DNA of 61,670 bases, filler included. It is 8 parts of 8 records of this genome, joined end to end, with 100 filler letters (N's around TTAATTAATTAA, not from the genome) between each part and the next. Parts side by side here need not be neighbours in the genome. Positions count along the whole stretch, not along the records: positions 42,505 to 48,447 come from SRR31147125_94442; 7 more parts are not named here. The stretch is one strand, 5' to 3'. The position numbers were made by a program, and so were the translations under genes. Of the stretch, positions 1 to 61,670 are shown one piece after another (positions within the stretch are counted from its first letter, which is position 1; every line of letters begins with the position of its first letter). The notes beneath the pieces are model-generated. The model was given only the letters and a program-made list of their open reading frames with translations. It searched no databases and had not been told where the DNA came from.

Positions 1-418
1 CATGTTTTGTTGTGTCAGGTGGCCTGACATGCCGTTATTATGAAAGTTCTCATGCTCAAAATCGAAGAGCTTTCAAGCTTGACTCGGCATGGTGCGCAGC
101 ATATGGTCTGTCACGGGTGCTGGTTTTCGTGCTGCAAAAGGACCAAAATCATAAGAATAGAACATTTTCGCCCTCTCTTACAAGTCAATATTTTTGATTT
201 TTTTGGGGGGCACTCTTCATCTTCCCACAAAAGTAGTTTATACTTTTTTGGGGGAAGTTCCGGGAAAACTGATCGGTGTCGGAAAGTGTAAAGTACTTTT
301 GAAGAATGCTTTTTTCGCAATGATAATAAATTGACGAAGTCGTTAGGGTCAGCTATGTTCTCCAAGGTGATGCCGGCATGTAAATGACGGTATCTCAATT
401 GATAGACAAGAGGAAAAC

Positions 419-619
419 ATGGCGAAGATCGAAGGGGTAAAGATAAAGAATTTTAGAGCACTTAAAAACCTGTCCCTTGGGCGGTTATGGAATAAACAGG
501 AGGCTAAATCTCTAACTCCCATGACTACGGTTATTGGGAAAAATGGAGTCGGTAAAAGTACGCTGTTTGGTGGGTTTGGTTTTTGGGCAGATTGTGTAAA
601 TTTCTCTAGTTGCACATGA
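419..619 (+). pseudogene. Truncated ABC/AAA_21-type ATPase (N-terminal fragment only)
   Basis: IKNFRAL start and Walker A GKNGVGKST; the frame stops soon after and no Walker B follows. Confidence 0.7.
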
Positions 620-743
620 AGATTTAAGTAATGCAGTTGTGGTGTGAAAAAAGGGAAGTTATGACTCTCGAGGTTTCAATGGAAGTGTTGAAATGTTTTA
701 TTGCGATTTTTGGAAATCCATAAATTGGGATTATTGATCATCT

Positions 744-1166
744 ATGAAAATCAAAACGACATCTTTCGAAGTCTCTGAAACCGATCTCCGCTCCGTCAGG
801 GATATCGTGTTTGGTGAAGAGCAGCAAGTCCCTAAGGATATAGAGTGGGATGGGCTGGATCCGGAGTGCGCCCACGTAATGGCTTATTTCGATGATGGGA
901 GACCCATCGGTACCGGACGCATCACGCCTGGTGGAAAAATCGGTAGGCTGGCGATTCTCAAAGCATATCGGGGAGAAGGAATTGGCGGCAAGTTGTTGGA
1001 GAGGCTGATGGAAATTGCTAAAGAGATGGGGCTGACAGAGATTTATCTTCATGCGCAAGCCCATGCCGAAACCTTCTACACTAAAAGAGGGTTCGTGAGG
1101 ATTGGGGACGAATTTTTTGAAGCCGATATCAGGCATGTGAAAATGGTGCTGGATCTTTCCAAATAG
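744..1166 (+). CDS. GNAT N-acetyltransferase (ElaA/YjcF-like)
   Basis: R..VF.EEQ.VP..IE.D..D, KIGRLA, YRGEGIG acetyl-CoA motif, LHAQ, FY.K.GF. Confidence 0.9.
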   Translation: MKIKTTSFEVSETDLRSVRDIVFGEEQQVPKDIEWDGLDPECAHVMAYFDDGRPIGTGRITPGGKIGRLAILKAYRGEGIGGKLLERLMEIAKEMGLTEIYLHAQAHAETFYTKRGFVRIGDEFFEADIRHVKMVLDLSK

Positions 1167-1174
1167 GATCCAAC

Positions 1175-2140
1175 ATGAACCCTACTCGTCACATGATTCA
1201 ATCGCCTCATCCCCAAATTATTTCGGTATCGCGGCGGACCGATATTCCCGCATTTTACGGCGATTGGTTTTTGGAAAGGGTGAGGGCGGGATTTGTCGGA
1301 TATCTCAATCCCTTTAATCATCGAAAATATCGGGTCTCCCTGAAGCCGGAAGATGTGGCATGTCTGGCTTTCTGGTCGAAAAATTACACCCCTTTCATGA
1401 AAATCCTACCGGAGTTGGATGAAAGGGGCTACAATCTCTATTTTCATTACACCATTACCGGTTTGCCAAAGCTTTTCGAAGCCAATCTCACCCCAACTGA
1501 AAAGGCCGTGGAAAACTTCAAAGCATTGAGTCTTCGGTATTCGCCGAATCAGATCAACTGGCGGTATGATCCCATTGTTTTTTCAAGTGTATCCGATGAT
1601 AACCATCATCTCCAAACCTTTGAAATGCTGGCATCCGCACTTCAGGGATACACAAATCGATGCTACATCAGCCATGTCGACGCCACCTATGCAAAGGTAA
1701 AACGTGCGTTTTCAAATTTTCAAGACGAGAAAGGAGTTGAGATTCTTGATCTTGATATGGATGCTAAGATTGTATTTGCCAATCAACTGGCAGAAATTGC
1801 CGAAACCTATGGGATTGCCGTTTATACCTGCTGCGGTGATTATTTGATCGGCGGCTCGATTCAGCGTGCCCGCTGCATTGATGGGGAGATGATCGAGCGC
1901 CTTTTTTATCCCGAGGGGTTCAAATTTAAAACACTCGGTAGCCGAAAACAGTGCGGGTGCAGCAAAAGTGTGGATATCGGGGTTTATCACAGTTGCCCCC
2001 ATGGATGTATCTATTGTTATGCCAATGTGAATCAAAGCAAAGCCCGGCAAACCCATATCGGGCATGATCCCCAATCCGCTTTTTTGGGATTTTCGAGGGC
2101 GGAGTCGGACGAATGGATCAAAGCATTGTCTGAAATATAG
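1175..2140 (+). CDS. DUF1848 domain protein
   Basis: IISVSRRTDIPAFY, FWSKN, WRYDP, C.C..S.DIG.Y.SC.HGC.YCYAN. Confidence 0.9.
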   Translation: MNPTRHMIQSPHPQIISVSRRTDIPAFYGDWFLERVRAGFVGYLNPFNHRKYRVSLKPEDVACLAFWSKNYTPFMKILPELDERGYNLYFHYTITGLPKLFEANLTPTEKAVENFKALSLRYSPNQINWRYDPIVFSSVSDDNHHLQTFEMLASALQGYTNRCYISHVDATYAKVKRAFSNFQDEKGVEILDLDMDAKIVFANQLAEIAETYGIAVYTCCGDYLIGGSIQRARCIDGEMIERLFYPEGFKFKTLGSRKQCGCSKSVDIGVYHSCPHGCIYCYANVNQSKARQTHIGHDPQSAFLGFSRAESDEWIKALSEI

Positions 2141-2202
2141 AGTGAAAAGATAGATCTAAATTAAAATCAGAATCTCAAATCTATCAAAGAGGCTGCAATC
2201 TG

Positions 2203-2643
2203 ATGATAAAGACCAATAGACAACTCATTCCCAATATCACACTGATTCTGGTCAGTTTTGTGTTTGGAATCGGCGCTTATCTGCTTCACGGACTCTCATG
2301 CCCATATAAAAAAAGTGTCGATGGGGTGAAAATGTCATATGCGCCTGTGGCGTTTATGGACCAATATCATGATCTTCACATGGAAAGTACCGATTGCCTC
2401 GAATGCCATCATGTCTACGAAGAGGGTAAAAATGTTCTTTCCGTAGATGCCTTGGAAAATGGAGAGAGCGAGATTTATTGTGATTCGTGTCACTACCCGG
2501 GCAATGACATGGCCACAGGTAACGCCATGGACACGGAAGAGGCATTTCACGATCTATGTATTGGGTGTCATGAAAGGATTAAGGCTGAAAAACAAATTCA
2601 AGTGCCCATCCTTTGCGGAGAGTGCCACATAAAACAGTTGTGA
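2203..2643 (+). CDS. Membrane-anchored tetrahaem cytochrome c3 family protein
   Basis: N-terminal hydrophobic helix; four CxxCH motifs (CLECH, CDSCH, CIGCH, CGECH). Confidence 0.9.
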   Translation: MIKTNRQLIPNITLILVSFVFGIGAYLLHGLSCPYKKSVDGVKMSYAPVAFMDQYHDLHMESTDCLECHHVYEEGKNVLSVDALENGESEIYCDSCHYPGNDMATGNAMDTEEAFHDLCIGCHERIKAEKQIQVPILCGECHIKQL

Positions 2644-2739
2644 ATGTGAGGATTAACACTCTTAAATTAAAAGAAATATCCAAAATCAATATCGTAAATG
2701 TATATCATGAGAAACAAAATTGTTTAAGGACGTGTCAAT

Positions 2740-3399
2740 ATGGTTAAAGGAAAAAGAAAATCCATCGAAGAAATCAAAGAGACGATTTCATCTTACCATA
2801 ATGTGATGATTGTCGGATGTGGCGGGTGCGTCTCCATCGGTCTCGTAGGAGGGCTGCCGGAAGTAAAGCGATTGTGGTCGGATCTGAAACGTATCTCTAA
2901 AGTTGGAGAGGCGAAAAGAAAAATCGATGGGTTCGTTGTGGAGCGGCAGTGTAATTCATCATTTTTAGCAGATCTTGATGATAAGGTCGCTGATTTCGAT
3001 TGCCTGCTTTCCATGGCATGTGGCGCCGGCGTTCAGTATCTTGCAGAACGGTTTCCCCATATCCCCTGTTTTCCGGCAATAAATACCGTTGGTATTGGAA
3101 TTGATGTAAAAGATACCATTGGCGTTTACGAAGAGCGATGTAGAGCCTGTGGGACGTGTGTGCTCGCTTACACAGGCGGCATCTGTCCGGTGGTCAATTG
3201 TGCAAAAAGCCTTTTTAACGGCCCGTGTGGGGGGACCATGGGGGATGGCGGATGCGAACTTGGAATGGATATGCCCTGCGCATGGTTTGAAATTTATGAG
3301 CGACTCAGTCAGCAGAACAGAGTCGATGATATCATGAAGATTCAACCGATCATGGCATGGGAAAATCAGAAAAAACGCACCATTATCATAGAAAGATAG
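2740..3399 (+). CDS. MetV-like protein (methylene-THF reductase C-terminal/small subunit family)
   Basis: VGCGGC, ERQC, MACGAGVQ, C..CG.C.L..TGGICP...C.KSL.NGPCGG, CAW..IY.RL. Confidence 0.85.
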   Translation: MVKGKRKSIEEIKETISSYHNVMIVGCGGCVSIGLVGGLPEVKRLWSDLKRISKVGEAKRKIDGFVVERQCNSSFLADLDDKVADFDCLLSMACGAGVQYLAERFPHIPCFPAINTVGIGIDVKDTIGVYEERCRACGTCVLAYTGGICPVVNCAKSLFNGPCGGTMGDGGCELGMDMPCAWFEIYERLSQQNRVDDIMKIQPIMAWENQKKRTIIIER

Positions 3400-3463
3400 C
3401 AGGGCATACTCATTTTTCACTGTACACTTTCAGCAACCATTTTTTACTTACAAAGAGATCCTT

Positions 3464-4167
3464 ATGGCTGTCAATATGATGAACTATTTCTATGATCTTG
3501 CAAGGGGGCCTTTTGTCTGGCTGTCGGTTGGGATATTTTTGTTTGGTAGTGCCGGCATGACCATACGCTTTTATCGACTGACCCGACCTTTGAAAAATAA
3601 ATTGAACTTGGCGCCTGTTTCAGTAATATCCGGTGCAATGAAAAGAGAGACTGAAAAAAATTCGATAAACCGGCTCAAGTCATGCAGTGGTTCGGCAATT
3701 CCGTTTGGGCCGACCAACCGGTTCTGATTTCCGTCAGTATTCTGTTTCATCTTTTGTTGTTTATCGTGCCTTTGTTTCTTTTGGCACATAATCATCTTTT
3801 AGAGAGAGCTGTTGGGATTTCGTTGGGGTCGCTGCCGGTCCCCGCTTCTGATTTTCTGACCTCTCTTTTTTTGATCTGCTGCCTATACTTTCTCTCAAGA
3901 CGACTTTTCTTGAAACGGGTACGGGTCATATCGTCCCTGCATGATTATATGATTCTGGCAATCGTCACAATGCCTTTTTTAACCGGATATCTGGCTTACC
4001 ATCAGATGGTGGATTATAAATGGATCATTACGGTCCACATGCTTACTGGAGAAGTGATGCTGGTTGCGGCACCGTTTACGAAAATATTCCATATGTTCTT
4101 CTTTTTTGTGGGTAGATTTTCCCTATTGAATCAACATACCCTGGGACGCGGCTCAAGAACATGGTAA
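3464..4167 (+). CDS. NarI/DsrM/TmcC-like membrane cytochrome b subunit (frameshift at A-run ~3654-3660)
   Basis: ORFs 3464-3727 and 3682-4167 join across an A7 run; TM helices with haem His (LFH, LAH, VHML..E, PFTKIFH). Confidence 0.75.
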
Positions 4168-4197
4168 AAAAAAGATGGACCGGCAATCATAGGGGAT

Positions 4198-4689
4198 TTG
4201 ACAGGGGATCTTGACAAGAAAAGCCGGGGAAAACATTCAGGTTCTAAAGAACGACTGACACAGGGAGTAGTCATTGGGATGAAGATATCTAGAGAGAAGA
4301 CGACTTGCCAAGAAGCGTCCAAGGGGACAGTCAATACCACCCTGCTCAACAAAATGCTTGATGAAAAGCAAGCCAAAATGAAAATATCTTTGCAGGTATG
4401 TGCGCGTTGTACAATTTGTGCCGAAAGCTGTTTTCTCTTCCACCTTCATGATGGCGATCACAATTACATGCCTTCCTACAAGATCATTCAATCAATTGGC
4501 AAGCTCTACAAGAAAAGAGAGAAGATTACCAGATCCGAACTTGAGGACATGGGAAAAATTGTCTGGCGAGACTGTGTGCTATGCACAAGGTGTTATTGTC
4601 CTTTTGGAATCGATATTCCCGAGATGATCGCTTTTGCAAGAAGTATTCTTCGCAGTCAGGGTATTTCCCCGGATTTCACTGAAATTTGA
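4198..4689 (+). CDS. 4Fe-4S dicluster protein (HdrC/DsrK N-terminal-like)
   Basis: CARCTICAESC and CVLCTRCYCPFGIDI motifs; start uncertain. Confidence 0.8.
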   Translation: MTGDLDKKSRGKHSGSKERLTQGVVIGMKISREKTTCQEASKGTVNTTLLNKMLDEKQAKMKISLQVCARCTICAESCFLFHLHDGDHNYMPSYKIIQSIGKLYKKREKITRSELEDMGKIVWRDCVLCTRCYCPFGIDIPEMIAFARSILRSQGISPDFTEI

Positions 4690-4779
4690 TCCGGTCCCTA
4701 TGATGATTTTATGGTGGCGCACCTAGGTGAAGATGGGCATTTTATGAGGCAACATTGAATAAAAACGGAGACATTTCAC

Positions 4780-4826
4780 GCCAAGTTTCTGCAAATGCAT
4801 CATGCGTTTGCAAAAACTTGGCTTTT
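4780..4826. terminator. Long hairpin between convergent genes, probable bidirectional terminator
   Basis: GCCAAGTTT.TGCAAA.GCAT/ATGC.TTTGCA.AAACTTGGC inverted repeat followed by TTTT. Confidence 0.65.
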
Positions 4827-4834
4827 GAAACGAT

Positions 4835-7725
4835 TTAATTTGTGAGTCTCAGCTCTTGCGGCAGTCGATGCAGCTTCACCATCTGGAACTCTTTTAACTC
4901 CATCAAATAGTTCCCCTTCTCATCCACAAGGTCGATATCGAAGGTATCGGTCTCATCATCCGAAGCGGTTTTAGTGGTGATACAGATATAATCGGCATCC
5001 TTTACCCCTCTTTCATAAAACTTCAGACTTTCGATTTTGTAAGGCAGTACCAGTGAGCTTTCCGTCAGGAACTCAAACACCCCGCCGGTCTGGAACATCC
5101 CGTCCAGCAGAATCACATCCGTCAAAAGCTCAGGGCAGGGATCCTGAGTAAAGAACGTGGCCCGGCTGCGATCGGAGATCTGCGTGATCAGCGTTTCTCC
5201 GTCAAAGGAGAGAATGTCGTGGATCGTCTTAAAAATGTCATCCATGAAGAGCCGCTGGGGATGGTAGATCTGTCCGGTGAGGGATTTACCGTTCTCCACC
5301 GGTTTGAAGGTGGGGATCTCGCGCTGCTTTGATTCCGTTACGCTCTTCTCTAAGCTGACGTCCCCATCGGTTTGCGCATTTCCGCTTCCCACCGGCGTGA
5401 TGAGCACATCGCTCTCATAATGGAGCTTGGGATCTCCCATGGCCACACCTGCCGCATTGATGAACTGCGAGGTAATACGGCACTGATACTCACCGGCCTT
5501 CTCCCCTTCACCGGGAAGGGCTGATACGATGATGTCCTTGGGACGATTCTGCAGCAGCTTGATGCCGTACGGAATGGAGAAATTCCTGAGCTCCGTCACC
5601 TTCAAGTCAGGCCTGGGCATGCAGGTATCGCAGGTGTCGCAGACATCGCAGGTATCGTACGTATCCGGGTCGGATTCGGAAGCATCCTTCGCCGTCTTCT
5701 TAGATTGACAACCGTGGGCTGTCTTAAAGCGCGCCGCTGCCATGGCTGCTTCGGCCAGTGTCTCCACACCGGTGGCTCCCAGGAAGATGGGCGTACCTTC
5801 CATGGCGTGATCCAGCAGGAAGCGATCTTTCTCGATGGAGAGATGTCTGGTGAACGCCGTCATGCCGTTTTTACCTTCATCGAGAAATGGCGCCACACTC
5901 AGTACGCCATCCCGGTCAAACGCGTGATCCAGACCGGTGAAGACCATTTCCTGAGTGGCGAGCTCTTCCAGCTCATCCATGAAGAATCGAATACCGGTCT
6001 CCAAGGGCAGGAACTTGAGGCCCCGCTCGGTCAGTACCTTCTGGACCGTCTCCCGGGTGGCCATGCCTGCGCCGCTCCAGGCAGTCCAATCCATAATTTT
6101 ACAGGTGACATCGGGGGTCTGAGCCTGTTCCCGCATCAGGATCTTTGCCAGCATGTCATTGGCCGCCGTGTAGTCGGCCTGACCTTCGTTTCCGAATTTT
6201 GCCGTGACCGAAGAGAAGCCGATATGGAATCGAACCTCTGTTCCGGTATCATTTCCGGCAAGTGCGTCGATAATATTGGCGCAGCCTTTCACTTTGGTGT
6301 TAAAAACCCGTAAAAATGAGTCAAACGCTTTTTTCTCAAAAGGCATACTCTCTTCAAGACCGGCCGCATGGATGACGCCGGTGATGCCTTTTTCATCGAC
6401 ATCTGCAGCGGCAAGGGCTGATTTTACAGCCTTCGCATCTGAAACATCCGCAGCCACATAGACCACGTCCACGCCGTAAGCTTTAAGCGCTTCAATATTT
6501 GCCCGAGACGCCTTGATGGAAAGAATGCCGGCTGCCGCGTTTTTAAGCGCCACCGGTTTGGCTCCGGCCATGCGCTGTTTCAGCTGGGCCATGATAAACG
6601 GCTCGTCCGCAGAGTCGGCCAGGAATGCCTCATCGATATCGTCGATGGAGCTTCGACCCATGATGACGAGATCGGTCTTATACGTTGAAACCATGGCCTT
6701 GAGGATTTCAAAGGTGATGCCCCGAGCACCGCCGGTGACCAGCAGGCGATCTCCCGGCTGGATCAAGGCGCGCCCCTCTTTATCTTTATGACAACAGACA
6801 CTGCGAAGCTGTATCACATATTTTTTGCCGTTGCAGTAGCCGGTTTCCACTCTGGGATCCCTGGAGGTGATCTCATCGATGAACTGCGATACGATTTTTT
6901 CTTTTTCTTCATCACCTAACGTTGAAGATGCCGTATTCCCTTGGGCGCGTGGGAGAGCAAAATCGACGATTTTCACCTGGGTGTCCGGCATCTCTTTGGC
7001 AAGGCTTTTCATCAATCCAGCAATACCCGCAAAACAGGGCTCGATTTTTTGAGATTTTGGGACGTCACCTGCGCCGTCGGCATGGGGGAAGACCACCGAA
7101 TCCATTGATAGGGCCGCAATGAGCTTTTCTTTCTGATTCAAGGCATCGTGGAGGGCTTTCAGCATCAGAAAGAACGACTTCACATGTCCCTCCGAAACCG
7201 CTGCGGTGGCAAGGGCACCCTCCGTTTTCGATGGGGCTTCCACACTCTCGTCGAAACAGAGATCCAGGGGTGCCAGGTGGAGGAACGCATCCGGCATTGG
7301 ACAGGCCGCAGCCATCTTTGATGCGCTCTCCACAGCCGCCTCATCCGTTGAGAAGTCTGCGGCAATGATCGCGTCGCAGAAGTCATAGGTTGCTGCCAAA
7401 TCGACATCGTCGCTGGGTGGGGCAAGGGTGGCGGGATCGGAGACGATACCGGTCACCTTACCGTTTTGCGCTTTGACGGCAGCGGCAATCTTTTGAGCGA
7501 ATCCCGATTGATCCACTGTCATCAACACCATTTTTCCATCAAAGTCGGTATGGTCCGTCAATGGCAGACCGGTTTCTCGAATGGTCGGCACCAGCCGTTT
7601 CATGTCTGCACCGGGATCGACTGTGAGGGGCTTGGGTAGACTCGCTGCAGCGGCTGCCTGAGCGTCGGCAGGGGCTACACCGTCTGTTGGAGTCTTCGCG
7701 CCGGGGCCGTCGGTACCGGTGGGGG
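4835..7725 (-). CDS. PfaA-like iterative PKS/PUFA synthase, C-terminal KR + DH part (5' truncated at contig edge)
   Basis: KR motifs LLVTGGARGIT, VIHAAG, FSS...FGN.GQADY.AAN; DH motifs FLLDH..EG and DGMFQ; frame open to the contig end. Confidence 0.85.
5621..5665 (-). repeat. 5 x 9-bp tandem repeat encoding DTY-DTC-DVC-DTC-DTC
   Basis: gcaggtatc/gcaggtgtc/gcagacatc/gcaggtatc/gtacgtatc on the + strand. Confidence 0.85.
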
Positions 7726-7825
7726 NNNNNNNNNNNNNNNNNNNNNNNNNNNNNNNNNNNNNNNNNNNNTTAATTAATTAANNNNNNNNNNNNNNNNNNN
7801 NNNNNNNNNNNNNNNNNNNNNNNNN
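7726..7825. other. Artificial contig linker
   Basis: N-run with TTAATTAATTAA (stops in all six frames). Confidence 0.99.
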
Positions 7826-7839
7826 ATTAGGAGATTTAA

Positions 7840-8856
7840 ATGGAAGATAAAAAGAAAATAGTTTTTTCCGGCATACAGCCTTCAGGTTCGCCTACTATAG
7901 GGAACTATATAGGAGCTATAAGAAACTATGTAGCACTACAGGAAGAGTACGATTGTTTTTATTCTGTTGTTGATATGCACGCAATAACAGTTCGCCAAAA
8001 TCCTGCTGAACTTCGTAAAAACTCAAGAAATTTAATAGCATTGCTAATAGCTTGCGGAGTAAATCCTGATAAATGTACTTTGTATGTCCAATCACATGTT
8101 AGTGCACATGCTGAATTGTGTTGGATTTTAAATTGTTATACTTACATGGGTGAGTTATCCCGTATGATACAATTTAAAGAAAAATCAAAGGGCAATGAAA
8201 ACAGTGTCATAGCTGGATTGTTAGACTATCCTGTATTGCAGATTGCTGATATCTTATTGTATCAAACTGACTTAGTGCCAATTGGTGCAGACCAAAAACA
8301 ACATCTTGAAATAACACGTGATGTTGCAACAAGGTTTAACAATGCATACTCCCCTACTTTTAAAGTTCCAGAAATTTTAATACCTAAAGTAGGTGCTAGA
8401 GTAATGTCTATTAATGATCCGACAAAAAAAATGAGTAAATCATCAGATGATCCTAACTCATATATATTGATTTTAGATAAGCCGCAAGATATAAAGAAGA
8501 AAATAAAAAGAGCAGTTACAGACTCTGAAAATAGCATTTATTATGATGTTGAGAAAAAACCGGGAGTAAGTAATTTAATTACTATCTATTCAATTATGAC
8601 TGGAAAATCCATAGAAGATAGCGTAAATGAACTTTCAAAATTAGGTGGATATGGTGAATTTAAGGAAACTGTTGCCGATGCAACTATAGCTGCATTAGAA
8701 CCTATACAAAAAAAATATGATGAGTTATCTAGCGATAAGGCATATATAGACAAAGTAATGTATGAAAACGCAATGAAAGCAAGCAAAGTTGCATATAAAA
8801 CATTATCTAAAGTGAAACGAAAAATCGGTTTTACAGAAATGCCAAGACCAAAATAA
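7840..8856 (+). CDS. trpS: Tryptophan--tRNA ligase
   Basis: FSGIQPSG, TIGN (HIGH-like), VPIG.DQ.QH.E, KMSKS. Confidence 0.97.
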   Translation: MEDKKKIVFSGIQPSGSPTIGNYIGAIRNYVALQEEYDCFYSVVDMHAITVRQNPAELRKNSRNLIALLIACGVNPDKCTLYVQSHVSAHAELCWILNCYTYMGELSRMIQFKEKSKGNENSVIAGLLDYPVLQIADILLYQTDLVPIGADQKQHLEITRDVATRFNNAYSPTFKVPEILIPKVGARVMSINDPTKKMSKSSDDPNSYILILDKPQDIKKKIKRAVTDSENSIYYDVEKKPGVSNLITIYSIMTGKSIEDSVNELSKLGGYGEFKETVADATIAALEPIQKKYDELSSDKAYIDKVMYENAMKASKVAYKTLSKVKRKIGFTEMPRPK

Positions 8857-9723
8857 TTATTTGAATGTAATAGCCACTATTTCAGGAGGCATAAATGTCC
8901 TTAGTTTTACGTTGGAATACCCTATTCCTGATGTGATAATTAAGGGCATTTTTTTGTGATAATGAAGTCCGCTTTGCATATTCTTTTTAGGAAAAAACTG
9001 TGCTTCATCTCCTAATACTTCAATGCCGAAAGGTAAAGCCCATTGACCACCGTGAGTATGCCCAGATAGTACTAAATCATATCCTGCCTTTTCAAACAAG
9101 TCAACTTCTGTAGGCCTATGGCATACTAAAAGCCTATAATCACAATCTACTTTATCATCTTGCATTTTAGACAGTGCATTTTTTACTACTGCCCTATTTC
9201 TCTTAAGTTTTACTTTCTTTTTATCATCTTGATAATTTTTAGAAGCCATTGGGTCATCAATACCATCAATGCATATTTTACTTTCTTTATATTGAATAAT
9301 CGTTCTTTGATTTTTTAATGTTTTTATTCCAAATGCATCAAACGCTTCTTCCATATGTATTTGAGCTTCTTGACATGCTTTATAAAAATGATTACCTCTA
9401 ACTGTAATTACCTTTACTTTATTAGCTAATTGTTTTCCTAATGCAACTGCACTTTTAGCATTATCATCATATGCATCTACCATATCACCAGCCATAATCA
9501 CTACATCTGGTTTTTGTAATAATATTGCATCGACCAGTTTTTTATTGTTATCCCCTATCATTCTTCCATGTAGGTCAGATAATAGAACTATTTTAAATCC
9601 TTTAATGTTTTGTGTGCTGTACCCCGAAATTACAAAAGACCTAATCCTTAAGTTTCTGCTGGCAATTACACCGATTATAAAATACGATAGTATTAAAATT
9701 AATAAAAATAAAACGATGTCCAT
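8857..9723 (-). CDS. Membrane-anchored metallophosphoesterase (YkuE-like)
   Basis: SDLH, GDMVD, GNH, CH.P, SGHTHGGQ, PPEI. Confidence 0.9.
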   Translation of the reverse strand: MDIVLFLLILILSYFIIGVIASRNLRIRSFVISGYSTQNIKGFKIVLLSDLHGRMIGDNNKKLVDAILLQKPDVVIMAGDMVDAYDDNAKSAVALGKQLANKVKVITVRGNHFYKACQEAQIHMEEAFDAFGIKTLKNQRTIIQYKESKICIDGIDDPMASKNYQDDKKKVKLKRNRAVVKNALSKMQDDKVDCDYRLLVCHRPTEVDLFEKAGYDLVLSGHTHGGQWALPFGIEVLGDEAQFFPKKNMQSGLHYHKKMPLIITSGIGYSNVKLRTFMPPEIVAITFK

Positions 9724-9744
9724 TAAAATACACTTTCTTTAAAC

Positions 9745-10863
9745 TTAATTTATCAATCTACCAAAAAACTGATAATAGAATGTCTGAATATTACCATTAT
9801 AAAGTTTTCTTTTTCGGTCAGCTTTTCGTTGAAATATGCTTTGAGTCTTCTCATATGATGTAATTACATGACAAGAATAACCTGGTTTTTTTCTATATGA
9901 CTTAGCAAAATCAGAGTAAGTTTTAAAAATAGCGTTTTTATTGCTTAAGCGCTCTCCGTATGGCGGATTAGTAATAATATGTCCACGTTCTCTGTTCAGC
10001 ATCATGTCTTTAACATTTTCTACACGTAAAGATATATCATTTGACACTTTAGCTTTTTTAAGATGCGTTTTTGCCATTGATAAAACTTTTTCATCTATAT
10101 CTGCCCCTGTAATAGGAGGTAATTCACCTCTATATTCTTCATCCCTACATTGTTCTTTAGCACTTTCATATGCTGATTTTGGCCACCATGGGATAGTTTG
10201 GTAGAAAAACTTTCTATTTGCTCCAGGACCAATATTTCTTGCCAGCAATGCAGCTTCTACCAATATAGTCCCAGATCCGCAGAATGGATCATGCAGTGGT
10301 CTGTCAAATTTCCAGCCGCTTAACAATACTAATGATGCTGCTAGGGTTTCGCGCAGTGCAGCATCAGGGTTTAACACTCTGTATCCGCGCATGTGTAATG
10401 GTTTGCCTACTAGGTCAATAGATATGCTAACAACATTTTTATGAATAAGTACATCAACATTGTACTTCGGCTGACCTTGAACAAATCTTACTCTTCGCTT
10501 ATCACAAATGCGTTTAAATATTGCCTTCTGAACAATCGATTGAATAGTTCTTTGTGAAAATAATGCTGAATTCACACTACGAGCTACAACAGCAGCGGAC
10601 ACTCCATCCTCTACAATACGCTCCCATTGAATATCATATGCACCATCAAAAAGCTCATCAAAAGTCATAGCGGTAAAACTACCAACCTGCAATAAAACAC
10701 GACCAGCGGAGCGGAGCATAATGCTCGCTCTGCAGCCGTCTATATGATCGCCTTCAAACATTACTCTAGATGTTGCTACATCTAAAACATTCATACCTAA
10801 TGATTTTAATTCTCTATTTAATACTCCCTCAAGAGAATATCCTGTAGTAGCGATAAATTTCAC
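9745..10863 (-). CDS. THUMP-domain class I SAM RNA methyltransferase (RlmL/YpsC-like)
   Basis: LH.RGYR, A.LRETLAA, DPFCGSGT, NPPYGERL, KLYNG. Confidence 0.92.
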   Translation of the reverse strand: MKFIATTGYSLEGVLNRELKSLGMNVLDVATSRVMFEGDHIDGCRASIMLRSAGRVLLQVGSFTAMTFDELFDGAYDIQWERIVEDGVSAAVVARSVNSALFSQRTIQSIVQKAIFKRICDKRRVRFVQGQPKYNVDVLIHKNVVSISIDLVGKPLHMRGYRVLNPDAALRETLAASLVLLSGWKFDRPLHDPFCGSGTILVEAALLARNIGPGANRKFFYQTIPWWPKSAYESAKEQCRDEEYRGELPPITGADIDEKVLSMAKTHLKKAKVSNDISLRVENVKDMMLNRERGHIITNPPYGERLSNKNAIFKTYSDFAKSYRKKPGYSCHVITSYEKTQSIFQRKADRKRKLYNGNIQTFYYQFFGRLIN

Positions 10864-10878
10864 TTATTTTCCTCAAAT

Positions 10879-12267
10879 CTATATAATATATTTTTCTAGA
10901 TTATCTTCTTTTACTAGTTTTGTCAAATGTTTTAATACATATTCTTCATCAATTGCTACATCTATCATTTGATGCTCTCCATTTGCGTTAAAAGACACCT
11001 CTTCAAGCAATAATTCAAGCACTGTATGCAAACGCCTTGCACCAATATTTTCTCTTGTTTCATTTACATTAAAAGATAAATCGGCTATCTTTTCCAACGC
11101 ATCATCTTTAAATATTAGGTTAATATTGTCAACATTAAGTAAATGTTGATACTGCTTAATAACGGCATTTTCAGGCTGAGTAAGTATTCTTAAAAAGTCG
11201 TCTTTAGTTAGGCTGTTTAACTCTACACGGATTGGGAAACGCCCTTGAAGTTCAGGTATTAAATCAGACACATTTGATACATGGAAAGCACCAGCTGCAA
11301 TAAACAAAATATAGTCAGTCTTCGCAGCGCCGTATTTTGTTGCTACAGTACAACCTTCAACCAAAGGCAGGATATCCCTTTGCACACCTTCTCTTGATAC
11401 GTCAGGACCACTTGAATTGCCTCTGCCAGCTATTTTATCAATCTCATCAATAAATATAATGCCATGCTTTTCAGCTAGTTCTATGGCTTCCTCTTTTACC
11501 TGTTCCATATCTATTAATTTTGCTGCTTCTTCTTGTTTAAATATTTCCCTTGCCTGTTTGACTGTTACAACACGCTTTTTATATTTTTTCGGAATAATTC
11601 CACCAAACATCTCAGATATATTTATTTCCATACCACTGCCTGGAACAGTTTGAGTACCAGAGCCTGTATCTTCAACTTCTATTTCTATTTCTTTATCATC
11701 TAATTCGCCTGACATTAACTGTGAATACAAATCCTGCTTCTTTTGCTTTTCTTCTTCAGTGTCTTTAGGACCTTCTAATTGCTGCTGACCAGGTACTTGG
11801 TTACCAAAAATATTTCCAAGCACGTTTCCTTGTGGCTTATCTTTTTTACCAGAAAGTTTTCTTAATAATCTTCTTAAAGCCAAAGCATCAGCCTGCTTTT
11901 CAACACTTTTTGTCTTGTCCTCTTTTACCATTCTGATGGCTGTTTCAATCAAATCACGTACCATAGATTCAACATCACGTCCAACATAGCCAACCTCTGT
12001 AAATTTAGTTGCTTCAACCTTTACAAATGGTGATGCAACAAATTTAGCTAACCGTCTAGCAATTTCAGTTTTACCAACACCAGTAGGTCCAACCATTATA
12101 ATATTTTTTGGTGTTACTTCCCTTTGAATTTCTTCCGGAAGCATCGAGCGCCTATATCTATTTCTTAAAGCAATTGCAACAGCCTTTTTCGCTTCGTCTT
12201 GACCTATTATAAATTTATCCAATTCATGAACAATTTCCTGTGGTGTCATATTATGCTTCTTCATCAC
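10879..12267 (-). CDS. hslU: ATP-dependent protease ATPase subunit HslU
   Basis: [38 protein letters not shown]. Confidence 0.97.
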
Positions 12268-12805
12268 TGCCTCCTACTGTCTCTAAAACAATATTTTTGT
12301 TTGTGAATACACATATGTCTGCTGCTGTTTCAATAGCTACCTTTGCTATTTCCTGTGCTGGTAATTGCGAATGTTGTTTTAATGCTCTGGCAGCAGCAAG
12401 TGCATAGTTGCCGCCTGAGCCTATTGCGCAAATACCATCATCAGGCTCAATTACTTCACCGCCGCCTGATAATACTAGTAAGTCATTTTTGTCTGCAACT
12501 ATCATTAATGCCTCTAGCTTACGCAAGATTTTGTCCCCTCGCCAATCACGAGCTAACTCCACTGCTGCTCTTTTTAAATTACCGCTATAGGCTTGCAACT
12601 TTGCCTCGAATTTTTCTGATAGCGAAAATGCATCTGCTACAGAACCCGCAAATCCTGTTACTACCTTATCGTTATATATTCTCTTTACTTTATGTCCAGT
12701 AGCTTTCATTACTGTGCTTTGACCTACAGTAATTTGACCGTCACCAGCTACAGCACATATGCCGTCTCTTTTTACTGCTACTATTGTTGTTCCTTTAATG
12801 TCCAT
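12251..12805 (-). CDS. hslV: ATP-dependent protease subunit HslV
   Basis: TTIVAV, AGDGQ.T, GFAGS.ADA, AIGSGG. Confidence 0.97.
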
Positions 12806-12866
12806 AGTATTTCCTTTCAACGTTTTTCCTCTCGTAATTTTATGCTTATTATTTGCAATTTAATTA

Positions 12867-13263
12867 CTAATTATAAATTTCATTTTTTAGTTTGCTAATG
12901 TTTTCACAGGCTCTTTTCGAATAGGCCAAATATCTATCTTTCTTGGATTTGATTCTTTTTTCAAGCGGTTTCATCAAACCAAAATTTGCATTCATAGGCT
13001 TTAACTTATCTGTAACTGGATTAGTAGTATATTTTATCATAGCACCAATCATCGTAGTATCATCTGGTACTAAAGATGCTTTATTCTCTATTAATCTTGC
13101 AGCGTTCATAGCCGCCCATAAACCTGATGCAGTAGATTCAATATATCCTTCCACTCCCATCATCTGTCCTGCCATATATAACCCCTTCCGCTCCTTAATT
13201 TGCAGACTAGTATCAATAAGTTTTGGAGAATTTATATATGTATTTCTATGCATAACACCATAC
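12867..13263 (-). CDS. trmFO: tRNA (U54) methyltransferase TrmFO, C-terminal part
   Basis: MHRNTYINSP, AGQ..GVEGY.ES.ASG, PMNANFG; truncated at contig edge. Confidence 0.92.
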
Positions 13264-13363
13264 NNNNNNNNNNNNNNNNNNNNNNNNNNNNNNNNNNNNN
13301 NNNNNNNTTAATTAATTAANNNNNNNNNNNNNNNNNNNNNNNNNNNNNNNNNNNNNNNNNNNN
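13264..13363. other. Artificial contig linker
   Basis: N-run with TTAATTAATTAA. Confidence 0.99.
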
Positions 13364-13432
13364 CCCCCCTTATCGATCGCTACGGATGGGTGGGGAAACA
13401 CAAGCTTTTATTTCCGACCATTCATCCCGTGC

Positions 13433-14272
13433 TCAGGCCGGCCAGCACTGGGTCCCTCCGTCGACCCTGAGGACCTGTCCGCTGATGTAACTGGCTGCGT
13501 CGGAGGCAAGAAACGCAACCGCTGACGCAATCTCCTCCGGCCACCCGTAGCGATCCAGCGTCCCGCCCCTGACTGTACGCTCTGCATCCGTCTCCCTGGA
13601 TGCCAGAAACCGTTCGGTAACCGTATCCCCCGGGGCAACCACGTTCACGTTGATATCGTATGGCCGAAGTTGCAACGCGAGACAGCGGCTGTACTCGTGA
13701 AGTGCGGCCTTGGCAGATCCGTAGATCGCTGAACCGGGGATTCCGGTAAGCGCGGCGATGCTGCCAATGTTGACGACCTTCCCGACCCTCCGCTCCATCA
13801 TCTCCGGCACCACCGCCTTGCAGCACAGCACACAGGTGAGGAAATTGCGATCCATGACGACCCCGATGTCCTCGGGAGAAATGGAGAGCGCATCGTTGCC
13901 CTCCGGCTTGCCGGCCATCTCCGCCGCGACCCCGCGGCTGCCGATGTCGCCGCCGGCACAGTTGACCAGGATATCTATCTGCCCCATCTGTTCGTGAATT
14001 TCCGAAACAATGCCCTGTACGACATCGTAATCGGTCAGGTCGCCGGTAACAGCTATACAGGAAGTCTGGTACTTCTTTTCTATTGCCGCCGCATTGGCAA
14101 CAAGGCTCTCTCCCTCGCCGAAGACCCTCGGCGAATCAGGTCTGCTGCCGTGAATCACCACCTTCGCCCCCTTCGATGCGAAATACTCGGCGATCGATTT
14201 ACCGATTCCACGGGAAGAACCGGTTATCCAGGTGACTTTATCCTGCAGCGTGTTTTGCAAATTCTCGTTCAT
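13433..14272 (-). CDS. SDR family oxidoreductase
   Basis: TGSSRGIG, NCAG, YGSAK, VAPG, ISGQVL.VDGG. Confidence 0.93.
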   Translation of the reverse strand: MNENLQNTLQDKVTWITGSSRGIGKSIAEYFASKGAKVVIHGSRPDSPRVFGEGESLVANAAAIEKKYQTSCIAVTGDLTDYDVVQGIVSEIHEQMGQIDILVNCAGGDIGSRGVAAEMAGKPEGNDALSISPEDIGVVMDRNFLTCVLCCKAVVPEMMERRVGKVVNIGSIAALTGIPGSAIYGSAKAALHEYSRCLALQLRPYDINVNVVAPGDTVTERFLASRETDAERTVRGGTLDRYGWPEEIASAVAFLASDAASYISGQVLRVDGGTQCWPA

Positions 14273-14282
14273 TTGTATATCC

Positions 14283-15762
14283 TCACGGTAGTGTTTCCAC
14301 AATTAAACTGTCTTCATACAGTTCCGTCCCGCCTTTCAACGCAGCCCCCCGGTAATAGTTAACGAGGTCGTCCGGGTGTATGACCGTTTTCCGAGCAAGC
14401 TGTTTCTGGGCTTCGATTCGTCCCACGTATTTCACTTCGATCGATCTCATCTTACGGCTCAACTCGGGTATCGGCAACTCGACAGGGGACGCAAAAACCT
14501 TCAGGAGATCGTTGCCAAACGGGGCAGTCACCTCAAATTCAAAATCATCCTGAGGGTTGGGAACGGTCAGGGGGTAGCCGGGATAGATCCGTTCAGTCTT
14601 CATTTCCCGTGCATAGGGATACAGCATGAAAACCTCGTCACGGCTGTTGATGTCGTAGAGATAGAAATAGAGAGGCTGCGCCGACTGCAGCAGGAAAACG
14701 ATCTTCTCCCCCTCGCGGTAGACGGGGTCACCACTCCCCCTGGTGGTGGTGATATTGATCACACCGCCGTGCAGTTCCGCCTTCTTCTCGGTTTTCTTGT
14801 CGGCTTTTGCCGCGAGCTTTTCCACAACCGGGTTGTCGAGACGTGCGTGGATCATCGCTCGATCGATATCCACCGACGCCGAATTGATAACCCGGCCGTC
14901 GAGATCTTTCAGCAGCACATCGATCATCACCGTATCGCCGTTGACAAAATAACTCCCCTCGAGGACCGTATCGGCACCGGCAAACACGGCATCGGTCGAT
15001 TTGATGTTCTCCACCTCCTTTGCCTTCCTCTGATCCCTCTTTCGGCCTGTCCGTTCGCACATCCACGTCGGGAAAAAGCCGTACGACCTCGCCCCGTACC
15101 TTGTTCGTGAATGAACGGGAAAAATCGGTCACGCAATCGCAGCTGTCCAGGTTGATCGGGTTGATGTAGAGTGACAACTCCTCGGTATCCGGGATGATAT
15201 TGGCCGCAAGTTTATAGGCTTTGCTGTGCAGATTCTCCTTCAGGGAATCCGCCGGGAGACGGAGCCGTTCGATAGAGTAGTCCATGGTTTTGCGCCCACT
15301 CATGGACTGATCCCGGTATTTGAAGAATATGCGTATGCTGTTCCCGTACTCCTGAAACACTACACCGATCAGAAATTCCGCCGCAGACGGATCGGTCACC
15401 AGTTCAAACATGCGGGACAGCGACGCATCGAGCTCGTTTTCAAGATAGATGGAGAAATTTGCGACATCACCGGTTTTCGCATCTCGTATATTGGCACGGT
15501 CCAGGTAGACCTTTCTGGGCCCCACCGCCTGTTCAAGGTCGCTGGCAAATCTGTCGGTCAGATCTGACAGGGCCGTGAACCCGGAGTCCGGCTGTTTTAG
15601 CTCTCCCTGCATTGGTGCGACCGTGGAATTGTCGCCCTTCAGCGTTTGATGTAGTGTTGCGGACTTCTGCTTATCGGCTACGCACCCCTGAGCAGCCATC
15701 AAGGCGACCACAATTGCTGCATTGAGCAGGCTTTTCAATATATGAGCCGTATCGATCCTCAT
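14283..15762 (-). CDS. Lipoprotein with FlgO/CsgG-like repeats and a C-terminal DUF4384 domain (frameshift ~15020-15050)
   Basis: Signal ending AQGC; ORFs 14728-15762 and 14283-15062 overlap and continue one another; DUF4384-like Y..GE.I...YFYLYDI..LYP...PFG.D.LKVFAS. Confidence 0.65.
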
Positions 15763-15802
15763 CGCTTCCCCATCTTCCCCTGATCTCGTTATCAGTTCAC
15801 AT

Positions 15803-17029
15803 TCATCTCATGTTGGCGGCATCACTTTTGCGGCACGACAAAAGAATTCTGCCCAGGTCATCCTGGATTTCCACATCCAGTAGGCTCGTCATCAACGGGG
15901 TTATCGAGCGCCTCCCCACACTTCCCGCCGTGCTCACCTTTCGATTCACCGTCCCGATAATCCGGTTGTCCTGATCCCGGATCTCCACCCTGAAGTCGCC
16001 GGTCAGCATCTGATACCCATCCGGTGTTGTTTTCCTACCGACTTTCAGTTTCAGGTACAGGACCCGGTCCGACTGCACCCCTTCACTGCATTCCTGGAGG
16101 GAAACACCAAATCTCTCATTCAGTACCTCTGCGAGAGCTCCAGTCATATCCACAGCGCGACTCGAGCCGGGCTTGACGTCCCGCTTTCCCCCTGCGATAA
16201 CAACAGTGCAGACCGACAACTTCCTGCTATCCCAGAGTTCCACGGCAATTTCCGGAACCAGCGCACGGGATACCGACGTGCCGCTCTCAGAAAGAGTAGT
16301 ACCATCCCTGTCACGCAGCTCAAGCCTCAGCGCCACAGACCCCGGCCCGAACTCGTAGTGGGGAACGATCCGGAGGGACATCTGTTTTACCCCGAAGGAT
16401 ACCCCCCCGAACAGGGGTGATTTCATCAGCGCATCAGAGAGAAGCGCTGCATACTGGTCTGCGAAACGCCGGGTCGGTACGCCGTAAGGCCAGGGCAGCG
16501 GTGTATTGACAACGATATCGACATCGTTGATCAGGATAGTCTCCCGCTCCAGCATACTGACGAGACTCTCCACCCCTGCCGCAAGGCTGTCTTCGAGCAA
16601 GCCCGAAGGAATGTCGTCGAGCTCAATTTCCGTTCGCACCACAACGAGATCGCTGCTCTCGGTCTTCCCCAACCGCCGCAGCCGCACCGTGGCCGTGAGT
16701 GTGCCGGCCGAGATCGTGTAGCTGCCCACTAACGTCAGCGGTTCCTCCCCCTGTTCGTGCAGACTCATCCGGGCACCGGCCCGACTCAGCGAGGCCGACA
16801 ACGCGGCACCGAACGACTCGGAAAACCCGGATAGGCGCCCGGTCTCGAGTTCCCTGAATTCACCGGGCACCAGCTGGATCTCAGAGTCAAACAGCATGAA
16901 CGTTTCATCGATAGAGGAAACCGCTGTATCAGCGGCTTTGATAATCGCTTGTTCTGCTGTTGCAGCACCGGCGACCGGTCCAACCAGCACCCCGTAGAAA
17001 CAGAGCGTCAGGATGAGAATCGCCTTCAT
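15803..17029 (-). CDS. Exported hypothetical protein with an N-terminal FlgO-like domain
   Basis: Signal peptide MKAILIL...AGA; EFRELETG.LSGFS..F...L...L; fold assignment is by eye. Confidence 0.6.
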   Translation of the reverse strand: MKAILILTLCFYGVLVGPVAGAATAEQAIIKAADTAVSSIDETFMLFDSEIQLVPGEFRELETGRLSGFSESFGAALSASLSRAGARMSLHEQGEEPLTLVGSYTISAGTLTATVRLRRLGKTESSDLVVVRTEIELDDIPSGLLEDSLAAGVESLVSMLERETILINDVDIVVNTPLPWPYGVPTRRFADQYAALLSDALMKSPLFGGVSFGVKQMSLRIVPHYEFGPGSVALRLELRDRDGTTLSESGTSVSRALVPEIAVELWDSRKLSVCTVVIAGGKRDVKPGSSRAVDMTGALAEVLNERFGVSLQECSEGVQSDRVLYLKLKVGRKTTPDGYQMLTGDFRVEIRDQDNRIIGTVNRKVSTAGSVGRRSITPLMTSLLDVEIQDDLGRILLSCRKSDAANMR

Positions 17030-17042
17030 CAACGATGAGCGC

Positions 17043-17919
17043 TCAATCAAAGCCCTGGTCAAGGTCCGGTGCATTGTCCGTCTCTGGTGTTTCACTCTCA
17101 GTTTCAGCATTATGTTCGGGAACCGGTTCAGGGATCGTCCGCTCCACCGTTTCCTGTTGCGTCTCCATCTCTGCCGGAGTCGGGAGGGCCGGCATTTCAG
17201 TCGGCGTCTCGGCCGGGGTCTCGGCCATCGTCCGGCTGTACTGCCACCATATTCCCCCGGCGACAATTACGAGCACCGCCAACACGACTATTCCCACTTT
17301 CGTCGACGCCGACACGTGGTTGCGATCGCTACCCACTGATTGGAGGGTACGCTTCTTTTCTTTTCCGTGGAACAATAGATCGAGAGCCTCTGCCACCGTG
17401 GAGACTGCTGCGATGTGTACTCCCTGTGCTTCGAGTCGATCCCGCAATCCGCTATCAAGCTCGTCCCTGTTTGCTGACGGGTAGAAAAACCAGTCACCGA
17501 CAGAGAGCAGCCCCTGCAGCGCTGGCTGCTTTGTCGCCAACCTGATCGATCCTGCCAATCTGCCCCGGGTAGACGGTGCTGTCGATCTCGCCGGTAGCGG
17601 CGACGGTAACCTCAGGCCTCTCCAATATCCTGGCCGCCAGCGCGACAGCAAACGCAAGTCCACCACTTTCACCAGCCATCGAATTGTCCGCCTTGCTGAC
17701 ATCGAAGGCCGCAACGAACCGATCGGGGTTGCGCTGTTCATGCTGCAGCCAGTTATATACCGACTCGGCTGCACGGCGTGCGGATCGGGACAGTCCGCCG
17801 CCGGTCACCACATACGCATCTGCAGGACGACCGCCGCGGTCTTTGCCGCGGTGCAGGGTCACACTGACGCGGCTCATCTCGCCGTTACCGAACAGTATCC
17901 AGGTACCGCCCTCCTTCAT
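17043..17919 (-). CDS. ATPase-less Lon (S16) proteolytic domain + TM helix + acidic Pro-rich tail ending QGFD (frameshift at G4 ~17511-17514)
   Basis: GESGGLA.A.AL, VAATGEI, G.I......K Ser-Lys dyad; second frame continues YP.AN...V.TV.EAL, then TM VGIVVLAVLVIVAGGIWW. Confidence 0.75.
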
Positions 17920-17953
17920 CTCTCCCCTTTCGATCCCTCGTTTTCGCAATGAC

Positions 17954-18502
17954 TCAGGTCACCACGATTGTCCAGGTTTTCAGGTCAATTCGGGAAAGGT
18001 CTTCGCTCCTCCGGGCAACCCGCCCGTCTTCGAAGACGCCGCTGACAATAATGTCGCCGGTCGTGTCCCGGACCACGCACAATCTGCCTTCAAACTGCTC
18101 GGGATGCTCCCTGACCTCCACAGTCAGCAGCCCTTCCCGGGCAATCTCGAGATCGGGATAGACCGTCAGCTCGAAGCGCCCGCACGATGACTCGAGACTC
18201 ACTGGTTCCCGATACAGAGACGCCGACGCCGCTTTGAGAAATCCCATACCTCCGCAGGTTTCAGCACGTTCCTCCGTCTCGTCAGAATCGAGAATTGCCG
18301 CGACTTCAGCCCACTCGGCCCATCTCGCAAGGCATTCGGGGCAGGTGGAAAGATGTTCGATCTCGGTTTCATTCATCGCGACACCGCCACCGCGCTGCGT
18401 CAGCATCCAGAGCTGCTCATCGCTGCAATGTGTTTCTGATTCAGGGGGAACATGGCAGGACTGCCACGCTTCCAAAGCTGATACCAGTGACTTGTCTGTC
18501 AT
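17954..18502 (-). CDS. Zinc-finger (ZAS/zf-HC2) anti-sigma-like protein
   Basis: H-x24-HLSTCPEC motif; immediately downstream of a sigma factor. Confidence 0.75.
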   Translation of the reverse strand: MTDKSLVSALEAWQSCHVPPESETHCSDEQLWMLTQRGGGVAMNETEIEHLSTCPECLARWAEWAEVAAILDSDETEERAETCGGMGFLKAASASLYREPVSLESSCGRFELTVYPDLEIAREGLLTVEVREHPEQFEGRLCVVRDTTGDIIVSGVFEDGRVARRSEDLSRIDLKTWTIVVT

Positions 18503-18505
18503 CGC

Positions 18506-19255
18506 TCACCCCGTTATATCGCTGAGATTATCGCCGTCCCACCCGTTCGACTTCAGACAGCGCTTCATCGACTCCATCGCCTTCTGCTGGCGAAGCCTGA
18601 TCGTCTCCATCGTGCAATCAAAACAGACGGCGAGCTCACGCAGTTTCCGTTCGTGCAGAAGGCGTCCTTCCAGGATCAACCGGTCCCGTGCGGAACTGAT
18701 CCGCTCCAGACACTCATGCACGATAACCGCCAGCTCGCGCTTCAACAGCCCGGCTTCGGGACCGCGGCCACGATCGGGAAGATCCCAGTCCCCGGTCGAA
18801 CCATCTCCGTCCCGATCATCCGTCACAAGCGATACGGCTCCGGTCTGCAGCTCTTCGACCTCCCTGAGCTCCGCAACGGTCCAGCCGAGGTGGGCGGCAA
18901 GCTGCTCCTCACCGTCCTCCACTGAACTGTTTCTCAGTTCCTGACGGGCCGCTTCAACCTGCTTCCTGAGCTCCTGTTTCTTCTGCGGAAGCCTGACCAT
19001 CGGGGCTTTGCGCAGATGGTCGATCATCGCTCCCCTGATGCGGTGAATTGCAAAGGCGGGGAAGGGAATATTCTTGCTCCGGTCGTAGCTCCTTTTCGCC
19101 TCGATGAGCCCGATCAACCCGTAGTGGTAAAGCTCGACCTCCGCGTCAATCGATCCGCCTCCCAGGTGCGTCGCTGACACCCGCCGGAGCGTTCGTTTGA
19201 CCAGCTGCTCGTCCTCCGTTGTTACGAGGATCGTGATGTCCTTTTTTTCACCCAT
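18506..19255 (-). CDS. Sigma-70 family sigma factor, FliA/WhiG-like
   Basis: G.IGLIEA...YD, F..FA..RIRGAMID.LRK (region 2), region-3 HTH LAAHLG, region 4 LRELA.......ETIR. Confidence 0.9.
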   Translation of the reverse strand: MGEKKDITILVTTEDEQLVKRTLRRVSATHLGGGSIDAEVELYHYGLIGLIEAKRSYDRSKNIPFPAFAIHRIRGAMIDHLRKAPMVRLPQKKQELRKQVEAARQELRNSSVEDGEEQLAAHLGWTVAELREVEELQTGAVSLVTDDRDGDGSTGDWDLPDRGRGPEAGLLKRELAVIVHECLERISSARDRLILEGRLLHERKLRELAVCFDCTMETIRLRQQKAMESMKRCLKSNGWDGDNLSDITG

Positions 19256-19293
19256 ATTCGACCAATGATTTCGTGTGCATGCTCGATCGCGGG

Positions 19294-19841
19294 TCAAAAA
19301 CCTGCCATCTCGCGATCGCGAGCCAGTTCACGGTCCACGATAAAGGTAATTGACTGGCTCGTCGCGTCCATTGGCCGCATTCCTTTGAGCAGGCCGATCT
19401 CGGAGGGATTGTAGCGGTAGGGGACCGAGTAGATATCGACATAGCCGCCTGCCGCAATCACTTCACCGAACATCTCCATCATCTCGGTCTGCAGTGTGAA
19501 GGTATTGCCTTCCCCTCTGGTTGTCACACGCCAGAGAATCCAGCAGGCCTGCGGGTTGTCGGGAACGATTCGGCTCGAATAGCGTTTCGCGGAAACGACC
19601 CCGGGAACGCTGCTGACAACCTTGCCGAAAATCTCGGTGATTGTCTCCTCGGTCGCACCCTCCAGCCGAACATCGACGAGATTGGCGTAGCGGTCAACTC
19701 CCCGGTCCAGGACTGAGCCCCCTGTTCCGGAGCCTCCTGGACCGCACCGGGATACGCGACCGCCGTTTTCTGCGTGCAACCAGAGGACATGAGGAGCCCG
19801 AGCAGGGCCGGGAGCAGGACAAACAGTATTCTCAGTATCAT
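19294..19841 (-). CDS. Lipoprotein paralogous to the C-terminal domain of 19879-21009 (frameshift at G4 ~19700-19703; true end possibly 19248)
   Basis: RBS GAGGAGG; signal ending SSGC; second frame gives NLVDVRL..E.FGKVV..RIVPD.PQA..W.V..DRELARD. Confidence 0.7.
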
Positions 19842-19878
19842 CTCAGTACCTCCTCATCCATTCCAAAATCGCTGATGG

Positions 19879-21009
19879 CTATTCAAATCCCTGCTTTTTC
19901 TGGGCCTTGTATGGATCTTCCTGCCCAGCCATCGCCTTGTCACGTGCCAACTCCCTGTCCAGTACGAACTGAATTTCCCGAGTCGTCGCATCGCCGGGAC
20001 GGATACCCCTCAGCAGCTCAATCTCGGCCGGGCTATAGTTAAACGGTACGCCTTTGATTACGATGGAGCCGCCTGCTTCAGAGATATCCTTCATTGCTTT
20101 CATTATGTTCGCCTGCAGGCGAAACGGCTCGGTCTCCAATCCATCGAGAGCCACCCGCCACTTGATGTAAGAGGCCTGGGGCGTATCGGGAACGATCCGC
20201 TGACTGAACAGCGTCGCCTCCTGCACGCCGCGCGCAATGTTGACCACTTTGCCGAACACCTCGGTGAGAGCGTAGTCGGTTACCTGGTCAAGGCGAACCG
20301 AAATCAGGTTCTCGTTTTTGTTGATCGACGTGGCCAGCACCCCGCCACCTGCCGCAGCGGTTGCCGCAGCAGCACCGCCCGCCGGTACCGCAGATGATGC
20401 GGTAGCCTCAGGGGTCACAACCACGCCGCTGGTCTGCGTCGGCCCACTCCAGGCCGTCAGTTTGCGGCCAACCAGGTCTCCGACTTCCTTTTCAACCTCA
20501 GCGATGGCGTCATCGCAATCCCGCCGGGTGATATTAAACGTCTTGGACAGTCCCGCCCCGAGGTCTCGACCCGCAGAGTCGTAGCCCTCCCCGTCGAGCC
20601 GTGCTGAGGCCTTGCAGTAGCCGTCGTCAGTCTTCTTGACCTTCACTTTGAGCCACACGATATAGGCTGCATCAGTACCGTATTTCCGGCACATCTCCAG
20701 GCCTGCCAGCGGTGAATCCTCGCGGGCCCGCTGCATGACGCGATTGTATTCACGCTCAGTTGCATCAGCCGCAAACGGGTTAATGACCTCAAAGCCGTGA
20801 TGAACAAGCTGGTTATTGATGAACCGGCTCATACGCCGGTAGTGATTGGTGGAATCACCGCCATCTTTCACGTCAACACCTTCTTCGCTGTAGAACGGCA
20901 GCACGACAATCCGGATCGGGTCCGCGGCCGCGCTGATCGAACAGATTCCCAACGCCATGAAAATGCTTACCAGACATGTCGCGGCAACTTTCATCATTTT
21001 CGTTCTCAT
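19879..21009 (-). CDS. Exported two-domain hypothetical protein (CsgG/TolB-N/LpoB-like N-domain), ends QGFE
   Basis: Signal peptide, RIVVLPF start, Ala-rich linker, C-domain shared with neighbours. Confidence 0.7.
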   Translation of the reverse strand: MRTKMMKVAATCLVSIFMALGICSISAAADPIRIVVLPFYSEEGVDVKDGGDSTNHYRRMSRFINNQLVHHGFEVINPFAADATEREYNRVMQRAREDSPLAGLEMCRKYGTDAAYIVWLKVKVKKTDDGYCKASARLDGEGYDSAGRDLGAGLSKTFNITRRDCDDAIAEVEKEVGDLVGRKLTAWSGPTQTSGVVVTPEATASSAVPAGGAAAATAAAGGGVLATSINKNENLISVRLDQVTDYALTEVFGKVVNIARGVQEATLFSQRIVPDTPQASYIKWRVALDGLETEPFRLQANIMKAMKDISEAGGSIVIKGVPFNYSPAEIELLRGIRPGDATTREIQFVLDRELARDKAMAGQEDPYKAQKKQGFE

Positions 21010-21074
21010 CTCCCTGCTCCCCATATTCGATATTTTATGTACAGAACTCTCTCGTTATCCCCTGATGAAATCGC

Positions 21075-21659
21075 TCAATCAAAACCGCCCCCGGGTATAC
21101 CCGACCAGCGGTTACCGGCCGGCAGCTCGTATTCAGGAGCCACATCGCTACGCTGTAGGACCTGCCCCAGCGAAAACAGCGCACCGTGCGGTCCGATCGA
21201 AACAGATTCCGTTTCCTTTATCCGGACCAGATCTTCCTCGGTGACGATGAATGGCGATTCATAAAGTACTTGGTTTTGCATATTTGGGTCAAGTTCTTTT
21301 ATAATTGCAAGCAGTTGGCTTACCAGGTCGAAACTGTCAACATCGCCCGCTTCAACCGCCCACAACACCCGGGAGCGATGCGGATCGCCCGCGGCCATCT
21401 CCATGTGCAACGGCTCTACCCTGGCGACGCCGTTGACCTGAAGCAACAGATACTCGAAAAGCTGAACGAGGCTGAGCTCAGCGGCTCCTGCCAGCTGGAT
21501 TTCTATCCGCTGGCGGCTCTCGACAATCTGATCGCCCAGTGGTGTACCGGCGTTCCCTGGAACGGGAGTGAGCAGTGCAACCGACAAAGCGATTGCGAGG
21601 ATGATCGTGTTGCTTGTTACTCTGTAACTGAATCTCTTATTGTGAGAGGTTGTATTCAT
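21075..21659 (-). CDS. Exported hypothetical protein, divergent paralogue of neighbours, ends GGFD
   Basis: RBS GGAGG; hydrophobic signal; I.I.L.G...F..L...V.GV...DP..S.V.W.V pattern. Confidence 0.7.
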   Translation of the reverse strand: MNTTSHNKRFSYRVTSNTIILAIALSVALLTPVPGNAGTPLGDQIVESRQRIEIQLAGAAELSLVQLFEYLLLQVNGVARVEPLHMEMAAGDPHRSRVLWAVEAGDVDSFDLVSQLLAIIKELDPNMQNQVLYESPFIVTEEDLVRIKETESVSIGPHGALFSLGQVLQRSDVAPEYELPAGNRWSGIPGGGFD

Positions 21660-21727
21660 GGATTTTCCTCCAAATTATGTGCTGTTGCCAGATAAATCGA
21701 AGCCAATCCGGTTTTTCCAATTTTTTT

Positions 21728-24262
21728 TCAACGACGATCACTTTTGTGGACATTACCGGTTGAAATACCTGTATCGCTGACTCTTGAGCGGTTGTTTCTT
21801 TGCCAGGGAGTGGTTGTATATGACGGCGCCGGAGCCGTCGGGTTGCACAAGAGCGGTCTCCACGGATCGTCGCTGGGGCTGCCCCCCTGAGTCGAGGAAG
21901 CTTCCACTTTTCCGACTCGATCGTCGCGGGAAACCACGTGGCCAGACGGAATCTGACGGGTAGCGCTGCTTCCGTACACCTGCGCTGGAATCGCCTGAGC
22001 TCCAGCGAGTCTCTTCTTTGAACCGATCGTCAGGTGGTCCACCGGCTGCTTCTGCTGGCCAGTACCAGATTCGAACCGTACAAGACTTGAAGAGCTTTTG
22101 AACCGTGCCTCGTAATCCTGCCCGAATCGTCCCGCAATTTCTGCCCACAACGGAAGAGCAGCCTCGGCTCCGGTAAGGCCGATGGAGTTGTTGTCGTCAT
22201 TGCCGACCCACACGGCGGCGGTCAGATTCGGCGTATATCCGGCGAACCAGCTATCGCGCGTGTTGTTGCTGGTGCCGGTTTTGCCGGCGATCTCGCCATC
22301 CACCGGGTATTTCCAGATCGACCGGCCGGTACCGAGCACAAATACCTTCTGCAACATTTCCGTCATCACCCGGCTGTGATATTCATTGAAGACCGGCTGC
22401 ATCTCCGGGCGCCGGAGAAACACCACGGACCCTCCGATCAGCGCGCGGTCGAGCAGTTGAGGTCCAACGTACCTGCCGTCATTCGCCAGGGCTCCATAGG
22501 CGGACGCCATCCGTACAACATTTGAGGGACAGGCACCCAGGAAGAGAGAGGGGTAGGGAACCGGTTCGTCGCTGATACCGCTCCGTTTGATCATCTCGCT
22601 CACCCGCTCAAGGCCAGCACGTCTCCCGATGCGCACCGCCGGGATGTTCCTGGATCGCACAAGCGCCTGTTCCACCGTGATCGCACCGTGATATGTACGG
22701 TCATAGTTCTGCGGTCTCCACGGACCGCTCGACGTCGTCAGCTTCAACGGCGAGTCCAAGACCCGCATCTGCGGGGTGATCGGGCCCCCTTCCGTACCGG
22801 AGCCCATAGCCGTCAAATACACGAAGGGCTTGACCAGCGAGCCGATCGGGCGTTGCGCCATTGTCGCCCGGTTGAACTGGTTCCTTGAAAAATCGCGCCC
22901 GCCGACCAACGCCCGCACGGCACCGGTTTCCTGCTCAATTGCCACGGCCGCGGCTTCCAGCTCAATGCGCGTATCACTCGCATCCTCCAACCGTTCAAGA
23001 TGCTGTTGGAGCCGATCCGAGATATCTTTCTGCATCAGGTGATCGATGGACAACTCGACGACCGCCTGCTCTGTCGCCGGAAAGACTATACCACCGGCCT
23101 GCAGCTCCTTCTCTGCCTGTTGCCAGGCCCAGCTCATGCTCATCAGCAACCCGCGCTGCCAGCCCCCTGCATCCGTCATCTGTGGATCGGCCGTGTAATG
23201 GTAACCATCGTCCAGGCACCCGCGCTTCTTCATGAGCCTCAGCACCCGAGCCCCGCTGACAATTGCCTTGTCTGTTTTTTCCAGAGGAGACAGGCCGTTA
23301 GGAGATTTGATCATCGAGGCCAGGACGGCGCACTCACCCGGAGAGAGCTCGGTCACGCATTTGCCAAGCAGGTAGTACGACGCCGCCCCGAGCCCACGCA
23401 GCTCGTAGGAGCCGACATGGCCCATGTAGATGTTGTTCAGATAGGCATCGAGTATCTGCTCCTTCGAGTATTGCAATTCTATCCGAAGCGCGATCAGCAC
23501 CTCGTAGAACTTCTCCCGAAACGTTCGTTCCTGCCTCCCGCTCAACGTCTTTACGAGTTGCTGGGTGATGGTCGAGCCACCCTGTTTGATGGAACCTTCC
23601 CGCAGATTGATCAGCGCCGCGCGGGTCACCGCAAAGATGTCGATGCCCGGGTGGCGATAAAAGCTCCCATCCTCTGCTGACAACACGGCCTCGGTTAGTT
23701 CTGTCGGAAACAGATCAACCGAGATATCCTGCCGGATTTCCCAGATGTTTTCGACAAAACTGGTCAGCAGCGGCCGTCCGACACGCAGTTCGGTCATGTT
23801 CGCACCGTCTTCGCTGCGGATGATGCGGCGCACGGTCCCCTCCCCGATCTCCAGTTCATAACTCGGCTGTTTTTCGTCGGGCCCCGCAAACAGACGGATA
23901 CGATCTTCGCTCACCGTGAAACTGAGCTGCGTCGAGCTGTGGTCGTTGAGTTGATAACCGACATCATAGAGCCGCTGGTAGAGGCGGCCGCGCTCGACCC
24001 GGAAGCCGGGCCTGACAACCAGCGGTGCACCGTAGAGGCGGTGATAATGATCCCCGGCGACCTGCTGCATGCGTGCAGATACAAGCGACGAGCGGTGGTA
24101 GTATTCGGGGAGGACATATGCCAGACAGCCCAGCAGCGAGAGTGTAACCACCGCCAGCAGGCAGGCCCCGAGCACTCGTCTAACGGACAGACAGCCCCGT
24201 TTCGCAGCGCTGCCCCCTGCCTTCCGCTTTGTCGGAACTAAAATCTCCCCGTTTTCCTTCAT
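21728..24262 (-). CDS. Bifunctional class A penicillin-binding protein (PBP1B-like)
   Basis: TG motifs ED..FY.H.G and GGSTITQQLVK; TP motifs SLVK, SRN, KTGT; UB2H-like segment after the TM. Confidence 0.92.
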   Translation of the reverse strand: MKENGEILVPTKRKAGGSAAKRGCLSVRRVLGACLLAVVTLSLLGCLAYVLPEYYHRSSLVSARMQQVAGDHYHRLYGAPLVVRPGFRVERGRLYQRLYDVGYQLNDHSSTQLSFTVSEDRIRLFAGPDEKQPSYELEIGEGTVRRIIRSEDGANMTELRVGRPLLTSFVENIWEIRQDISVDLFPTELTEAVLSAEDGSFYRHPGIDIFAVTRAALINLREGSIKQGGSTITQQLVKTLSGRQERTFREKFYEVLIALRIELQYSKEQILDAYLNNIYMGHVGSYELRGLGAASYYLLGKCVTELSPGECAVLASMIKSPNGLSPLEKTDKAIVSGARVLRLMKKRGCLDDGYHYTADPQMTDAGGWQRGLLMSMSWAWQQAEKELQAGGIVFPATEQAVVELSIDHLMQKDISDRLQQHLERLEDASDTRIELEAAAVAIEQETGAVRALVGGRDFSRNQFNRATMAQRPIGSLVKPFVYLTAMGSGTEGGPITPQMRVLDSPLKLTTSSGPWRPQNYDRTYHGAITVEQALVRSRNIPAVRIGRRAGLERVSEMIKRSGISDEPVPYPSLFLGACPSNVVRMASAYGALANDGRYVGPQLLDRALIGGSVVFLRRPEMQPVFNEYHSRVMTEMLQKVFVLGTGRSIWKYPVDGEIAGKTGTSNNTRDSWFAGYTPNLTAAVWVGNDDNNSIGLTGAEAALPLWAEIAGRFGQDYEARFKSSSSLVRFESGTGQQKQPVDHLTIGSKKRLAGAQAIPAQVYGSSATRQIPSGHVVSRDDRVGKVEASSTQGGSPSDDPWRPLLCNPTAPAPSYTTTPWQRNNRSRVSDTGISTGNVHKSDRR

Positions 24263-24434
24263 CCGTCTCCCCCTTGTAACCCAACCGCTCACGTGTTTTG
24301 AATACCGGTCGGTGACATGTAATCGTCCCCCTGGTCAGGGAAATCGAATCAGTCTGTCGGATTTCAAGGAAGAATATGAGAAACAAATTGGGTATCATGA
24401 GAGATTCGCTTGTGGGCCAAAAAACAATTTTTCA

Positions 24435-25118
24435 ATGGGCGACATGAACATATCGAATCTCCTCCGCGTTTTGCTTTTTTGGGGCATCGTTTTCTCACAT
24501 TCGCTTGGTTGTACCAACGAAATCGAGAAAAAATTTGTCGAAGCCGGACTCATAGATGTCCAGACTGTTGATCCATCTATACGGGTGGATCTGGTCAATT
24601 CAGACCCCTCGAAGAATTTCTTCAGGGAGAATTTTTACCGTGGGCTGAGTAAAGCGTATCTCCGCAAAGAAGTCGCAGCAAAACTGTCGAAGGCCCAGAT
24701 ATCTCTTGTCGCGCGGCATCCCGGCTATTCACTCATGATAATGGACGCAGCCAGACCGAGAAGCGTATCCCAGCTCATGTACAACAAAATGAAGGGAACA
24801 CGGTTCGAGAAGTTCGTGGCCAATCCACACAAAGGATCGATGCATAACTATGGAATTGCCGTTGATATCACCATAACCGATTCCGATGGAGAAGAAATCG
24901 ACATGGGATTCAGCCCATTTTATAGGACTACCCTATCGATCTACCTTGGATATGCGCGGTTGAAACTTCTCGGTATCACGGACAGGCAGAAGGAGAACAG
25001 ACAATTACTGGCCACGATTATGGAAAAAGCCGGCTTCTTCCCGTTGAGTTACGAGTGGTGGCATTTTAACGGACTCAGGAAAAGTGAAGTGCGGGAGCGG
25101 TATTCAATTATTGAATAG
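24435..25118 (+). CDS. D-Ala-D-Ala dipeptidase (M15, DdpX/VanX-like), probable lipoprotein
   Basis: DAARP, SMH..G.AVD, EWWHF; signal ending SLGC. Confidence 0.9.
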   Translation: MGDMNISNLLRVLLFWGIVFSHSLGCTNEIEKKFVEAGLIDVQTVDPSIRVDLVNSDPSKNFFRENFYRGLSKAYLRKEVAAKLSKAQISLVARHPGYSLMIMDAARPRSVSQLMYNKMKGTRFEKFVANPHKGSMHNYGIAVDITITDSDGEEIDMGFSPFYRTTLSIYLGYARLKLLGITDRQKENRQLLATIMEKAGFFPLSYEWWHFNGLRKSEVRERYSIIE

Positions 25119-25238
25119 TATGTATCGGCAGACAACCTCCAGATGACAGAGAATAGTGCCATGAATAAACAACGGATCTTGATTATCGACTCCGGCAGAG
25201 ATTCTGTCTGTTTGAAACGGCAGCGCACTCTGAAACCG

Positions 25239-25433
<195 letters not shown>

Positions 25434-25470
25434 TCACTTTCTCGGGAATAACCGAACGAGTTTTCTCGTA

Positions 25471-26082
25471 TTATCGTACCTCCGTACAGCCAAGTGTGAT
25501 CTCGACACGCCGGTTCACCTGCTTGTTCTCCGGCGTACTATTTTTCACCAGAGGCATCTGCTCGCCGTAACCGACCACGAACAGATCCGCCCCGGTTAAT
25601 TCGTGCCGGGCGACGACATAATCGCGCACGGCCTCTGCTCGGTCATAGCTCAAACCAAGATTATAGCCGTCGCTTCCATCACTGTCCGTGTGACCCTTGA
25701 TGCATACCTGGCGTCCCGCGACTCGCACATCGGCCAGTGCCACGCCAAGGTTGTCGAGTATTTCGTAGGACCCGGATCTGAGACGGGCCGAGTTCACATC
25801 GAATTCCACCTTGAGTCGTGCGACCCCGGCAGCCCCCTCGTCGCTGACCCGAACATCCTTGTCCAACTTCTCGCCGTCACTCTTAAGCCGCACGGTAATG
25901 GTGCGTGTCCGCTCCGGTTCTTCGGAGATGACGAAAGATCGGGTCGCCCCGAAATCGCGCTGCTCTGTGAGTTGATCGACGATCGCCTCACTGGTTTCGA
26001 CGAAACCGTCTCCGGAAGCGTATGATGCCCCCGCACAGAATACTCCCAGTATCAGGCCCACAACAGTTGTCATCAGTTTCAT
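25471..26082 (-). CDS. OmpA-family peptidoglycan-binding protein
   Basis: Signal peptide; VEFD..SA.L, GHTD..G...YN..LS..RA..V, GYGE..P, NRRVEI. Confidence 0.92.
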   Translation of the reverse strand: MKLMTTVVGLILGVFCAGASYASGDGFVETSEAIVDQLTEQRDFGATRSFVISEEPERTRTITVRLKSDGEKLDKDVRVSDEGAAGVARLKVEFDVNSARLRSGSYEILDNLGVALADVRVAGRQVCIKGHTDSDGSDGYNLGLSYDRAEAVRDYVVARHELTGADLFVVGYGEQMPLVKNSTPENKQVNRRVEITLGCTEVR

Positions 26083-26189
26083 TTTTCGCTCCTCTTATCT
26101 CTCCTACCGTCTGCTGATTCGAAATCGCTTTTCCCGGGTATAGAATCTGTATCTCCTGATCACAAACGTTCAAAGAATACCAAACGTGC

Positions 26190-27715
26190 TCAATCGGAAA
26201 TATACACCGGTTTCATCGGTGAAGAGTGAATCCACGGGACCTGCCGGTTGTTCGTTTCTTCCATCACCCCGATACCCGCGTAGTCGAAGATATCCCGTAC
26301 CGTCAGATTGTCTTCTTTCAGGGCCAGGAGCAGGTGCTTGGTGAAGATGCCGTTGCGCCCGTCACCGTCATACGCAACCGCCCCCGGAGACGTGGCATAG
26401 GCGATCAGCGTCCCAACCGGTGCCTCCATACGTGCCAGCCCCGTGTCGCCACTCCTGATGAATCCCCTGAACGGGCTGTTTCTGCAGGCGTCAAGCGCAA
26501 CGATATTGAGCGTATTGCCGGCTTCTTTCATCTTGCCAAGAATCCGGTTGACATTCACCGCCTCGAACTCGACATCAACCGCGTTGTGCACGTTCGTCCC
26601 GATGGGAATGAGATAGTTCGTCCCTTCCAACTGCATGCCGTGGCCGGCATAAAAAAACAGGCCGATATCGGTCCGCCGCAACTTGTCTTCGAAACGGTAC
26701 ATCGCCTCGAGCATTTTTCTTTTCGTGGCATTTGTTGCGGTAATGACCTCAAAGCCCAGGCCGCGCAGCGTATTGCTCATGTCTTCAGCGTCGTTTACCG
26801 GGTTTCTCAGCGGTGCGTTCTCATAATCACTGTTCCCGATAACCAGTGCGAGTTTGCTCAGAGACACGGGACGGCCATTCGTGCCCGAATCAACTGGTGC
26901 AGCGGCCGGTTCCGGGAGCGTTTTCTCAACAACAACCACGTTGACTTCGGTTTTCCGCAGATCCCTGAAAATATTATCGGTGTCCTGAGTAACCGTCACC
27001 TTCTCCCGGATCGGTTCATACCCTTCCTTCTCCAGCCGGACCGTGTGCGTACCCAGGCTGAGCGTCACACCAGCCAGCGGAGTATACCCGCGCAGGGTAT
27101 CATCAATGTACACCGATGCCTTTTCCACATTGGTATCGAAATTGACTGACGCCTCCGCACGGGCAAGCGTGAGCGACAGCTTCTCTTTCCCGTTTTCAAG
27201 ATGTACGGATGTGGTTCGGGTACGGTATCCCTTCTTGGTCACTTTCACCTGGTGGCTGCCCGGCGCGACCTCCACGTTCAACGGTGTCTGCCCTCGTTTT
27301 TTCCCGTCGATATAGGCAACCGCACCGGCGGGTACACTGACGACTTCGAGCAGAGCCGCACCTTTTTTTAGATCAAACGACAATCGTTTCCTTACCGATG
27401 TGACAGCCACCGACTGGACCTCGGTTTCGAACCCCTCTTTTGCTACCTTTATCTCGTACGTATCAGGTGCCAGATCCAGATACAGTGGTGTACGCCCTCG
27501 ATGTTCGCCATTCACGTAGGTGTCTGCCCCGGGAGGGGTGGAACCTATCGCCACCTGGTATTGGTCTTTTTTCAGGTCGATCGATATATTTTTCGACTCT
27601 CCCCAGAGGCGTACCTGTCGAAATTCCTCCTTGAAGCCGGCCTTCGAAACCTTCACTCCATAGGATCCCGACGCAAATTTCCCGCTGAACGGGGTTGTCC
27701 CTTTATAGCTCCCCC
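26190..27715 (-). CDS. PEGA-repeat + caspase-family (C14) peptidase, 5' truncated
   Basis: Repeated S.P.GA..Y..G...G.TP...G...V...K.G; ALVIGN..Y, FYAGHG and LDACR His-Cys dyad; frame open to the contig edge. Confidence 0.92.
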
Positions 27716-27815
27716 NNNNNNNNNNNNNNNNNNNNNNNNNNNNNNNNNNNNNNNNNNNNTTAATTAATTAANNNNNNNNNNNNNNNNNNNNNNNNNNNNN
27801 NNNNNNNNNNNNNNN
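27716..27815. other. Artificial contig linker
   Basis: N-run with TTAATTAATTAA. Confidence 0.99.
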
Positions 27816-28076
27816 AAAAAGTATGTGCCCCTCGATTACTACTCGGGTAATTTTACCTTCCAGGTGGGGGCGTTTGCCGAGCGGGCCAATGCCGAGCGCC
27901 TGGTGCAGCGTCTGGATCGGATCTATAAGAACGCCCATCAGGTGGCCTATTTCGACGGCAGTCGGACGTTTTACCGCGTTCGGGTGGGGCTCAGCACCGA
28001 TCTGGAAGAGGCCGAGCAGTATGAACAGATCCTGAGGCAGAGTGGATTTCCGGAGACTTTTATTGTTGCCGAGTAG
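27816..28076 (+). CDS. SPOR-domain C-terminus (probably RlpA), partial
   Basis: FQVGAF....NA..L, YRVRVG, GF...FIV. Confidence 0.8.
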   Translation, partial: KKYVPLDYYSGNFTFQVGAFAERANAERLVQRLDRIYKNAHQVAYFDGSRTFYRVRVGLSTDLEEAEQYEQILRQSGFPETFIVAE

Positions 28077-28089
28077 TCAAAAGCGTATT

Positions 28090-28659
28090 GTGAAAGTGGT
28101 TTTCCTTGATCGCGACGGGGTGATCAATCGTGATTCTCCCAACTTTATCAAGAATTGGGATGAATTTGAGTTTTTGCCGGGCAGTCTGGAGGCGTTGCGC
28201 CTGTTGAGCGAGGCGGGGTACTGCCTGATCGTGATCACCAATCAGTCGATGATCGGTCGCGGCATGGTGCCGCCGACCGTTCTGGATGATATGCACCAAC
28301 GCATGAAAGCGGCCGCAGCGAACGCCGGCGGTCAAATCTGCGATATTTTTTTCTGCCCCCACCGTCCGGATGAAGGGTGCGATTGCCGAAAACCTGAACC
28401 TGGTTTGATTCAGCAGGCGTGTGAAAGATATGAGATCGATCCGGGCGACAGTGTAATGGTCGGTGACAGTGCCAAGGATATTCTTTGTGGATTGAATGCC
28501 GGATGCGCCTCCACCATCCTGGTGCACACCGGAAACGGCAGAAGCGCCGAGAAGGAACTGGCTGACCGGAAGGTACGGCCCGGCGCAGTCGTTGACGACT
28601 TGTTGGAGGCGGCCCGCCTGATTCTTAGAGAGGGTTTTGGGGAGGGGGCGCGGCCCTGA
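28090..28659 (+). CDS. gmhB: D-glycero-D-manno-heptose 1,7-bisphosphate phosphatase
   Basis: FLDRDGVIN, TNQS, CPH...C.CRKP.PG, MVGD. Confidence 0.9.
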   Translation: MKVVFLDRDGVINRDSPNFIKNWDEFEFLPGSLEALRLLSEAGYCLIVITNQSMIGRGMVPPTVLDDMHQRMKAAAANAGGQICDIFFCPHRPDEGCDCRKPEPGLIQQACERYEIDPGDSVMVGDSAKDILCGLNAGCASTILVHTGNGRSAEKELADRKVRPGAVVDDLLEAARLILREGFGEGARP

Positions 28660-30839
28660 TGCAAGACGATACGTCCACCCGCCTGGAGGGCCAGATCGAA
28701 CGGGTTACCTTCCGCAGTGCCGATACCCACTACATGATCGCCAGGTTTCGGGTCGCCGACCAGGGCAATCTTGTCACCATCCTGGGGCATTTGCCTGAAC
28801 CCAGTCCGGGCGAGACGCTGCGCGTGAGCGGCTCCTGGAAGCACCATCCCAAGTACGGACAGCAGTTCAGTGTATCCCGGTTCGAGGTGTTGCTGCCTTC
28901 TGGTGTGGAAGAGATACGGCGCTATCTCTCTTCCGGGCTGATCAAGGGGATCGGCCCCAAGACCACCGAGCGGTTGCTGCACCATTTTAAGGGCGACGCC
29001 CTCGCTGTGATCGAGAATGAACCGCACCGGTTGACCGAGGTTCGCGGGATCGGTCCCGAATCCGCGCGTCGCATCGGAGAGGCGTGGCGTTCCCACCACA
29101 ACGTCAGGACCCTGATGGCCTTTCTGCAGGAGAATGGGATCAAACCGGCCCATGGGGCGCGTATCTACAAGACTTATGGTGATGATGCCTTATCGATTTT
29201 GAAGGAGGACCCCTATCGATTGGCGTCGGATCTTCCGCGGATCGGTTTTTACATTGCCGATGCCATCGTGCGCCACTCCGATCTGCCCTTCGAAGAGAGT
29301 GAGCGGGCCGGGGCATGTCTGCGCTATCTGCTTGAGGAGGCGGCCGACGAGGGCCACATGTTCATGCCCATGCAGGTGCTGGTCGAGCGTTGCAGCAGCG
29401 CTTTCGAGATCGATTTCCATGCCGCCCGGGAGGCGTTGGCGCTTTTGGTCGATGCGTCGCAGCTGGTTGTCTGCCATGAAGCACAGGACGAACCGGTATA
29501 TCTGGCGCCACTGTTTGAAGCCGAGGATCTGATCGCCCGTCGGCTTCGCGTCATGCTCGACATCCCTGTTTCGACACCTTCGGTCGATGCGGGGCAGATT
29601 ATGGCGACGGTGGTGAAGCGGTTGGCCATCAAACTGTCCGACACCCAGTTGGCTGTTCTGGAGAGCGTGTTGAGCCATCGGGTGGTGATCATCACCGGCG
29701 GGCCCGGCACCGGTAAGACCACGCTGATCAGGGCGATCGCCGCCGTTTTCGAAACAGTGGGCATGGATTGCCTGCTGGCTGCTCCCACGGGCCGGGCGGC
29801 ACGCCGGATGGCGGAAGTGACCGGTCGCCCTGCCGCAACCTTGCACAAACTGCTCGGTTTCAATTTGAACGAAGGCGGATTCGAACGCGACCAGGACGAC
29901 CCGATCGATGCCCAGGCGTTGATTGTGGACGAGACCTCGATGGTGGATGCCCTCCTCATGGGGCATTTGATCAAGGCCACTCCTTTGCAGGCCCATCTCA
30001 TCCTGGTGGGCGATGTATTTCAACTACCTTCGGTCGGACCGGGAACGGTGCTGGCCGATCTGATTCAAGCCGGATTGGCACCCACTTTTGAATTAAAAAC
30101 GGTGTTTCGTCAGGCAGCCCAGAGTCCGATTATCGCCGGTGCACACAAAGTGCGCAAGGGGAGCATACCTGAGTTGAGCCCGGCCGCGGCGGACGGTGGC
30201 CTTCAGCCGTTCACCTTCATCGAGCAGACGCGTCCGGAGGCGACCTCACGGGCTATCGTCGATCTGTGTGCCGAGCATATCCCGAAACAGACCGGTATGG
30301 ATGGCGTGCGCCAGGTTCAGGTCCTGACCCCCATGCACAAAGGGGTGGTGGGGACGATGCATCTGAACCAGATCCTGCAGGCGGCCCTCAACCCCAACGT
30401 GGCCGAAGGCAAGCCTGTCGGCGGACGTTTCTATCCGAATGACAAGGTGATGCATCTGCGCAACAATTATAAAAAGGAGGTGTTCAACGGTGAGATCGGC
30501 ACCGTCTGCAATGTCGATGGGGAGCGAAACCAACTCACGGTCGATTATGACGGCCGTGAAGTGCTATACGATGAAGCCGATCTGGATGAGCTCTCACTGG
30601 CCTATGCCATTTCGGTGCACAAGTCCCAGGGGTCCGAGTATCCGGTGATCGTCGTGCCGCTGGTGACACAGCACTATGTGATGCTTCAACGCAACCTGCT
30701 CTACACGGCGCTGACCCGCGCCCGAAAAATGGTCATCCTGGTCGGTTCTCCCAAAGCCGTGCGTGTTGCCGTCGAGTCCGATCAGCCGCGCAGACGGCAG
30801 ACACTTTTAGCGTGGCGCCTTGGCAGGGAGCAGGTATAA
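28659..30839 (+). CDS. recD2: RecD2-like ATP-dependent DNA helicase
   Basis: H.KYG.QF, HhH GIG, TGGPGTGKT, VDE.SM, GD..QLPSVG, AYA.SVHKSQGSE. Confidence 0.93.
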   Translation: MQDDTSTRLEGQIERVTFRSADTHYMIARFRVADQGNLVTILGHLPEPSPGETLRVSGSWKHHPKYGQQFSVSRFEVLLPSGVEEIRRYLSSGLIKGIGPKTTERLLHHFKGDALAVIENEPHRLTEVRGIGPESARRIGEAWRSHHNVRTLMAFLQENGIKPAHGARIYKTYGDDALSILKEDPYRLASDLPRIGFYIADAIVRHSDLPFEESERAGACLRYLLEEAADEGHMFMPMQVLVERCSSAFEIDFHAAREALALLVDASQLVVCHEAQDEPVYLAPLFEAEDLIARRLRVMLDIPVSTPSVDAGQIMATVVKRLAIKLSDTQLAVLESVLSHRVVIITGGPGTGKTTLIRAIAAVFETVGMDCLLAAPTGRAARRMAEVTGRPAATLHKLLGFNLNEGGFERDQDDPIDAQALIVDETSMVDALLMGHLIKATPLQAHLILVGDVFQLPSVGPGTVLADLIQAGLAPTFELKTVFRQAAQSPIIAGAHKVRKGSIPELSPAAADGGLQPFTFIEQTRPEATSRAIVDLCAEHIPKQTGMDGVRQVQVLTPMHKGVVGTMHLNQILQAALNPNVAEGKPVGGRFYPNDKVMHLRNNYKKEVFNGEIGTVCNVDGERNQLTVDYDGREVLYDEADLDELSLAYAISVHKSQGSEYPVIVVPLVTQHYVMLQRNLLYTALTRARKMVILVGSPKAVRVAVESDQPRRRQTLLAWRLGREQV

Positions 30840-30926
30840 CATATTAGTGTTGGCAGTTTTTGCTGCCAAGACATGGTGATGTAAAAATCTTATTTTATTG
30901 CGTTATTTTATTTAACCGTATACGGA

Positions 30927-31379
30927 TCAGGAATCAGGATCGGATTCTGAAGGTGAAGGCGTTCCCGATGTGTCGGCACCCGGGAATTTAAAGAACTGTA
31001 CTCCCTCTTCGCGCAGTGTCTCTTCTTCCTTCTCCGTACTTACACCGCGGATATTGCGGGGTTCGGTGACACCGTAATGGATTTTGAGTGCTTCCGTGGC
31101 AAAATCGCTGCCAACGTTATCGAAATTGTTTTCGACATAATTCGATATGGCGCGCATGACGATCTCTGCTTCGGCCGGCGTCTTGGGTTTGATGGATGTG
31201 TGGGCTGAACTCTTGATGCCTTTGATGGCAAACGTGGACGGAAGTCGGGTCACTCCGGTATCGTTACAGACCGGGCAGGCGATCAACTCCTGCTTATTCT
31301 GCTTTTCGAAAGTTTTGGAGTCTTCAAACCAGCCTTCGAATCGATGGCCGTTTGAACATTGCAAATCGTAAGCGATCAT
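30927..31379 (-). CDS. DUF1178 family protein
   Basis: MI.YDL.C..GH.FEGWF, CPVC, VG..FA.EA.KIHYG. Confidence 0.92.
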   Translation of the reverse strand: MIAYDLQCSNGHRFEGWFEDSKTFEKQNKQELIACPVCNDTGVTRLPSTFAIKGIKSSAHTSIKPKTPAEAEIVMRAISNYVENNFDNVGSDFATEALKIHYGVTEPRNIRGVSTEKEEETLREEGVQFFKFPGADTSGTPSPSESDPDS

Positions 31380-31574
31380 CCCTATACCGTCCTCTATTGC
31401 TAAAATAGGAAACTAAAATACCATAATCAGGCTGTATTTCAAAGAAATTATTGACACAAGCCCCGTTTTCATCAAAGAATACGGACCATTCCGGCCCATG
31501 TCGACCTCCAGCCGTAAAGGGGCCACAATTAAATAGCAAGCTGCAAAGATAAATTCCCAAGGGAGTATGAATCA

Positions 31575-32237
31575 ATGAATGTTCAGATCAAGTTAGGCCT
31601 TTGTTCAGTGCTTTGTATCTTGTTGATGGTATCCATCTGCAGTGCCGAAACCAGATACATATCAGAGGACTTCGAGATTACAATGCGCACGGGACCAGGT
31701 TCGGATCGGAAAATTATCTCGCTGATCCCGTCCGGGCGCGAGGTGGAATTGATCAATTCAGGGGATGAGTGGTCGCAAGTCAGACTCTCCAATGGCAAAG
31801 AGGGTTGGGTGCTGACACGATATCTGACCCAGGCCTTGCCCACCGCACTTAAACTTGAGCGCCTGGAGCGCAAACATACCGAGTTGATCGAACAGAACAA
31901 TGAGCTCAAAGAGAGGACGTCGGAATTGAGTTCCGGCAACCTTACCGTTGGCAGTGAGCTAAGGAAAACCCAGGATGAGTTGAATAAAACCCAGAAGGCC
32001 TACGATGCATTGAAGAAGGAGTCGGCCGAGTTTCTGAAATTCAAGGCCACCTATGAGAAGAACCTTAAGGAGCTGAAGGAGATGCGCGCCAAGGCCGATA
32101 AATTTGAAAGCGAATTCAATAAATTGGCAAACAATCAGCTCTATGAGGGCTTTCTATACGGTGGTGGGTTGGTCTTCCTGGGCCTGATCATCGGCTTCAT
32201 TCTTAAAAAGCCCAAACGTAGATCGGGGTTGATGTAA
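31575..32237 (+). CDS. TIGR04211-like SH3 domain protein
   Basis: Signal peptide, YISE...MRTGPG, EGWV..RYL, coiled coil, C-terminal TM. Confidence 0.88.
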   Translation: MNVQIKLGLCSVLCILLMVSICSAETRYISEDFEITMRTGPGSDRKIISLIPSGREVELINSGDEWSQVRLSNGKEGWVLTRYLTQALPTALKLERLERKHTELIEQNNELKERTSELSSGNLTVGSELRKTQDELNKTQKAYDALKKESAEFLKFKATYEKNLKELKEMRAKADKFESEFNKLANNQLYEGFLYGGGLVFLGLIIGFILKKPKRRSGLM

Positions 32238-32454
32238 AAGGAAGTATGAAAGTTTAAAGTTGAAAGTTTGAAGTGAAGGAATTTTGCCGATCTTAGTCGG
32301 TCTAAAACCGATGATTGCAGTAAGATAACAAGCAAAAAACGAGGGCACGCGGCCTCTTAACACCATACACTTAACGCATTTAACCGCCCCTAAATCCTTC
32401 ATGCTCAATTACAGTGCTATAGCTACCTAAACATCGAGAATCGAATCTAAAAGA

Positions 32455-34101
32455 ATGACCGATATTAAAACCGATATTCTGATCATCGGCAGCGGCGTGG
32501 CTGGGTTGATGTTCGCTCTCAAGGTGGCCGAGCACGGTACGGTCGCACTGGTCACCAAGAAAGCCGCCATGGACAGCAATACCAATTTGGCTCAGGGTGG
32601 TATCGCGACGGTGTTTGGAGAGACGGACAGTTTCGATCTCCATATCCGGGATACGCTCGATTCCGGCGACGGTCTGTGTAATCAGGATGTTGTGGAGATG
32701 GTCGTCAAGGGCGGCCCCGAGCGCATCAACGAGCTGATCGACATGGGGGTGCGCTTTAATTTGCAAAGCGGCAAAGGCGGTAAAGAAGGTCGACCAGCGG
32801 CATTCGATCTGGGGCGCGAAGGCGGCCATTCCCAAAACCGAATTGTCCATGCCCACGACATGACCGGTAAAGAGGTGGAGCAGGTCCTGGTCGATCAGGT
32901 GCGCAATCATCCCAATATCCAACTCTATGAGGACCATATCGCCGTTGATTTGATCACTCACTCCACGCGTATCAGGCGAGGTCTGGTCACCACAACCCAC
33001 GAAGATTTTTGCTGTGGCGCCTATGTGGTCGACCGGAGCACGCGGCAGGTGAAAACCTTTGCGGCCCACATTACGTTGTTGGCCACCGGTGGTGCCGGCA
33101 AGGTTTACCTCTACACCAGCAACCCGGACATTGCCACCGGCGACGGCATCGCCATGGCCTACCGGGCCGGCGCCACGGTTGCCAATCTGGAGTTCGTCCA
33201 ATTCCATCCCACCTGTCTCTATCACTCCGAGGCCAAGAATTTTTTGATTTCGGAAGTCGTCCGCGGAGAGGGGGGCGTGCTCATCGATGCCGGTGGACGG
33301 GCCTTTATGGGTGACTATGATCCTCAGAAGGATTTGGCCTGTCGTGATGTTGTGGCCCGCGCTATCGACACCGAGTTGAAGAAGAGCGGTGACGATTCGG
33401 TCTTTCTCGACATCACCCGACAACCAGCCGGTGAGGTGCGTGAACGTTTTCCCAACATCCACGCCAAATGCCTCAGCCTGGGCATCGATATGACCAAAAC
33501 TCCGATCCCGGTGGTGCCGGCCGCCCACTATTTGTGTGGCGGTGTTGTCACCGACATCCACGGACGTACGGATGTTTTGAACCTCTATGCGGTCGGCGAG
33601 ACGGCCTGCACCGGACTGCATGGTGCCAACCGGCTGGCCAGCAATTCGCTGCTCGAAGCATTGGTCTACGCGGATGCTGCCGCCAAGGAGGTGATCAGGC
33701 AATTGAAAGTGAACTCTTTCAATCCGTTGCCCGAACCGCCGGCCTGGGACGATGTAGGAACGAGCAACAGTGATGAGATGATCGTGATCACCCACAACTG
33801 GGACGAGATCCGACGGTTAATGTGGAACTATGTGGGGATCGTCCGCTCGGACAAACGGCTCGAGCGTGCCCAGCGCCGCATCGCCATCATCCAGAGCGAG
33901 ATTCAAGACTACTACTGGCACTTTAAAGTGGTGCCCGATTTAATCGAGTTGCGCAATATCGCCACTGTGGCGGAACTGATCATCAAGTGCGCCAGTCACC
34001 GAAAGGAGAGTCGGGGGCTGCATTACAATCTCGAGTATCCGCAGCGTAACGACCGGCGCTGGCAAAAGGATACGGTTTTGAGAAGACAGGTCGTAAACTG
34101 A
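32455..34101 (+). CDS. nadB: L-aspartate oxidase
   Basis: GSG.AG, AQGGIA, REGGHS..RI.H, QFHPT, GLHGANRLASNSLLE, ESRGLH. Confidence 0.96.
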   Translation: MTDIKTDILIIGSGVAGLMFALKVAEHGTVALVTKKAAMDSNTNLAQGGIATVFGETDSFDLHIRDTLDSGDGLCNQDVVEMVVKGGPERINELIDMGVRFNLQSGKGGKEGRPAAFDLGREGGHSQNRIVHAHDMTGKEVEQVLVDQVRNHPNIQLYEDHIAVDLITHSTRIRRGLVTTTHEDFCCGAYVVDRSTRQVKTFAAHITLLATGGAGKVYLYTSNPDIATGDGIAMAYRAGATVANLEFVQFHPTCLYHSEAKNFLISEVVRGEGGVLIDAGGRAFMGDYDPQKDLACRDVVARAIDTELKKSGDDSVFLDITRQPAGEVRERFPNIHAKCLSLGIDMTKTPIPVVPAAHYLCGGVVTDIHGRTDVLNLYAVGETACTGLHGANRLASNSLLEALVYADAAAKEVIRQLKVNSFNPLPEPPAWDDVGTSNSDEMIVITHNWDEIRRLMWNYVGIVRSDKRLERAQRRIAIIQSEIQDYYWHFKVVPDLIELRNIATVAELIIKCASHRKESRGLHYNLEYPQRNDRRWQKDTVLRRQVVN

Positions 34102-34231
34102 ACCTAACTGACGATAGAAATCTCTATACTACAGAAAGACTGAAAGCGGGTTCGATAAGGTCGATAGAATGCCCATCAAACCACAGTCTACAGCCTTCAG
34201 CCTAAACACCTAAAGAAGCGCGAGGTGCGGA

Positions 34232-35710
34232 ATGAAGAAAATATTTTTAAAGTCTACCATACTGTTCTCATTGCTTTTTGCGACAGTCCTGTTTTCCGGC
34301 TGCGGGGGAGCGCCACTGAAAGTAGAGCCGGCCGACAAGGGCGGCAACCCAAGCGAGATGGTGGCCCGGCTGGGAAGCGACTTAAAGGAGGCAAAAGCTG
34401 ACCAAGTGGATGTGTTGTCACCCACCTGGTATGCCCGTGCAGTCTCTTCCCACGCCAGTGCCAAACAGGGGCTTGAGAAGGGTGTCGAATTGTCGAAGAT
34501 ACTGGACAATATCGCCAAAGGACGCGCTGAGCTACAGCAGGCCGGCGTAGTGGCCCTGCGCTCGCGTGATCAATTGTCCGATGCGATAGCTGGTCGCAAA
34601 GCTGCGCAAGCTGTCAACGCACAGCAGTTCACGAAAGCCTATGCCGATGTAGAGAACGATTTCTTAAAGCTCACCAAGGCGATGGACGACAGTGATTTCA
34701 GCTATGCCCGCAGTCGCCAGAAAGCAGTGGGCGACCGTTATCGCGAACTTGAGCTGCGCGCTATCAGTAATGCTGCGGTGGGCGATGTTCGTCAACTGAT
34801 GGCCAAAGCGGAGCAGATGAAAGTCGACAAGATCGCCCCCAAATCTTACACCGAAGCCAAACAGTCGCTTGCCGAGGCGGAGGCTTTTATCAGCGGAAAC
34901 CGCTACGATCAAAAGATGATCCGGAAAAGGGCTGCCGATGCGCGCTTCATGACGGAGCGAGCCATGGTCATTGCGGAATCCGTACGCCGGATCGAAGATA
35001 TGCCACCGGAAGAGATCTCCCTGTGGATAGAATCGTTTCTCTCCGAGACCCGTTCAAAATTGAACCTGACGGATCAACGCAATGCCGCTTTCAATAAGCA
35101 GCAAACCGGTATCCTGAGTGCCATCGGGGGGCTTCAGAAAGAGTTCGCTTCGGCCTCCAGCAGCATTCAAGAGAAAAACAAAATGATCCGGCGCCTCAGC
35201 GATCGGCTGGCGGAAGTAGAGGGAACCTCTCAGCGGGTCAAATACGATAAGGAGCGCCTGGCCGAGGAGAAGCGCTTCAACGAGCAGTTCGTTATTGTCC
35301 AGGGCTATTTTACGCCTGAAGAGGCCGAGGTCTATAAGAAGTATAATCAGTTGACCATCCGCCTCAAGGGGATTCAGTTCCCCGTCGGACAGGCTGTCAT
35401 CGTGCCTTCCAACTACGACTTGTTGACCAAAGTCCAGAAGGCGATCGTCACCTTCGGACAGCCCGATGTGGTAATTGAGGGTCATACTGACAGCACCGGA
35501 TCACAGGAGAAAAACCAGGCGCTGTCCGAACAGCGGGCCCAATCGGTGCGACAGTACCTGGTGGCCAACGGCACGCTGCCCTCGAAAAAGATCACAGCGG
35601 TGGGATATGGCTTCTCCAAGCCGATCGCACCCAACGAGACTGTCGAAGGCAGAGCACAGAACAGACGTATCGACCTCATTATCAACCCGGAGATGAAGCG
35701 GACAAAATAG
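34232..35710 (+). CDS. Lipoprotein with coiled coil and C-terminal OmpA domain
   Basis: Lipobox FSGC; EGHTDS.G...N..LSE.RA, NRRID. Confidence 0.9.
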   Translation: MKKIFLKSTILFSLLFATVLFSGCGGAPLKVEPADKGGNPSEMVARLGSDLKEAKADQVDVLSPTWYARAVSSHASAKQGLEKGVELSKILDNIAKGRAELQQAGVVALRSRDQLSDAIAGRKAAQAVNAQQFTKAYADVENDFLKLTKAMDDSDFSYARSRQKAVGDRYRELELRAISNAAVGDVRQLMAKAEQMKVDKIAPKSYTEAKQSLAEAEAFISGNRYDQKMIRKRAADARFMTERAMVIAESVRRIEDMPPEEISLWIESFLSETRSKLNLTDQRNAAFNKQQTGILSAIGGLQKEFASASSSIQEKNKMIRRLSDRLAEVEGTSQRVKYDKERLAEEKRFNEQFVIVQGYFTPEEAEVYKKYNQLTIRLKGIQFPVGQAVIVPSNYDLLTKVQKAIVTFGQPDVVIEGHTDSTGSQEKNQALSEQRAQSVRQYLVANGTLPSKKITAVGYGFSKPIAPNETVEGRAQNRRIDLIINPEMKRTK

Positions 35711-35872
35711 ACCCGTCCGGATCCTTCGCAAAAAAGACAGACGGATTGCCAGATGATTATGGGCATACATTTCGGTAGACCGCAGTGTATGCCCTCCCCC
35801 AATGCCGCATTCGGCGGCTCCCCAGTGCGCCGCTGGATAAAGCCTCTTGCCGTTCAGACCCACCTTATTTCG

Positions 35873-35972
35873 NNNNNNNNNNNNNNNNNNNNNNNNNNNN
35901 NNNNNNNNNNNNNNNNTTAATTAATTAANNNNNNNNNNNNNNNNNNNNNNNNNNNNNNNNNNNNNNNNNNNN
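35873..35972. other. Artificial contig linker
   Basis: N-run with TTAATTAATTAA. Confidence 0.99.
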
Positions 35973-36794
35973 TTCGGCTTTGCCAAGGCCGGGATCATGC
36001 CCCTTCACAACTGGCTGCCCTCGGCCATGGTGGCCCCGACCCCGGTATCGGCCCTGCTCCACGCCGTGGTGGTGGTCAAGGTCGGGGTGTTCTCCATTTC
36101 CAGGGTCATGCTTTCGGTATTTGGCACGGCCATGCTCACGGACATGGGACTTGGAATTATCACCGCCTATATTGTTTCATTCACCATTATAGCCGCCTCC
36201 CTTCTGGCCATTGTCCAGACCAACCTCAAGGCCCGGCTTGCTTACTCCACCATCAGCCAGCTCTCCTATATCGTCCTTGGAGTGGCCCTGCTGACCCCCA
36301 CGGGGATCACCGGCGGACTCATCCACATTGCCAACCACGCCTTTGCCAAGATCACCCTGTTTTTTGCGGCAGGGGCCATTTTCGTGGCCACAGGGAAAAA
36401 GGACATCAAGGAACTCAAAGGCACGGGTTACACCATGCCCGCCACCATTTTCGCCTTTGGCCTGGCCTCCCTTTCCATGATCGGGGTGCCGCCGGTCTCC
36501 GGCTTTGTGACCAAATGGTTCCTGGCCCTTGGCACCATGGACATCCACCATACCGCCCTTTTAGTGGTGCTGCTGGCAAGTTCCCTGCTCAATGCCGGCT
36601 ATTTTGTGCCCATACTGGTCCAGGCCTATTCCGGCCGGGAGGAGACCATGGGTGCCCCTGGGTTTAAAAACCTGGAACAACAAAGCCTGATCCGGTTCAT
36701 GGTGGTGCCCCTGGTGATTACGGCCCTGTTCAGCCTGGGGCTCGGTGTGGTTCCCGGACCCTTGCTGGCCCTTATCAAAACGCTGGTGAACTAA
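35973..36794 (+). CDS. MrpD/NuoL-like antiporter subunit, 5' truncated
   Basis: P.H.WLP.AMVAPTPVSALLH, LAYST.SQL, HAFAK. Confidence 0.88.
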   Translation, partial: FGFAKAGIMPLHNWLPSAMVAPTPVSALLHAVVVVKVGVFSISRVMLSVFGTAMLTDMGLGIITAYIVSFTIIAASLLAIVQTNLKARLAYSTISQLSYIVLGVALLTPTGITGGLIHIANHAFAKITLFFAAGAIFVATGKKDIKELKGTGYTMPATIFAFGLASLSMIGVPPVSGFVTKWFLALGTMDIHHTALLVVLLASSLLNAGYFVPILVQAYSGREETMGAPGFKNLEQQSLIRFMVVPLVITALFSLGLGVVPGPLLALIKTLVN

Positions 36795-36809
36795 TAGGCA
36801 TCAATAAAT

Positions 36810-37067
36810 ATGAGGATGATTATGATGACACGTATATTGATCTACCTGAGGCAGCACACCACTGCCCTCACGTATATATTTTTCCTTGGCTGTGCTGCTG
36901 CCGTGGTATTTGACTGTTTTGCCGGCCGCCACCACGCCCATTTCTGGGGAGACGGCATCAGGGGCTTTTGGGCCTTGTTCGCCTTTTTCGGCTGCCTCTT
37001 TATGATCGCCCTGTTCAAGGGTATTTACCATGTCTGGCTAATGAAGGAACCTGAATATTATGATTGA
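36810..37067 (+). CDS. Small membrane protein of the Mrp/Nuo cluster
   Basis: Two TM helices; GF.A.F.F.GC ... E.YY pattern; overlaps the next start. Confidence 0.7.
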   Translation: MRMIMMTRILIYLRQHTTALTYIFFLGCAAAVVFDCFAGRHHAHFWGDGIRGFWALFAFFGCLFMIALFKGIYHVWLMKEPEYYD

Positions 37068-38862
37068 TTCTTTTATTTCATTATTCGCCCATCCGGCCTC
37101 TCTTTTTATTGCCGCAGCCGTTTTGGCCCCGCTGCTCAAAAAAATGGGCCTGATCCGCCTTGTTTTTCCGGTCATTCCCCTGGCCGCACTGGCCCTGATC
37201 TACGCCCTGCCCAACCCCGGAATTTTCGGGCAGGTCTCATGGCTGGGATTTGACCTGACCTTTGGCCGGCTGGACAAATTAAGCTTTGTCTTTCTCCATG
37301 TCTTTTTGATCATGGCATTTATCGGTGCCATATACGGACTCAAGGTAAAACAGGCCGGGCAGAAGGCCGCAGGATTTCTCTATGTGGCAGGGGCCCTTGG
37401 CACCACCCTGGCCGGCGATTATCTGACAGTCTTTATTTTCTGGGAACTCATGGCTTTTTCCTCGGTGTTTTTGATCTGGTACAGCCCCCGACCCAAGGCG
37501 CAGGGGGCGGGATTCCGTTATCTGCTCATCCATACTCTGGGCGGACTTTTGCTGCTGGGCGGGATCATGCTTCGCTACCAGGCCACAGGCGATCTTGGGT
37601 TTGAACGGCTTGATCCTTTAGGGGCCGGCCTTGCCGAATACCTGATCATGGTGGGCTTTATCCTCAATGCGGCCGTACCGCCCCTGCATGCCTGGCTGGC
37701 CGATGCCTATCCCGAGGCCACGGTATCCGGCGCGGTTTTCATGTGCGCCTTTACCACCAAAACCGCTGTGTATGTCCTGGCCCGGGCCTTTCCCGGATTT
37801 GGGGCCCTGACCATTTTAGGGGCCATAATGACCCTTTACGGGGTCTTTTATGCGGTCATTGAAAATGATGCCAGACGGATATTGGCCTACCATATCATCT
37901 CCCAGGTGGGATACATGGTCTGCGCCGTGGGCATTGGAACGAAACTGGCCATCAACGGGGCCTGCGCCCATGCCTATGCCCATATTCTTTACAAGGCCCT
38001 GCTCTTCATGGGGGCCGGCGCCGTCCTCCAGATGACGGGCAGATCCAAACTCAACGAACTTGGCGGTCTTTACAAATATATGCCCTGGGCATTTTTCTTC
38101 ACCTGTATCGGCGGGATTTCCATTTCCGGATTTCCCCTGACCTCGGGCTTTATTTCCAAATCAATGATCATTGCAGCGGCAGGGGAGAATCACCAGCCCG
38201 TGATCATGCTCATGCTCACCCTGGCTGCCGTGGGTACCTTTTTATCCGTGGGCATCAAGCTGCCCTATTTTATCTGGTTCAGCAAAGAAAAAGAGTATGG
38301 GCCAGAAGTTAAGGAGGCGGGCTGGCACATGAACCTGGCCATGGCCATTGCCGCCTTTTTCTGTATCTTTCTGGGGACGGGACCGGGATACAAGGCCCTG
38401 TATGCCCTGCTGCCCTATGCCACCGACTACCACCCCTATACGGCATACCATCTGTCTGAAACCCTGCAATTGCTCTGCTTTACAGGGTTGGGATTTTATC
38501 TTTTAAGAAAACGGGCCACCCCAAAGGACAAGGTGGCCCTGGACATCGACTGGCTTTACCGCAAAGGCACCCCCGTATTCATCACCTGGGTGCAAAAAAT
38601 TCTTGGCAGTGCCGACCGCTGGACCAGTTCTGTCTGGAAGCGCTTGGGCCTTGCCATGACAAGGGCCATTGCAAAAGGCTTTACCCGGTTCGACATTGAC
38701 GGCATTGACTGGGCCATTGACGGTAGTGCAAAATCCGTAATAAACGGTGCGGATCAACTGCGCCGGGTCCAGACCGGAAAAATCCAGCATTATATCGGCG
38801 CCGGGGTGATCTGTCTGTTCACCGTAATCCTCCTTGCCCTGATGTTGAAAACAGGAGTGTAA
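37060..38862 (+). CDS. Na+/H+ antiporter subunit D (MrpD-like)
   Basis: WELMA, PPLHAWL.DAYPEAT, FTTK, HILYK.LLFM. Confidence 0.88.
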   Translation: MIDSFISLFAHPASLFIAAAVLAPLLKKMGLIRLVFPVIPLAALALIYALPNPGIFGQVSWLGFDLTFGRLDKLSFVFLHVFLIMAFIGAIYGLKVKQAGQKAAGFLYVAGALGTTLAGDYLTVFIFWELMAFSSVFLIWYSPRPKAQGAGFRYLLIHTLGGLLLLGGIMLRYQATGDLGFERLDPLGAGLAEYLIMVGFILNAAVPPLHAWLADAYPEATVSGAVFMCAFTTKTAVYVLARAFPGFGALTILGAIMTLYGVFYAVIENDARRILAYHIISQVGYMVCAVGIGTKLAINGACAHAYAHILYKALLFMGAGAVLQMTGRSKLNELGGLYKYMPWAFFFTCIGGISISGFPLTSGFISKSMIIAAAGENHQPVIMLMLTLAAVGTFLSVGIKLPYFIWFSKEKEYGPEVKEAGWHMNLAMAIAAFFCIFLGTGPGYKALYALLPYATDYHPYTAYHLSETLQLLCFTGLGFYLLRKRATPKDKVALDIDWLYRKGTPVFITWVQKILGSADRWTSSVWKRLGLAMTRAIAKGFTRFDIDGIDWAIDGSAKSVINGADQLRRVQTGKIQHYIGAGVICLFTVILLALMLKTGV

Positions 38863-38865
38863 CCC

Positions 38866-40448
38866 ATGGACTATCTCATCTACAATACATTGGATTACCC
38901 GGTGATTTCCACGGTGCTGCTGCTGCCGCTGGCCGGGGCCATTATCACCCTTTTTCTGCCCGACGGAACCGGGAAACAGGCCTCTCTCCAGAAAATCTGG
39001 GGCACCCTGGTCACCCTGATAACCGCCGCCGCTGCCATGCCGCTTTTCTTCCGGTTTGATCCGTCAAGCCACCTCTATCAATTCGCTGAACGCCATAACT
39101 GGATCCGTGTGGTCAACCTTGAATATGTTGTGGGTGTGGACGGGATCAGCCTGCTGCTGGTCATGCTCACCGTTCTGATTATGCCCGTGGTGATCCTCTC
39201 TTCTTTTAGCTATATTGGGGAGCGCCACAAGGAATTCATCGTTTCAATCCTTTTGATGGAAACCGTGATGCTGGGGGTTTTTGTCAGTCTGAATACCATA
39301 TTGTTCTTTGTCTTCTGGGAGGCCATGCTGGTGCCCATGTACCTGCTCATTGCCGTCTGGGAGGCAAAAGAAAGGATTACGCGGCCGTTAAATTCTTTCT
39401 CTATACCCTTTTAGGCTCTGTGTTCATGGTCATCACCCTTATTTTTATTTATGTGAAGACCAACAGCTTTTTTATCCCCCAAATCATGGAGCATTCCTTT
39501 GGCCTGGAAGAACAGGTCCTTATATTCCTGGCCCTGGCCCTGGCCTTTGCCGTGAAAGTACCCATGTTTCCTTTGCATACCTGGCTGCCGGCCGCCCATG
39601 TGGAGGCACCGGCCCCGGGCTCTGTGGTCCTGGCTGCCGTACTGCTGAAAATGGGGGGATACGGTTTTCTAAGGTTCTGCATCCCCATGGCCCCTGCAGC
39701 CACCTATATCTTTGCACCGGCCTTTATCATTGTCTCGCTGATCTCTATTCTGGCCGGGGGATATCTGGCCCTGGGCCAGACCGATTTAAAAAAGCTCATT
39801 GCCTACTCCAGTGTCGGCCATATGGGATTTGTCACCCTGGGGGTCTTTGTCCTTTCGGCCACAGGAATCCAGGGGGCCATTATCCAGATGGTCAACCATG
39901 GGATCACCTCGGGCGCCCTTTTTGTCTGCGCGGGACTGCTCTATGAGCGGACCCACAGCCGGGAAATCGTTGACAATTCGGCTTTGGGCAAGGCCATGCC
40001 CATCTTTTTAAGCTTTTTTGTCCTCTTTTCCCTGTCTGCCTTCGGGTTTCCCGGAACCAACAGCTTTGTGGGGGAGATGATGATTCTGGTGGCGGCCTTC
40101 AAGGCCCACCCCCTCATCGGCGCAGCCGCCATTCCCGGGGCCGTCCTGGCGGCAGCCTATATGCTGCGGCTGACCCAGAAAATGATCTGGGACGATGATG
40201 ACGGACACGGCCATGGCAAACATGACAACGCCAAAGGCTGGGATCTCAACCCCAGGGAAATACTGACCCTGGCCTTTCTGGGCCTTTTTGTCCTCTGGAT
40301 CGGCCTTAATCCGGCCCCCCTGCTTGAGGTCACACAAACCAGTGTTGCCCACCTGGTGGACCAGTACCAGGCAGGCATTGACGCCATGCCCAAGGCCCAC
40401 CATGCCCTTATTTGGTCGTTAACCGAATTCCTAAAGGGGTTGATATAG
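38866..40448 (+). CDS. nuoM: NADH-quinone oxidoreductase subunit M (frameshift at G3 ~39359-39361)
   Basis: DGISL, FWEAML.PMY; shifted frame restores WGG.RKDYAA.KFFLYT; KVPMFPLHTWLP.AHVEAP. Confidence 0.9.
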
Positions 40449-40517
40449 TGCCCACCGAAAAGAATTCCAGGTTTTGGCTCAGGCACAATTTAACAAAATA
40501 ATGTTTAGGATCTAACC

Positions 40518-41954
40518 ATGCAATTTTTAACGGAATACATCATACTGCTCTCGGCCCTGGGCTTTTTCGCATGCGCTTTGGGGAAATTTTCGCCCAAAAC
40601 CCTTCGGCAGCTGGCCCTGGCAGCATCGGCCGCTGCCGTTGCCGCTGCTGCCGCCTCCCAGAACTATACCGGGGTTTATTTTTTTAACGCCTACAGCATT
40701 GAACCTTTTTCCCAGGTGTTCAAACTCTTGCTCTGCACGGGCCTGTTCTTTGTCGTTGCCATGAGCCCCGGGCTTTTAGGGGTCAAGGAACGGCTCAATG
40801 CGGAATATTATTTTTTCCTATTTTTAGGTCTGTTCGGCCTGGTGCTGCTGGCCAGTGCCGCTGAATTTTTAACCCTGGTGCTCTGCCTTGAAATCTCTTC
40901 TTTTTCCGTTTACGTTATCATTCCCTTCCGGCGCAAGGGAAAAGGCCTGCGGGCCCAGATGGAGGCGGCACTCAAGTATATGATGTTCGGGGCCCTGGCC
41001 ACAGGCATGACCCTATACGGGATCAGCTATGTATACGGCATCACCCACACCACCTATCTCAACGATCTGGCAAAGATCATACCCGGGCTCATCAATACCT
41101 CCCCCATGCTGGTCCTGGGGTTTACCCTGATCCTCTGCGGCATCTTTTTTAAATTGGCCATGTTTCCCCTGCATTTCTGGGCCCCGGATGTTTACCAGGG
41201 GGCGGCCAATGAGACCACAACCTTTGTGGCCACCCTTCCCAAGGTGGGCGCTGCCGTCCTTTTGCTGCGCATGGCCGTGCTGTTCGGCCAGGCCTCCGGC
41301 CTGCTCACCCTGATCATCTCGGTGCTGGCGGTATTGTCCATGACCATCGGCAACCTTTCCGCCCTGGTCCAGAATGATGTCAAGCGGCTTCTGGCCTATT
41401 CCAGTATCGCCCATGCAGGATATCTTATGGTGGGGATTGCTGCAGGAAACGGTGAAGGACTGATGGCGGTTTCCTTTTATATCACCGCCTACCTCTTTTT
41501 GAACCTTGCCTGCTTTTTTGTCATTTACCACCTGGCACCCCAGGGCAGCAATATCCGTTTCTCCGATATCCGGGGACTTTACAAACGGTCGCCGATTCTG
41601 GCTGCTGTCCTGACCGCCGGTGCTGTGGGGCTGGCGGGTATCCCGCCAACTATGGGATTCATGGGCAAATTTCTGGTATTTGTTTCTGCCGTCAGACAGG
41701 AGATGTATCCTTTGGTGATCCTGGCCGTCATCAATGCCGGGGTGTCGGCTTTTTTCTATCTCAGGCTGATACGGGCCGCCTATACAGGGGATACACAAAA
41801 GGAAATCACCCTGGACTTAAGCCCGTTTTCAAAATGCCTGGGATGCGTCCTGGTGGCCGTGATCCTGGGGATGGGACTGTTTCCCGGCCCTGCCACGGAT
41901 CTGTTTGCCCAGGCCATGAAAAACGTGGTCCCCCTTGCCGCTGCCCTGAACTGA
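40518..41954 (+). CDS. nuoN: NADH-quinone oxidoreductase subunit N
   Basis: EAALKY...GA, FKL..FP.HFWAPDVYQGA, KRLLAYSSIAHAGY. Confidence 0.9.
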   Translation: MQFLTEYIILLSALGFFACALGKFSPKTLRQLALAASAAAVAAAAASQNYTGVYFFNAYSIEPFSQVFKLLLCTGLFFVVAMSPGLLGVKERLNAEYYFFLFLGLFGLVLLASAAEFLTLVLCLEISSFSVYVIIPFRRKGKGLRAQMEAALKYMMFGALATGMTLYGISYVYGITHTTYLNDLAKIIPGLINTSPMLVLGFTLILCGIFFKLAMFPLHFWAPDVYQGAANETTTFVATLPKVGAAVLLLRMAVLFGQASGLLTLIISVLAVLSMTIGNLSALVQNDVKRLLAYSSIAHAGYLMVGIAAGNGEGLMAVSFYITAYLFLNLACFFVIYHLAPQGSNIRFSDIRGLYKRSPILAAVLTAGAVGLAGIPPTMGFMGKFLVFVSAVRQEMYPLVILAVINAGVSAFFYLRLIRAAYTGDTQKEITLDLSPFSKCLGCVLVAVILGMGLFPGPATDLFAQAMKNVVPLAAALN

Positions 41955-41993
41955 TGCCCTGAACTGATGCCCTGGACTGATGACCTGAACTGG
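41942..41993 (+). repeat. 4 x 13-bp tandem repeat TGCCCTGAACTGA
   Basis: Directly visible; the first copy contains the nuoN stop codon. Confidence 0.9.
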
Positions 41994-42210
41994 GGCGCTT
42001 CCGAAAACCACCCCAAAAACCAGGCCCAAGCCGGACAATACCCGCCATGGGGCCTGGTTCACCAATCTGATGGAATAAGACGGCAACCGTCCTGAAGGCC
42101 GGGAGGGATAATGGGGTGGGAGGCAGTGGCGCAGCCCAACGCATCGTCGCCTTGGACGGCTGCGCCCGGCTGCACCTCTTATCCTGATTTATCTTTTGGA
42201 TTCGTCTTTA

Positions 42211-42404
42211 TTATTTGTCTTTTTTCTTAAGCTTGCCCGCCAGGATATGGCGCTTGCCGGCCTTGAGTTCGGTCTTTCGGATGCGGATGGATTCGGGAGT
42301 CACCTCCACCATTTCATCGTCCCGGATGAAGTGAATGGCCTCTTCCAGGGTCATGGGTTTCACCGGAGAGCAGATGGTGGCCTCATCCTTGCCCGAGGCC
42401 CGCA
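42211..42404 (-). CDS. typA: Translational GTPase TypA/BipA, C-terminal end
   Basis: RASGKDEA...P...[24 protein letters not shown]. Confidence 0.92.
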
Positions 42405-42504
42405 NNNNNNNNNNNNNNNNNNNNNNNNNNNNNNNNNNNNNNNNNNNNTTAATTAATTAANNNNNNNNNNNNNNNNNNNNNNNNNNNNNNNNNNNNNNNN
42501 NNNN
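42405..42504. other. Artificial contig linker
   Basis: N-run with TTAATTAATTAA. Confidence 0.99.
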
Positions 42505-42528
42505 AATACATAGAAAGGGGGCAGGAAT

Positions 42529-43062
42529 ATGCGCATCACTATTACGGGAAAAGGCATGGATGTGTCTGATTACTTAAAAGATCTTGCAACAAAAAAAGTG
42601 TCGAAACTAGAGAGGTATTTTAAAGAAGATACCGAAGCGCACGTAACCATGTCTGTTCAGAAATCGAGGCACATTGTGGAGGTAACTATACCGTTTGACG
42701 GAGTAGTCCTTCGTGGTGAGGAAGCAACGGGGGATATGTATGCTTCGATTGACGGAGTGCTAAAGAAGCTGGAAAAGCAGATACATAAACACAGAACTGC
42801 ACTTCGCAAAAGACTTCATGAAAGCGCATTTGACCACAGTGCCTATGAGTATCACGATGAAATGGAAGAGGAGGCTATGCCTGAAATTGTGCGTACCAAA
42901 CGCTTTGTAGTAAAGCCGATGGATCTTAAAGAAGCACAAATGCAGCTTGAACTCCTTGGACATCAGTTCTTTGTCTTCAGGAACGCAGCGACAAACGAGA
43001 TTAACGTTCTTTATAGAAGGAACGACGGAGATTTAGGATTGATTGAACCTGATTATATATAA
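42529..43062 (+). CDS. hpf: Ribosome hibernation promoting factor (long HPF/RaiA)
   Basis: DMYASID....LE.QI.K, KPM...EA..Q..LLGH.FFVF, YRR.DG. Confidence 0.95.
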   Translation: MRITITGKGMDVSDYLKDLATKKVSKLERYFKEDTEAHVTMSVQKSRHIVEVTIPFDGVVLRGEEATGDMYASIDGVLKKLEKQIHKHRTALRKRLHESAFDHSAYEYHDEMEEEAMPEIVRTKRFVVKPMDLKEAQMQLELLGHQFFVFRNAATNEINVLYRRNDGDLGLIEPDYI

Positions 43063-43073
43063 GAGGAGATGAT

Positions 43074-43105
43074 AAGAGACCGCTTAATTTAAGCGGTCTC
43101 TTTTT
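43074..43105 (+). terminator. Rho-independent terminator
   Basis: AAGAGACCGCTTA-att-TAAGCGGTCTCTT followed by a T-tract. Confidence 0.9.
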
Positions 43106-43252
43106 GTATGCGTAAATTTGATTTGAATATTCTGCGCAGACTTAGCCATGGAAATGAGAACCGTAAAGCAAGCTGCGCCTGAAAAAAACATTTGTTTTGG
43201 TTGGCCGCTATGATAGAATTAGTGTATAGAGGTTAGTTAAAGGCGGTGAAGC

Positions 43253-45411
43253 ATGTTAAGCGTATTAGAAGGGCTGAATGAGCGGCAGCGTGAAGCGGCG
43301 AGCGCAACAGAAGGGTTTATAAGAGTTATTGCGGGGGCGGGATCCGGCAAGACACGGGCATTGTCGCACCGTTTTGCGTATCTTGTTAATGAAATCGGCA
43401 TCATGCCGGGCAGCATACTTTGCGTTACTTTCACAAACAAATCCGCCAATGAGATGAGGCAGAGAATCCGCCGACTTACCGGAGACAACGACACAGGTTA
43501 CATCAGCACGTTCCACGGTTTTTGTGTAAGCGTATTGCAGGAAGACAGCAACGCAGTGCAGTACCCAAAAAGCTTCTTAGTGCTCGACAACAGCGACATT
43601 GACGCTATGCTAAAGATAATATACGAAGAAAGAGAGCTGACACTTCGGCACAAGACGTTTGCAAAAGCCCGTGACATGATAGAGATACGCAAGCTCTTGA
43701 AAGAACCAAAGTACTTTGAGCACATGATAGCTATGCCTATAGAGCGGCTGCACGAGATGTATTTAGGCGCAACGGAAACGGACGACATCATTTTTTACGG
43801 TTACCTGTATCAGCAGAAAAAGTGCTTTGGGCTTGATTACAACGACCTTATCAAATACGTTCTGCATATATTCGATATTAATGAGGAGATAAAGCTGAAG
43901 TGGCAAAAACGCCTCGAGTATATCATGATAGACGAATATCAGGATATAGACGAGCTGCAGTATAAGCTTATGAAGGTGTTGTGCGCTTATCACAAAAATC
44001 TGTTTATAGTCGGTGACCCAGACCAGACGATATATACCTGGCGCGGCGCAAGCGTAAAATACATACTTGATTTTGATAAAGAGTTTCCGGATGTGCGCAC
44101 TATCATGATGATGGAGAACTATCGCTCTACGCCCCAGATCATCGCCGCAGCAAATTCGCTTATAGACAAGAACAAGACAAGAGTTAAGAAAGACATCATA
44201 CCCACACTGCCGGACGGGGACACTCCGATATACCACCACGCAAAGACAACGCAGGGGCAGGCGGAGTGGATGGCGGAGAGAATAATAGAGCTTGCAGATT
44301 TAGGGGTGAAACTAGCTGATATAACTGTTCTATATCGGGCGCACTACGTTTCCCGCACGCTTGAAGCTGTGTTTTTAAAGAAAGAGATACCGTATACGAT
44401 ATACAGCGGAGTTCCGTTCTTTGGGCGAAGAGAGATAAAGGACGTTTTAAGTTACCTGCGGCTCATCGCATACAAGGACGACTTGTCATTTATGCGTATT
44501 GTCAACGTACCCAAGCGCAACATAGGCGAAAAGAGGATGCGCTTTTTGCAAGAGTTTGCAGACAGAGAAAAGTGCCCGCTTTATACTGCACTTGAGAGGA
44601 CTATAAACGACGACATTTTCAAGAACACAAAGGCAAAGCAGTTTTTGAGCCTGATAGAAAAGTTCAGTGCAGGGTATCATGACGTGCCTGTTTCCGAGCT
44701 GCTTTCAAAAGTGTTGGAGCAGAGCGGATATGAAAAAATGCTGAGGACGGAAGGAAGCCAGGAGCGGCTTGACAACTTGGCCGAGCTTAAGCAGTCTATC
44801 TATGAATACGAAACATCCTGCGGAGAAGAGCTTGCACTTGAAGACTACCTTTCGCACGTGGCGCTGCTTACCAACACAGATGCGGATTCGGGCAAGAACG
44901 CAGTTAAGTTTATGACGGTGCACACCGCAAAAGGCCTTGAGTTTAAAAACGTGTTCCTCTGCAGTTTAAGCGAAGGCATATTCCCCTCCAAAAAGACCGC
45001 AACGCCGGCGGCAATGGAGGAAGAGAGAAGGCTTGCGTTCGTTGCAATAACACGTGCGCAGGAGCGGCTTTTCCTTTCCGACGCACAGGGCGAAATTATG
45101 ACGGCACATACCAGTACCCGTCACGCTTTATTTTCAACATAGACAAGCATCTTTTGAATTATGAAGTGGAGCTGGAGGACAGCCTTATAAAAGAATCCGA
45201 CTGGTATATAAAAAGCAGCCAGGCAATTTTAGAAGAGACGGCGGCAAGGAAAGTGTTTAAACCGGGCGAGCGGGTAGTGCACAGCATTATGGGCAGCGGA
45301 AGTATTGTTGACATCGACAGGGACAAAGCGGCTTATATAATCAAGTTTGACGACATCGAGACTGTAAGAAGTATTAGCTTTAGGGCGAAGCTGGTGGAAG
45401 AGGAGGGGTAG
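43253..45411 (+). CDS. UvrD/PcrA-family helicase (frameshift at G3 ~45088-45090)
   Basis: AGAGSGKT, DEYQD, VGDPDQ.IY, NYRS, HTAKGLEF, EERRL..VA.TRA; shifted frame gives YPSRFI and a Tudor-like tail. Confidence 0.92.
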
Positions 45412-45420
45412 GTAGAAAAG

Positions 45421-45447
45421 AAAAGAGACCGTAATACAGTCTCTTTT
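45421..45447. terminator. Bidirectional terminator between convergent genes
   Basis: AAAAGAGAC...GTCTCTTTT inverted repeat. Confidence 0.7.
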
Positions 45448-45480
45448 AAGCATATCTAGAATCTACAGATAAAAACTTTG

Positions 45481-46760
45481 TTAATTAGTGAAACCAAAAT
45501 GAGTATGATATTCTTTAATTGCTCTTTGATCAGTTAAGCTAGCAACATAATCTTTTGCTAATATTACATTGTACAAAGGAATATTATAATTATCTCCTTC
45601 TGAATCAATTTCATTACCGATTACTAGATTAAAATTATATTGAGAAACTTTATTCTTTGCAATACCAATTTTTTCATCGGGTTTCCCATAGTTTTTTTTC
45701 ATATAGTCAGATTGTTTTAATAATTTATGCTTATCACTAAAACTAGTATCTATTAACTTTGGTGAAAATGCGTATAGATAGAAAAGAGAACTTATTATTT
45801 GTGATGCTCTAAAGTTTGCTGCAATTACTCTGGAATCTTTATGAAGAAGACCAGATTGCAATTTTATCCAGATTTCAGACATACAATCCTTAATATCAGA
45901 CGAAAAATCTATTAAATAGGAACCAAAGTCTTTAATTTCATTTTTATCATTAACTTTAACCAACCTCTTTTCGCTTGCAGAAAGGACATCTTCCATAACT
46001 ATTTTAAGAATAGCTCTTCGTTGAGAAACTAATAAATTATAAAGGGAGTTAGATGAATCGTCTAAACTAACCATACTAAAGTCAATTGGCGACTTATTAA
46101 AAAGTCTGCACTTCAGAATGTGCTCAAAGCGAATGGCTCCCATTTTAGTTCCATCTTCAATATCTGAAAGCATGTAAGAAATTTTATCAGCAATACGAAC
46201 TGTTTGAGACTCTAAGCTTCCAAAGCCTGTATCAATAGATGCTTTATGTTTACTGCTTTTTAAGATAACATCTTGACTAAGTAAATCTCCACTTTTCCTA
46301 AATGTATGTTTGGCAATACATTCTATGGTTTCTTTCATTAGATTTAAGCCGTTAAAACCTCCTAATGCTATTGAAGTATATGGATTCTCTAAATACTCAA
46401 CAACATCTAACCCATGTTCATAGTGATTAAAACCACCAAGCTTTTCTTTAATACTATTAAGAATATTATTTAATGCACATTCACCCCCATGGCCAAAGGG
46501 AGTATGACCAATATCATGACAAAGTGCCCCTGCTTCAATTAAATCGTTATTTAAACCAAAGGAACTTCCGATAGTTGTTGCAAGTTGCATTACTTCGATA
46601 CTATGTGTCAGTCGGGTTCTTACTCCACTTATTTCATCATGTTCGAAACTAAACACTTGACATTTATTTGCTAATTTCCTAAAGCTTTCAGACCAAATTA
46701 TTCTATCCCTATCACGCTGAAACTCAAGTCGAAAACCATCGTTTTTCTGGTCATTTCGCC
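45481..46760 (-). CDS. dNTP triphosphohydrolase (dGTPase, HD superfamily) domain
   Basis: FQRDRDRII.S..FRKL..K.QVF, RTRLTHS, HDIGHTPFGH.GE, AD.ISY...DIED, DYVASLTD; no ATG of its own upstream of these motifs. Confidence 0.92.
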
Positions 46761-48044
46761 TTTTGAATCTGTAATCGCTAAAGGACCAAAATTTGTTGTT
46801 TCAAGAATCATTTTAGGAGTACGTCTATTATTTGATGTATTAGTTCTCCATAAAAGTGCAAGTTTATTTAAAGTTTTTAATTCTGAAGTTATGCCAGAGT
46901 ATTTCTTTTCAAGTATAGTTGAAACTTCATCAAAAGTTTTTCCATCTTGCCAGAGGGAAAGAGTTTCTTTACTTAGCTCATAGTTTTTAACAGAAAATCC
47001 TATTTGATTACTAGTCCACATATGTACTTTCTCATTTTTATTTCGTCTTGTACTTACATCTTCAGAAAATTCTTTTATTAATGAAAAGTACTTATCCTGA
47101 TCATTATCCTGCTTGTCTTTTTTTATAAACACCCTTAAATGATTAGCTTGGTTTTCTAAATGGAAAGATATTATTTCATCATCATAGAATTGCTTAAAAT
47201 CTGATTTATTTTCTTTATTATTTTGTAATATTAATAAATCGCTTTTTCGCCATGGACGATCAGAACTAGTTTTAGTCTTATCTAGCATTATATTTTCAAA
47301 ACTAGGAATTACATACTCAAAGTAATCACTATTAATTTCCAATATATACATACCTTTATCTATTATAGATTTAACGTATTTTTGTCGAGATTTAATTATA
47401 TCCGGTCTTGTATTTTTTGACGGAATTGAAATTATTATATAGGAATTCTTTTTAATTAAAGACATTGCTTGATTAAGAAATTGCTCCATATGTTTTTCAT
47501 ACCATGGAGGATCCATGAAGATAACATCAAATTGAGCTTTGTCTGAATCAGGGATTGGCTCATTTAGAAGATTTATACGTTGAGAATCAATATTATTATC
47601 ATTTAATTCCTTTACTAAATCTTTATCAATATCATATACTTTAATTGATGTATTAAAACATTTTTTATAATAGAAAGCCACTGTTGGAATACCAAAAAAA
47701 GCAACTTTTCCTCTATTAGCTAATCTTTTAATTTGAAAGGCAATCTTTTCAATAGAATCAAGTGAAAACCACCATTGACTATACATAGAATTAGGTGCTG
47801 GCAAATCATAAATAAAGTATGAAGTTTCGCTACGTGCATTTAATTTCTTTACTTTTAATTCTGTTCGATACGCTTTATATACATCTGGTGTTTTTATTAA
47901 TTCATCATAGATATTTTGAGCAAATGGTATATCTACACTACCTAATTCACGAAGTATTTCATTAAAATCATCAGATTTATGATAAAGAAAGAACTCTATT
48001 TCATCACGCAACTGATTATTGTAACTACATTCTTTATCTTCCAT
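46698..48044 (-). CDS. Class I SAM methyltransferase-like domain, probably fused to the dGTPase
   Basis: SQWWF, VAFFG.PT, YDID, FDVIFMDPPWY; RBS GGAG before the ATG at 48044. Confidence 0.75.
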   Translation of the reverse strand: MEDKECSYNNQLRDEIEFFLYHKSDDFNEILRELGSVDIPFAQNIYDELIKTPDVYKAYRTELKVKKLNARSETSYFIYDLPAPNSMYSQWWFSLDSIEKIAFQIKRLANRGKVAFFGIPTVAFYYKKCFNTSIKVYDIDKDLVKELNDNNIDSQRINLLNEPIPDSDKAQFDVIFMDPPWYEKHMEQFLNQAMSLIKKNSYIIISIPSKNTRPDIIKSRQKYVKSIIDKGMYILEINSDYFEYVIPSFENIMLDKTKTSSDRPWRKSDLLILQNNKENKSDFKQFYDDEIISFHLENQANHLRVFIKKDKQDNDQDKYFSLIKEFSEDVSTRRNKNEKVHMWTSNQIGFSVKNYELSKETLSLWQDGKTFDEVSTILEKKYSGITSELKTLNKLALLWRTNTSNNRRTPKMILETTNFGPLAITDSKGEMTRKTMVFDLSFSVIGIE

Positions 48045-48080
48045 AAAAGCTCCAATCGAATTTATAATACTTTGTATATT

Positions 48081-48110
48081 ATTGTAACATAATATATAGT
48101 TGGGTTCCAA
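48081..48110 (-). promoter_or_regulatory. Putative sigma70/sigmaA promoter of the MTase-dGTPase gene
   Basis: TTGGAA-N18-TACAAT with an extended TG. Confidence 0.4.
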
Positions 48111-48249
48111 TAAATACAAAGAATCTTTATAATATCAACATTTGTCACACTCCCTCCATTCTGCTATCATATACGCATATAATCGTCAATATATTCATAG
48201 TAGTGATACTAACAGGCGAAAACAGACATCATAAATGTGGAGGCAGAAG

Positions 48250-48447
48250 ATGAGCATAGAAGTGCGCAGGCTAGACGAAAAAGAGCTGAAAGAGTTTATC
48301 AGGCTTCCGTTTAGGTTGTATAAAAAGGATAAGTTGTGGGTTCCGCCGCTTATATCCGAAGTGAAGAATATGCTGGACTGCGAAAAGAACAAGTTTTTAA
48401 AATCGGAGCACGCTTTTTTTATGGCGTACAGGGACGGAAAAGCCGGT
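48250..48447 (+). CDS. GNAT-like (YghO-type) protein, N-terminal part
   Basis: FI.LP..LY..D..WVPPL ... F.AYRDG; truncated at contig edge. Confidence 0.75.
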
Positions 48448-48547
48448 NNNNNNNNNNNNNNNNNNNNNNNNNNNNNNNNNNNNNNNNNNNNTTAATTAAT
48501 TAANNNNNNNNNNNNNNNNNNNNNNNNNNNNNNNNNNNNNNNNNNNN
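48448..48547. other. Artificial contig linker
   Basis: N-run with TTAATTAATTAA. Confidence 0.99.
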
Positions 48548-48723
48548 TCTACATAATCAACCACCTGAAAATTAAGGCGGTTAGAAGTGTCACTTTTGAT
48601 AAGATTCTCAATTTTCTGAATAACGTTATCATGCCTCTTTCCAAACTTCTCAGCTACGATCAAAGAATCTGTTTGGATCTTTTTCCCATGAACACTGACC
48701 AACTCAGATATTTCAAATTCCAT
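48548..48723 (-). CDS. Rha family phage regulatory protein, N-terminal part
   Basis: TDSL.VAE.FGKRHDNV...I..L ... NF. Confidence 0.9.
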
Positions 48724-48818
48724 TTTTGCACCTCATGTGATACTTCGGTTTACCCTTCGTCTCGTTATGATTGCGCGGTCGAGGTGGCTGCCTCTGATGA
48801 CCGCGCAGGGTTCATCGG

Positions 48819-49193
48819 TTATCCTTCAGAGAAAAATTTCTCCAACATGTCGAGCCCTGTTGAACCTCTGTCGTCGGTATCCCACCTTCCCGTTTCAGGA
48901 TCGTAGATGGCCCACATATCAGAATGTGGCGTCCCAAATGCAGTGAGTGGCGTTGTCAAAATCACCGGAGCACCGATAGCAGATTTGCCCTTTTTCCGGA
49001 GATTTTCGCATACCCAACCAACGATGGGTTTCAGATCCAGACCGGCGATGACATTCTCATTCTCCATGTCCCAAAGTGGCGTTGCCAGCTGTAGGTTTGA
49101 ATTGTTCGGAATAACTGTTGTGCTCATTTTTTCCTCTTTTCCGGCATCGCTGCCGATTTGATTTTGGACAAAATCGTCCATTTTTGATATCAA
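48819..49193 (-). CDS. Hypothetical protein
   Basis: ORF co-oriented with the element; start uncertain. Confidence 0.5.
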   Translation of the reverse strand: MISKMDDFVQNQIGSDAGKEEKMSTTVIPNNSNLQLATPLWDMENENVIAGLDLKPIVGWVCENLRKKGKSAIGAPVILTTPLTAFGTPHSDMWAIYDPETGRWDTDDRGSTGLDMLEKFFSEG

Positions 49194-49411
49194 TCGATTA
49201 TGTGTTTTTGCGGAGGCCCTCCATCAGCCTGCAAGCAAGGAAGAGCCCCGCGTTGGTCACCGGATCATCTAACCCGCTTCAATTCAATGATCGGTTGACA
49301 AGTGCATCTCCACCCACTCTCCCGGCGACATCCGGGAGCGTGGAAATACTCCGCTTCATAAATCTTGAGTTTGCATTTTCGCGACTTTCGTTTGTCTGGT
49401 TTCAAATAAAA

Positions 49412-49762
49412 TCACCTCCCTTCATTTGTAGTCTCTTCCGAAAGCCTCTCCGCAGTTTTACGGATCGCATTCCGGTACCTCTCACTGTTTCGACGATCGC
49501 CGTAGTAAACATGTCCGAGTTCTTTGAGTTGCTCATCGGTGATCAACTTGTGGTACGCTTTGTCCAGCTCATTTTTAAGTTGAGCCCAAGCACCGCCCAT
49601 CGTCCCAGGCAGAAGACGGAAGAACTGCTTCATCAGCTTGGATGACTTCGGGTAAAATTCCTGAACTCGATAGAACGCTTTTGAAAGATGTTCCCTGGCA
49701 ATGGCCAGGTCATCAGCAGTTTCGAGGTGGTCTTCCAATGTCATTTGCCTCTTCTTTCTCAT
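49412..49762 (-). CDS. Hypothetical protein
   Basis: ORF with RBS-like GAGG, co-oriented with the element. Confidence 0.6.
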   Translation of the reverse strand: MRKKRQMTLEDHLETADDLAIAREHLSKAFYRVQEFYPKSSKLMKQFFRLLPGTMGGAWAQLKNELDKAYHKLITDEQLKELGHVYYGDRRNSERYRNAIRKTAERLSEETTNEGR

Positions 49763-49811
49763 TTTTTTAGCCTCGCTTTCCCGGCAGCTTGCCGGATTTG
49801 TGGTCTGTTAT

Positions 49812-50132
49812 ACCGATTCAGACCGATTCAGACCGATTTAAACCGATTTATTTTTCAATCGGTCTGAACTTTTTTTAAATATTATCAATGCCTTATCTAC
49901 ACCAAGATCGATTAGACCGATTTTTTGCTTACCTTTTTATGTGTGTAAATTTTATAGAGAGAGGATTTTCTCTCTTAGTTCTTTTTTCTCCCACACAAAG
50001 GAACGTAAACAATCGGTATATCGGTCTATGTGAATTTTGTCACTATTCAAGACATTAAAATAATTACAAAAAGACCCTTTTTTTGATAAACCGATCACCC
50101 TTTTCCAATCGGTATGGATCGGTTTAATCGGT
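49812..50132. repeat. Iteron array / probable replication origin
   Basis: 12 ACCGAT hexamers: forward at 49812, 49822, 49832, 49842, 49916, 50090; reverse at 49858, 50012, 50020, 50108, 50118, 50127; AT-rich spacers. Confidence 0.8.
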
Positions 50133-52010
50133 TTAGAAATAAACATCGTCATCAAACTCAGGCTGTATGGTAAGAGTTCTTTTGTTCTTATCATATGTAT
50201 ACCTTAGCTTCTTATACGCGCAGTATTTTTGCAGCTTTAAAGAAAAGGACTTTGAACTTATATTGGCAGCCATGGAGTCACTAAAAAGGCACTTATACGC
50301 ATTGAAACAATCCTGGAAATTAACGGGCTCACACCTCGGTATCTCATCAGCGTAGTCAATGAGTATCCCTCCTACAGCCATTCGCAGTTTTTTATATTCC
50401 AATGTAGATGAGTGGTACGGCAGGATCCTACTCCCTGCATTGTAAAAAACCTCAACGCAAGAAAACATGAATTTGTAGAAAGCATTCCATTGGTGGGAGT
50501 CCCAATCATCAAATAAGATCCCAAAATCATCCGTAGGGGTATGACTACCATTGTAATAGGGATAGACTTCAAACTCATATTTACGTCTATCGTGTGAGTT
50601 ACCACTCCCCTTTATGGCGTAGTTCGTCGTGACGATTGTCTTGGGATTATCCTTCTGTGGAAATCGTATTTTTGTCTTATATTTCTGTTCAAATTCATGG
50701 CCATCTGTGATTTTTGAAAAGTAGCTTTCAAAATCAAACTCGTATTTGACATCATCTAAAAGTAGAGATTCCGTTGCGACGCTCATATTTTGAAATGCGA
50801 ATGTGTCTTGATTCGGCTTGTGGTTTTTGCCATCAAAAAACGCTTGATTCCGCATCTTTGATATGGCCTTGGCAATGATCGTCTTCCCAGTACCACCTTC
50901 GGGCGTATCACTGATTTGACCGTCAGTAAGGATAATGGCGACGGAGTAAGAGGGGTCATTGTATCGGGTCAGTAGGTATCCAATAACCGTTTTGAGTGCC
51001 TTGAACCTGGGTATATCCAAAGTAATAGAATGGCTTTTTTTGTCGGGGCTTACCACTTCGTGAGAACATACGTTTTTACAGAACTGCTCAAAGACGCTCG
51101 GTGCTGTATCACTGGTGTCGATGGTGTGAGCATTTATTGATTCTTCCCATATGAATTCACCGGTTTGTCGTAGGTTCTGATAGTCCGAGAAACAGACACC
51201 GACATTGGCAACCACAGACACAAAACCGTTTTTGAAATAAAAATGTGTCGCGTCTTTGGTGTCTCGATGCTTATTGAATTGAACTCTTTTCAGAGTTTCA
51301 ATTTTTGGCTCAGTTACGTGCTTGGCGACGTCCTCCCGCAGTTCTGCTTGTAGCTGATACCTTGTGTATCCTGGGGCAATATCCAAGGGCAGACGGTTTA
51401 TAGCCTCGTTTATGAGAAAATTTCTCACATCACCCACGTCAGCTTCTACACACACATTATTTTTCACTCGAATCAGTCGTTTGTCGCCATAAGCCTCGGT
51501 ATTGGAAAACCCCTCGTCCTGGAAAAACCAATACATCGCCTCGTTTTTGATTATCAGGCAAATACCCTCATCGGTTGACTCAACCTCCCAAAAACAGAAA
51601 GGCAGTTTGATTTCTTTGACCGCCCGATTGATTTCTTTGTTCTTTTTTCTGAATCTTTCGTTCTTCCACTTGGCAACCGCGTTTTTTAGATCCCTTTTTA
51701 ATGCTTGCCTTGTGGTGCCGGTGGCCTCACTCAATGCAACAATGCATAGCTGTAAATATGAATCGTCAATATCCCTATGGATCTTTTTGATTTTTAATTC
51801 CAACCATTGAGAAAGAAGCACTTTGGGGTTATCCTTGTTCTCGTCAATCCACCCCAAGAAATCATCATGCAGCTCATCGCTGGTTTTAGTTGGTTCGCCA
51901 GCGTGGAGAAAATAACAGGATTCCCCATGCTCCATGCCGTTGATGACAGGCTTCCCGGTTTCGGGATTTGCATAAAGCCTAGCGGTACATCGACGGCCGG
52001 AATCGCTCAT
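50133..52010 (-). CDS. SF3-like primase-associated helicase
   Basis: Walker A GGTGKT, Walker B LLLDD, motif C VTTN, arginine finger RRK. Confidence 0.8.
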   Translation of the reverse strand: MSDSGRRCTARLYANPETGKPVINGMEHGESCYFLHAGEPTKTSDELHDDFLGWIDENKDNPKVLLSQWLELKIKKIHRDIDDSYLQLCIVALSEATGTTRQALKRDLKNAVAKWKNERFRKKNKEINRAVKEIKLPFCFWEVESTDEGICLIIKNEAMYWFFQDEGFSNTEAYGDKRLIRVKNNVCVEADVGDVRNFLINEAINRLPLDIAPGYTRYQLQAELREDVAKHVTEPKIETLKRVQFNKHRDTKDATHFYFKNGFVSVVANVGVCFSDYQNLRQTGEFIWEESINAHTIDTSDTAPSVFEQFCKNVCSHEVVSPDKKSHSITLDIPRFKALKTVIGYLLTRYNDPSYSVAIILTDGQISDTPEGGTGKTIIAKAISKMRNQAFFDGKNHKPNQDTFAFQNMSVATESLLLDDVKYEFDFESYFSKITDGHEFEQKYKTKIRFPQKDNPKTIVTTNYAIKGSGNSHDRRKYEFEVYPYYNGSHTPTDDFGILFDDWDSHQWNAFYKFMFSCVEVFYNAGSRILPYHSSTLEYKKLRMAVGGILIDYADEIPRCEPVNFQDCFNAYKCLFSDSMAANISSKSFSLKLQKYCAYKKLRYTYDKNKRTLTIQPEFDDDVYF

Positions 52011-53230
52011 AGGATCCGATAAAGTAGCGCCATCGTATTTGGGGAGATTTTTTTGACTTCATCGACAGAAACGACACCCAAGTCATCGTCATCAAAGTGA
52101 AGCAGGATATCGCCGTAAAGATCAGAATATACTTTTTCGACATTACAGGCGGCCAGAAGGATTTTTTCACAGGTCTCCAGACTTTTACCCGTTTTTTTTG
52201 CCATAGCTGGTGCGCGTTTCTTGGCGCATTTTTCAGCGGTTTTTCTCGCCTCTGGTAGTATTGCCTCACGAGCTGCAGCATTCCATGCATCGAACTTTTC
52301 AAGCTCTTCTGGCGTCAAATCCGGTATCAATGCAGGGTTGAATATCCCGCCCTTATGGAAAACCGGATCAGGTCGTTTTTGAGTCCACCCTTCAGGAATG
52401 ACGGCCCCGGCTGGAAAGTCAATGCGCTCTGGACTGTTCAAAACTGCTGCATCAAACAAATCAGACCGGAGTAACATCGCCCCATTATCGGCAAGTTTGA
52501 AATAACCATATCCATTAATGCAGGATCGTTTCATCAATATATCTTTGTATCGCTGCATATTTGCACCAGGGACTACGGGAAAATACGTATGGTCTCCGGC
52601 TCCCTCGCCTGTAACCACTGCACCGGTTTCATCATAGATTAAACTTGATGCGGATCCACAAACCATTTTTGCAACGTTGGCCCAATACCCACCGGTTAAC
52701 TCGTCAATCGCTTGTTGACGCTTCTCCCATGACAACGGTTCTCTGGTAGGATGCGGGTCGTAATCTTTCATTTGAACAAATGGTCTTGAATTGTGGAAAT
52801 CGAAATCTTTTTTTGTCCGCGTGACGGCATCTTTTGGAGTACTGTTTTTGAATTTCTTCTTGAACCGACGCTCGGAAAAGACGTTGAAAACTTTTGGTAC
52901 GTCTTTTTTGGGGACACCCTGAACATATACCTGACTAGTATTCAGGCTCTGGGTTAACGCTGGCAATTCATGAAAATCGATATTGTGGACTTCACCGGTG
53001 CCCACTGCAAAATAGCAACCTGAACTATCTTTTATTACGTTTCCATCCGGATCTCTGGATATGCTTTTTGTGCATTTCCGGAGAGAAGTCAAAACGGTAA
53101 TGCTGATTGGAATCTTGGTGGGATCGGCTGACCGCTCTTGATTTTCATCATCAGAATTGTTATATTTTTCAACAGGTTCATCATCCGGGGGTGCCTCACT
53201 GCCAGGGGCGCTTCCTTCATTTTTCAGCAT
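52007..53230 (-). CDS. AEP-like primase N-terminal part, probably fused to the helicase (A7 run 52048-52054)
   Basis: DxD (KDYD) and G.H.YF motifs; the alternative frame runs into the helicase ORF. Confidence 0.6.
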   Translation of the reverse strand: MLKNEGSAPGSEAPPDDEPVEKYNNSDDENQERSADPTKIPISITVLTSLRKCTKSISRDPDGNVIKDSSGCYFAVGTGEVHNIDFHELPALTQSLNTSQVYVQGVPKKDVPKVFNVFSERRFKKKFKNSTPKDAVTRTKKDFDFHNSRPFVQMKDYDPHPTREPLSWEKRQQAIDELTGGYWANVAKMVCGSASSLIYDETGAVVTGEGAGDHTYFPVVPGANMQRYKDILMKRSCINGYGYFKLADNGAMLLRSDLFDAAVLNSPERIDFPAGAVIPEGWTQKRPDPVFHKGGIFNPALIPDLTPEELEKFDAWNAAAREAILPEARKTAEKCAKKRAPAMAKKTGKSLETCEKILLAACNVEKVYSDLYGDILLHFDDDDLGVVSVDEVKKISPNTMALLYRIL

Positions 53231-53250
53231 CTTCGAAAGCCCTCCCCCTT

Positions 53251-53568
53251 CTACGCGACTTTACAGTCTCGTTCAGCAATCCTCTTGGCTTGCCACGCTA
53301 TCACCTCAAGGTTTACCCATGCCGAGCTACGCGGCCCCAGCTTCACGGGTTTCGGAAATTCATCATCCCCGTAGATGGCCGCCTTGGATCTACCGGTGAC
53401 TTGCATGACTTGGGGAAGTTTCCAAAATTCGATGGAAAGTGCTGCTCCCCTTTCCATAAGTTGCTCGCAAAGATCTTCCGGAAGAGACAGTCTTTCCTTA
53501 AGATGTTTAAAAAACGCCTTGGAAAAAACAGATCGTTTTTCCGAGTGTTCAGTGTCATTTTTTTTCAT
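53251..53568 (-). CDS. AlpA family regulator/excisionase
   Basis: LPQV...TG.SK.AIY....FPKPVKLG.RS.AW...EV..W. Confidence 0.9.
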   Translation of the reverse strand: MKKNDTEHSEKRSVFSKAFFKHLKERLSLPEDLCEQLMERGAALSIEFWKLPQVMQVTGRSKAAIYGDDEFPKPVKLGPRSSAWVNLEVIAWQAKRIAERDCKVA

Positions 53569-53868
53569 AAGATTTACCTCTCCATAAAACTGGTCACTAA
53601 AAAGACTGCTTTAAACTTGTTCAGACCGTAACAGAGGGATTGGCTTTTTTAAAAATATGAAAAAGTCGACTTTTTTATATTTCGGAGAAAAGACGTCAAA
53701 CAACGTCAATGGTCGACCTCAAATAAACCAGTTGAAATTGTTTGATTTTTATTTTAGGCAGGGATGTTTTTTTGAGAGAGTAAATCTAAGGTGGGATTTT
53801 TTTTGTTTTGAAAAATTATTCTTCACCATAGGGGTCTGGTGAAAGGTCAGGATCAGCAATATCGGGGA

Positions 53869-54081
53869 TCATTTTCTTTGTGAGCGTTTCAAATTCAGCG
53901 CCCACCGATCCATCAATTTTTTTTTCTGTTTGATAAGCTCTCTTCGGCCAGCTCCTAAATACTGGAGAACTGTTCCAATATCACTATCCACATAACACGC
54001 TTCATTGATCGCTATAGCCGCTTCGCCCCTTGACTTCCCTTCGGCCCGAACAAGCACAAGATGGTTCTTGAATGCGGCCAT
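53869..54081 (-). CDS. Hypothetical protein
   Basis: Short ORF between integrase and alpA. Confidence 0.4.
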   Translation of the reverse strand: MAAFKNHLVLVRAEGKSRGEAAIAINEACYVDSDIGTVLQYLGAGRRELIKQKKKLMDRWALNLKRSQRK

Positions 54082-54094
54082 GTGGTCATTTTTT

Positions 54095-54646
54095 TTATTC
54101 TAAAGCCAAGTTCTCGACAGGCATTACGCGCCCTTTTTTTTGAGGACTGTTAATATAAGCATCCCATGCTTTTTGGTGTTTGGGTTCCAATCCTGCTAAA
54201 CGTTCTTCACAGTCACCCAACCGCTCACTACACTTATCAAGGGCAAGCCGGAGTTTTGTTCTTTCAATGTCAGCGTCTTTTACATATTCAAGAATGTCAT
54301 CAAAAAATCCCAAGTCCAATCTAGATAAATCAGGATCTTCTTTTAACTTCTTCAATTTAACAATACAGGCAGGCTCTGAATATCCAACGAAACACATCTC
54401 AAGCATAGGCAACATATCCGGTCTTTTATATTCGGGAATAAGGATTTCATCCTCTTTGTGAAAAACAGGTATTCGATAATACTCCAGTAGTGAGATCATT
54501 TCGTCTTTTATCGATTCAAAATTTGTGAATAGTTCCTCTGGTGTATTACGGTCTGTTGATTTGGCATACTTTCGGACAGCAGAGGTTAAATCATCGTAAT
54601 ACTTCGCTGCCGCTTTCCTGGCCGCCTTCTTCTTATCCATGGTCAT
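54095..54646 (-). CDS. Hypothetical protein coupled to the integrase
   Basis: ATGA overlap with the integrase stop. Confidence 0.65.
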   Translation of the reverse strand: MTMDKKKAARKAAAKYYDDLTSAVRKYAKSTDRNTPEELFTNFESIKDEMISLLEYYRIPVFHKEDEILIPEYKRPDMLPMLEMCFVGYSEPACIVKLKKLKEDPDLSRLDLGFFDDILEYVKDADIERTKLRLALDKCSERLGDCEERLAGLEPKHQKAWDAYINSPQKKGRVMPVENLALE

Positions 54647-55033
54647 TTCCCACCTCGCAGTTCATCAAGGTGGTCTGCCCACCACTGCATCATCTTGCGG
54701 CGGTCGTCCAGGTGCTCGGCGTGATTGTAGGCGGCCTTAACACTATTTTTCTCGACATGTGCCAGCTGAAGTTCAATGAGATGAGATGCCCATCCAGCTT
54801 CATGGAGAAGAGTGGATGCCATTGCCCGGAAACCGTGACCACACATCTCTTCTTTGGTAAATCCCATCCTGCGTAAACCTGCCAAGACGGTATTTTCTGA
54901 CATCGGCCTGGCGGTACTTCTGACTGACGGGAAAACATACCGCCCACTTCCGGTAAGCGGTTGAATTTCTTTTATGATATCGGCTGATTGAAACGATAGG
55001 GGGACTATGTGTGGCCGTCTCATCTTCATTTTT
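54643..55033 (-). CDS. P4-type tyrosine integrase, C-terminal part
   Basis: MK..RPH.VPLS, HGFR, QLAH, AYN...LD.RR.MMQWWAD. Confidence 0.95.
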
Positions 55034-55133
55034 NNNNNNNNNNNNNNNNNNNNNNNNNNNNNNNNNNNNNNNNNNNNTTAATTAATTAANNNNNNNNNNN
55101 NNNNNNNNNNNNNNNNNNNNNNNNNNNNNNNNN
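55034..55133. other. Artificial contig linker
   Basis: N-run with TTAATTAATTAA. Confidence 0.99.
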
Positions 55134-55238
55134 AAAAAATCATGGAAACTCTTGGAGTGGTTTGCTACTTTCGGGCAGTTGTGAATATTAAGCCAATTTC
55201 GAAGGAATATTTTGGCCTCATTTTCGTTATAATGATAA

Positions 55239-55254
55239 AGTGACGTAGATCACA
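55239..55254. promoter_or_regulatory. CRP/FNR-family binding site candidate
   Basis: AGTGA-cgtaga-TCACA, a 9/10 match to TGTGA-N6-TCACA. Confidence 0.5.
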
Positions 55255-55573
55255 AAACATTGTTACATTTTATTTTTATAAGTAATTATATTTAGTAGAT
55301 TAATAAAATCTGAAAGGGATTTCTGATACAAAAAGGAATTGTGATCCGTGGGATTGAGCTGCTGAATTAACGTTGTGGACGTTATTTCAGCATTATTGTT
55401 AGGCATCTTGTTTTTGAAATATGGCTTTTAAGCTATATTATCCTCTTTAGCACTGATAATATATTAACATACATCGAAGCTATAAAATATTCCCATTTCT
55501 GTAAAGCATCTTAGAAGATTGGCACCAGGTTGTACAGCTTTATTAAACAACAAGAACACCGAGAATAGTTGTT

Positions 55574-56488
55574 ATGACAAGATACCAATTTTTGCCAGAA
55601 GGTAAAAGAGTTGAGGCTCAGGAGAACGAGACCATTTACCAGGCAAGTTTGCGAACTCCTGTTCCTTTAACGTATGCTTGTGGTGGGAAGGGGCGGTGTT
55701 CGACCTGTCGGGTTCGGATTATGAAGGGCCTGGAACACTGCACGCCGCGTACCGAATCTGAACAAGAGATAGCCAAACAAATGGATTTTAAATCCGATGT
55801 CCGTCTGGCCTGCCAAACCAGAGCGACAGGTTTCGTTGAGGTTCAGCGGCTTGTAGGTGAGGATGAAAATTCCGATTTGAGAAGTCTTTATATCAAGGAT
55901 TCCATATCGGGTCTGGCTGGCATTGAAAAGCATGTCTTTATTCTTTTTGCGGATATCCGCGGATTTACTTCCTTTGCAGAATCTCTATTACCTTATGACG
56001 TTATTCATCTTTTGAACCGATATTTTTATATAATGGGTAAGGTGATCGCTGAGTATGGCGGGTATATTGATAATTATATGGGGGATGGACTGATGGCCCT
56101 CTTTGAAGCGGATGAACCGAAAGAGGGAGCTGTTCGTGCCGTAAATGCGGGTCTTGGCATGTTGGAAGCTGTCAATAAACTGGTTCAGCCCTATTCTCAA
56201 CAACTGTGGGGTAACAGCTTTCAGATTGGTATTGGTCTGCATTACGGCCTGGTAGTTGCCGGTACTGTTGGAGATTCTCACAATAAAAGATCGACCGTTA
56301 TCGGCGATGCCGTTAATTTTGCCAGTCGTATTGAATCAGCCAATAAAAAAGCTGGAACACGCTTCCTTATCTCCGAAGATGCTCATTCACTCGTGAGTGA
56401 ACGTATAACAGGCGATAAAATAATTCGTCTGGAGCTGGCTGGAAAAACCGGGAAATATACGCTACATGAAGTAACCGGGTTGGTGTGA
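55574..56488 (+). CDS. 2Fe-2S ferredoxin-class III adenylate/guanylate cyclase
   Basis: CGG.G.CSTC...RLAC; LFADIRGFT, GDG.MA.F, GIGLH.G, IGDAVN.ASR. Confidence 0.93.
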   Translation: MTRYQFLPEGKRVEAQENETIYQASLRTPVPLTYACGGKGRCSTCRVRIMKGLEHCTPRTESEQEIAKQMDFKSDVRLACQTRATGFVEVQRLVGEDENSDLRSLYIKDSISGLAGIEKHVFILFADIRGFTSFAESLLPYDVIHLLNRYFYIMGKVIAEYGGYIDNYMGDGLMALFEADEPKEGAVRAVNAGLGMLEAVNKLVQPYSQQLWGNSFQIGIGLHYGLVVAGTVGDSHNKRSTVIGDAVNFASRIESANKKAGTRFLISEDAHSLVSERITGDKIIRLELAGKTGKYTLHEVTGLV

Positions 56489-56652
56489 CTTGCAAAAAAC
56501 TGGTGTACCTTGAAAAACGTGACTATAATCTAATTTAATGTGAATTACTCTTTTTTATGACGTAACGAATTCCTAACTTTCCCTCAAAATACTCTTTTTC
56601 CTTCTATTTTATTCTACGCGGGTTTAATGTCTTATTTTGAAATGAGGTGTAT

Positions 56653-57697
56653 AATGTCTCTTTTATCAAGACGAAAGTTTATTGAATTAGGCAGCAATTA
56701 TGCAGCCCATATTTTTGCCGGGTGTGCGCTCCTGAACATGACGCACTGCCAAAAACAAAGTGCGTCATCCTTTCGGGGCAAAATTGTAACTGTTTTAGGA
56801 CCCATAGAGCCTGCAGATTTGGGACCTACTTTGCCCCATGAACATGTCATGGTTGATTTTATCGGAGCTGATAAAGTTGGTAAACATCGCTATGATGCTG
56901 AACAGGTCTATTTGACCATGCTACCTTATCTGCAAAAGGTGGCTGATCAACAGGTGTCAGGATTTATTGATTGTACTCCTATGTTTCTGGGACGGGATCC
57001 GGAGATTTTAGCCAGACTTGCCCGAGCAACTGGTTTGCACATTTTAACAAATACAGGCATGTATAAAGAACCTTATTTGCCTCAATATGCGTTTGACCTT
57101 TCTGCCGATGAATTAGCAAGGCAATGGATCAATGAAATTGAACAGGGAATTGAGGGCACGAATATTCATGCAGGATTTATAAAAATAGCTGTTCATAAAG
57201 AAGACCTCAAACCCATACAGCAAAAGATTGTCAAAGCCGCCTGCCGTACACATAAAAAAACGGGCGCTACGATTGCTTGTCATTGTGGATTTGGTCCTGC
57301 TGCCATGCAGATGCTGGATATTCTCGCTGAAGAGAGCGTTCCGGCTGATGCTCTTATTATTGTTCATGCTCAGTCTGAAAAGGATATGTCGTACCATTTT
57401 CAATTAGCAGAGATGGGAGCCTGGCTGGAATATGATAATATCGGTGGCTGGCCGGTTGAACAACACATCCAGCTCATTGATACCATGCTCGATAAAGGAT
57501 ATGCTGAAAAGATTCTTTTATCCATGGATCGGGGTTGGTATAGGGTAGGGGAACAGGGAGGCGGTAAAATAAAGCCATATACTTTTCTTTTCGACGAGTT
57601 TATTGCTGCTTTGTCCCGGGCAGGCTATAATAACTCTGTTATTGATCTTTTAACAATCAAAAATCCTGCTTTGGCTTTTCAATTTGATACCCTCTGA
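56653..57697 (+). CDS. Phosphotriesterase-family amidohydrolase with a Tat-like signal
   Basis: SRRKF; HEH, GFIK, H, H, D metal ligands. Confidence 0.9.
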
Positions 57698-58130
57698 TTA
57701 AAGTCATTTGAAAAATGTGACCATTTAAATCCAGCTATTCTTCATTGTTTTAGGAATCCTGTTGTCCTCTTGCAAGCAATTTTATATTGTCAATTCACTA
57801 TTACTATAGAATTTATTATCTGGTTTATACGTTTTAATGAATATCCGATTAATTCTTGCGATCCGCCAGCACACGACGCTCTATCTTTTATCAACTCATC
57901 CCTGAAGATATTCAAGCAATCCGTTTCTGATGAAAAGTCTAACGGATCCTGATTTTAACAATTATTAAATTAGGTGCTGTTTTATTGTTAAAATTGAGAG
58001 TGACAACTGGCTGCATATGACGGATTTCGATGGCTTTTATTTTATAACAGCTGAAACACACGTTCTCTGGTAGGCGGATAGAACCGATATTTTTTTCTAC
58101 AGCACCCTTGCAAAAAATGGAGATAATCCC

Positions 58131-59231
58131 ATGAAAGCTGTATGTGTTATTCCTGGCAGAAAAAATTCTATTCATTTGCGTGATGTTCCCATGCCGGAGA
58201 TCAGTGATATTATTGATGGCCGGGGCGTTCTCGTCAAAGTCTTAAGCGTCGGTGTGGATGGTACGGATAAAGAAATTAATGCTGCTGAGTATGGGGCGGC
58301 TCCAGCGGGTGATGAATACTTGATAATCGGCCATGAATCATTTGGAATCGTTGAAAAAGTAGGAGCCAATGTCACTGAATTGCAGCCTGGTGATTATGTC
58401 GTGGCGACAGTGCGACGCCCCGGCCATTCTTTATATGATCAAATAGGCACCTATGATATGACCACTGATGACGTGTACTATGAACGTGGTATTAACTTGC
58501 GTCACGGATTTTTAACAGAATATTACGTGGATGAACCAGAGTTTATTATCAAAGTGCCGCAAGGATTAAAACATGTCGGTGTTTTACTCGAGCCAACGAG
58601 TGTTATTGAAAAAGGAATTGCTCAGGCTTTTGAAATTCAACGGCGGTTATTTGTGTGGCGACCAAAAAATGTTGCTGTTCTTGGAGCTGGTACAATCGGA
58701 TTATTAGCTACATTGGCTTTAAGACTACGGGGATTACACGTCTGCACCTTTGGTTTGACCAGACCTCCTTACCTGAATTCAAATCTTATCCAGGAACTTG
58801 GGGGTTGTTACCATAGTACATTGGATATCTCTCTTACAGAATCCGCTCAAAAACATGGGCCATTTGATTTGATTTTCGAGGCTACAGGGTATTCACCTCT
58901 GGCGTTTGAGGCCATGAACGTGCTTGGTAAAAATGGAGTCATTGTTCTTTCCAGTGTGACTGGAGGAGGTCGTAATATTGAGGTTCCTGTCGATAAAATT
59001 AATCTGGGATTTGTGCTTGGAAACAAGGTAATGGTGGGTACAGTGAATGCGAATCGTAATTACTTTGAAATGGGTATCAAAGATATGTCGCAGGCAGAGT
59101 TACAGTATCCAGGATGGCTATCCAAATTACTAACTCACCCGGTTAAGGGGCTTTTGAATTATCAGGATATGATCAGTTTACTTACAAAAACAAAAGGTGC
59201 CATTAAAATTTATGTGATCGTCAGTAAATGA
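58131..59231 (+). CDS. Zn-dependent glucose 1-dehydrogenase (MDR family)
   Basis: GVDGTD, GHE, VRRP, ERGI...HG, EP, GAG.IG, G.VNA. Confidence 0.85.
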
Positions 59232-59262
59232 TGATGTGATAAAATTTTCTCCTTTTTAAAAG

Positions 59263-59748
59263 TTACCAAAGTGTTGAGTCAAGCTCCTTTGTAAAGGAAC
59301 CGACTATTGGTTTTGCTAATCTTATAAAGTCATCAATAGAAACTCTAATGGTTTCTTCCAGGGTACCTGCCTTAAAAAAAACGTTTTTTTGATTTAAAAA
59401 TATCATCGAACAATAGACCTGCATATCAAATAGATTACCTAAAATGGGTATGGCTCCCTTGTCACAATCCGGAAACAATTTTTCACATTCTTTCTCGGTC
59501 ACGAATTTTATTGTTTTTGCTCCAAGTAAATTCTTCATTCGATCGAAATCTATTTTTTCCATATTATTACATACCATCATTGCGTAATGACCATCAATAT
59601 TTAATATGACAGCTCTGGCAATGTTAGAGGAATTATGACGTTCTTTTTTGGCAAGGTCATGTGAATTGGTTGAGTCAGAGCGAGGGAAGGTCATGTAATC
59701 AACACTGCGTTCATGAAGATAATTTTCGAGTTTCGCAGATACTGACAT
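59263..59748 (-). CDS. YbaK/ProX-like aminoacyl-tRNA editing domain protein
   Basis: FPDC..GAIP..G, F.AG....I. Confidence 0.75.
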   Translation of the reverse strand: MSVSAKLENYLHERSVDYMTFPRSDSTNSHDLAKKERHNSSNIARAVILNIDGHYAMMVCNNMEKIDFDRMKNLLGAKTIKFVTEKECEKLFPDCDKGAIPILGNLFDMQVYCSMIFLNQKNVFFKAGTLEETIRVSIDDFIRLAKPIVGSFTKELDSTLW

Positions 59749-60373
59749 GGTTAACCTCATAATTTGTCATATAGTTTTAAATAGATATTTAATTACAGAT
59801 TGAATGCCTTTTTTTTCTGTTTGATTGTATTATACGAACGCGAGCTATTTCCGATATGATCAAGTTAACTTTTTATTCTTTATTGTGAATAATGACACTT
59901 TTAAACGTTATAAACTCTCTCAAATTTAATTTGTATTAAAAAATCCTCCCATTTTCCCTTTATACCCACACATTGATACCATACTGTTTAATATGATTGA
60001 GTCGAACAAGACAGATTTAAACGATGAGACAGCTCTTGGGGTTTTTCAATAATTTGAACAATGATGATTGATCGAAAATTCCTTTAATATAATATGATTA
60101 GTTTGAGTGTATTTTGACTTTATTAGCATGTTCGAATATATAATATTGATAAAAAGAGTTTATAAATTGATTTTAAAAGACTGATCATTTGACCATCTTT
60201 ATGAATGCAACCTCTTTTTCGCATATATTGGAAAAGTCCGGTTAATAATAATTTGCATTATAGTGCAGAAATAAAATATTATACACGAAAAAAAGTTTAG
60301 GCTTGACTGGTAATATTTAAGATATTATTTTGCAAAATTGAATCGCAAGATAATATAATTTAAAAGGTAAGAT

Positions 60374-61515
60374 ATGGCAGAGAAAAAAATGGGACCAGTC
60401 GTAGAAATTTTTTACGCAATAGTGTGCTAACCGCTATGAGCGCAGGGATTGTGTCAACTGTCAGGGGTGAGACAAAAAACAAGGATAATAAAGACACAAT
60501 GAATATCCTTAATTATAATTCCGAAATGCGATATCGACAACTTGGAAATACCGATATTTATTTTTCAGCGATCAGTCTGGGTGGCCTGGGTGCCGTAGAG
60601 TCTGTACATCATTACGCTATCGAACGAGGTGTCAATCTTGTCCATATGGCCAAGTCATATAATGGTGGGCAATCAATTGAAATCCTGGGAAAAGTTTTAA
60701 AGCAAAAACGGGACAAGGTTTACGTGGCTGTTAAAGATAATTTTGATGATATCGATCATATATTACGTGTTTTAAATACAGACTATATTGATTTCCTTAT
60801 GTTTAGCCGGCATGCTTCTTCGGATGTTAATGATCCTGAAATTCTCGAGCGTTTTGAAAAGTACAAAAGTCAGGGCAAAGTTCGTTTTATGGGGCTTACG
60901 TCTCATAAGCAGGTTAAAGAATGTGTGGATATGGGCATAAAAAGTGACATGTATTCACTTATTATGCCTGTATTAAATCAACCATCTCTTGAATCCATGA
61001 CTGAAGAAATGAGAAATGCCCAAAACAAAGGCATTGGTATCATGGCAATGAAAACAATGAAAGGCATTAAAGATCCGGCACTGGAGGTTGCCTATCTTAA
61101 AAAAGTTTTACAAAATCCTGCTGTGACAACCGTGAATAAGGGTATACATTCCTTTGATGTTTTTGATACATACCTCAAAGCCACGCAGGAAGCCCTGTCT
61201 GTAAATGAGGATTTTTCCTTATATCGCTATGCACAAAATAATCGTTCAAATAACTGCATGATGTGTAGTGAATGTGAAAAAGTTTGTCCTTTGAATATCG
61301 AAATATCCACGATGCTTCGCTGCAAGGATTACTATTACGAGCAGATGAATGATGTTCAAACAGCGCAAATGACCTTTAAAAGTGTCTCAAGTGATAAATT
61401 GCAGCCCGAATATTGTACTCTGTGCAAAAAATGTGAAAAGAATTGTCCGAATGCCATAAATATTGTTGAGAGATTGGGTGCCGCACAGAAACTTTTTCGT
61501 TCTTTAGATTGTTAA
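60374..61515 (+). CDS. Aldo/keto reductase with C-terminal Fe-S motifs and a Tat-like N-terminus (frameshift at A7 60383-60389)
   Basis: YR.LG.T, G.VRF.G...H, AMK, CMMCSECEKVCP and CTLCKKCEKNCP; in-frame upstream SRRNFL. Confidence 0.88.
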
Positions 61516-61670
61516 TGTGTTTTGGAATAGAATAAAGATTTAGACTATAATCCGGTATCGTTGGTAAACCTGGCTTTACCGGATTTCTATTTTTATGTGT
61601 TTTACTATCTTCAAGTGAAACCATTTTATCAGAAAAAGTAATTAAAAAGACATTGAATTTTCCCCAAAAA

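Follow-up and report, generated by a model that had tools for sequence, protein, structure and literature searches.

A rare gene family joins a BpsA/METTL5-like module to a predicted HD-type dGTPase in a candidate anti-phage nucleotide-depletion protein

One intact gene of 854 residues most likely encodes an anti-phage nucleotide-depletion protein in which an N-terminal module (N-module) controls an HD-type dNTPase, a reading that we hold with slightly better than even confidence. The gene lies on a contig of 5.9 kb (42506-48448) in the window, by which we mean the whole stretch of 61,670 nucleotides that was analysed, made up of small contigs chained by seven N..TTAATTAATTAA..N linkers. In the proposed mechanism, the HD domain would hydrolyse dNTPs and the N-module would set when hydrolysis happens, through a purine nucleotide or nucleic-acid ligand that would be bound, or methylated, in the SAM/DPPW pocket. 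We infer a defence role, depletion of dNTPs in vivo, this mode of control, and a part for the N-module as either sensor or signal writer.

As deposited, the gene is broken into two reading frames. The MTase-like frame (46701-48044, minus strand; ORF from the ATG at 48044 to the TAA at 46698-46700) overlaps the dGTPase frame (45481-46800, minus strand), with a shift of one base between them at an A4 run (46761-46764). As the preliminary description had observed, the N-terminus of the dGTPase lies under the end of the MTase ORF: its motif GFRLEFQRDRDRIIWSESFRKLANKCQVF is in the frame one base upstream of the MTase-like frame, and this frame is closed by TGA (46801-46803) and has no earlier ATG, its earliest start codon being a GTG at 46656, past the motif. 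Aligned with seven fused homologues, the window matches in the MTase frame to ..PLAITDSK and, from KRRNDQKNDGFRLEF on, in the dGTPase frame, which places the shift in the same A4 run (46761-46764) to which the preliminary description had assigned it.

The run is one base short in the deposited sequence and has five bases in an independent contig assembled from reads of the probable source sample (7327 nt, depth 9). This read-derived contig, which shares that sample and is in this sense not independent of the organism, and which like any contig masks minority variants, covers 43072-48440 of the window (5.4 kb) with no mismatches and only two indels, both of which lengthen a homopolymer and bring a gene back into frame, the fusion gene in one case and the neighbouring helicase in the other. 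The first is a T inserted behind 46760 on the plus strand (depth 9.04, one contig). The second is a G inserted behind 45087 (45087-45090, plus strand; G3 in the window, G4 in the read-derived contig), and the missing G explains why the UvrD-like helicase (plus strand; UvrD-helicase and UvrD_C matches) is split in the window into 43253-45142 and 45154-45411. Run X2 of the same sample gave no match to the stretch. Since the read-derived contig carries the extra base and a fix of the same type repairs the helicase, the frameshift comes from an under-called homopolymer in the deposited assembly and is not biological; homopolymer errors in this draft produce false split genes. Restoring one A gives the fusion of ~854 residues that had been predicted, the extra base being present in the read-derived contig and fused homologues existing elsewhere. 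The out-of-frame tail of the MTase ORF, GEMTRKTMVFDLSFSVIGIE followed by its stop (46698-46760, minus strand), is matched by nothing in the homologues; it arises from the missing base and forms no part of the protein. The predicted structure has pLDDT <50 for residues 419-448, the region of this tail.

Full-length homologues support the earlier view that the gene is meant as one fusion. All seven long matches (854-872 aa) carry PF10237 plus PF01966, and a single ORF of at least 823 aa is present at 35 of the 38 fused loci examined, the remaining three having 794, 631, and 811 aa. A frameshift that is real in the organism, whether as a pseudogene, a phase-variable gene or programmed -1 ribosomal slippage on the A-run, is in our judgement highly improbable: the A4 of the deposited sequence and the slip-prone contexts A_AAA_G and A_AAA_A would suit it, but the read-derived contig has the extra base, the second homopolymer difference 1.7 kb away likewise repairs a gene, no other damage is visible, and homologue identity runs unbroken over the junction. 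Because the fusion is read in a single frame at those 35 of 38 related loci, slippage is not a feature of the family, and on this count, together with the extra base, a programmed -1 frameshift gene was rejected.

The fusion is a rare, conserved, single-gene family. We found 68 metagenome loci related to it. A scan of 185,579 species-representative genomes, made with two peptide patterns only, gave 15 loci, one of them fused (L001). Viral contigs gave 78 pattern matches and no relatives, phage records a single match (MT835919, an UNVERIFIED scaffold) with a stand-alone module lacking the fusion, and plasmids seven matches, each to a stand-alone module and each spanning less than 80% of the query. 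Only one close fused homologue bears a name in the sources, 'dGTPase'. Neither DPPW nor H..HD..D varies among 31 fused members; both sets of active-site motifs are thus conserved in the fused family, and both halves are constrained.

By family membership, the C-terminal half (residues ~429-854 of the intact protein; 45481-46761, minus strand, stop at 45481-45483) is a predicted HD-type dGTP/dNTP triphosphohydrolase. It matches PF01966 (HD superfamily) with 52.8 bits against a cut-off of 22, TIGR01353 with 187.4 bits against 152.35, and the PADLOC dGTPase model, which has no curated cut-off here, at 1.7e-60, so that its original assignment as a dGTPase holds. The best solved relative is 2dqb (Thermus TT1383; 1.2e-32), with which the H, HD and D residues align; on the minus strand the first metal histidine is encoded at 46603-46605 and the HD pair at 46513-46518. 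In the 31 fused proteins, His482, His511, Asp512, His515, His520, Glu523, and Asp621 (P0003 numbering) are invariant. The half lies nearest a Thermus-type housekeeping-like group, and scores below the curated cut-offs for the named anti-phage dGTPase (NCBIfam NF041026 / PRK05318), with 144.1 versus 400 bits for NF041026 and 121.1 versus 383 bits for NF003701.

Like the described anti-phage dGTPases (PADLOC PDLC02374, NCBIfam NF041026; 10.1101/2021.04.26.441389), the fusion is the product of a single gene and of HD type with H..HD..D. It differs from them in its N-terminal module of ~430 residues, in falling below the NF041026 cut-off, and in having Thermus 2dqb rather than E. coli Dgt as its closest solved relative. 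The words 'methyltransferase' and 'fused' do not occur in the main text of 10.1101/2021.04.26.441389. The PADLOC dGTPase model already matches, and hence would flag, the fusion gene.

The N-module begins at the ATG (48044) with a helical domain (residues 1-80; 47805-48044, minus strand), whose predicted helices span residues 2-22, 27-34, 39-49, and 53-80. Next comes a class I Rossmann transferase domain (residues ~81-280; 47205-47804, minus strand) with QWW, G.P(S/T), an acidic end of beta-2, and DPPWY, the DPPW codons being at 47502-47513 (minus strand). A middle domain (residues ~281-420; 46785-47204, minus strand) of short strands and then three helices follows, with conserved R..F, VSTR, and WTSN motifs. 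This middle domain drew no informative fold-search match, the fold matches being listed only for residues ~15-290, which is not evidence of a new fold, and a Protein Atlas search with residues 283-418 gave no usable match.

The N-module has a Rossmann-type methyltransferase fold. It matches PF10237 with 40.1 bits against a gathering score of 23.2 (residues 87-209, model positions 4-128 of 166) and PF01861 (BpsA) with 28.9 bits against a cut-off of 27, and the match to the BpsA fold stands out among MTases, in agreement with the resemblance to N6-adenine/EEF1A-lysine (N6AMT2-like) and BpsA-type MTases originally noted for the SQWW..DPPW domain. Foldseek aligns the module with BpsA (5xnc, 6j27, 2qm3) and METTL5 (6h2u) at E-values of 1e-12 to 1e-10, the closest fold being that of BpsA, an aminopropyl transferase. 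The alignment with 2qm3 spans 319 columns, the N-terminal helical part among them, so that the layout of helical plus Rossmann domains appears to be common to both. However, sequence identity to BpsA/METTL5 is 13-18%, and the N-module has in addition a domain of ~140 residues and DPPWY, a motif of amino-methyltransferases. In genomes it keeps company with nucleotide enzymes and not with polyamine genes, none of which was seen among the neighbours of the module or the fusion. With the EEF1AKMT1/Efm5-type PF10237 ('N6-adenineMlase') proteins, whose characterised members are eukaryotic protein-lysine methyltransferases, the module has in common the G.P(S/T) motif I and the DPP(F/W) motif IV, but not the wider architecture.

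Across 107 module sequences, Asp178, Pro180, Trp181, and Tyr182 are invariant, Pro179 is nearly so (90% or more), and Gly118 and Pro120 are nearly invariant; among the 31 fused proteins, Gln90/Trp91/Trp92, Gly118, Pro120, Asp140, and Asp178-Trp181 (P0003 numbering) are invariant and Asp138 nearly so. As the module retains every catalytic-type motif, its role may be that of an active transferase and not of a passive sensor. The N-module could then be a working methyltransferase that writes a signal or self-mark, a reading to which we give a minor share of our confidence. It might, for example, methylate adenine or guanine, either in DNA or as free nucleotides, and the methylated form would in turn set dNTPase activity or specificity or mark host nucleic acid. 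Besides the (nearly) invariant catalytic-type motifs, this reading draws on the alignment of DPPW with the DPPF of 2ift, an RsmD-type N2-guanine MTase, on a SAM synthetase gene adjoining the module in L010, and on the separate PUA-like or ASCH reader domains that accompany the module elsewhere, as would fit a writer-reader pair. The authors of bioRxiv 10.64898/2026.01.15.699771 also link dedicated N6-adenine methylases to the PUA-calcineurin effectors next to which they occur. However, neither a PUA nor an ASCH reader is present in the dGTPase fusion, so that a mark would need some other reader, a target-recognition domain typical of DNA MTases was not found in it, and BpsA, the closest fold, is not a DNA MTase.

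The gene is compositionally foreign. GC content is 0.25-0.34 over 45500-48250 versus 0.42-0.49 in the helicase, confirming that the gene is far more AT-rich than the latter. Of the 'AT-rich insert' proposed in the preliminary description, the foreign composition stands, but what is present is one gene on a short contig, which does not demonstrate an island, and a search of the flanks of the AT-rich segment for repeats or attachment sites gave just short chance-like repeats. The gene was also said to have its own promoter and terminator, and both sites were found, as consensus matches only. A promoter-like site (TTGGAA-18-TACAAT with TG; 48081-48110, minus strand) lies 37 bases upstream of the ATG, promoter-like sites numbering 17 versus 9.1 ± 5.9 in shuffled sequence. 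A terminator-like hairpin of 12 pairs followed by a T-run (45421-45447, minus strand) comes directly after the stop codon, between the convergent helicase and fusion genes, and is the sole such site in 45300-48448. Because of the low GC and these promoter-like and terminator-like sites, the gene was probably acquired horizontally. By Pfam search, its neighbours on the contig are a ribosome hibernation factor, the UvrD-like helicase, and a flanking fragment of 71 aa; the last had been called GNAT, a name that we could not verify because the fragment has no Pfam match at E <= 0.001.

In the window, the surroundings of the gene do not form a defence island, and the fused gene has no conserved neighbour across loci, the biggest neighbour cluster spanning three of them. 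Among 141 neighbours, the best 25 of 111 Pfam families include N6_N4 MTase (3), phage integrase (3), ResIII (2), and one each of AbiH, CbtA, ORC-CDC6-like, PRTase-CE, IS66, and resolvase; same-strand neighbours include a PLD-nuclease plus Zn-ribbon, HNH, and a DNA MTase. In related loci, housekeeping genes (TIM, PDT, LepA, EF-Tu) are numerous among the neighbours, as judged without a background rate. The PADLOC tally over the 141 neighbours is dominated by redundant MTase_II models and is uninformative. Of the nearest large neighbours, four of ten match PADLOC models, namely a stand-alone dGTPase (1.2e-142, L032), AbiH, MTase_II/mad2, and a ZorD/DpdE-like SNF2 protein, and six of ten match none. 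The four PADLOC matches and the lack of a conserved neighbour speak for an autonomous defence protein; the non-defence context of the gene in the window, the housekeeping neighbours, the six large neighbours with no match, the missed NF041026 cut-off and the affinity to the Thermus-type group count against a defence reading.

The same housekeeping genes among the neighbours and housekeeping-like flanks in the window, together with a dGTPase half nearest Thermus-type dNTPases and under the NCBI anti-phage equivalog cut-off, would suit a bifunctional enzyme of nucleotide metabolism or nucleic-acid modification with no immune role, for instance an incidentally mobile enzyme for the removal or production of modified nucleotides. 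The earlier link between pairs of ASCH and AAA_17 kinase and predicted base-modification operons (PMC7641849) points the same way. We regard such an enzyme as unlikely in view of the sparse distribution (the single fused locus of the two-pattern genome scan), the variable neighbourhoods, the nearby integrases, transposase, AbiH, restriction-type genes and defence-type dGTPase, the XRE-M78 regulator in a related operon, and a gene composition foreign to the host contig.

Homologues of the N-module also occur beside other nucleotide enzymes. Genes for PUA-like and calcineurin proteins lie directly downstream of a module homologue in L005 and L086; in L010 a HAD hydrolase is fused to the module, with MetK, a radical SAM protein, and AbiEii as neighbours; and in L035 and L036 a P-loop kinase is fused ahead of the module-dGTPase. 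The related operon just mentioned consists of the XRE-M78 regulator, which is of the RmrA/CapH-CapP kind, DUF4186, radical SAM, module, ASCH, and a VakA-like kinase; no published text describing this operon or the fusion was found in the literature searched. The module of ~420 residues might tentatively be seen as a portable control unit of nucleotide-targeting immunity, in which a modified purine nucleotide, written with SAM or read by the DPPW pocket, would switch on whichever nucleotide-targeting effector is joined, though we lean against this broader proposal more than towards it. The partners observed are an HD dGTPase (in this gene), PUA-calcineurin, a HAD phosphatase, and a viperin-like radical-SAM enzyme with its kinase.

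Two further published designs come close to the fusion. In bioRxiv 10.64898/2026.01.15.699771, PUA-Cal-HAD is reported to be a dNTP-depleting defence, shown experimentally, that is triggered by m6-dAMP. Like this PUA-Calcineurin-CE-HAD system, the fusion would be a nucleotide-depletion defence, and it is N-module homologues that adjoin PUA-like and calcineurin genes or are fused to HAD. The fusion protein itself has no PUA, calcineurin, or HAD domain and its effector is an HD dNTPase, and membership of PUA-Cal-HAD was rejected, since only the module homologues adjoin such genes. In PMC13519002 (Nat Commun 2026), dGTPase domains are fused to immune modules (SAM, NLR, TIR, CARD, death, SIR2), which follows the same logic, the dGTPase serving as effector in an immune protein of two halves, but with immune modules in place of a BpsA/METTL5-like transferase. 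Neither 'methyltransferase' nor 'MTase' occurs in the main text of that paper, the supplements of which may list more architectures. The claim that the architecture is new is accordingly upheld in part: no named system or paper text describing it was found in the literature searched, but the idea of joining a dGTPase effector to other immune modules has been published (PMC13519002).

Depleting nucleotides is a well-established defence against phage, and the triggers of its enzymes are mostly unknown. The gene pairs an effector of known chemistry with a strongly conserved, uncharacterised module. That module recurs next to nucleotide-targeting enzymes of at least three further kinds, among them PUA-Cal-HAD, for which a response to a methylated nucleotide was recently reported. 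As a single protein of 854 residues in which the HD residues and DPPW are obvious targets for mutation, the fusion offers an easy test system, and it opens the questions of how dNTP hydrolysis is gated and whether a methyltransferase fold acts as writer or reader of an infection signal. If the module is a portable control unit, the gene in the window would be its simplest form, a single polypeptide.

The MTase-like open reading frame runs on the minus strand of the window from an ATG at 48044 to a TAA at 46698–46700. The dGTPase frame, one base upstream of it on the same strand, is open from 46800 down to 45481, is closed above by a TGA at 46801–46803, and codes for the conserved dGTPase N-terminus GFRLEFQRDRDRIIWSESFRKLANKCQVF, ahead of which it contains no start codon, the earliest being a GTG at 46656. 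The GC content is 0.25–0.34 across 45500–48250 versus 0.42–0.49 in the adjacent helicase gene, a composition foreign to the host contig. In addition, a promoter-like consensus match (48110–48081, minus strand) precedes the gene, and a terminator-like hairpin (45447–45421, minus strand), the sole such site in the region, follows it. Because frame reading, GC content and signal scan all agree, the overlapping frames, low GC and local signals of the preliminary description were correctly observed.

The window consists of small draft contigs strung together by seven linkers (N-run/TTAATTAATTAA/N-run, at 7770, 13308, 27760, 35917, 42449, 48492 and 55078), and genes across a linker are therefore not neighbours. 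The fusion gene sits on a 5.9-kb contig (42506–48448). The ‘AT-rich insert’ described earlier thus stands as to its low GC, but its extent is known within this contig only, the next genes in the window not being adjacent. The ‘GNAT’ label given to a 71-residue fragment finds no support in Pfam, with no match at E ≤ 0.001. On a separate contig, two long minus-strand ORFs of 625 and 407 residues (50133–53230), unrelated to the fusion gene, have no Pfam match at the same threshold.

In an alignment with fused homologues, the window matches in the MTase frame as far as ...PLAITDSK and in the dGTPase frame from KRRNDQKNDGFRLEF on, and this switch of frame places one missing base in the A4 run at 46761–46764. 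A second interrupted gene lies on the same contig: a UvrD-like helicase (43253–45411, plus strand) is split near 45087–45090, where a G-run is one base short, and its C-terminus (YPSRFIFNID...) carries on in another frame. We compared the window with a contig built independently from a publicly deposited run of what is probably the source sample, in which 0.99 of sampled words are present. This read-derived contig (7327 nt, depth 9) spans 43072–48440 with zero substituted letters and two differences only, a T after 46760 on the plus strand, giving five A on the gene strand, and a G after 45087, extending the helicase G3 to G4; this run gives no evidence independent of the organism, and contigs conceal minority variants. 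Both differences are homopolymer additions that each mend a broken gene, and the parsimonious explanation is a deposited consensus in which two homopolymers were under-called. Alignment junction and extra base thus agree with the proposed restoration of one A, and by coordinate arithmetic, extra base included, the repaired product comprises 428 + 426 = 854 residues; the single fusion of about 854 residues proposed from the sequence is borne out by this restored frame and by the existence of fused homologues. Given the second error, in the helicase G-run, errors at homopolymers seem to be a general tendency of the assembly, and its other ‘frameshifted’ genes should be viewed with suspicion.

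The C-terminal half matches PF01966 (52.8 bits), TIGR01353 (187 bits, cut-off 152) and the PADLOC dGTPase model (1.7e-60), which identifies it as a member of the dGTP triphosphohydrolase subfamily. Its nearest solved relative is Thermus TT1383 (2dqb, 1.2e-32), with which the catalytic residues align, followed by the recent entries 9vwa and 9vwc. All NCBIfam equivalogs score under their cut-offs, and membership of the named anti-phage dGTPase equivalog is rejected (144 versus a cut-off of 400).

The N-terminal half matches PF10237 (40.1 bits, cut-off 23.2) and PF01861 BpsA_C (28.9 bits, cut-off 27), with weak matches to RsmD-like families and PADLOC mad2. An AlphaFold model of this half from 107 sequences (pLDDT 88.4, pTM 0.87) places 2qm3 and BpsA structures at the top Foldseek ranks (E-values 1e-12 to 1e-10), and its DPPW aligns to the DPPF of the RsmD-type enzyme 2ift. 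This half has the class I amino-methyltransferase fold, with BpsA nearest. Residues ~281–420 form strands and then three helices, for which fold searches gave no assignment. The closest homologue was modelled at full length (pLDDT 85.8, pTM 0.83).

A homologue search limited to long proteins returned seven of 854–872 residues (42–61% identity to the N-terminal part), all with both PF10237 and PF01966, and many metagenome loci also carry both halves. Scanning JGI metagenome contigs gave 68 loci. Genes were called on 38 loci with both halves (37 metagenomic plus L001, from an NC10 MAG; duplicates L023/L024, L037/L049 and L043/L044/L052), and 35 contain a single unbroken ORF no shorter than 823 residues (33 of 823–891, two of 1047 and 1057), the remaining three being shorter (794, 631 and 811). 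The two longest, at loci L035 (3090–6233) and L036 (2672–5845), are triple fusions of a P-loop AAA_18/ADK-like (adenylate-kinase-like) kinase domain, the module and the dGTPase, in that order. In species-representative genomes, scanned with two peptide patterns, L001 alone of 15 loci is fused, and the viral contigs scanned yielded no relatives. Close homologues come from metagenome sources only, one named ‘dGTPase’ and the others nameless. No variation is seen, in 31 fused proteins, at the transferase motifs (QWW, G118, P120, D140, DPPW, TR, Y244, P..FE and WR..D) or the HD set (H482, H511, D512, H515, H520, E523, D621, D629, E631 and D632). Constraint acts on both halves, and the fusion constitutes a natural family.

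The neighbours of the fused gene are not conserved, and the biggest cluster among them, a DNA N6/N4 methylase, occurs at three loci. Pfam families were tallied over 141 neighbouring proteins of about 120 residues or more within 5 kb at 34 loci (four duplicate loci and shorter ORFs removed). The top 25 of 111 matched Pfam families include mobile or defence types (phage integrase, 3; ResIII, 2; AbiH, CbtA, ORC-CDC6-like, PRTase-CE, IS66 and resolvase, 1 each) and housekeeping families (TIM, PDT, LepA and EF-Tu). Three of ten same-strand immediate neighbours have informative Pfam matches (PLD nuclease with Zn ribbon, HNH, and DNA MTase), and seven have none. PADLOC models match four of the ten nearest large neighbours (a stand-alone dGTPase, AbiH, MTase_II/mad2 and a ZorD/DpdE-like SNF2 protein) and leave six unmatched. 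The dGTPase (L032, 12876–14234, minus strand; 1.2e-142) is of defence type and convergent to the fused gene, so that two dGTPase genes lie side by side. The neighbourhood is suggestive of defence, the counts standing without a background rate.

The module is also widespread, in company that centres on nucleotides. Its profile matches 1935 cluster representatives at E ≤ 0.001, 1146 of them at E ≤ 1e-30. Among the 150 representatives listed, almost all are stand-alone proteins some 400–440 residues long, the exceptions being mostly shorter and one (P0006) a dGTPase fusion. The commonest setting is a conserved seven-gene operon encoding a small DUF4160 or DUF6932 protein, an XRE-HTH plus M78 peptidase protein (PADLOC RmrA/capH/capP-like), DUF4186, a radical SAM protein (weak pVip match, 1e-4), the BpsA-like module, an ASCH protein and a P-loop kinase (PADLOC VakA, 2.4e-8). 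It occurs in Bacteroidota, Pseudoxanthomonas, a Caulobacteraceae MAG and conjugative plasmids of Tolypothrix (L084) and Rhizobium (L085); domains were checked in L006 (6362–12054) and DUF6932 in L072, the loci assigned to it also take in L004, L007 and L011–L014, and beyond the checked and annotated loci about a dozen were recognised by ORF-size pattern only. The plasmid copies, read from RefSeq annotation with the module as ‘hypothetical protein’, adjoin toxin–antitoxin, integrase, N-6 DNA methylase and CHAT genes. The operon appears to be a defence or modification system that acts by modifying nucleotides and is so far undescribed. At L005 (9812–12327) and on an UNVERIFIED ‘Bacteriophage sp.’ scaffold (L086, MT835919, 786–3712), a stand-alone module gene is immediately followed by one for a PUA-like plus calcineurin phosphoesterase, the effector type of the recently described PUA-Cal-HAD system (bioRxiv 10.64898/2026.01.15.699771). 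An Anaeroplasmataceae MAG (L010, 5674–13293) encodes a 789-residue fusion of module and HAD hydrolase, whose C-terminal stretch is ASCH-like by eye, without a Pfam match, flanked by radical SAM/Pol-beta protein, AbiEii and SAM synthetase genes; a 1204-residue protein at a further locus (L082) has a weak PUA-like match.

Our literature search, which covered main texts, found no description of the fusion or of the module's operon, in keeping with the earlier remark that the architecture was not recognised from named systems. ‘Methyltransferase’ has no occurrences in the main text of PMC13519002 or of the Tal et al. preprint (10.1101/2021.04.26.441389). As established background, enzymes of the dGTPase family deplete dNTPs and are able to confer protection from phage (10.1101/2021.04.26.441389), dGTPase domains serve as effector halves in fused immune proteins (PMC13519002), and in PUA-Cal-HAD the binding of m6-dAMP by the PUA domain leads to dNTP depletion, effectors of this type being linked to N6-adenine methylases (bioRxiv 10.64898/2026.01.15.699771).

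In sum, an autonomous and sparsely distributed gene encodes one polypeptide with a predicted intact HD dNTPase and a predicted intact SAM-type transferase pocket. We lean towards a defence dNTPase with a controlling N-terminal module, in which the HD half would be the effector and the module would set the timing of its action, by way of a purine nucleotide or nucleic-acid ligand that the SAM/DPPW pocket would bind or methylate. Within this defence reading the module may be a sensor or a signal writer, neither being favoured.
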